Shown here piece by piece: positions 1-32,912 of a stretch of DNA of 32,912 nucleotides. The notes under the pieces are model-generated. The model was not told the origin of the DNA, searched no databases, and saw only the letters and a list, made by a program, of their open reading frames with translations. Each line of letters begins with the position of its first letter. The first letter of the stretch is position 1. Where the stretch lies: contig JBIKWN010000024.1 in NCBI GenBank assembly GCA_044356295.1, forward strand, positions 1 through 32,912. Reading direction: 5' to 3'. The stretch is from Bdellovibrionota bacterium (GTDB taxonomy: Bacteria > Bdellovibrionota_C > UBA2361 > JBIKWN01). Both the position numbers and the translations under genes were made by a program.

Positions 1-1097
1 GCTAATGCAAACACGATCGGATCTTTTGCCATTGCTTGAACATCACTTCGCGAGATGGCTCCAGGAACAGAAACACCTAAAAATATATCAGCTCCACGTA
101 GTGCATCACTTAATGTGCCCTTTTCACTTTCAGGATTTGTATACTTTAGAACCTCATCTTTTTCAGAATTCATTCCAATTGGTCGGCCACGATAAACGAT
201 ACCTTTACTATCACAAGGAATAATATTTCTTGCACCTGCCTCATGCAGCATCTTTGTGCATGCAACTCCACCAGCACCAAATCCATTCACAACAATTTTT
301 ACATCGCCAATTTTCTTATTGAGAATTTTTAAAGCATTTAACATGCCAGCCAATACAACAACTGCTGTACCATGTTGGTCGTCATGAAACACTGGAATAT
401 TTAGCTCTGCTTGCAGTCTTCTTTCAATTTCAAAACAACGTGGTGCAGAGATATCTTCTAAATTTATCCCACCAAAAACAGTACTGATATTTTTAACTGT
501 TCTTATAATTTCTTCTGTATCTTGTGTTTCAAGACAGATTGGAAATGCATCAATACCTGCAAATTGTTTAAAGAGAACTGCTTTTCCTTCCATGACTGGA
601 ATAGCAGCTTTCGGTCCGATATTTCCAAGACCTAACACAGCACTACCATCACTAATAACAGCAACGGTATTTTTTTTAATTGTATATTCAAAAACAGCTT
701 CAGGATTTTTCTCGATATGAGTACAAACTCTTGCAACTCCTGGTGAGTATGCACGACTCAGTTCATCAAAATTTTGAATAATACTTTTAGAATCGACCGA
801 CAATTTTCCACCAATGTGCATATGAAAAGTGTCGTCGATACAAGAAATAAGTTCGACTGCTTCAAGTCCTCTAATTTTGGACTCAATCTCTTTCGCATGT
901 GCTTCACTGCGTGCCGCTATGGTTACAAGCCGTTCGTTGTAATGAAATGTGCTCTCTATCAGTGACATCTCGGCAAGTGAACCACCTAGCTGTGCAACTT
1001 CGCTTAGGATACTGGCAAACCTTCCAGGTTTATTCTCAATTTTCAAATGAACGGTGATTGAGTACGCGGCGCTTGTGTGTGGACTTGATACTGACAT
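1..1097 (-). CDS. NAD(P)-dependent malic enzyme with N-terminal ACT-like domain (3' end runs off window)
   Basis: Not in the ORF track. Manual translation from ATG at 1097 gives MSVSSPHTSAAYSITVHLKIENKPGRFASIL (ACT-like), then HIGGKL, LSRAYSPGVA, DGSAVLGLGNIG, PVMEGKAVLFK, GGINLEDISAPRCF, FHDDQHGTA and GFGAGG, all malic enzyme motifs. Confidence 0.95.
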   Translation of the reverse strand, partial: MSVSSPHTSAAYSITVHLKIENKPGRFASILSEVAQLGGSLAEMSLIESTFHYNERLVTIAARSEAHAKEIESKIRGLEAVELISCIDDTFHMHIGGKLSVDSKSIIQNFDELSRAYSPGVARVCTHIEKNPEAVFEYTIKKNTVAVISDGSAVLGLGNIGPKAAIPVMEGKAVLFKQFAGIDAFPICLETQDTEEIIRTVKNISTVFGGINLEDISAPRCFEIERRLQAELNIPVFHDDQHGTAVVVLAGMLNALKILNKKIGDVKIVVNGFGAGGVACTKMLHEAGARNIIPCDSKGIVYRGRPIGMNSEKDEVLKYTNPESEKGTLSDALRGADIFLGVSVPGAISRSDVQAMAKDPIVFAL

Positions 1098-1178
1098 AAC
1101 TATAAATGCTCTAACCTTTAGGCGAAGGCTCAATTCTAACTAAATTCACCCTTTTGCCGCAATTTTTTGAGGTCTAAA

Positions 1179-2270
1179 ATGATCCTTATGAGTGATCTTG
1201 CAGTAATAAGTCGAAAAAATAGCCGTTTGGCTTGGATAAGGCTTGAAGCTTTTCTTTCGACGAGGTCACCTAATACTCAAATAACCTATCGAGGTATCTT
1301 TAAAGAATGGTGTTCTTTTCTTGGCGCTATTCCTGAAACTGAAACGGGTACCAAAAAGATTCTCTCAGTAAATGATCTTCACGCTTTGAGTTATAGAAAA
1401 TGGCTTTTTACTCGCCCTGGTCAGAAAGCTCGGATGCAAAGATCAAGTACTGAGCAAAGAAAAAAATCAAAGTCTGTTTCAGTTGAAGTAAAATTTAACG
1501 ACAAAGAAAAAAAATCTGGTCTCGAAGCAACTCAAACAAATGCAACTGTATGGAAAAAACTTGCAGCTCTTCGAAGAATGTATCGAGTCTTAGTTGCGGC
1601 TGAATTAATTCGTTCTAATCCTTTTGATACTGATAAAGTTACACCACCACCGAAGGAATCAGGAAGAAAGCGCCCTACTGAAATGGTTCCTTTTGATCTC
1701 GTAAAGCAGATACTTTCTCTTCCTGATACCACTACTGAAAAAGGACTTCGTGATAAAGCATTACTGTGTGTTTTATTTGGTGCTGGTCTTCGTCGAAGTG
1801 AAGTAGCTAGTATTAGAATCGGAGATATAAAGCGCTCACATGCGGGCACTATTTACGTCACCCTTCGAGCAACGAAAGCTAAAAAAGATCAGCAATCAGC
1901 TTTTCCAGATTGGGTAAGTAGCGTCGTCTATGCGTATCTCGAAGTACGAAAAAAAATCCACAAAGCACGTGATGGTGATTTTGTTTTCTGTGCTTATCTT
2001 GGTCAGGCTGGAAAGACTCCTGTGAACCGCCCTATTTCACATTCTGGTATTTACAAGATGTTTAAAGAGTACGCACTACGAGCCGGCGTGTCTGAAGTTG
2101 TAAGCCCACACTCAGCAAGAGCTACTGCTATTACAAAACTATTAGACGATGGTTTGTCACATCGATTTGTTCAAGAGTTTTCGCGACATGCCTCAATACA
2201 AATGGTTGAAGTGTACGATAAACGTAGAATTGGAATCGATAGCAGTCCAGGTAAGAATCTGAAGTTCTAA
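1179..2270 (+). CDS. Tyrosine recombinase (XerC/XerD/integrase family)
   Basis: Catalytic residues present: R (GLRRSE), K (TKAK), HxxR (SPHSAR), H (SRH), Y (EVYD). Also GLRDKALL and an N-terminal core-binding domain (SPNTQITY...NATVWKKLAALRRMY...NPF). ATG at 1179 or 1188 preferred over TTG at 1167. Confidence 0.93.
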   Translation: MILMSDLAVISRKNSRLAWIRLEAFLSTRSPNTQITYRGIFKEWCSFLGAIPETETGTKKILSVNDLHALSYRKWLFTRPGQKARMQRSSTEQRKKSKSVSVEVKFNDKEKKSGLEATQTNATVWKKLAALRRMYRVLVAAELIRSNPFDTDKVTPPPKESGRKRPTEMVPFDLVKQILSLPDTTTEKGLRDKALLCVLFGAGLRRSEVASIRIGDIKRSHAGTIYVTLRATKAKKDQQSAFPDWVSSVVYAYLEVRKKIHKARDGDFVFCAYLGQAGKTPVNRPISHSGIYKMFKEYALRAGVSEVVSPHSARATAITKLLDDGLSHRFVQEFSRHASIQMVEVYDKRRIGIDSSPGKNLKF

Positions 2271-3661
2271 AATAGATAGAGCGCTAGTGGTGCACCAAGT
2301 AGAGGTACACTCGTTTTGGTACCATCTGGAAGCACTCTTTCTGGGACTAGTTCAATAGTGACATCCCCAATTAATTCATGAAGCGTTGATGCGAATAATC
2401 CGTTTCTATCTAATCCTTCAAGCACCCTACTATCCATTGCTAATCGAAGTGGCCTACCTTCTTGTTTCGCAACTTCCACACGGTGCGAAAGTGCAATAGC
2501 TGCCATCACTGCAGTAAGTTTTACAGCGCGCTCTGCGACAAAAGTTGTAATTTCTCGTAATGCATTCACTGCATCTGGTGTAAGGTCAGATTCAGGTGGC
2601 AATCCAAGAGAAGCTTTTAATTTTTCTAGATCGCTTATTGAAATATTCCCTTGATCAAGTATAGCTTCAACCGCATCAAATATCCTTGAGAACGCTATCG
2701 AGCCTTTCCCTTGCACACTTAGCATCGGAAACGTGAATTCATTGAGCGATGCAAGCATGGAACCACTCGAATCATTGTTCATAAAATATCCCTCAAGGAT
2801 TTTTATAAATCGTTTAGGATACCAGTTACCTGCTATAAATGATTCTATTGTAGTGTCATCAATTTTTTCCCAATCACATGCAGCAATCTCTGCTTTGATT
2901 CTTGCCCCACACTCGAGGTTTGTTAAGAAACCATTGATGATTGCTTCCATGTTAGAGCCTGACGAAGAAACACCTGCCGCATCCGGTTCGTTGCTTGCAG
3001 CAGTTCCCACAAATATTGTGTCATTGCCAATCACTAATCTATCTAATGATATATTTCTTCGAGCGGCTTCCTCTAAAAATATCTTCCCAATATCATCACC
3101 ATCTTTGAGCCCTTTAATAAATGGCTCATTCTTTCTGTAGTCAGTTCCATCATCTTTACCGACAACTTTAAGAGACACTCCTTTTGTTTCGCCTTCTAGC
3201 TGATAACATTCACCGTTATTCGACCAAACAATAGATACGTTTTTTACGCGAGAGATATCACCACCAGCGGCTGCAATCATCTCGTCGATGATATTTCCAA
3301 AATACTGCCTTATTGGTTCTTCTGGACTTATCTCATTTTTATTCATCCAACTTTGGTTGGGCCCTGATCCTTTTGGACTCGATTCGTATGTTTCAACGTT
3401 ATTCTCATCGTTTACGTAATGCTGAACTCTTGTGTTTGTTCCTCCGCAATCAACAACGAATGCTTCAAGTGGGAATTTTTCAATTTTTTTCGCTGGTATG
3501 AGCGAATTTTTATTTGCGAATTTGTTATTTCGGTAAGTATCGACAAGAGGTTTTAAGATTGAATCAATCGTAGTTAGCCCAACCTCTTTGAGGCGTTCTT
3601 TAACTGCATCAAGAGATAAACTTAAGTCGATGATTTTTGATCCTCTATCAGACATCTCCAT
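2267..3661 (-). CDS. Divergent hexokinase-family (eukaryote-type) sugar kinase
   Basis: VDCGGTNTRV (cf. DLGGTNFRV), IGNDT (catalytic NDT), SSGSN (cf. GTGTN), NLECG (cf. NxEWG), ESFIAG (cf. EKMISG), RAVKLTA (cf. RAARL), in the expected order. ATG at 3661 follows a GAGG Shine-Dalgarno. Confidence 0.78.
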   Translation of the reverse strand: MEMSDRGSKIIDLSLSLDAVKERLKEVGLTTIDSILKPLVDTYRNNKFANKNSLIPAKKIEKFPLEAFVVDCGGTNTRVQHYVNDENNVETYESSPKGSGPNQSWMNKNEISPEEPIRQYFGNIIDEMIAAAGGDISRVKNVSIVWSNNGECYQLEGETKGVSLKVVGKDDGTDYRKNEPFIKGLKDGDDIGKIFLEEAARRNISLDRLVIGNDTIFVGTAASNEPDAAGVSSSGSNMEAIINGFLTNLECGARIKAEIAACDWEKIDDTTIESFIAGNWYPKRFIKILEGYFMNNDSSGSMLASLNEFTFPMLSVQGKGSIAFSRIFDAVEAILDQGNISISDLEKLKASLGLPPESDLTPDAVNALREITTFVAERAVKLTAVMAAIALSHRVEVAKQEGRPLRLAMDSRVLEGLDRNGLFASTLHELIGDVTIELVPERVLPDGTKTSVPLLGAPLALYLF

Positions 3662-3694
3662 ACACACCTCTTTCTGTAAACAACGTTATAAAAG

Positions 3695-3723
3695 AGACTA
3701 GTACTACAGGAATTAGCTGTCTA
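3695..3723 (-). promoter_or_regulatory. Possible sigma70 promoter for the hexokinase gene
   Basis: Minus strand TAGACA-N17-TAGTCT, ending about 33 nt upstream of the ATG at 3661. Confidence 0.3.
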
Positions 3724-3755
3724 CACACATACCATAAAAGTCCCAAAGTAATCGA

Positions 3756-3769
3756 AAAGATTAATCTTT
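3756..3769. repeat. Perfect 14-bp palindrome AAAGATTAATCTTT
   Basis: Read directly from the sequence; intergenic. Confidence 0.8.
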
Positions 3770-3772
3770 CCC

Positions 3773-3799
3773 CTTCGCGTACTTCGCGACCTTCGCGTT
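3773..3799. repeat. Three tandem CTTCGCG units with 9-bp period
   Basis: CTTCGCG at 3773, 3782 and 3791, GC-rich within an AT-rich intergenic region. Confidence 0.85.
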
Positions 3800-3820
3800 A
3801 CAAAAATGTCTTCAGTTACG

Positions 3821-3865
3821 TCCTACAAGACAGTAGATACTTATCCTACGAACCTAGAAGTAGAT
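3821..3865. repeat. Two related small hairpin units TCCTAC-Nx-AGTAGAT
   Basis: TCCTACAAGACAGTAGAT (3821-3838) and TCCTACGAACCTAGAAGTAGAT (3844-3865), each with a CTAC/GTAG stem. Confidence 0.55.
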
Positions 3866-3873
3866 TAGTATAA

Positions 3874-4173
3874 TCAACCAGGAATCGTCTCTTCACTAAA
3901 GATAGTGTCCCAACCACCTTTTTGCCAAAAAGCCTTCCACTCAGCCTCAGCATAGCTAGGCTTACCTGATGGCTCTTTATGAGCCCAATATTCTGGATTT
4001 TCAGCCTTTTTAGTGTGCTTCGGGTGCAATGGTGACTTACACAGGACGTCAAATGGTTCCGCAATATACTGCAGCCAATACTTAGCTTTTACGAGGTCTT
4101 CTGGGGTAGAGACGATTTTAGCCTTTCCACCTTCAACAAGACGATAAATTACATAAGGGGTTTTCCATTCCAT
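3874..4173 (-). CDS. Small hypothetical protein (99 aa, Trp/Tyr/Lys-rich)
   Basis: ATG start, protein-like composition, fills the gap between sucA and the hexokinase; no family recognised. Confidence 0.7.
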   Translation of the reverse strand: MEWKTPYVIYRLVEGGKAKIVSTPEDLVKAKYWLQYIAEPFDVLCKSPLHPKHTKKAENPEYWAHKEPSGKPSYAEAEWKAFWQKGGWDTIFSEETIPG

Positions 4174-4248
4174 CCCCGAGATAGTCGGATAAAACTGGAA
4201 TAAAATTAATAGAATTTGTCTCGTTAAGATTAAATTAAGTATATTAAT

Positions 4249-4270
4249 GAAATATATCTAAATATATTTC
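4249..4270. promoter_or_regulatory. Perfect inverted repeat GAAATATAT-CTAA-ATATATTTC (possible protein-binding site)
   Basis: 9-4-9 inverted repeat directly after the sucA stop and upstream of the 99-aa gene. Confidence 0.45.
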
Positions 4271-7003
4271 TCAACCGATGTTCTTAATTACTAAATCAAT
4301 AACTTCTTTTTGTTCTACTTGATGGCGCTTATGTGAGCCGCATGCAGTAGAAGCTCTCTTTGGTCGCCCAATATAGTTTACTTTAAGATTGAGCTCATCT
4401 CTCAAGACCTCTGACATAAAGCTCCAAGCACCCTGATTTTGTGGCTCTTCTTGGACCCAAGTAACCTCACTGCTTTGAATAGCTTTCTTTAGCTCATTGA
4501 GAGGTGATGGATACAGTTGCTCAACACGAATGATACGAGCTGATTTACCAGAAGCCTTAAGTGCATTTACAACTTCATAGTAAATCTTTCCTGACATAAG
4601 GAAAGTTTGCTTAGCCTTCTTCTCGTCACCGATGACATCAGTAATTATTGGTTGAAATTCTGAATTCGTAAAATCAGATAACTTTGATGATGCATCAGGA
4701 AGTCTTAACAGACTCTTTGGTGTCATCACAACCACTGGTCGTTTAACTTCAGCAAGTGCATGACGTCTCAGTAGATGAAAATGCTGCGCACCGTTGGAAG
4801 GTATGTAAACAAAGATATTGTCTTCTGCACAAAGTTGAAGAAAACGCTCAATTCGAGCAGAGGAATGCTCTGGGCCTTGTCCTTCTGAACCGTGAGGCAG
4901 TAGCAGAACTAAACCTGACTGCATCCCCCACTTTAGCTCACCTGATGAAATGTATTGATCGATTATAACTTGAGCACCATTTGCAAAATCTCCAAACTGA
5001 GCTTCCCAAATTGTTAGCGAATGCGGGGCAATATTTGAATATCCATATTCAAAGCCCATTACTCCGCATTCAGAAAGCACAGAGTTAAACGCTTCGTATT
5101 TAGCCGCTGAAGGGTGAGTACTTTGAAGGCCGTTAAGCGGAATACATGTATCAAGTGTTTCAGTTGAATCTAAAACAGAATGGCGATGACTAAACGTTCC
5201 ACGACACGCATCCTGTCCTGAGACTCGAATAGGAACTCCTTCTAAAAGAAGGGATCCAAAAGCGAGTCCTTCTGCAACTCCCCACTCAATATTCTCGCCA
5301 GTAATTACGTTTTGAGCGCGCTTCTTAATGATATTTAATAATTTTTGATGGACAGCAAATTCAGCTGGCGTTTTATAAAGAGCTTCAGATACTTCTATAA
5401 GAGTATCTTTTTTAACCTTCGTTGAAGGTGACTTGAAATTCTTAATAGTGATTTTATTTACATCTTTAAGAGTCTTTGATTTTGTAGTCGCATTCTCAAA
5501 AAATTCTTGATATTTCTTTTGATATTCAGATAAGTCACTTGAAAGATCGACACCAACTGATTTCAGTTTTTCAACATATTGTTGAGCGATAGGAGCCTTG
5601 GCTTTAATCTCGCTATACATTAATGGTTGAGTGAAAGTCGGATCGTCTCCTTCGTTATGTCCGTATTTTCGGTAACAAATAAGATCAACGATAACATCTC
5701 GATTGAATTTTTGACGAAATTCCGAAGCAATCTCCATTACCCACGCACATGCTTCAACGTCTTCTCCGTTCACATGGAACACTGGAGCGTTAATTCCTTT
5801 TGCTAGGTCGGTACAGTAGGTAGTACCACGTGACTCATCTTCAGTTGCTGTGAATCCAATCTGATTATTAATTACTAAATGAAGTGTTCCTCCGCAGTCA
5901 TATCCTTTTGTTCCAACAAAATTGAGTGTTTCAAATACAACACCTTGTCCAGCGAAAGCAGAATCACCATGAATCAAAAATGGAACTGATTTCTTGCGGT
6001 CGCCGTTAAACTGATGATCTTGATCTGCTCTTACCTGTCCTTCGACAATTGCGTTTACAAATTCTAGATGCGAAGGATTATTAGCTAATGATACTTCAAG
6101 AGAATATCCGCCTAATCCATTATAGGTTGCCTCTGAACCAAGGTGATATTTAACATCTCCAGAACCGTTTATTGTTGCGTATGTTGTGTCTTCAAATTCA
6201 CAAACCAATTCTTCAAGAGGCTTTCCACAGATATTAACAAGCGTCGTTAATCGTCCACGGTGCGCCATTCCAATTCGAGATCGCTCAGCGCCGTGCTCAG
6301 CTAATTTACTGAGTGCAATTTGAATCATTGCTGCTGCTGTTTCAGAACCCTCAACCGAAAAACGTTTTGCCCCTACAAATCTCTTGTGAAGAAGTGCTTC
6401 AAGCTCAGCCGCATCACTAATTGATTTTAATAAAAACTTTTTTGTTTCTACTGGATAGTTTGGCTTTCCATCACTTTCAATTTTCAATCTAAGAAACTCA
6501 CGCTCAGATTGTTCAGTTAAGTGCATATACTCGAAGCCAACGGTGTTGGAATAAGTGTCTTGAAGTTTACTTACGATTTCAGAAAGAGAAGCTGTTCCTT
6601 CTGAGAGCAATCCTTCAGTAAAAAAAGGAGTTTCTAAATCTGATGAATTCAGTCCGTGAGAGTCGATATGTAACTCTTCTTTTTCTGGTCTAGTAACGAT
6701 TCCTTTTGTAAGAGGATTTATCTTTGAGTGGAAATGACCATTAGTTCGGTAAAGGTCGATTAACCGAGATACTTGCGCCTGTTTTTTAACAAGTTCGAGC
6801 GTTACTCCCTGTGGTAGTGAGTAATTTTCACCTGTTTCGGTTGATAGATTTGATGCTTCAAGTTCACGAAAAAATTGTGTCCAAGGCTCCCCTACAGATG
6901 ACGGATCAGAGCGGAAATGGGTGTAGAGTTCTCGAATAAAGCTGGCGTTTGTACCAAACTGAGAAAACAACTCTTCAGATAATAAGCTTTCGGTATTAGA
7001 CAT
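4271..7003 (-). CDS. sucA: 2-oxoglutarate dehydrogenase E1 component
   Basis: GAKRFSVEG, GMAHRGRL, GDVKYHLG, NPSHLE, TPP motif GDSAFAGQG...NNQIGFT, GHNEGD, WEAQFGDFANGAQ, GQGPEHSSAR. ATG at 7003, or GTG at 7018. Confidence 0.98.
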   Translation of the reverse strand: MSNTESLLSEELFSQFGTNASFIRELYTHFRSDPSSVGEPWTQFFRELEASNLSTETGENYSLPQGVTLELVKKQAQVSRLIDLYRTNGHFHSKINPLTKGIVTRPEKEELHIDSHGLNSSDLETPFFTEGLLSEGTASLSEIVSKLQDTYSNTVGFEYMHLTEQSEREFLRLKIESDGKPNYPVETKKFLLKSISDAAELEALLHKRFVGAKRFSVEGSETAAAMIQIALSKLAEHGAERSRIGMAHRGRLTTLVNICGKPLEELVCEFEDTTYATINGSGDVKYHLGSEATYNGLGGYSLEVSLANNPSHLEFVNAIVEGQVRADQDHQFNGDRKKSVPFLIHGDSAFAGQGVVFETLNFVGTKGYDCGGTLHLVINNQIGFTATEDESRGTTYCTDLAKGINAPVFHVNGEDVEACAWVMEIASEFRQKFNRDVIVDLICYRKYGHNEGDDPTFTQPLMYSEIKAKAPIAQQYVEKLKSVGVDLSSDLSEYQKKYQEFFENATTKSKTLKDVNKITIKNFKSPSTKVKKDTLIEVSEALYKTPAEFAVHQKLLNIIKKRAQNVITGENIEWGVAEGLAFGSLLLEGVPIRVSGQDACRGTFSHRHSVLDSTETLDTCIPLNGLQSTHPSAAKYEAFNSVLSECGVMGFEYGYSNIAPHSLTIWEAQFGDFANGAQVIIDQYISSGELKWGMQSGLVLLLPHGSEGQGPEHSSARIERFLQLCAEDNIFVYIPSNGAQHFHLLRRHALAEVKRPVVVMTPKSLLRLPDASSKLSDFTNSEFQPIITDVIGDEKKAKQTFLMSGKIYYEVVNALKASGKSARIIRVEQLYPSPLNELKKAIQSSEVTWVQEEPQNQGAWSFMSEVLRDELNLKVNYIGRPKRASTACGSHKRHQVEQKEVIDLVIKNIG

Positions 7004-7056
7004 AGTACAATTATCCACCTCGTTTTAAAGTGAAGTCAACGAGTTATCCTTAAAAA

Positions 7057-8715
7057 TTAAGGTACAACTGGGTCAATTCGATCGATCTTTTTAAGAATCC
7101 AACCACTGACATAAAGAGCTATCCCAGTCATTAGGAAACTGATAAATCGTATAGAATCACTTGATTCCGAAACGTCGTACAGAAATAGCTTTAAAAAGGC
7201 AAAAAGAAGGATAAAAACAGATGATTTTGCGAGAGGTTTAATCTTTTTACTGAAACCTAGATATAAAATAAAACCACCAAAAAATACCCACGCAGCTGTA
7301 ACAAGAATAGAGCCAGCATCTACTAAGAATGCATACAGAGCTGCCAATCCTAAGGAGTGTCCTAGGATAAAAAAGAGCATTCCCGTACTTGAGTCTTTTA
7401 AAACTGATTGAATTCCGCGTGCGGTAAAAAGTCCAGAAAGGACAATAGCATATAAGATTGATAAAGGATCTGTCTGATGCATTGAGGAATTACCTGTTAG
7501 TTTTTCTAGTAACGAAGCATATTCGATGATTGCTACAAATAATAAACTACACTGTGCAGTAAGAGATTGTAAAAAAGATGTACGAGATACGCTTGAGAAA
7601 AAAGAGAGCAGTATGAAAAGTATCAGAACCAATGGTCTATATTCATCGGTAAATATTTCAAAATAAACTGAGTGGATAAAAGTCAAAGAGCAGTATGCTT
7701 GTACAAGGGAAGCACTTCCAGCTGGCTCTTGTAAATAACGCTTTGCAGTCAAAAATCCAAAAACAACAATCAAAGCAAGGAGCACCATGACGTAAGGCGC
7801 CAAGGAAGGCATTACATGATGAAGAGAGTTAAATTCTGAACTATAAAAGAATAAAAGTATTGGATAGAAAAAAAGTGACTCTTTAGTTGAAAGAGGACTT
7901 CGATTTACAATTGAAAAGCAGACAGTGCCTACAAATAAAACCAAGAATTGAGCAAGTTGAACGAACGCTGCAATACTTAAATAGTCCCCTTTTCCTATCG
8001 AAAGAAAAGAATACAGGCCAATTCCTAGATAAGAGGCAATTAATGTGATTGATCGACTCTTTACGAGCACTGATAGGACGGCATAGATAGATGACCAAAA
8101 GAGAAAATAGATTGAAGTCCATTCAAATGAATTCCAAGGAGTTACTATTAGAATCGGAACGGTATAAGAGCCAATAGTTGATATAACTGCAAAGACATCA
8201 GACCGAAAAACAGTAAAAAGATAAATAGAAAATAGACTCACTAGTATTGATAAACTGAGTGCGGTAGTGGGATTTAACAACTGATAATAAAGATGAGCTC
8301 CATAGAGTGCTGCATAGAGAGAACCAACACCTGCTGCTGGTAAAAATGAGGCGTACCCTGAATCCTTTTCTTTTAGCGCAAAACCAGCCCAGATGAGCAA
8401 AGCACCTAAAACTGCAGCTGCACTGCACTGCCTTGCTGGGGTCAACCAACCAAGATCAATTGCGGCAAGAATTATAAAAACTGCAGCAAGAAACAGGCAG
8501 AGAAAACCTGCAAAGGCTAAAACGTTGGCAGAGGTAAAGTACGAAGTATGGGATTCATTCGAGGTAAATGAATTATCCGAAGAATAATTAGAGGATGGGG
8601 AAGAGTTTTCGACTGGTATGGGATTTTTTTTTGCTGCAGGGTTAGGGATATTCAGTCGTTTTTCTATTACTTCCAGGCGACTTTTAATTTCATCTATCGA
8701 TATCTGATCGCTCAT
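7057..8715 (-). CDS. DUF2339-like polytopic membrane protein
   Basis: N-terminal short coil (RLEVIEKRL), then many TM helices, AIDLGWLTPARQ, and C-terminal LKLFLYDV...RFISF..TG typical of DUF2339. Confidence 0.75.
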   Translation of the reverse strand: MSDQISIDEIKSRLEVIEKRLNIPNPAAKKNPIPVENSSPSSNYSSDNSFTSNESHTSYFTSANVLAFAGFLCLFLAAVFIILAAIDLGWLTPARQCSAAAVLGALLIWAGFALKEKDSGYASFLPAAGVGSLYAALYGAHLYYQLLNPTTALSLSILVSLFSIYLFTVFRSDVFAVISTIGSYTVPILIVTPWNSFEWTSIYFLFWSSIYAVLSVLVKSRSITLIASYLGIGLYSFLSIGKGDYLSIAAFVQLAQFLVLFVGTVCFSIVNRSPLSTKESLFFYPILLFFYSSEFNSLHHVMPSLAPYVMVLLALIVVFGFLTAKRYLQEPAGSASLVQAYCSLTFIHSVYFEIFTDEYRPLVLILFILLSFFSSVSRTSFLQSLTAQCSLLFVAIIEYASLLEKLTGNSSMHQTDPLSILYAIVLSGLFTARGIQSVLKDSSTGMLFFILGHSLGLAALYAFLVDAGSILVTAAWVFFGGFILYLGFSKKIKPLAKSSVFILLFAFLKLFLYDVSESSDSIRFISFLMTGIALYVSGWILKKIDRIDPVVP

Positions 8716-8726
8716 TCATAATCCAT

Positions 8727-11462
8727 TTAAAAACTATCGTCATTATTCGGTGTTGGCGTTTCTTGAACTAAAACCTCTCTTGGTTTTATTCCATCCATTG
8801 GTCCAATCACTCCTTCTTTTTCCATGAGCTCTATAATTCTAGCAGCTCTGTTGTAGCCGATTCTAAAAACTCGCTGAACCATAGAAGTTGAAGCTTGACC
8901 TTTTTGTACTACTAACTCGACGGCTTTATCATAGAGAGGATCAAAATCTTCTTCGGAAATTCCAGAACCTTCTTGATTAGTATTTTCAGCCTCTTCCTTT
9001 AATGCTTTTTCGCAAAGATCAATAATTTTCTGATCGTAAAATGGAGAGGCTTGTTTTTTAACAGCTTCAACTACTCTAATTACTTCAGCATCAGAAACAA
9101 AAGCTCCATGGATACGTTTCAAATGTTGCGCCCCTGGTTGCATGAAAAGCATGTCACCTTTACCTAGTAGTCTTTCAGCTCCCATGCTATCAAGAATAGT
9201 TCGAGAATCGATCCTCGTTGTTACTCGAAATGATAGTCGTGCTGGGAAGTTTGCTTTAATCAATCCAGTAATAACATCAACACTTGGACGTTGTGTAGCG
9301 AGAATGAGATGAATTCCTGCGGCACGCGCTTTTTGTGCTAATCGTGTAATTAGTTCTTCGATGTCTCGTCCAACGGTCAGCATTAAATCTGCAAGCTCAT
9401 CTATAACAATGACAATTTTGGGAAGTGGTTTAAGCTCTTCGACGATTCTAACTGGCTCATCACTAAAAGCTGTTTGAAGCATTTTTGTAGTCTCGTCTTC
9501 TGGAGGTATCGTTCCCTGTTCAAGAATTTCTGCTTCAGTTAGATCGATAATACTTGCGTCAATTTTTTTCTCTTTCTCAAAAGCTTTTTCGAGTGAATCT
9601 CCTTTTACGATGGCATTGTACCCGTCGATGCTACGAACTCCGTGTTTTTGCATCACACGGTACCGCCTTTCCATCTCTTTCACTGCCCAATCAAGTACAG
9701 CTTTTGCTTGACGAGGAACGGTTACTACTGGAACTCTCAGATGTGGAATTCCGTCGTATACACTGAGCTCAAGAATTTTAGGGTCAATAAGAATTAATCC
9801 TAAGTCTGCAGGTGAAGCTTTATATAAAAGACTTACAAGAAGTGCGTTAATAGATACAGACTTACCAGTTCCCGTTGCTCCTGCCATCAAAAGATGCGGC
9901 ATTGTAGCGATATCAACAACAACAGGATCGCCGTATGTATCTTTACCAAGTGGTACAGCCAAAATTGACTCTGGGGTTTGAGCTTCAGGAGTTTCTAAGA
10001 CGTCTCTAAGTCGCACAATGTCTCGGTGTTTATTAGGGACTTCGATTCCTACAGTTCCTTTTCGTGGTATCGGAGCAATTATTCGAATTGACGATGCTCG
10101 CAGACTCATCGCAAGGTCATCTTGGAGTGCGGCAATTTTACCAACTTTAACACCTGGTGCAGGTTCAAATTCAAAAAGAGTAATAACTGGGCCAGGATGA
10201 ACTTCTGTAACTCTTCCGTGAATATTGAAATCTCTAAGCTTTAACTCAATCTGTCTTGATTTTTGAATAAGCTCGTCATCATCTTCGCTCTGAACAGGAA
10301 CATCTGCTGCAGTTAAAAGTGAATACGATGGACGTTGATAGCCACTAAAGTCAGGTGCCTCTTCTATAACTTGCTTCTTTTTTTGACGAACGGAAGTCTC
10401 TTTAGTTTTTACAGACTCTGTGGTGTCACTTTTTGAATTCTCAGCAGCAAGATTGGCTCTTCTTGATACGACAACATGTGAAAAAAATTCATCTGAATCG
10501 ACGGCATCTGTGTCGTCTTTAGAAACCTCTGATTGATCCTCAATTTCGACATCATCGAGAAGCGATTTTGATGGACTCTTTTTTTTGCTTTCAATTCCTA
10601 ACTCAAAAGCACCGTATAAATTTTCAGTAGGGATTGTATCTGTAAATTCTTCAGAGTCTTGATCTGAGAAAAAAGATTCAGTCTTCTGATTTTTACTTTT
10701 TACCAGAGTGCTTTTTTCAATCAGTAATTTTTCCGGTTTTAAGGCTCGAGGCTTTGGGATAGTTATCTCGGATCTGTTTGCAGGTCCTGAAAATGCTTGA
10801 TTCCAACCATATTTTAATCCGCGAAAAAGCAGCTGTGTGGTTGAAACAGTTGTAAAGGCAGCTGCAGTGCTATACAAAAGACCTTGCTGGGCGATAAACG
10901 TCGCACCAGTGGCTAGTTCGGCTACTGACCTTTTTAGTGCTAGCGAAAGTCCAGCAATACAGGTTGCTATTAAAAGAATCGAGACTCCAAACCCACCGAG
11001 AACTCTTTTCAGTGGTGCCCCTATATAAATTCCGATCTGCCCGCCGAGCTCAAGCTTAAAAAAACTAAGCCCTGCACCAAGTGAAATCAGAACAATGGAC
11101 AAACCAAAAAGTGGAATTAAAACAGAACGAACAGAGAGTGCATTTGGTTTCTCATCTAATTGCCATAAGGCTAAACCAATCCAGACAAGCCAAAGAACTG
11201 GAACAATACCAGCCGCGCCAAACAATTTAGTAAATAGAAGTGCGATATACGTGCCAACTGCTCCCATTCCAGAGAGAAACTCAGTGGCTCCGAATAAACA
11301 AGAAATAACTGCGAGACCTAAGTAAAAAGCGAAAGCAAAAAAAATAATTGCTGCAACTTCATTTCCCCAACCTGTATGACTTGAATCATCAACCCAATCA
11401 TACGCTTTCTTTGAGCGTTTTCCTTTAGAGTCTAATTTTCTTCGCCCGGTTGATACTGCCAT
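8727..11462 (-). CDS. ftsK: DNA translocase FtsK/SpoIIIE
   Basis: N-terminal 4TM region, long linker, GPVITLFE, MPHLLMAGATGTGKS, IDPK, IDELADLM, ATQRPSVDVITG, gamma domain IGYNRAARII. Confidence 0.98.
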   Translation of the reverse strand: MAVSTGRRKLDSKGKRSKKAYDWVDDSSHTGWGNEVAAIIFFAFAFYLGLAVISCLFGATEFLSGMGAVGTYIALLFTKLFGAAGIVPVLWLVWIGLALWQLDEKPNALSVRSVLIPLFGLSIVLISLGAGLSFFKLELGGQIGIYIGAPLKRVLGGFGVSILLIATCIAGLSLALKRSVAELATGATFIAQQGLLYSTAAAFTTVSTTQLLFRGLKYGWNQAFSGPANRSEITIPKPRALKPEKLLIEKSTLVKSKNQKTESFFSDQDSEEFTDTIPTENLYGAFELGIESKKKSPSKSLLDDVEIEDQSEVSKDDTDAVDSDEFFSHVVVSRRANLAAENSKSDTTESVKTKETSVRQKKKQVIEEAPDFSGYQRPSYSLLTAADVPVQSEDDDELIQKSRQIELKLRDFNIHGRVTEVHPGPVITLFEFEPAPGVKVGKIAALQDDLAMSLRASSIRIIAPIPRKGTVGIEVPNKHRDIVRLRDVLETPEAQTPESILAVPLGKDTYGDPVVVDIATMPHLLMAGATGTGKSVSINALLVSLLYKASPADLGLILIDPKILELSVYDGIPHLRVPVVTVPRQAKAVLDWAVKEMERRYRVMQKHGVRSIDGYNAIVKGDSLEKAFEKEKKIDASIIDLTEAEILEQGTIPPEDETTKMLQTAFSDEPVRIVEELKPLPKIVIVIDELADLMLTVGRDIEELITRLAQKARAAGIHLILATQRPSVDVITGLIKANFPARLSFRVTTRIDSRTILDSMGAERLLGKGDMLFMQPGAQHLKRIHGAFVSDAEVIRVVEAVKKQASPFYDQKIIDLCEKALKEEAENTNQEGSGISEEDFDPLYDKAVELVVQKGQASTSMVQRVFRIGYNRAARIIELMEKEGVIGPMDGIKPREVLVQETPTPNNDDSF

Positions 11463-11479
11463 ATCCGTACATGTTGAAA

Positions 11480-12145
11480 TTAATTAATTAAAAATTGCTT
11501 AGTTCTTAATTCATCAAGCTCTCGAAATACTTTTCTTATACTTCTTGAAAAAACTGATGCTGCTGTTGCATACCCGGCGCTTCCGCCTTTTTGATCGATG
11601 GTGTCCTCGGCACTGAGTAGATTCTCGGTTAGTGACTGATCGTGGAAATCGAATGATTTCATGAATACAACTTTTTTATCTGAAATACGAACAAGCTCTA
11701 GTAAGTAAGATACTTGTGAAAGTTTTGTGGCAGCCATCGCAGAACCAGCCCGCTCAGTATAATTATCTATTGTAATAACAAGACATGAATCTGCATTCGC
11801 AATTCTTGCACCTTCACAAATCGAACGAGAAGTTATATCAGATTTATCTTTGACCAAAGACATAGATGATTCTGCTGAAAACGCTTCACTAATCATTGCC
11901 TTAACATGGGATGGGTCTGCTTCAACAGATGGTCCCGCAAATACTGGGGGCGCAATGTAAACAGAGTTTATCGAAAGGAGCTCTTTTGATGATTGCTGAT
12001 TATTTTTGCTTTCAAATGATAAGGCTGCAGGCCTTTGTTCAGATACATTTGATAGTGCGGCTGGTGACTTCGAAGAACAACCTGATAAAAATACAATAAA
12101 GACACTAAAGAGCGCCACCTGGAGGAGAGTAAAAATCGATTTCAT
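11480..12145 (-). CDS. Putative lipoprotein (possible CsgG/LpoB-like fold)
   Basis: From ATG 12145: MKS + hydrophobic stretch + lipobox LSGC. Pattern GARIANADSCLVITI...LELVRISDKKVVF resembles CsgG/LpoB-like proteins. Confidence 0.7.
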   Translation of the reverse strand: MKSIFTLLQVALFSVFIVFLSGCSSKSPAALSNVSEQRPAALSFESKNNQQSSKELLSINSVYIAPPVFAGPSVEADPSHVKAMISEAFSAESSMSLVKDKSDITSRSICEGARIANADSCLVITIDNYTERAGSAMAATKLSQVSYLLELVRISDKKVVFMKSFDFHDQSLTENLLSAEDTIDQKGGSAGYATAASVFSRSIRKVFRELDELRTKQFLIN

Positions 12146-12219
12146 ATATCTCACAAGTATCAAGTCTAGGGTGAATTCTGGCAAGCCACTATAAACAGTG
12201 ATCTTTTGTTGGAAATGGG

Positions 12220-12268
12220 TTGATAAATCCTTTAACTTCTTATCAAATATGGGGGTAAATTTTTACCC
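12220..12268. promoter_or_regulatory. Two inverted repeats in a divergent promoter region
   Basis: TTGATAA-N13-TTATCAA (12220-12246) and GGGTAAA-TT-TTTACCC (12253-12268). Confidence 0.5.
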
Positions 12269-12282
12269 AACTCGGAACGAAT

Positions 12283-12753
12283 ATGTCTAATCGCGCTACA
12301 GAAAAAATTATGGAAGCTCTTTCTCAACTCCTTGAGGGATTTGCGGAGCTTCAAGATTCACTTGATACAGAATATGGTGAAGTCGAAGATGATGAGGATA
12401 AGGATGATGATGCAACAGACATTGTCGATCCTGATGCTGCAATCATTAAAGAACTAAAGATTGCAATTGAAGGAAGTATCGAAACTGATGACTACACCCC
12501 TGAAGAAATTGCCAACTTAATTGCAGCTTTAACAGAAGCGCTCGAAGAAGTTGATCCAAATGTCTTCGCTGATAGTTCCGAAGATGACGAGGAAGAAGAG
12601 GAAGAGGATGACGACGATTACGAAGATGATGACGACGATCTCGACCTCGATGAGGATGAAGATGAAGAAGAAATAGAGGAAGAAGAGGAAGACGAAGACG
12701 ATGAGGACGAAGCACCGAAAAAACGGGGCGGCGCAAAAGGTAGAAAAAGATAG
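12283..12753 (+). CDS. Highly acidic hypothetical protein with basic C-terminal tip
   Basis: About 71 of 156 residues are D/E (manual count); amphipathic helices in the N-terminal part; ends PKKRGGAKGRKR. Confidence 0.88.
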   Translation: MSNRATEKIMEALSQLLEGFAELQDSLDTEYGEVEDDEDKDDDATDIVDPDAAIIKELKIAIEGSIETDDYTPEEIANLIAALTEALEEVDPNVFADSSEDDEEEEEEDDDDYEDDDDDLDLDEDEDEEEIEEEEEDEDDEDEAPKKRGGAKGRKR

Positions 12754-12755
12754 CG

Positions 12756-13973
12756 CTACTCAGCTATAAGTCGGTACTCAGACCACCCAGAAAGCGGCGA
12801 TTTATCGACCGCTTTTTTTATGTCTTCTCTCGTAATAGCTAGAATTTTTTCTGCGATTTCAGCTAAAGGTGTAACTTTTTCTCTATAAGCCCAATCGTTT
12901 CCTATGGACATAAGTCTTCCTATTGGTAACTCTCCACTAAGAACTACTCTAGTAGCAATTTTTCTTTTTGCTCTCTCGAGATCTTCATCTGAGAAATTTA
13001 ATGGATTGTTTGAAATCGAAAGGATTTTTTCTTTGACCAGCTCTAACTTATCAGATTCAGTCACTGCATAAATCATCATGCAACCTGTGCCGTCTCTTTC
13101 GTCAGAATCGAATATGCATGCTTCACATAAACCGGCTTCAACAAGTTCCCAATATAATTTCGAACCACTTCCATCTCCAATGATTATCGATAAAGTCGAA
13201 AGAGCGTATCGATTTTCATCTTGTGCACCGATTCCGTTGGTAACCAAAAGAAGATGTGATTGATTGAGATCTTTTTTCGAAAAAATATGATTATCTGGGA
13301 CAGTTCTTTTGTATGGAGCTGCTTTTCGCCCAGCTTCAAATGGTTTCCAGGAACCGCAATGTAACTCTGCATCTCGAACTGCTTTTTCAAAATCAAAATT
13401 ACCAGTTATTACCAGCGACATATTTACTGGTGAATATCTTCTTTCGAAATACGACAGCATTTCATCCCTGGTAATATCAGTAATAGATTGTGTAGTACCA
13501 AGAACAGAATTACCCGCAGGATGTTTGTCGAAAAATCTTCCTAGACCCTGCTCAAAAAGAACGAACTGAGGCCTGTCTTGATACAACGCGATCTCTTCAA
13601 GGATTACATTTTTTTCAGTATCAAAATCCTCCTGCGTTAATGATGGACGAAGCATATCCGAGAGTAGCTCTTGCATCTTTGAGAGATTCTCAGGAAGTAT
13701 CGTTCCGTAGAATACAGTCATTTCCTCTGAAGTATAAGCATTTGCTTGTGCACCAAGACTCCCCAATTCATAGGTGATATCCATAGCGCTTCGTTTTTTT
13801 GTTCCTTTAAACATCATGTGTTCTAAGAAATGCGACACACCAGACTCTCGAATTGTTTCATCGCGAGCACCTGTTTTTACAAAGAAGCCAATAGACGAGC
13901 TTTGTGCATTTGGATTCGGTTCACCAAGAATCGTTAATCCGTTTGAGAGCTTTTCAGTAAGAATCTTTTTCAT
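12756..13973 (-). CDS. M16B zinc peptidase, catalytic subunit
   Basis: GVSHFLEHMMFKG (HxxEH), NAYTS, EKNVILEE. Confidence 0.95.
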   Translation of the reverse strand: MKKILTEKLSNGLTILGEPNPNAQSSSIGFFVKTGARDETIRESGVSHFLEHMMFKGTKKRSAMDITYELGSLGAQANAYTSEEMTVFYGTILPENLSKMQELLSDMLRPSLTQEDFDTEKNVILEEIALYQDRPQFVLFEQGLGRFFDKHPAGNSVLGTTQSITDITRDEMLSYFERRYSPVNMSLVITGNFDFEKAVRDAELHCGSWKPFEAGRKAAPYKRTVPDNHIFSKKDLNQSHLLLVTNGIGAQDENRYALSTLSIIIGDGSGSKLYWELVEAGLCEACIFDSDERDGTGCMMIYAVTESDKLELVKEKILSISNNPLNFSDEDLERAKRKIATRVVLSGELPIGRLMSIGNDWAYREKVTPLAEIAEKILAITREDIKKAVDKSPLSGWSEYRLIAE

Positions 13974-13978
13974 AGGTA

Positions 13979-15217
13979 TTATTTTGTAATATCAGTAGAG
14001 CCGAGGGTCACGATTGTATAATTCGATGGGTCATAGAGTTCAATTGTTTTATCAATTTCTACTGTTGTTGTTTGTTGAATAGCCTCAGAAACTTCTTTCA
14101 ATGTTCTGACTCTACCGGATATCCAATAATCTCCAGCATTCGAACCTGCTCGTGATGCGGCTGATTCTTCGCCAATCACTAAATTCGACTGTAGATTAGC
14201 TTTTGCTCTAATCAATTCTTCGTCAGTGACCGTTCCTCGGAGACCTTTAATAGTATCCATCATCACCGTGAGTGTTTCTTTAGCTCTCTCAGGTGTTGTC
14301 CCTGAATACGCTGAGACACTTCCAGCAAAACGACCACCTTGGTGTCTTGAATAGACTGAATAGCAAAGCCCTCTTTTTTCGCGAACTTCAATAAAGAGCC
14401 GTCCAAACATTCCGCCCGAAAGAACTTCATTTGCAACTTTTGATGCATAATAAAGTGGGTCTCCAAACTTTGCAGATGGATACGCAAGACATATCTGAAC
14501 CTGAGAAGTTTCTCTTTGTAAGTGTGTTTTTGTAGGAGGTTGAATTCCTGTAAAAGATGGAAGCGATGGTGCTTCACCTTTCCAGTCTCCAAACAACGAA
14601 GTAATCACAGACAAGATTGATTTTGGCTCAAAATTTCCTGCTATTGAAAGAATAGAGCCCTTCGGTTTGATAAATGTATTTTGAATATTGAGTGCTGATT
14701 GACGAGATATAGAATCAACTGTTTCAAGATCGACAACACTCAATCGGTTATACGGCGCAGGCATGAATCGTTTACTGAGTTCCATGTTCGTACGTCTTGC
14801 AGGATTATCATCAACAGATCGTGCATCCATTACCAGAAGTTCTTTAATAGGTGCAATTTCCTGCTCGGGAAAAGTAGGCGCTAATACTTTTAAAGAAAGT
14901 AATGAAAGTGTTTCCTGAAGAACATCTTTTAACGCTGTAGCCCTGTACACAAAACGATCTGAACCTGTCGACGTACCGTGCCTTGCTCCTAATTTATCAA
15001 ACGCGTCACTCAGTTCTCGAGAACTATACCCATCAACACCTCGCTCAATAAGCTCAGAAAATAACAGTGATACACCGAGCGTATTGGAATCATCATGTAT
15101 GAGACCACCTGGAACGTGGAGCTCTACAGATACCGATTCAAAATGAGGCATTGGCTCTAGAATTACGGTGAGCCCATTAGGCAAAGTTTCTATAATTGGT
15201 TCTGGTGATGTTTTCAT
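13979..15217 (-). CDS. M16B peptidase, non-catalytic partner subunit
   Basis: Lacks HxxEH (GVSLLFSELIERG) but has GGMFGRLFIEVREKRGLCYSV with the conserved R/Y pair. Confidence 0.92.
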   Translation of the reverse strand: MKTSPEPIIETLPNGLTVILEPMPHFESVSVELHVPGGLIHDDSNTLGVSLLFSELIERGVDGYSSRELSDAFDKLGARHGTSTGSDRFVYRATALKDVLQETLSLLSLKVLAPTFPEQEIAPIKELLVMDARSVDDNPARRTNMELSKRFMPAPYNRLSVVDLETVDSISRQSALNIQNTFIKPKGSILSIAGNFEPKSILSVITSLFGDWKGEAPSLPSFTGIQPPTKTHLQRETSQVQICLAYPSAKFGDPLYYASKVANEVLSGGMFGRLFIEVREKRGLCYSVYSRHQGGRFAGSVSAYSGTTPERAKETLTVMMDTIKGLRGTVTDEELIRAKANLQSNLVIGEESAASRAGSNAGDYWISGRVRTLKEVSEAIQQTTTVEIDKTIELYDPSNYTIVTLGSTDITK

Positions 15218-16458
15218 GCTTCTTGAGTTGATTGTAAAAGAATAAGTGATTCGAGGGAAACAGATTTTGAATCGGCCTTAGGATGCAAGGACGAGAAAAA
15301 AAGACTTAATTCAAGGGGTAAATGTACTTCTGTTTCTGGTGGAAGGAGCGATCTTTGGATTTCTTCAACCGAGATAATCTTGGGATCCTTTGCGCAAACC
15401 AACAAAGATTCAATACCGTCTGCCTGAAGTACAATTCCGCTTTTTTTGAGAGCACCAATAATTGGCTTTATCACGATAGAACTAGTACCAAGTTTTTCGC
15501 ACAGTGAAAGTTCAGTCATGCCCCTACTTCCACAATAGAAAGATTTTCCTATAAGGATTAAGGTTTGTATCGCTAACAGTAAAGCTCCATCGCCAATAGA
15601 GGTTACCTGCTTTTTCCAGATTTTTCCTGATATAGGTAGATGTTGAAACTGATAACTTACTTCACAACCGAATAAAATTATTGTCCAGGTTAAATATAAC
15701 CAGAAGAGAAAGATCGGAATAACCGCAACAGCACCGTAGATTTTATCATACGAAGTGAAATGCACTAAATAAAAAGTAAAATAATACTTAGCGACACCAA
15801 AAAGAAGTGCTGTAATAAAAGCTCCAAAAAGTGCAGAGTTCACTTTTACCGGCGCTTTCGGAATTAAAAAGAACAGCATGAAAAATGCCGCGCCGTCTAT
15901 TAAAAAAGAAACAACGTGGTTATACACTTCTGAAAACGGTTGCAGTGCTTCGATGCCCATCAAAAATGGCTCAATACGAAGTTTTGTTGTGTAGTAAGCT
16001 GACACTAAGAGTATTGGGGTGATAACTAAAATAGCACAGAAAATTGAGATTCGTTGAGCTATTGAACGTGGTTCAAACACTTGCCAGGTTTCATTGAGTG
16101 CATATTCAATTGAATTAATTAACAGAAGAGCAGTAACTCCGAAGAATACAATGGCAAGAACGGAAAAACTTGAAGAATTCAGAGCTTGATCGATTTTTGA
16201 AAGCTCTTCGAGGATCGTTGATACGGTCTGCTGGTTTGGAACAAACTGTCTGAATATAAACTCCCTCACTTTCAGAAGGTCTTGATTTGAAACTGCAAAT
16301 GAAGCAAGAAAACCGAACCCAAGGAATGTAATTGGAACCAATGAAATTAAAGATGTATAGGCTAGAGAAGCAGCTTTCGAAAAGCCATTGTCCCAGTAAA
16401 ACCGCTCAACCGCAGAGCGTATGACATGAAAAATCCATCGAATTACCTGTGTACTCAT
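15214..16458 (-). CDS. YihY/BrkB family inner membrane protein with C-terminal wHTH-like extension
   Basis: AASLAYTSLISLVP, IEYALNETW, YDKIYGAVAVIPIFLFWLYLTWTIILFG; C-terminal LCEKLG...LKKSGIV...KDPKIISVEEI. Confidence 0.92.
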   Translation of the reverse strand: MSTQVIRWIFHVIRSAVERFYWDNGFSKAASLAYTSLISLVPITFLGFGFLASFAVSNQDLLKVREFIFRQFVPNQQTVSTILEELSKIDQALNSSSFSVLAIVFFGVTALLLINSIEYALNETWQVFEPRSIAQRISIFCAILVITPILLVSAYYTTKLRIEPFLMGIEALQPFSEVYNHVVSFLIDGAAFFMLFFLIPKAPVKVNSALFGAFITALLFGVAKYYFTFYLVHFTSYDKIYGAVAVIPIFLFWLYLTWTIILFGCEVSYQFQHLPISGKIWKKQVTSIGDGALLLAIQTLILIGKSFYCGSRGMTELSLCEKLGTSSIVIKPIIGALKKSGIVLQADGIESLLVCAKDPKIISVEEIQRSLLPPETEVHLPLELSLFFSSLHPKADSKSVSLESLILLQSTQEA

Positions 16459-16487
16459 CTTCTGGTTATGTTACCTTACTTTCTACT

Positions 16488-16775
16488 ATGGAGACCATCT
16501 GTTATCGATGCAAATCAACAGTCCAATATGATGGAAAAATCGGGCGAAGGGATTCTTGCTCTTCTTGTGGGGTAAGCCTTCACGCCTGTAAATTTTGTCA
16601 TTTTTATGACTTGAAATCATATAATGAATGCCGAGAAACAAGCGCTGATCGGGTTGTCGATAAAGAGAAAGAGAACTACTGCGATTATTTCAAGATGAAC
16701 TCCAAGACAGCAGCTCAAACAAATGAGTCACCAAAAGAAGCTGCAAAAAAGAAACTAGACGACCTTTTTAAGTAG
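16488..16775 (+). CDS. Small Cys-rich (probable zinc-binding) hypothetical protein
   Basis: From ATG 16488: CYRC, CSSC, CKFC plus two further Cys; ends AKKKLDDLFK. Confidence 0.85.
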   Translation: METICYRCKSTVQYDGKIGRRDSCSSCGVSLHACKFCHFYDLKSYNECRETSADRVVDKEKENYCDYFKMNSKTAAQTNESPKEAAKKKLDDLFK

Positions 16776-16802
16776 CCATCATTTTCAAGATTTTAAGAAT
16801 GC

Positions 16803-18182
16803 TTACTGCATCGATTCAATTTTATCGGTAATCCCAAGCTTATCCATTTTGTACTTAAGAATACGACGAGAAATCCCAAGAAGCTCAGCAGCTCGTGTTT
16901 GAACAAAATTTGTTCGCTTCAAAGCTTTTATAATCATCTCACTTTCAAATTGTCTTTCAGCATCATCAAATTTCAACGAACCAACAAAGGGACTACTTTG
17001 AGCAGCGTCTGACAATGTACGCTCGAAAATCTTGGAAGGTAAATCTTTCGGAGTTATTTCATCAGTCTTAGAAAGCGCTAAAAGGCTTTCAACAAAATTT
17101 TCAAGTTCTCGAATGTTTCCTGACCATTGATAACTAGTCAACTCGTCAAGAGATTCTTTGGTAAAATGAAGCTCTCTTCCATCGTATGATTTAGAAAACT
17201 TTTTCTGAAAATGCTCTAGAAGTAATGGGATATCTTCATATCGCTCTCTGAGTGCAGGCGAATGAATACCGATAACATTTATTCGATAATATAAATCTTG
17301 TCTGAATTTTTTCTCTTGAACCATCTGCTCAAGATGTCGATTCGTTGCGCAAATAATACGTACATCAACAGAGATAGGTTTACTTCGACCAACACGGACA
17401 AATTCTCGCTCCTGTAGGAATCGAAGCAGTTTTACTTGCATGCCAAGTCCTAGCTCACCAATTTCGTCTAGAAATAAAGTTCCACCATCTGCTAACTCAA
17501 TCTGACCAACACGTGTTTCATACGCGTTAGTAAATGAACCTTTTTCGTGACCAAATAGCTCGCTTTCGATTAGTGTTTCAGGAATGGCTGCGCAATTAAT
17601 CGCTATAAATGGCTTTCCTAAACGTCTGCTTTTTTCATGTAATCGACGTGCAATAAGCTCTTTTCCTGTTCCTGACTCTCCGGTGATAAGTACCGTAGTA
17701 TCCTTAGGTGCAACCTGATCAATAGTTTTCAGTACATCGTCAATCAAACGAGAACGACCAATAATAATTGGATCATCTTTAAGCTGTGGAGCAGTAGAAA
17801 CATGTGTTGTTTGAGGAGTTTTATCGAGGAGTGAAAATATAAGATTAGTAAGCGCTGTAATGTCAAAAGGTTTATTCAGAAAATCAGCAGCTCCAATTTT
17901 CATCGCCTCAACTGCGGTCTGTACCGTGCCAGCTCCAGTCAGCATGACCACTGGCATCATCAAACCTTTATTGCGAATAGCTTTTAACACATCGATTCCA
18001 TCCATTGATGGCAAATGTACATCAAGCAGTACTAAATCTGGTTGGGTTGTATCGATTGCTGTTAAAGCCTGATCGCCGTCCTCTGCAGTCTCAACATCAA
18101 AGTGCATTTTTAAAAGTAGTCGAAGCGAGTCACGAATCGCAGCTTCATCATCAACAATTAAAACCTTTTTACGTGATGTCAT
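16803..18182 (-). CDS. NtrC-family (sigma54-type) response regulator
   Basis: Receiver domain (VDDE, LLD, LTG, KPF), AAA domain (GESGTGKE, INCAA, ESELFGHEKG, LFLDEIG, FRQDLYYR, GNIRELEN), Fis-type HTH (AAELLGISRR). Confidence 0.96.
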   Translation of the reverse strand: MTSRKKVLIVDDEAAIRDSLRLLLKMHFDVETAEDGDQALTAIDTTQPDLVLLDVHLPSMDGIDVLKAIRNKGLMMPVVMLTGAGTVQTAVEAMKIGAADFLNKPFDITALTNLIFSLLDKTPQTTHVSTAPQLKDDPIIIGRSRLIDDVLKTIDQVAPKDTTVLITGESGTGKELIARRLHEKSRRLGKPFIAINCAAIPETLIESELFGHEKGSFTNAYETRVGQIELADGGTLFLDEIGELGLGMQVKLLRFLQEREFVRVGRSKPISVDVRIICATNRHLEQMVQEKKFRQDLYYRINVIGIHSPALRERYEDIPLLLEHFQKKFSKSYDGRELHFTKESLDELTSYQWSGNIRELENFVESLLALSKTDEITPKDLPSKIFERTLSDAAQSSPFVGSLKFDDAERQFESEMIIKALKRTNFVQTRAAELLGISRRILKYKMDKLGITDKIESMQ

Positions 18183-18230
18183 GTTACGCTTCTAAAAAAC
18201 AAACTGGAAAAGATGATTTTGATACTAAAG

Positions 18231-19358
18231 TCATTGTTGGTTCTTCCAAGCATTTTCTCGTTTATCAATTTCTGGATCAATTATAATTCGATCAAGAACA
18301 ATACGACCAAATCGGGCATAGATTGTCTCGATACTTGCATTTTTATTATCAGGAACAAGTGGATCGAAGAAATCAGGATGATACCGCATCATATGCTCAA
18401 AGACGGCACGATCATGTTCACTCTTTGATATGATTGCCCAAATACTTCGTCCGACGAAACTAAAGTCTGTTAAACCCCAATCAAGCAAGTGCATAACATA
18501 CTGTCCAGCAGTTAAAAGCTCCTCTGGAGCTGGTGGTCTCTCAAATTGGTATGATCCACCACTATTTCGCATGCGATCCGCAATACCGACAAGATTAGAA
18601 ACTAATTGTGGATGACAGTGAGCCGACAGAATTTTTCTTTCTAGAGTCGAATCAAGGTAAGTCATTTTAACTGGATGAACTCGTCTTAGAAGAGCTTCAT
18701 CAAGTGTCCTGTTAAAGTTTTTAGTAAAGATAACTAACAAATTGTCGGGATTGGCTTCTATAGGCGAGCGAGATTCAAGCCAAATTTTTGCATCTTGAAG
18801 TGGGCCTAAAAAGAAAGTGTCGATTGCACTATCTGGTTTATCAAGTTCATCGACGAGGAAAATAACTGGTTTTTTCTGAGATAAAAGATAGGCACGGGAA
18901 AGTATTCCGAGGTTCATTAAATCAGCTGCGTTGTCCCCGGTTACCTTGCCGGTCATAGCGTTTACCATGGCAAGTGTTGAAGGGGATTCAATTAAATGTG
19001 AAGTATCAATTCCTTTATAACAACTCAGTACGAGCATTTCAGCTCCAGTAATCTTTGCTAGGCTTTTAGCCATGAAACTTTTTCCACATCCGGAAGGACC
19101 TTCTAAAAGAAGACCTCGAATTCGATTATCAGTGGGAGTATTTAAAAGAAGCGCAATCTGCACTGCAAGATAATGCATGCAGTGATAACCAACACGATTT
19201 AACTTCTCAATAAGCTCATTTGGTCCACCGACGTTGTTGAAACCTTTCTCAAATTCAGAAAGTAGATCGGCACCATGCCCTTTTGTTTTTGTTGATTGTT
19301 GCTGAGGAAGGTCAAAACGTCTGACCGCTGCTCGAGCATTATTTCCGTTTTCGTCCAT
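18231..19358 (-). CDS. MoxR/CoxD-like AAA+ ATPase
   Basis: LLLEGPSGCGKS, LSCYKGID, FLVDELDK, FTKNFNRTLDEALLRR. Confidence 0.82.
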   Translation of the reverse strand: MDENGNNARAAVRRFDLPQQQSTKTKGHGADLLSEFEKGFNNVGGPNELIEKLNRVGYHCMHYLAVQIALLLNTPTDNRIRGLLLEGPSGCGKSFMAKSLAKITGAEMLVLSCYKGIDTSHLIESPSTLAMVNAMTGKVTGDNAADLMNLGILSRAYLLSQKKPVIFLVDELDKPDSAIDTFFLGPLQDAKIWLESRSPIEANPDNLLVIFTKNFNRTLDEALLRRVHPVKMTYLDSTLERKILSAHCHPQLVSNLVGIADRMRNSGGSYQFERPPAPEELLTAGQYVMHLLDWGLTDFSFVGRSIWAIISKSEHDRAVFEHMMRYHPDFFDPLVPDNKNASIETIYARFGRIVLDRIIIDPEIDKRENAWKNQQ

Positions 19359-19433
19359 CCTGGATAAGCTGTAAAATTAGAATCTAGTTAAATATAACAC
19401 ATACACTGCTTCGTACAGCCGTAATATGCTTAT

Positions 19434-20327
19434 TTAAGATGTCTCTTTTTTGTAAAAATCTTCAAGAATCTTTACTTTTGAAGATACTGAAATTATGGCA
19501 ATTTTAGCTTTATTTGCGAGTTTTATGACTTCATCTGGATTGAGAATCATTGCCCCACCAGACTCGAGAATTAAAGCAGTTGCTCCAGCATCAATCATTG
19601 TTTGAATTGTATCTACACCAACAGATGGCAGATCGACCCTTTTATCCTGTTGAGGCTTGGGAAGTTTCACAACAACCGACGGTTTTTTTGATGTAAGAGC
19701 TCCAGCACGTTTGATACAAGCATCAGTTCCCTCGATACATTCAAGTGCTACAACGAGCCCGTCAGCAACAACTGCAGTTTGACCAATATCAAGCGACCCT
19801 AAGGTTTTAGCAGCATCCCAACCAACAAGAGCATTCTTTTTCTCATTATCCGAAAGATTTCGTAACGTATAACACCCTTCAGTAGATAAAAAATCTGTAA
19901 GGACGTCACTTGATGAAAAAACAGAAATACCTTCTCGCTCTAATTCTTCAGTAATCGCACGTAAAATTATATCATCTTTAAGACTTCCTGCTCGTCGAAT
20001 CACCTTAAGCGCAGTCCAATCAGGAAAAGCAGAGACGAAAAGTTTTGCACGAGAAATAGCTCCAGTAAAAATTACCTGGCGAACATTTTGTTTTTTTAGA
20101 AATCGAATAATCTTTCCAAGCTGCCCAACTTTTATCCATATAGACGACTCTGATAATGAGCATAGTGTTGGATCGGTTTCACCTTGATGGGCACAAAGGA
20201 ATATTTTTTGTCCGTGTTCAAGAGAGGTCTCAATCAGTTTACGAGGAAATAAGCCACTCCCAGCAACCACAGCGAGAGGAGATTTAAAATCAAATTTTGA
20301 AGATACAGTTTGAGCTTTATCGCTCAT
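19434..20327 (-). CDS. lpxI: UDP-2,3-diacylglucosamine hydrolase LpxI
   Basis: VAGSGLFP, VGQLGK, LDIGQ, ECIEGTD, KPQQDKRVDLPSVG; directly downstream of lpxA. ATG at 20327. Confidence 0.93.
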   Translation of the reverse strand: MSDKAQTVSSKFDFKSPLAVVAGSGLFPRKLIETSLEHGQKIFLCAHQGETDPTLCSLSESSIWIKVGQLGKIIRFLKKQNVRQVIFTGAISRAKLFVSAFPDWTALKVIRRAGSLKDDIILRAITEELEREGISVFSSSDVLTDFLSTEGCYTLRNLSDNEKKNALVGWDAAKTLGSLDIGQTAVVADGLVVALECIEGTDACIKRAGALTSKKPSVVVKLPKPQQDKRVDLPSVGVDTIQTMIDAGATALILESGGAMILNPDEVIKLANKAKIAIISVSSKVKILEDFYKKETS

Positions 20328-20331
20328 GGTG

Positions 20332-21126
20332 TTAATCCTCGTTACTTCTGGTTGAAGCGACACCACGACTGGAATTTTTTATGAAATCAACAAACCGAAC
20401 ACTAAAAGCACTAGCGTTTGTATGATCAAAGTCATTTACTTTGTGAGACAAATTGCCGTCGCTTAAAAATAAATGTCGATATAGTTTTTTAAACTCTTTA
20501 ACGTCGTCTTCTGAAAATCCTGCTCTTTGAAGTCCAATAGCATTAACGCCAATAAGTCTTGCCCTGTCTCCCTGTGCGATGACGCCGGGCGGAATATCTT
20601 GGGTTACCATTGAACCACCACCAATCATGGCAAAACTTCCAATGATAATGAATTGATGAAGACCACTGAGACCGCCAAGTGTTACGCGGTTTTCAATTTT
20701 TACGTGCCCCGCAATTGCAACACTATTTGCAATAACATTATCATCCCCAACAACAGAATCATGTCCAAGATGAGAGCTCACCATAAAGAGATTTCTATTT
20801 CCAACTGTAGTAACCATGCCACCACCCTCTGTTCCTGGTTGTAACGTGACATATTCTCGAATGAGGTTACCGTTTCCTACTCTTAGTTCACTTGGCTCAC
20901 CTTTATACTTAAGATCTTGTGGACGAGTCCCTAAGGCTGTGAAAGAAAAAATATTATTATCATCACCAAAGGATGAATGACCTTCGATGACAGCGTGATG
21001 ATGAACGATATTATTTTTACCGAGCTTTACGTTAGCACCAATAAACGAATATGCACCGATGGTAGAGCCTTCACCGATCTCTGCGCCTTTTTCTACAATA
21101 GCAGTGGGATGTATTGTAACTGCCAT
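20332..21126 (-). CDS. lpxA: UDP-N-acetylglucosamine O-acyltransferase
   Basis: IHPTAIV, hexapeptide repeats, PQDLKYKGE, IREYVT, HLGHD, HQF. ATG at 21126. Confidence 0.97.
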   Translation of the reverse strand: MAVTIHPTAIVEKGAEIGEGSTIGAYSFIGANVKLGKNNIVHHHAVIEGHSSFGDDNNIFSFTALGTRPQDLKYKGEPSELRVGNGNLIREYVTLQPGTEGGGMVTTVGNRNLFMVSSHLGHDSVVGDDNVIANSVAIAGHVKIENRVTLGGLSGLHQFIIIGSFAMIGGGSMVTQDIPPGVIAQGDRARLIGVNAIGLQRAGFSEDDVKEFKKLYRHLFLSDGNLSHKVNDFDHTNASAFSVRFVDFIKNSSRGVASTRSNED

Positions 21127-21131
21127 GGGAA

Positions 21132-21575
21132 TCAACCAACCTCAGCAGCGGTAAGAGAAGTTGAACAGCACATCTGCCCTTCAACAGTAATATTGCCTTC
21201 CATCATAAAAAAGGGTTTTTTACGTTTAATGAAATTGACTTCAATTCGTAGAGTATCTCCAGGCACAACTTGACGTTTCCACTTCAAGTTATTTACAGCA
21301 CAAATCATCATTGTCTTATTTTCCAGCTCCTCTTTTAAGGAAAGGTGCGCGAGCACTGCGCAGGCCTGAGCTATCGCTTCAAGTTGCAAAACTCCAGGCA
21401 TCACGGGAAGTCCTGGAAAGTGACCTTGGAAGAATGGCTCATTGATCGTTACATTTTTAATAGCAACCATTTTTTGGTACGTCACTATTTCAATAACCTT
21501 ATCTACTAAAAGAAAAGGATATCGATGTGGAATAATTTCCTGAATCTGCTGTGCGGATATTACGGTCTCAGTCAT
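21132..21575 (-). CDS. fabZ: 3-hydroxyacyl-ACP dehydratase
   Basis: IPHRYPFLLVD, KNVTINEPFFQGHFP, PGVLQLEAIAQ, VVPGD. Confidence 0.98.
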   Translation of the reverse strand: MTETVISAQQIQEIIPHRYPFLLVDKVIEIVTYQKMVAIKNVTINEPFFQGHFPGLPVMPGVLQLEAIAQACAVLAHLSLKEELENKTMMICAVNNLKWKRQVVPGDTLRIEVNFIKRKKPFFMMEGNITVEGQMCCSTSLTAAEVG

Positions 21576-21597
21576 ACGTTACATTCACTAATGAGTA

Positions 21598-22113
21598 TTA
21601 ATCTATTTTCTTATCGTTTAGAATTTTTATGACTTTATCAGTAAGGTCATACTGGTCATCAATAAAAAGAACAAACCGCTGATCTTTTTCAAGGATTAAT
21701 TTATATGAATTTTCCTTAGCAAGTTCCTTTACGATCTGATCTATCTCTTTAACAATTGTACTAATTGCTTCGTTATTTTTTTTAGCAAGTGCTTCACGAT
21801 TTTCTTGAAAGTTTTTTTGAAACTCTCTGTCTTTATTCATTAAGGTCTCTTGCTTCGATTTTATTGCATCTTTTGAAAGTACTGATGCTTGTTTATCAAG
21901 ATCTGCCTTTAATGCTTTAAGATCATTTTGAGCTTTCGTTAGAGATCCCTCTCTCTTTTTTAACTCAACTTCCATATCAGCTTTTGCAGCTTTCCCCATG
22001 ATGGATTCACTGATAATTTTTTGCATATCAACGACATACACTGGTTCAGAAGCAACAACTGGCTGCGCATGAACCAAGGCTAACAATGCTAACAAATACA
22101 GAACTTTTTTCAT
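21598..22113 (-). CDS. skp: Periplasmic chaperone Skp/OmpH
   Basis: Signal peptide, VVDMQKI, long coiled coil, YKLILE...DLTDKVI; next to fabZ. Confidence 0.92.
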   Translation of the reverse strand: MKKVLYLLALLALVHAQPVVASEPVYVVDMQKIISESIMGKAAKADMEVELKKREGSLTKAQNDLKALKADLDKQASVLSKDAIKSKQETLMNKDREFQKNFQENREALAKKNNEAISTIVKEIDQIVKELAKENSYKLILEKDQRFVLFIDDQYDLTDKVIKILNDKKID

Positions 22114-22133
22114 AAAACTCCTTAAGGTTTTGA

Positions 22134-23198
22134 TTATGCTATAGTAACTTCTTTTGATAGATATACGTCTTGAATATGATTGAGGAGCTTCATCCCTTCA
22201 TTCATTGGGCGCTGGAATGCTTTTCTTCCTGATATAAGACCCATACCACCAGCTCTTTTATTAACAACTGCAGTCAGAACTGCATCAGAGAAGTCATTAT
22301 CGCCTGAAGCTCCACCGCTATTAATCAGACCAACTCTTCCCATATAACAATTTGCTACCTGGTAACGACAAAGATCAATTGGATGATCTGTTGTTAGTTC
22401 ACTGTATACACGTTTATCAGTTTTTCCGTAGCTCTTGCCTCCGGCATTCATCGCAGGATAACCACCGTTATTTTCAGGAAGTTTTTGCTTTATGATATCA
22501 GCCTGGATTGTAACACCGAGATGATTTGCTTGACCGGTAAGATCTGTTGAAACGTGATAGTCTTTATCAGTTTTAAAACCACTACTTCTTAAATAGCACC
22601 AGAGAACAGTTGCCATTCCAAGCTCATGAGCAAGAGCAAAACTTTCTGCAATTTCTGTAATTTGGCGTGTTGACTCTGGTGAGCCAAAATAAATAGTCGC
22701 CCCAACTGCAGCAGCTCCCATGTCAGCAGCTTCTTTCACTTTGCCAAAAAGAACTTGGTCAAATTTATTGGGAAGAGTCATCAATTCGTTGTGATTAATC
22801 TTAACAATAAATGGTATGCGATGCGCAAATTTACGGGAAACCAAGCCAAGGACACCGAAAGTTGATGCGACTGCATTGCACCCACCTTCCATAGCGAGTT
22901 TCACAATGTTTTCAGGATCGAAATAAACAGGATTTTTAGCAAAACTTGCACCTGCAGAGTGCTCTATACCTTGATCAACGGGAAGAATTGAGACATATCC
23001 TGTATTTGCCAAACGCCCAGTTCCATGAATTCTTTGAAGATTGGAAAGCACTCGATTATTACGATTAGAAGTTGTAAAAATTTCGTCTACAGATCTTGGA
23101 TTAGGAAGATAGATTGAAGATGCAGGAATCGTTTGACAGCGGTGACTTAAAAGATTCTCAGCCTGGCTACCAAGAAGTGACTCAATTTCTTTAATCAT
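22134..23198 (-). CDS. fbaB: Class I fructose-bisphosphate aldolase (DhnA type)
   Basis: [55 protein letters not shown]. Confidence 0.97.
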
Positions 23199-23272
23199 AA
23201 AAGCTTCCTTATTAAGTAATAATTACAAAAGTTTATAAACCGGAGCGGAGTATACATAAAAAAAAGAGATCT

Positions 23273-23803
23273 TTAAACACCGTCTTGTCCATAAGGCAAA
23301 CTCGATTGTGGAACGAATAATGACCCTATTGAAATGCCTTTTTTAGAGGATAATCCACCTTGAATCTCTATAACATACTGAGCGCTAAGCCCATTCGAAG
23401 CACGAGATTCAAGAGTAAGAGGGACAGCATTTTCGACAATCCATATGACCGACAGATTGCTGTCTAGATAGATGATATCAAGAGGAATAAGGGTATTTTT
23501 CATCCAAAAGGACCTCGGTTTTGCATTTGGATAAATAAATATCATCCCCCTATCCTCAGCGAGCTCGCTTCGATACATCAAACCGATCTCTCGTTGATAT
23601 TCAGTACTGGCAACTTCAAGGCTAAGGGCGAGTAGTTCTTTATTATCAGGAGTAGTAAAACTTCCAGCTACTCTTTGTTGATTGGAATCGTTTGAATTGC
23701 GACAGCCAATAATATGAAAAGGGATCGTTGCAATCAGAACAAGTATAAAAAAGAAAGAGTGAATAGCTGATAGCTTACTCTTTCTTTTTTTACTTTTTAG
23801 CAT
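23273..23803 (-). CDS. DUF192-family protein, possible lipoprotein
   Basis: EVA...REIGLMYR, GMIFIY, FWMKNTLIPLDIIY, YVIEI.GG; hydrophobic N-terminus ending IIGC. Confidence 0.92.
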   Translation of the reverse strand: MLKSKKRKSKLSAIHSFFFILVLIATIPFHIIGCRNSNDSNQQRVAGSFTTPDNKELLALSLEVASTEYQREIGLMYRSELAEDRGMIFIYPNAKPRSFWMKNTLIPLDIIYLDSNLSVIWIVENAVPLTLESRASNGLSAQYVIEIQGGLSSKKGISIGSLFVPQSSLPYGQDGV

Positions 23804-24749
23804 CAAGCACCTTTTGGGTCAGCTCTGGAACGGCTGAATAAAGATCGGCAACAAGTCCATAATCGGTTATTTCAAAGATTGGAGCATCTGCATCCTTGTT
23901 TATTGCAACAACTTTTTTAGAATCTTTCATTCCAGCTAAGTGCTGTATTGCTCCAGAGATACCAACGGCTACATAAAGATCTGGCGCAACAATTTTACCA
24001 GTTTGTCCAACTTGCCAATCATTTGGTGCATACCCTGAATCAACAGCAGCACGCGAAGCTCCAATTGCAGCGCCAAAGGCATCAGCTAAAGGAAAAATAT
24101 ATTTTTCAAAATTCTCTGCGGACTGGAGCGCCCTACCGCCACTCACTACAACTCTGGCATCACCAAGTTCAGGTCGTTCTGCTTTCACTACATCAACTTT
24201 TTCAACGATACCAAGCGTAGCTTGTGGAAAAGATACTGTAGATTTTTCAAGTGGAACAGTTGCTGGTGGAGGAGTTTCTGAAAAACTCGAAGACCGAACG
24301 GTAATGACTTTTCTCTCAGTTTCTATCGAAACATCTGCTAGAATATCACCTGCATACATTGGACGACGCAGCGTTTTATCAGAATTCACTTGAATGATAT
24401 CAGAGGCTTGACCTGCTCCTAATTTTTGGGCAAGTACTGGAGCAAAATCCTTTCCGCTACTACTAGAAGTAGTAATAAAAACAGAAAAATTTCCAGCGTT
24501 CATTAATTCAAAGATTACATTCGAATACTGTTCAAAAAAATATTTAGATGATAACGGATCGTCAACATACATAAGTTTATCGAGCCCGCTTACAGAGGCC
24601 TTTTTTGCAGTCTCTTCTGAGCCAAATACAAGACCTGTAATGGTCGCATACCCAAAGGTCTCTTTAACTTTAACGGCGGCTTCAACTGCAGCAAAAGAAC
24701 TTTTAGAAAATTGCCCATCTGTAGATTGAATTAAACATAGAATACTCAT
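23790..24749 (-). CDS. etfA: Electron transfer flavoprotein alpha subunit
   Basis: [43 protein letters not shown]. Confidence 0.97.
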
Positions 24750-25495
24750 AACACTTTTGCCTCATCTTTAAGAATTGAAACAAGCTCAGTAACATCAGCA
24801 ACTTTTCTTCCTGCTTGCTTTTTATCGGGAAGTGACATGCGATGAATTTTTATTTTTGTTGCAGTATCAACTCCAATACTTTCGAGAGTAAATTCTTCAA
24901 GAGGTTTCTTTTTCGCTTTCATAATACCTGGAAGCGAAGCATATCGAGGAGTGTTAAGTCTCAAGTCTGTCGTTACAACACACGGCATAGGAATTAAAAC
25001 AGTTTCGAGTCCACCATCAACCTCTCTTACAACTCTTGCTTTTCCATTTTCAAATTCTAATTTAGAAGCAAAGCATCCCTGTGGAATTCCGAGAAGAGAA
25101 GCAAGAAGCTGACCTGTTTGACTTGCGTCAGAATCAATGGATTGTTTACCCATTATCACAAGGCCGTATGATCCTTTCTGGTAAACAGCAGCAAGGGCAC
25201 GCGATGCTAAATCTGAATCGACAAAGAGATCAGTTTTTACATGAAGTGCAGAATCCGCACCCATCGCCATCGCATAACGAAGCTGCTGACTTGCATCTTC
25301 TGGTCCAACTGTAATAACAACAACTTCAGTCGCATTACCTGCATCTCGAATTTTAATTGCTTCCTCAACCGCAATTTCATCAAAGGGATTTACTATCCAC
25401 TTAATGCCGTCTGTTTCAATTCCAGAACTATCAGATTTAACTTTAACTTTTGTCTGATAATCAGGAACACGTTTTATTGGTACAAATATCTTCAT
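24746..25495 (-). CDS. etfB: Electron transfer flavoprotein beta subunit
   Basis: KRVPD, NPFDEIAVEEA, AMGAD, GKQSID, REVDGG, PRYASLPGIMKAKKK. Confidence 0.97.
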   Translation of the reverse strand: MKIFVPIKRVPDYQTKVKVKSDSSGIETDGIKWIVNPFDEIAVEEAIKIRDAGNATEVVVITVGPEDASQQLRYAMAMGADSALHVKTDLFVDSDLASRALAAVYQKGSYGLVIMGKQSIDSDASQTGQLLASLLGIPQGCFASKLEFENGKARVVREVDGGLETVLIPMPCVVTTDLRLNTPRYASLPGIMKAKKKPLEEFTLESIGVDTATKIKIHRMSLPDKKQAGRKVADVTELVSILKDEAKVL

Positions 25496-26292
25496 GGTTT
25501 TTTCACCTGAGCACTAAGAAAAAATAAAACACCTGCTGCGACTGCAGTAGTTGCACCGGGAGGGGTATCTAAAGTCCAAGAGCAAAGAATGCCAATCGAG
25601 ACCGAGACAACACCTACCATTGTCGATGCTATCACTGCTTGAGTAATCGATCGAGATCTTGGAATTGCAATAGCTCCAGGAACAGTTAAAAGGGTAGTTG
25701 TTAAAAGTGCCCCACAAACCTTCAAAGAAGCCACCACAACTAGGGCAATGACGATATAAAGAGCTGTTAAATAGAGCTTTGGAGAGAATCCCTGCCTTTT
25801 AAAGAACCCCTCATCTATTAAAAACAGAGAAAGTGGTCGTCTAAATAAATAATACAAGAGGAATAAAGCCAACGTTAAAAGACTCAAGAATAATCGATCC
25901 TGAGCAGTAATGAGTAAAAGGTTTCCGAATAGTACTTCATGTATCGACACTTGCTGTTGATGATTTGCTTGGAAAACGATAACCCCTAAACCTAAAAACA
26001 ACGAGAAAAGTACTGCAAGGATTACATCACTTCGGTGGCGAAGTCGCTGGTCAGCTAGAGCTAGAAGTATCGAAGCAAAAAGAGCAAACAGCAAAGAACC
26101 TAACCAAGGGGAAGCGCCTACTAATCCAGCAAGAGCAATTCCTAGTAAAGATCCATGACCAAGACCTTCACCTAAAAAACTAAGATGTCTAGAAACGACA
26201 AAAACACTGACCATGCCAGTAATAAGACCAATCAGAATGGTCGAAAAAAGAATCTGCAAAAAATAACGGTCAGAGAAAAGTTCTAACAGCAT
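25492..26292 (-). CDS. Zn/Mn ABC transporter permease (ZnuB-like)
   Basis: SFLGEGLGHGSLLG, LFGNLL, KVCGALL..LL.VP, DTPPGAT; multiple TM helices. Confidence 0.92.
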   Translation of the reverse strand: MLLELFSDRYFLQILFSTILIGLITGMVSVFVVSRHLSFLGEGLGHGSLLGIALAGLVGASPWLGSLLFALFASILLALADQRLRHRSDVILAVLFSLFLGLGVIVFQANHQQQVSIHEVLFGNLLLITAQDRLFLSLLTLALFLLYYLFRRPLSLFLIDEGFFKRQGFSPKLYLTALYIVIALVVVASLKVCGALLTTTLLTVPGAIAIPRSRSITQAVIASTMVGVVSVSIGILCSWTLDTPPGATTAVAAGVLFFLSAQVKKP

Positions 26293-26957
26293 CGACTCTC
26301 CTCAAATGATTTCTTAGTAAGAACTTCATCCTCAATAACATATACCCAATCAACTGGGAGGCTAATGTGATGTAAATCATGTGTCGCTAATAGCACCGAG
26401 CAATGATTTTTAATATTTTGTATAACGCTCATAACAGAGCTCTGATTTTTTACATCGATTCCAGAGGTTGTCTCGTCGAGAAGAAGTAATCGAGGCTGTC
26501 CAATAAGTTCCCGAGCAATAGTTGCACGTTGAAGCTGCCCAACAGACAGATGTGAGAGCACTTCAGATTCTATCTCGTAAAGACCTAAGTCATGGATGAG
26601 CGAAGAGGCGTGGTCTTCTACTTCTTTTGAAAAGCTATTCCAAATACCAGTTAACCTTGATGCACCCAGTAAAATATATTCACGAACAGTTATAGGAAGA
26701 TATTGTGGAATGATGACTCGCTGCGGCACATAACCAATTCTTTGTGAAGCTGATACAGATTCATCCTTAGAAAATGATAAAGCCCCACTCATTAATTCAA
26801 TTTCAGTTGCAAGCGTTGACAGTATCGTTGATTTTCCAGCGCCATTTCCTCCTAAGAGAAGATTAAATGTATTTTGTGGAATGTGAAAATCAGAGGCAGT
26901 AGCAACAACACGCTGAGGAAATCCAAACACACATTGAGCTGACCAAACGACATCCAT
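26283..26957 (-). CDS. Zn/Mn ABC transporter ATPase (ZnuC-like)
   Basis: GGNGAGKST, IGYVPQ, LSVGQLQR, LLLDETTSGID, THDL. Confidence 0.9.
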   Translation of the reverse strand: MDVVWSAQCVFGFPQRVVATASDFHIPQNTFNLLLGGNGAGKSTILSTLATEIELMSGALSFSKDESVSASQRIGYVPQRVIIPQYLPITVREYILLGASRLTGIWNSFSKEVEDHASSLIHDLGLYEIESEVLSHLSVGQLQRATIARELIGQPRLLLLDETTSGIDVKNQSSVMSVIQNIKNHCSVLLATHDLHHISLPVDWVYVIEDEVLTKKSFEESRCC

Positions 26958-27793
26958 TAATGCCCATCCATATTCAGAAATACAGACAAAATAGAACGGT
27001 AATAATCAATAAATGAGTTTTCTTTTTGAGCGGATTCATCCACTTCCCTTGTTGGCATATCAAATGACTCACGTAAAGTATTATACATACTTCTTGGCGA
27101 TGAAGTGCTTCCAATAAAGATCAAATGAGGAAAATCTTTTTTGTATTTTTTAATCATTTGTAATGATCGTGGAGTAAACTCAGCGGTGCTATTGTTCGGT
27201 CGAAGGGTTGAAACTTCTTTACAAGAAATATACCGAGCAAACGAAGAGAGCATCGAGTGATCTGAGATATAAGCACATTGAGGAGTCACATGCTCTGAAA
27301 ATACCTTCAAAAAACGAGCAGTAAAAACATCAACTTGTTCTTGAGTAATCTTAGACTGAGTACTTTCATTAATTGTAAGAACAAACAGCGGAATGGCCTT
27401 GAGAACAAGCTCAGGATTTAACCATCCATGCTCCGACATCGAAACAGGATCACCGATACTTGTTATTTTTTTTGCCCAACTAGAATTTTTTAATAAAGAT
27501 AGATTTAACTCAACACCACTGGAACTAAGAATAATCGAAGCATCATTGAGAAGCTTTATCTGACTCGGAACCATTTCAAAAGAATGAAGATCTATGCCAG
27601 GGGGTACGAGCGTAGAAATTCTATCAGCAGGAACGCCAAAATCAGTGAGTAAAATTTTTATTGGATGAACTGTTACAACAATCGAGGCATGTGCTGTCGT
27701 ACTCATAGAAAAGACAACAGCAATGGTAAAAACAATACCTAAACACTTCTCAATAAAAACAAGTTTCCAATGAACAATTTTATTCACTGACAA
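26957..27793 (-). CDS. Zn/Mn ABC transporter substrate-binding protein (ZnuA-like)
   Basis: Signal peptide (AHA), VVTVHPI, PPGIDLHSFE, EHGWLNP, SDHSML. Start codon uncertain (TTG 27793 or GTG 27787). Confidence 0.85.
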   Translation of the reverse strand: MSVNKIVHWKLVFIEKCLGIVFTIAVVFSMSTTAHASIVVTVHPIKILLTDFGVPADRISTLVPPGIDLHSFEMVPSQIKLLNDASIILSSSGVELNLSLLKNSSWAKKITSIGDPVSMSEHGWLNPELVLKAIPLFVLTINESTQSKITQEQVDVFTARFLKVFSEHVTPQCAYISDHSMLSSFARYISCKEVSTLRPNNSTAEFTPRSLQMIKKYKKDFPHLIFIGSTSSPRSMYNTLRESFDMPTREVDESAQKENSFIDYYRSILSVFLNMDGH

Positions 27794-29195
27794 TACTCTC
27801 AGATAAAGGAGGTCTCATTAATCTAAGTCGTGACTCAAGGGCAAGTCTTGCAAGTTCGGGATGACTTTGCTCTAAACGAGAAAGCTGATTTAAGTGATCA
27901 GCTGTTTGAGTAATCAACCGCGCTGCATCCCCCTCTGCTACACCTGAAAGCTTCAATAACGATGAAAACTCTAGCCACCCTTCACATTGTGCCCAAACGA
28001 TTGCTGTAAGAGCAGCATTCGGCACAACTTGTATATCACTTTGAAGCGGATTTGCTTGAGAATCTTTTACTCGAATTGTAATTCTTTCTAGATGCCGAAG
28101 AGTTTCTTTTTTCAATGGATTTGGCTTCAAGCCAAAATAGGTACGATGCGCATCTCCTGAGATACTTGCAACGAGTCCTATTAATTCATCAGAAGAAACT
28201 TCATCAAAGATTCCATCGCTGACTGATTCTGCTAACTCAAGAACAAGGCTTGTACAGAGTTCAGCAGCCCAATCTCCTTTCTCACTTAAGCCTCCACCTT
28301 CAAGATAACCAAGCTTTCGAAGCCCTTCTAGGGTTCTGTTTAAAAGCTCTTCTTGTCTTGTTTCTAGAGTATTAGCTTCACTTCTTAAACGTCGTATGCG
28401 TCGCATTACTCTTCTTTTCGTATCTGCGGGCAGATTCGAATCATCTTGCGTATCGTGCTCTCGTAATGAGGCTTCATCAAAAATATTTTTTGCCATTCGT
28501 CTATCGGAATAAGCGGCAAAACTTTTCTGAACCGTATATTTTAGATCGTCAACATTTCTAAACTTTAGTAAATTCAAAACGGTAGATGGTGATGCAAAGT
28601 ACTGCGAACGGAGTGGTTCAGGTGGCTGTTTTGAGACTTCATGAAGCACACGTGCGTCGCAGTATGGACCAGGTGCAACTAAACATATTCCGATTGCGTC
28701 TTTTCCTCTACGTCCTGCACGACCCGACATCTGTTGAAATTCAGATGACATTAAATTCTGGAATCCATCGTTTCCTCGTCTACTGTGAGCAGTTACGATA
28801 ACGCTTCTTGCTGGAAAATCAACACCGGCTGCAACAGTTCCAGTAGCAATAAGTAGTCGAAGCAATCCACGAGACATTAACTCTTCTAAAAGAAGTCTCC
28901 AAACTAAAAGCTGACCTGCGTGATGCGCGCCAACAGCTGTACTTAGAAGGGCTCCAAACTGTACATGATTGTAAATAATTTGAGCATCAAGAGCGTACTT
29001 GGAAATCACTTGCTCAATTGCTTCTTTCAACTTTTCAGTTTGGGCTGCGGGAACCATCCCAGCTTTTGAACGAACAAGTTGCTCTACGTCGAGATCGCAC
29101 TGTCTTCGTGAACTTCTAAATAAAATTGCGGGTAATAAATTGTCTTTTTCCAAAAAGAAAAGAACTTTACGAACTGGATATTCTCCGTACAACAT
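27780..29195 (-). CDS. Ski2/HelY-like SF2 helicase, C-terminal half (RecA2 plus C-terminal helical domains)
   Basis: Motif IV LPAILFRSSRRQCD, HHAG, motif V ATGTVAAGVDFPA, motif VI QMSGRAGRRG. Confidence 0.88.
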   Translation of the reverse strand: MLYGEYPVRKVLFFLEKDNLLPAILFRSSRRQCDLDVEQLVRSKAGMVPAAQTEKLKEAIEQVISKYALDAQIIYNHVQFGALLSTAVGAHHAGQLLVWRLLLEELMSRGLLRLLIATGTVAAGVDFPARSVIVTAHSRRGNDGFQNLMSSEFQQMSGRAGRRGKDAIGICLVAPGPYCDARVLHEVSKQPPEPLRSQYFASPSTVLNLLKFRNVDDLKYTVQKSFAAYSDRRMAKNIFDEASLREHDTQDDSNLPADTKRRVMRRIRRLRSEANTLETRQEELLNRTLEGLRKLGYLEGGGLSEKGDWAAELCTSLVLELAESVSDGIFDEVSSDELIGLVASISGDAHRTYFGLKPNPLKKETLRHLERITIRVKDSQANPLQSDIQVVPNAALTAIVWAQCEGWLEFSSLLKLSGVAEGDAARLITQTADHLNQLSRLEQSHPELARLALESRLRLMRPPLSESIVSE

Positions 29196-29198
29196 GAC

Positions 29199-30068
29199 TT
29201 ACCTTTTACCTCTTCTACTTCCACCACGACGATCAGAGGATTGTCCTGAGCGACCACGAGCATTATGTCGGTGTGATTCTTGACTACGACGAGGAGACAA
29301 CCTCATCCCAGCTCCATCGAGACGTATATTTTCATAATACTTTGCTACAGGTTCAAAAATTCTGCCGTTTTCAGAAGACAATGGCATAACTCCAATATCA
29401 GGATGAAGAAACCCAAGTCGAAGCTCGACAGGTCGGTCTCGTTTGATAACAACACGACAAGGGCGACCACGAACTTCAGAAATCCAGCCAGATACTTCGG
29501 CTGCATTAGAAATTGAAGCTGATAACATTAGAAGAGTTGAAGAAGTTGGTGTAAGAATGATGCTCTCTTCCCAAACAGCGCCTCTTTGTTGATCTGCGAT
29601 AAAATGTACTTCATCAAGTACAACGAGCCCATAACCTGCCGAGTCTTTATATAACTCATTTCGATAAATTTCAGTTGTTGCAACAACAACTGATGCATCA
29701 CCATCAATTTTTCTATCGCCAGTTAATAAACCTACTTTTACTCTTGGTTCAAATGTCTTTTTAAGCTCAGAATACTTTGTATTAGAAAGAGCTTTCAACG
29801 GTGTTGTATAGACAGAACGTGCTTTCATACCAATAGTTGCTTCAATAGCTTGAAGAGCTATAAAAGTTTTTCCAGCACCAGTAGGTGCGACTACTAACGT
29901 ATCAACTCCCTCAGAAACAAGAGATATAGCTTCACGTTGAAAATCATCGATTTCAAAATGTTCTGAAAGCGGCGCTCCAACACCATCTAAAAGACGTGCT
30001 TTTTCTTTTACTAAGTCTACCTTTCCACCAGTGAAATGTTTAGGAGGTCGGTTACGATCGTTTGGCAT
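29199..30068 (-). CDS. Ski2/HelY-like SF2 helicase, N-terminal half (RecA1)
   Basis: DDFQREA, APTGAGKT, YTTPLKALSN, LLTGD, ATTEIYRN, DEVH, LSAS, RPVEL; ends in an R/G/S-rich tail. Confidence 0.88.
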   Translation of the reverse strand: MPNDRNRPPKHFTGGKVDLVKEKARLLDGVGAPLSEHFEIDDFQREAISLVSEGVDTLVVAPTGAGKTFIALQAIEATIGMKARSVYTTPLKALSNTKYSELKKTFEPRVKVGLLTGDRKIDGDASVVVATTEIYRNELYKDSAGYGLVVLDEVHFIADQQRGAVWEESIILTPTSSTLLMLSASISNAAEVSGWISEVRGRPCRVVIKRDRPVELRLGFLHPDIGVMPLSSENGRIFEPVAKYYENIRLDGAGMRLSPRRSQESHRHNARGRSGQSSDRRGGSRRGKR

Positions 30069-30074
30069 AAAAAT

Positions 30075-30794
30075 TTATTGAAAAGTGTATCGAGATGACA
30101 CAAAAGTTGAAAGTTGAGAACAAGGTTGAGTTTTAAGATCAGCAAGTGTTCCTTGAAAACGAACTTGTCCGTTAAATAGGGCAACTACTTCATTTACTCG
30201 TGGTAGAAGTCTTCTTAAATCGTGACTTACGATAATGATTGTAGGCCTATATTCCTTATGTATGGCTGTGATCAGATTCATAATGACATTACTAGCAATT
30301 GGATCAAGTCCGGCAGTTGGATCGTCAAGTAACAATAATCTTGGACGCGAAATGAGGGCGCGGGCTAAGCTAATTCTTCTCCTCATTCCTCCACTGAGTT
30401 GCCCTGGAATTTTCTGACTCGCTTTTACAAGGCCGACCCGCAACAGTATCTCTTGTACTTTAGCATGAACAAGCATTTTCTGATCATCTTCTAAATGCCA
30501 CGTCGGCACTTCACCTTGAACTAAGGGAAACGAAAGATTGTCATAGACACTCATAGAATCAAAAAGAGCTCCTTCTTGAAACATGAGACCAATCTCATCG
30601 CTTTTACAGATATCGAGCTGAAAAGCTCCATGACTAGGGTGAATCACACCTGCAAGTATTTTCAAGAGAGTACTTTTTCCACCTCCACTAGGACCAATAA
30701 GTCCAGTAATCGTTCCTGGCTCAACGGCAAAAGAAACACCATTGAGTATATGTTTCTGACCAAAGAATCGGTGAATGTCTTCAAGAATAAACAT
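30075..30794 (-). CDS. MlaF/Ttg2A-like ABC ATPase
   Basis: GPSGGGKST, FQEGALFDSMSVYDN, LSGGMRRR, LLLDDPTAGLDP, VSHD. Confidence 0.88.
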   Translation of the reverse strand: MFILEDIHRFFGQKHILNGVSFAVEPGTITGLIGPSGGGKSTLLKILAGVIHPSHGAFQLDICKSDEIGLMFQEGALFDSMSVYDNLSFPLVQGEVPTWHLEDDQKMLVHAKVQEILLRVGLVKASQKIPGQLSGGMRRRISLARALISRPRLLLLDDPTAGLDPIASNVIMNLITAIHKEYRPTIIIVSHDLRRLLPRVNEVVALFNGQVRFQGTLADLKTQPCSQLSTFVSSRYTFQ

Positions 30795-31751
30795 TTAACT
30801 GTTTTCTAAAGATTGTTTAAGTTCAGATAATATCTTCATTTGGGCTTCGAAGGTAGGTGCGATAAGAAAGCTTTTCCGCCATTGCTGACCTTTGACCATC
30901 TGTGAAACCAATTGCTTTAGTTTCCCCGATGCTGCTTTTTCTGGAAACTCTTCCAAAAGTAAATCCTTGTATCTCTCGATGACTGCAAGATATTCACTAT
31001 TTGTTCTTTCAGATATCTTACCTTTTATGATATCGGTAAAAATCCAAGGATTTTCGATAGCGCCTCTGCCAATAAATAAACCGTCTGCACCAGATTGCAT
31101 TTTTTCTTCGGCAGTTTGTTTACTTACTACATCACCGCTACCACAAACAGGAATTTTTACATTCGATTTTGCTGCTGTTATAAAACTCCAATCTGCGACA
31201 CCACGGTAAAGATCAGATCTAGTTCTTCCGTGAATGGTGATCCCCTCAACACCTTCACTCTCAGCAATATGAGCAATTTCAAGACAATTTTTTGATTGAG
31301 CATCCCATCCAGATCTCATCTTCATCGTCAGTGGAACTTTAATTGATTTTCTTACAGTATTAAAAATTGTTTTTAAATGATCAGGTTGGCGCATGAGCTC
31401 GCACCCCCCACCTTTCCTTACAACTTTTGGTGCTGGGCAGCCACAATTAATATCGACTAGATCGACACCAAAGTCTTCACACATTTTTGCAGCATCTGCC
31501 ATGCGTTTGGGATCATAACCAAATATTTGAATACCATATGGTCGCTCCATTTCATGGAACTTCATCATATCAAGAGTTTTTTTTATTTTACGGGTCATCC
31601 CTTCAACAGAGACAAATTCACTGAGCATCAACCCGACCGTATCTGGATTTAACTCTTTTATGAGTCTTCGAAAACTTGAACAAGTAACGCCGCTCATTGG
31701 AGCAAGCACTAAACCACCAGTAATGGAGATATCTCGAATATAATAGGTCAT
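30795..31751 (-). CDS. dusB: tRNA-dihydrouridine synthase (DusB-like)
   Basis: LAPMSGVT, QIFG, DINCGCP, KMRSGW, IHGRT, GSGDV, IGRGAIENPWIF. Confidence 0.92.
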   Translation of the reverse strand: MTYYIRDISITGGLVLAPMSGVTCSSFRRLIKELNPDTVGLMLSEFVSVEGMTRKIKKTLDMMKFHEMERPYGIQIFGYDPKRMADAAKMCEDFGVDLVDINCGCPAPKVVRKGGGCELMRQPDHLKTIFNTVRKSIKVPLTMKMRSGWDAQSKNCLEIAHIAESEGVEGITIHGRTRSDLYRGVADWSFITAAKSNVKIPVCGSGDVVSKQTAEEKMQSGADGLFIGRGAIENPWIFTDIIKGKISERTNSEYLAVIERYKDLLLEEFPEKAASGKLKQLVSQMVKGQQWRKSFLIAPTFEAQMKILSELKQSLENS

Positions 31752-31753
31752 CA

Positions 31754-32912
31754 CTATAAACTGCGACGAACAAAACCGGAAAGTTCTTCAATAGTAAACG
31801 GTTTTGGTAAAAATCCTCGGGCACCTGCCTCGAGCATTCTTTCAACAGATCCTTCAGCGCTAAAGCCTGAAATCACTAAAAAGTTGGCTTTAGGATACTC
31901 TTTTCTCACCTCAAAGAAAAACTCCTCCCCAGACATACCAGGCATCAGCATATCGGTGATTATGAGATCAAAAGGAAGACCATCTTTCTTAATATCTCTT
32001 AAAGCTTCAAGAGCAGAACTCGATGTGGTCACTTTGTAGCCCAAATGCTGCAAGCTAACTGAAAGAACATTTCTAATCGAAAGCTCATCATCGACGATAA
32101 GAATACGCTCAGTTCCACGCAGAATTGAGTCTTGAATTTTAGAAGCTTTCGCCTCTTCACTTTCAATGACTGTCTGAACTGGCAAGTAGACACTCACAAC
32201 AGTTCCAAATCCGACCTTCGAATTTACTGCTACAGATCCGCCAAGTTTTTTACAGATCTCTGAAATCGTATAAAGACCAAGACCCGTACCTTTATCTCTC
32301 TTGGTAGTAAAAAATGGTTCAAATATTTTCTCTAAGAGAGAATCATCTATCCCTGTTCCAGTATCACGCACTGAAAGTACTGCATAAGAAGTGCAAGCTG
32401 GTTCCTCGGTTTTTAAAACAGTTTTTAAAGTGTCGAGATCTTTTTCAATTCTAAGCGCAACCTCCAACTCACCTTGGTCTTCGATTGCATCACGAGCATT
32501 CATCACTAAATTAACAAGAACCTGTCCGAGCTTTCCTTCAGTAGAAAGAACAGAAACATCTTGCACTTCGTAATGAGTTAATAACTTTAATCTTGTAGGG
32601 ATTGCCTTGCGTAAAAGGGTCAAGGTCTTTGTAATGACATCCCGCAAAAATACAGGTTCATTCTCATCACCATTTTCAACTCTAGAAAACTGTAATACTT
32701 GTGCCGTAATTGAAGCGCCTTTTTTTATTCCATCTTCGATAGCCTGAAGACTTTCCGAAACTTGAGGATTGTCACCAAGGACAGCACGCAAATACGTTGC
32801 GTGTCCTAAAATTCCAGTAAGTACATTATTGAAATCATGAGCTACTGCACCAGAGAGCAGACCTAATGTTTCCAGTCGTTGGGAATGAAAAAGTGAAAGT
32901 TGATCTGCTTTT
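31754..32912 (-). CDS. Hybrid sensor histidine kinase/receiver (CckA-like), 5' end outside window
   Basis: Frame is open to the window edge: [24 protein letters not shown] (H-box), [29 protein letters not shown]-terminal receiver (VDDE, TDMLMP, KPF). Confidence 0.95.

Follow-up and report, generated by a model that had tools for sequence, protein, structure and literature searches.

A Ski2/Mtr4-like helicase core divided between two adjacent genes across a bacterial phylum, a probable old gene fission

SF2 helicases are textbook single-chain motors, in which the ATP site and the RNA track lie between the two RecA domains of one polypeptide. HelY of M. smegmatis has been described as a bacterial Ski2-like helicase (PMC8931766, citing Uson et al. 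2015). Split helicase genes as such are not new and have a printed precedent in Nanoarchaeota, where both the 'large helicase-related protein' Lhr (NEQ003-409, and Nst172-239, the latter split elsewhere) and reverse gyrase (NEQ318-434) are encoded by two genes (PMC3655853). The open-access literature searched yielded no description of a split Ski2/HelY helicase.

The window, a stretch of 32,912 nucleotides from a Bdellovibrionota bacterium, carries two ORFs that together make up one complete Ski2/Mtr4-like helicase core. The Ski2-like trait of having both RecA domains on one polypeptide is absent, the core being encoded by two ORFs. We regard the arrangement, with a probability of about 85%, as an old and selectively maintained gene fission, by which two polypeptides build up a DExH RNA helicase of the Ski2/Mtr4/HelY type. 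The two-gene layout is found in every related genome examined, and a working two-protein motor is therefore the most likely explanation, not a broken gene. We refer to the products of ORF1 and ORF2 as the N-half and the C-half; their features are as follows.

29199..30068, minus strand: N-half gene of 289 codons and a TAA stop; encodes RecA1 (motifs Q and I-III), then a short segment past RecA1 and the basic tail
29421..29960, minus strand: RecA1 core, N-half residues 37-216, from superposition of the AF2 model of the N-half alone
29334..29420, minus strand: conserved strand-hairpin-helix after RecA1, residues 217-245 (RLGFLHP..GVxPL..EVxxFY), nearly invariant columns in the N-half alignment A2
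29202..29333, minus strand: Arg/Lys/Gly-rich C-terminal tail, predicted disordered, N-half residues 246-289, net charge +9
29193..29205, minus strand: junction, with AAGG at 29202-29205, TAA stop at 29199-29201, GTC spacer at 29196-29198 and the C-half ATG at 29193-29195
27780..29195, minus strand: C-half gene, 471 codons plus stop; presumed rest of RecA2 (motifs IV-VI), winged helix, helical bundle/DSHCT
28698..29135, minus strand: C-half stretch with motifs IV, V and VI, residues 21-166; invariant columns L21 P22 F26 R27, T118-R130 and Q155-D166 in the C-half alignment A3
27810..28289, minus strand: DSHCT domain, C-half residues 303-462 (PF08148, 56.1 bits)

The preliminary description of this DNA had reported two same-frame ORFs parted by a single TAA, and both the sequence and the ORF list (289 and 471 aa) bear this out. 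On the minus strand ORF1 ends ...GGT AAA AGG TAA, and the spacer GTC is followed by ATG TTG, the opening of ORF2. The two genes, placed in one operon, are thus 3 nt apart; the ATG past the stop and the AAGG ending 6 nt before it are as reported, and reading through the stop, with X in its place, gives the expected 762 residues. The Shine-Dalgarno-like run lies inside the tail codons of the N-half gene. A similar 4-mer occurs at -20 to -4 of the C-half start in 25 of the 31 related loci read, against 0.19 of control windows. Independent data agree at the junction: Logan contigs of two other runs, X2 (28855-29700) and X3 (29113-29304), cover it with 0 other letters. The contig of run X5 (29168-29335) also spans it and has 2 other letters at positions not listed, and no contig of run X4 covers it. 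In the promoter/terminator scan nothing resembling a terminator turned up at the junction, and promoter-like sites were fewer than in shuffles, an uninformative outcome. The search for runs containing the locus listed no RNA runs, so that co-transcription and separate translation of the halves are what we infer from the DNA.

The assignment of the two proteins to one helicase core draws on motifs, profiles and predicted fold. The motif stretches coincide with invariant columns in the 30-row alignments of each half, and we take those of ORF1 to be motifs Q, I, Ia, Ib, II (DEVH) and III, and those of ORF2 to be motifs IV, V and VI. The earlier placement of Q and I-III wholly in ORF1 and of IV-VI wholly in ORF2, both sets intact, agrees with these columns. 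The N-half matches PF00270 DEAD (E 1.3e-23) and, by profile, Ski2 4a4z (E 1.3e-56) and Mtr4 2xgj (E 1.1e-54). The C-half matches PF08148 DSHCT (E 5.3e-15, 56.1 bits against a cut-off of 22.7) and scores just below the cut-off of PF00271 Helicase_C (23.0 against 23.5 bits); in the genome search it is the sole PF08148 match of the whole assembly, at 58.2 bits. Profile-profile comparison of the halves shows no likeness (probability 0.4), hence they are not duplicates of each other. The AF2 model of the read-through product (pLDDT 88.5, pTM 0.86) finds its best match in Mtr4 2xgj_B (Z 35.8, rmsd 3.5, 629 aligned, model residues 37-759), and it matches Ski2 4buj_E with Z 32.4. The model predicts, leaning on homology, a four-domain ring of RecA1 and RecA2, a winged helix and a helical bundle, as in the solved Mtr4 and Ski2 structures. 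Hel308/Hjm structures match it at Z ~26 against ~36 for Mtr4. Membership of the Hel308 equivalog (NF040935) was rejected, the N-half scoring 84.6 and the C-half 64.7 bits, far below the curated cut-off of 1200 bits.

The break had initially been placed in the linker between RecA1 and RecA2. This position does not hold, as the N-half continues for about 30 structured residues past RecA1 and then into a conserved tail. The model of the N-half alone can be superposed on residues 147-326 of Mtr4 4u4c_A (Z 22.9, rmsd 1.7, 175 aligned), and likewise on residues 327-508 of Ski2 4a4z and residues 21-202 of Hel308 2va8_B; the rigid-body fit to Mtr4/Ski2 RecA1 is limited to residues 37-216. Residues 217-245 align to Ski2/Mtr4 residues past RecA1, in Ski2 after the RPVPL motif. 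In the read-through model they form strands 215-222 and 226-229 and helix 239-244 at pLDDT 92-96, and in the model of the N-half alone the first post-RecA1 strand is shortened to 219-222, with pLDDT down to 84-86. These residues may represent the opening elements of RecA2, contributed by the N-half, an assumption that we base on SF2 topology as generally understood and on indirect model evidence. The parts of PMC9023267, PMC5931499, PMC4731217, PMC6004480 and PMC11725892 available to us print no residue boundaries of RecA1/RecA2 for Mtr4, Ski2 or FRH. The basic C-terminal tail of ORF1 is present as first quoted, and falls below pLDDT 50 over residues 268-285 of the read-through model. All 30 relatives keep it, with a length of 15-69 aa, a net charge of +5 to +17 and a median R+K content of 35%, against 13% in the body of the protein.

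The split is a property of the phylum. Among the 124 genomes that the phylum search returned, which span 36 family codes, 120 carry the helicase gene, and no uninterrupted ORF over both halves occurs among the matches listed for them: each of the 23 full-length matches contains at least one in-frame stop, and the remaining matches are separate N and C. In all 31 loci read with both halves present, the halves are adjacent, the N-half is closed by a stop (13 TAA, 10 TAG and 8 TGA) and the C-half has its own start, located -4 to +438 nt from that stop. The two halves share a frame in 16 of the pairs and differ in 15, and overlaps (ATGA, TAATG) are frequent in relatives. Both halves are under purifying selection. 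Of the three pairs whose dS is unsaturated, L015/L016 gives dN/dS of 0.023 (N) and 0.035 (C), L004/L007 gives 0.047 and 0.046, and L031/L032 gives 0.065 (C), a range of 0.02-0.07 overall. The window differs from its congener by dN of 0.07-0.09, at saturated dS. In one genome, G008 (L031), the N-half lies in two frames; either dispensability of the gene in this genome or an assembly error might explain this. The natural gene fission suggested in the preliminary description is thus supported on two counts, by recurrence of the split with different stops, gaps and frames and by selection acting on each half.

The same break point is found outside the phylum. In an acidobacterial lineage the halves are neighbours in some cases, unlinked in others and on occasion fused; where unlinked, they reside on separate contigs or, in G142, share a contig at a distance of 207 kb. 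A third lineage is split there too and has the gene order reversed: of its 80 loci, 63 have the N-half downstream of the C-half and 0 have it upstream, and in 9 that are flanked by at least 900 nt on each side no N-half was found. Fused forms are also known (P0135, P0132 and P0148, as well as L111, P0131 and P0168), and occasional ones nest within split clade B. The C-half of the window has no arch domain, the insertion of stalk and KOW/fist that is characteristic for the Mtr4/Ski2 subgroup, showing a gap of ~190 alignment columns where the fused P0135, P0132 and P0138 have an insertion; an insertion at this position is present in the C-halves of the acidobacterial and reversed-order lineages. 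The metagenome scan with P0130 as the single query gave no relative; the metagenome relatives were obtained with an alignment as query. Open forks in the tree leave the three lineages of split helicases unordered with respect to the fused forms, so that it gives no count of fission events.

Genomic arrangement and the read-through fold together suggest that the N-half and the C-half associate physically, as a heterodimer. The N-half would bring RecA1 with the ATP-binding and hydrolysis motifs, the strand-hairpin-helix and the disordered basic tail, and the C-half what remains of RecA2, motifs IV-VI included, along with the winged helix and the DSHCT helical bundle. If co-transcribed and translationally coupled, the two chains would be made in roughly equal amounts and might assemble non-covalently into a ring-shaped four-domain core as in Mtr4. 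The ATP site would then be formed in trans, from motifs I and II of the N-half and motif VI of the C-half, and the post-RecA1 strand of the N-half would complete the RecA2 sheet. The tail might be a remnant of the disordered loop of single-chain relatives and might bind RNA or the partner. By analogy with M. smegmatis HelY and Mtr4, the direction would probably be 3'-to-5' on RNA. Control of the helicase at the level of assembly, an early suggestion, is speculation.

Both genes could instead be functional and yet form no stable helicase, the C-half acting as a non-catalytic RNA-binding protein or adaptor and the N-half as a separate ATPase, or each with other partners. The unlinked halves of some acidobacterial genomes and the 9 of 80 reversed-order loci with no N-half nearby are consistent with such independence. 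We nevertheless consider it unlikely: each half holds part of the motifs of one SF2 ATP and RNA site, all of them invariant, the two genes are neighbours in 31 of 31 phylum loci and often overlap, their dN/dS values are near-equal, fused forms are occasionally nested in split clade B, and the assembly holds no second DSHCT gene.

The chance is smaller still that the split is only apparent and the active protein a single chain of 762 residues, produced by stop-codon read-through or other recoding. The window, with its in-frame ORFs and one TAA and one codon between them, would allow it, as would the 16 of 31 related loci that are in frame, and truly fused relatives do exist. The 15 loci in different frames, the overlaps of 1 or 4 nt and the gaps of up to 438 nt indicate, however, that no single recoding mechanism fits all 31 loci. 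Reversed gene order in the sister lineage, unlinked acidobacterial halves, the ATG of the C-half and the Shine-Dalgarno-like run in 25 of 31 loci likewise speak against read-through. A recent nonsense mutation, or else an error of sequencing or assembly, an earlier caveat for which a single in-frame TAA would be the smallest possible lesion, is refuted for practical purposes by the split in all 120 phylum genomes with the gene, by the varying stops, gaps and frames, by strong purifying selection on both halves and by the X2 and X3 contigs matching over the junction.

For the two-protein helicase we also entertain a more specific reading, tentatively and with doubt prevailing. The cut might lie inside RecA2, so that the first strand or strands on the N-half hold the motor together by strand complementation; the Arg/Gly-rich tail might be a freed RNA-binding arm that could not be deployed alike in a fused protein; and the loop might be a repeated breakpoint for split, re-fusion, order swap and unlinking in at least three bacterial lineages. 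If so, nature would here provide helicase subunits that can be exchanged or regulated. An Mtr4/Ski2-type core made of two gene products, in a layout kept across a phylum-level group and split at one loop where other bacteria too show adjacent, reversed, unlinked and re-fused halves, offers a system for asking how far covalent linkage matters in coupling ATP hydrolysis to translocation. The split site appears permissive and might serve the engineering of split Ski2-like helicases. It also carries a warning for annotation, as C-halves are called 'HelY' or 'hypothetical' and N-halves would pass for truncated DEAD-box proteins.

Among known systems, the eukaryotic exosome-pathway helicases Mtr4, Ski2 and FRH are the best sequence and fold matches of the split helicase, with which they have the four-domain core and DSHCT in common. 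In Ski2, the segment opposite the N-half tail is low-confidence, contains Gly, Lys and Arg, and occupies an equal position. These helicases are, however, one polypeptide, whereas the split helicase is two, lacks the arch/KOW insertion and the long N-terminal region of Mtr4/Ski2 in the form encoded by the window, and is bacterial, with no known exosome partners. HelY of M. smegmatis is likewise a single chain, and its likeness is drawn from the JGI name 'ATP-dependent RNA helicase HelY' of many C-half homologues, not from direct alignment. The split Lhr and reverse gyrase of Nanoarchaeota belong to other helicase families and to reduced archaeal symbiont genomes, with unlinked genes; they provide an SF2-type precedent for two-gene helicases, the likeness being drawn from the two-gene state. 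The single-chain bacterial relatives P0135, P0132 and P0138 (887-915 aa) and P0148 (736 aa) are colinear with both halves at ~35% identity and share the motifs, and three of the four have an arch-like insertion of ~190 residues with a Cys cluster. At the split site the fused relatives have a loop of 20-25 residues, which in P0135 and P0148 is somewhat basic; the tail that the split form has there exceeds it in length and in basic character.

In the window, the two minus-strand ORFs are a real and conserved two-gene helicase of the Ski2/Mtr4 type, the halves of which are predicted, from sequence comparisons and structural models, to assemble. The first gene encodes the N-half (RecA1, motifs Q and I-III), and the second the C-half (motifs IV-VI and DSHCT).

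26283 to 32911, minus strand: gene block whose members all overlap or lie 0-6 nt apart; order histidine kinase/receiver, Dus, ABC ATPase, N-half, C-half, ZnuA-like, ABC ATPase
29199..30068, minus strand: ORF1 (N-half), 289 aa, ending ...GGT AAA AGG TAA
27780..29195, minus strand: ORF2 (C-half), 471 aa, ATG start after a GTC spacer

Sequence and ORF list confirm the preliminary description of same-frame ORFs parted by a single TAA, with GTC and then ATG following it; the read-through protein, with X at the stop, comprises 762 residues. ORF1 matches Pfam PF00270 (DEAD; E 1.3e-23), and ORF2 matches PF08148 (DSHCT; 56.1 bits, cut-off 22.7) and, slightly below the cut-off of 23.5, PF00271 (Helicase_C; 23.0 bits). 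In NCBIfam the pair reached only Hel308-type scores of 84.6 and 64.7 bits, below the cut-off of 1200. No other DSHCT gene was found in the window's assembly (128 contigs, 2.96 Mb, the window being contig C116). Logan contigs of two other lake-water runs, X2 and X3, carry the junction without differing letters; that of X5 has two differences at unlisted positions inside 29168-29335, and that of X4 does not include the junction. The ZnuA-like ORF (26957..27793, listed with a TTG start) shares its first 14 nt (27780-27793) with the end of the C-half gene.

The split recurs throughout the phylum. The C-half is present in 39 of 41 related genomes searched, its full-length matches all lying in open frames of about 466-552 aa and never of about 760. 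Of 124 genomes retrieved for the phylum, spanning 36 family codes, 120 match the read-through protein, and the four without a match are 55-84% complete. Among the matches listed, 23 span both halves, each with at least one in-frame stop, and the remainder are separate N and C matches; the search gave 84 more matches besides. Five matches in long open frames (G008, G074, G047, G048 and G015) are all split when read at locus level. Of 32 loci read in detail, one at a contig end (L026) was set aside; in all the other 31 the N ORF has a stop and the C-half a start of its own.

Junctions between the halves at 31 loci
Stop codon of the N-half: TAA 13, TAG 10, TGA 8
Gap -4 nt (ATGA/GTGA overlap): 4 loci
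Gap -1 nt (TAATG/TGATG): 6 loci
Gap 0: 3 loci
Gap +2: 4 loci
Gap +3: 4 loci
Gap +4: 1 locus
Gap +54: 2 loci
Gaps +9, +12, +45, +96, +159, +201, +438: one locus each
Frame relation: same 16, different 15

Natural gene fission had been predicted to recur with varied stops, gaps and frames, and the loci bear this out, with 31 of 31 split, three stop codons, spacings from -4 to +438 nt and different frames in 15. Of the 31 C-half starts, 25 have an SD-like 4-mer at -20..-4, compared with a fraction of 0.19 among control windows. At one locus (L010, G015:C4) 2.8 copies of a 219-bp unit (1020-1640, 98% match) cover the end of the N-half tail, the stop and the first ~61 C-half codons, so that two more short versions of the C-half start lie between the genes.

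In an exhaustive representative search with the C-half, similarity falls sharply beyond the window's own family, to a tier of about 35% identity in which fused proteins of ~900 aa are mixed with C-half-only proteins starting at the same position. In Acidobacteriota (Pyrinomonadaceae, Blastocatellia), 77 of 80 loci have an N-half match immediately upstream in the same orientation; 74 of these 77 are split, one (L111, genome G125) is a single fused ORF and two have the N frame open to the locus end. The tail runs straight into the C-half start in the fused proteins P0131 and P0168. Matches occur in 34 of 81 genomes sampled from the acidobacterial class, fused in G157, G199 and G152 and adjacent in several. 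The few fused ORFs inside this mostly split clade indicate that fission and fusion are labile at this loop. N-half-like and C-half-like genes are unlinked in G142, G182, G167, G162, G191, G137, G203, G147, G195, G172 and others (class of G124). The candidate halves are 207 kb apart on one contig in G142 and on different contigs in many other genomes, which suggests that the halves, as putative partners, can exist as unlinked genes. A third lineage, with a 620-aa C-half on metagenome contigs (L113-L192), has the reversed order: of its 80 loci, 63 have the N-half gene downstream on the same strand, about 230-600 nt past the C-half gene end, and none has it upstream; among the 17 loci lacking an N-half match, 9 are flanked by 900 nt or more on each side.

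In alignment, the ends of the N-halves and the starts of the C-halves fall at matching positions across the three lineages. In a quick ML tree built on 93 rows of the C-half region, each lineage has an SH-aLRT of 100 and the three share one 67-row clade with fused forms; the tree does not order the lineages and would fit either one ancient fission followed by re-fusions or several fissions at a permissive loop. The read-through product is ruled out as the general active form, since reversed and unlinked arrangements exist.

Both halves are under purifying constraint by the Nei-Gojobori method: dN/dS is 0.02-0.07 where dS is unsaturated. The N-half and C-half values are 0.023 and 0.035 for L015/L016 (dS about 0.7) and 0.047 and 0.046 for L004/L007; for L031/L032 the C-half, the only half computed, gives 0.065. 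The window and its congener L002 share 90% (N-half) and 93% (C-half) amino-acid identity, with dN of 0.089 and 0.069 and saturated dS. The recurring split, the constraint on both halves and the contigs over the junction exclude a pseudogene, and likewise a nonsense mutation of recent date or an error of assembly, the two possibilities that the preliminary description had kept. The N-half of L031 (G008:C17) lies in two frames (query 17-111 and, in a different frame, 104-288), which suggests a shift of frame around codon 105-110, due either to decay of the gene there or to faulty assembly; in L032, from the sister genome, the N-half is intact.

A profile built from 30 N-halves matches yeast Ski2 (4a4z, E 1.3e-56) and Mtr4/Dob1 (2xgj, 1.1e-54), as well as FRH and human SKIV2L, with Brr2 and Hel308 far weaker. 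The best 120 homologues in a large protein collection are all C-halves of about 470 aa, and homologous C-halves carry the JGI names 'ATP-dependent RNA helicase HelY' or 'superfamily II RNA helicase'. For the read-through sequence, AF2 with a 63-row alignment gives a model of pLDDT 88.5 and pTM 0.86, with low confidence only in residues 1-14, 268-285 and the last four. Its structural matches are Mtr4 (2xgj_B, Z 35.8, rmsd 3.5, 629 aligned, model residues 37-759), human MTR4 (Z 35.6), FRH (34.1), Ski2 (32.4) and Hel308/Hjm (about 26), and by these Mtr4-like matches the two genes are predicted to encode jointly a complete Mtr4-like core.

The break had been placed in the linker between RecA1 and RecA2. 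This is not borne out, as the N-half continues past RecA1 with residues 217-245 (RLGFLHP..GVxPL..EVxxFY), which are near-invariant among 30 relatives and align with the Ski2 residues after the RPVPL motif. Folded alone (pLDDT 76.9), the N-half fits Mtr4, Ski2, Hel308, Brr2 and Pol theta as a rigid body over residues 37-216 only (Mtr4 4u4c_A 147-326, Z 22.9, rmsd 1.7; on Hel308 2va8_B the superposed region is 21-202), and extending the alignments to residue 246 raises the rmsd to 3.4-4.1. The read-through model has strands at 215-222 and 226-229 and a helix at 239-244, all at pLDDT 92-96; in the N-half alone the first strand shrinks to 219-222 and pLDDT drops to 84-86. We take the strand after RPVPL to be the first strand of RecA2, as in SF2 topology, and therefore infer that the N-half would supply this strand and that the cut would fall in a loop inside RecA2, immediately before the helix preceding motif IV.

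All 30 N-halves carry a tail after Y245 (15-69 aa, median 33.5) with 35% R+K, against 13% in the body, and a net charge of +5 to +17. Its sequence drifts faster than the body while keeping its composition: in two pairs the tail has a dN/dS of 0.13 and the body 0.02-0.03, and a third pair gives 0.015 for the tail and 0.024 for the body. The tail is retained where the next gene is 45-201 nt away and, though shorter, where the N-half comes second in the gene order; it is therefore more than a by-product of encoding a ribosome-binding site. Fused relatives have a loop of 20-25 residues at this position, somewhat basic in P0135 and P0148, and the Ski2 alignment opposite the tail is a low-confidence stretch containing Gly/Lys/Arg. 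P0148 (736 aa) is fused and without the arch, and its linker (..GPRRFRRSVL..) resembles the split tail plus C-half start, making it a candidate for the fused form nearest the split family.

The two halves would be co-transcribed within the tightly packed operon and possibly translationally coupled, and may assemble non-covalently by strand complementation, forming the ATP site in trans; the basic tail might bind RNA. By analogy with Mtr4 and Mycobacterium smegmatis HelY, a 3'-to-5' RNA helicase (PMC8931766, citing Uson et al. 2015), the pair would be expected to have 3'-to-5' RNA helicase activity. Unlike the split pair, the fused ~900-aa relatives P0135, P0132 and P0138 (~35% identity) carry a ~190-residue insertion in the arch region. 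In the open-access library searched, nothing on a split Ski2/HelY helicase turned up. Split SF2-type helicase genes are already known from Nanoarchaeota, where a table in PMC3655853 lists a 'large helicase-related protein' and reverse gyrase.
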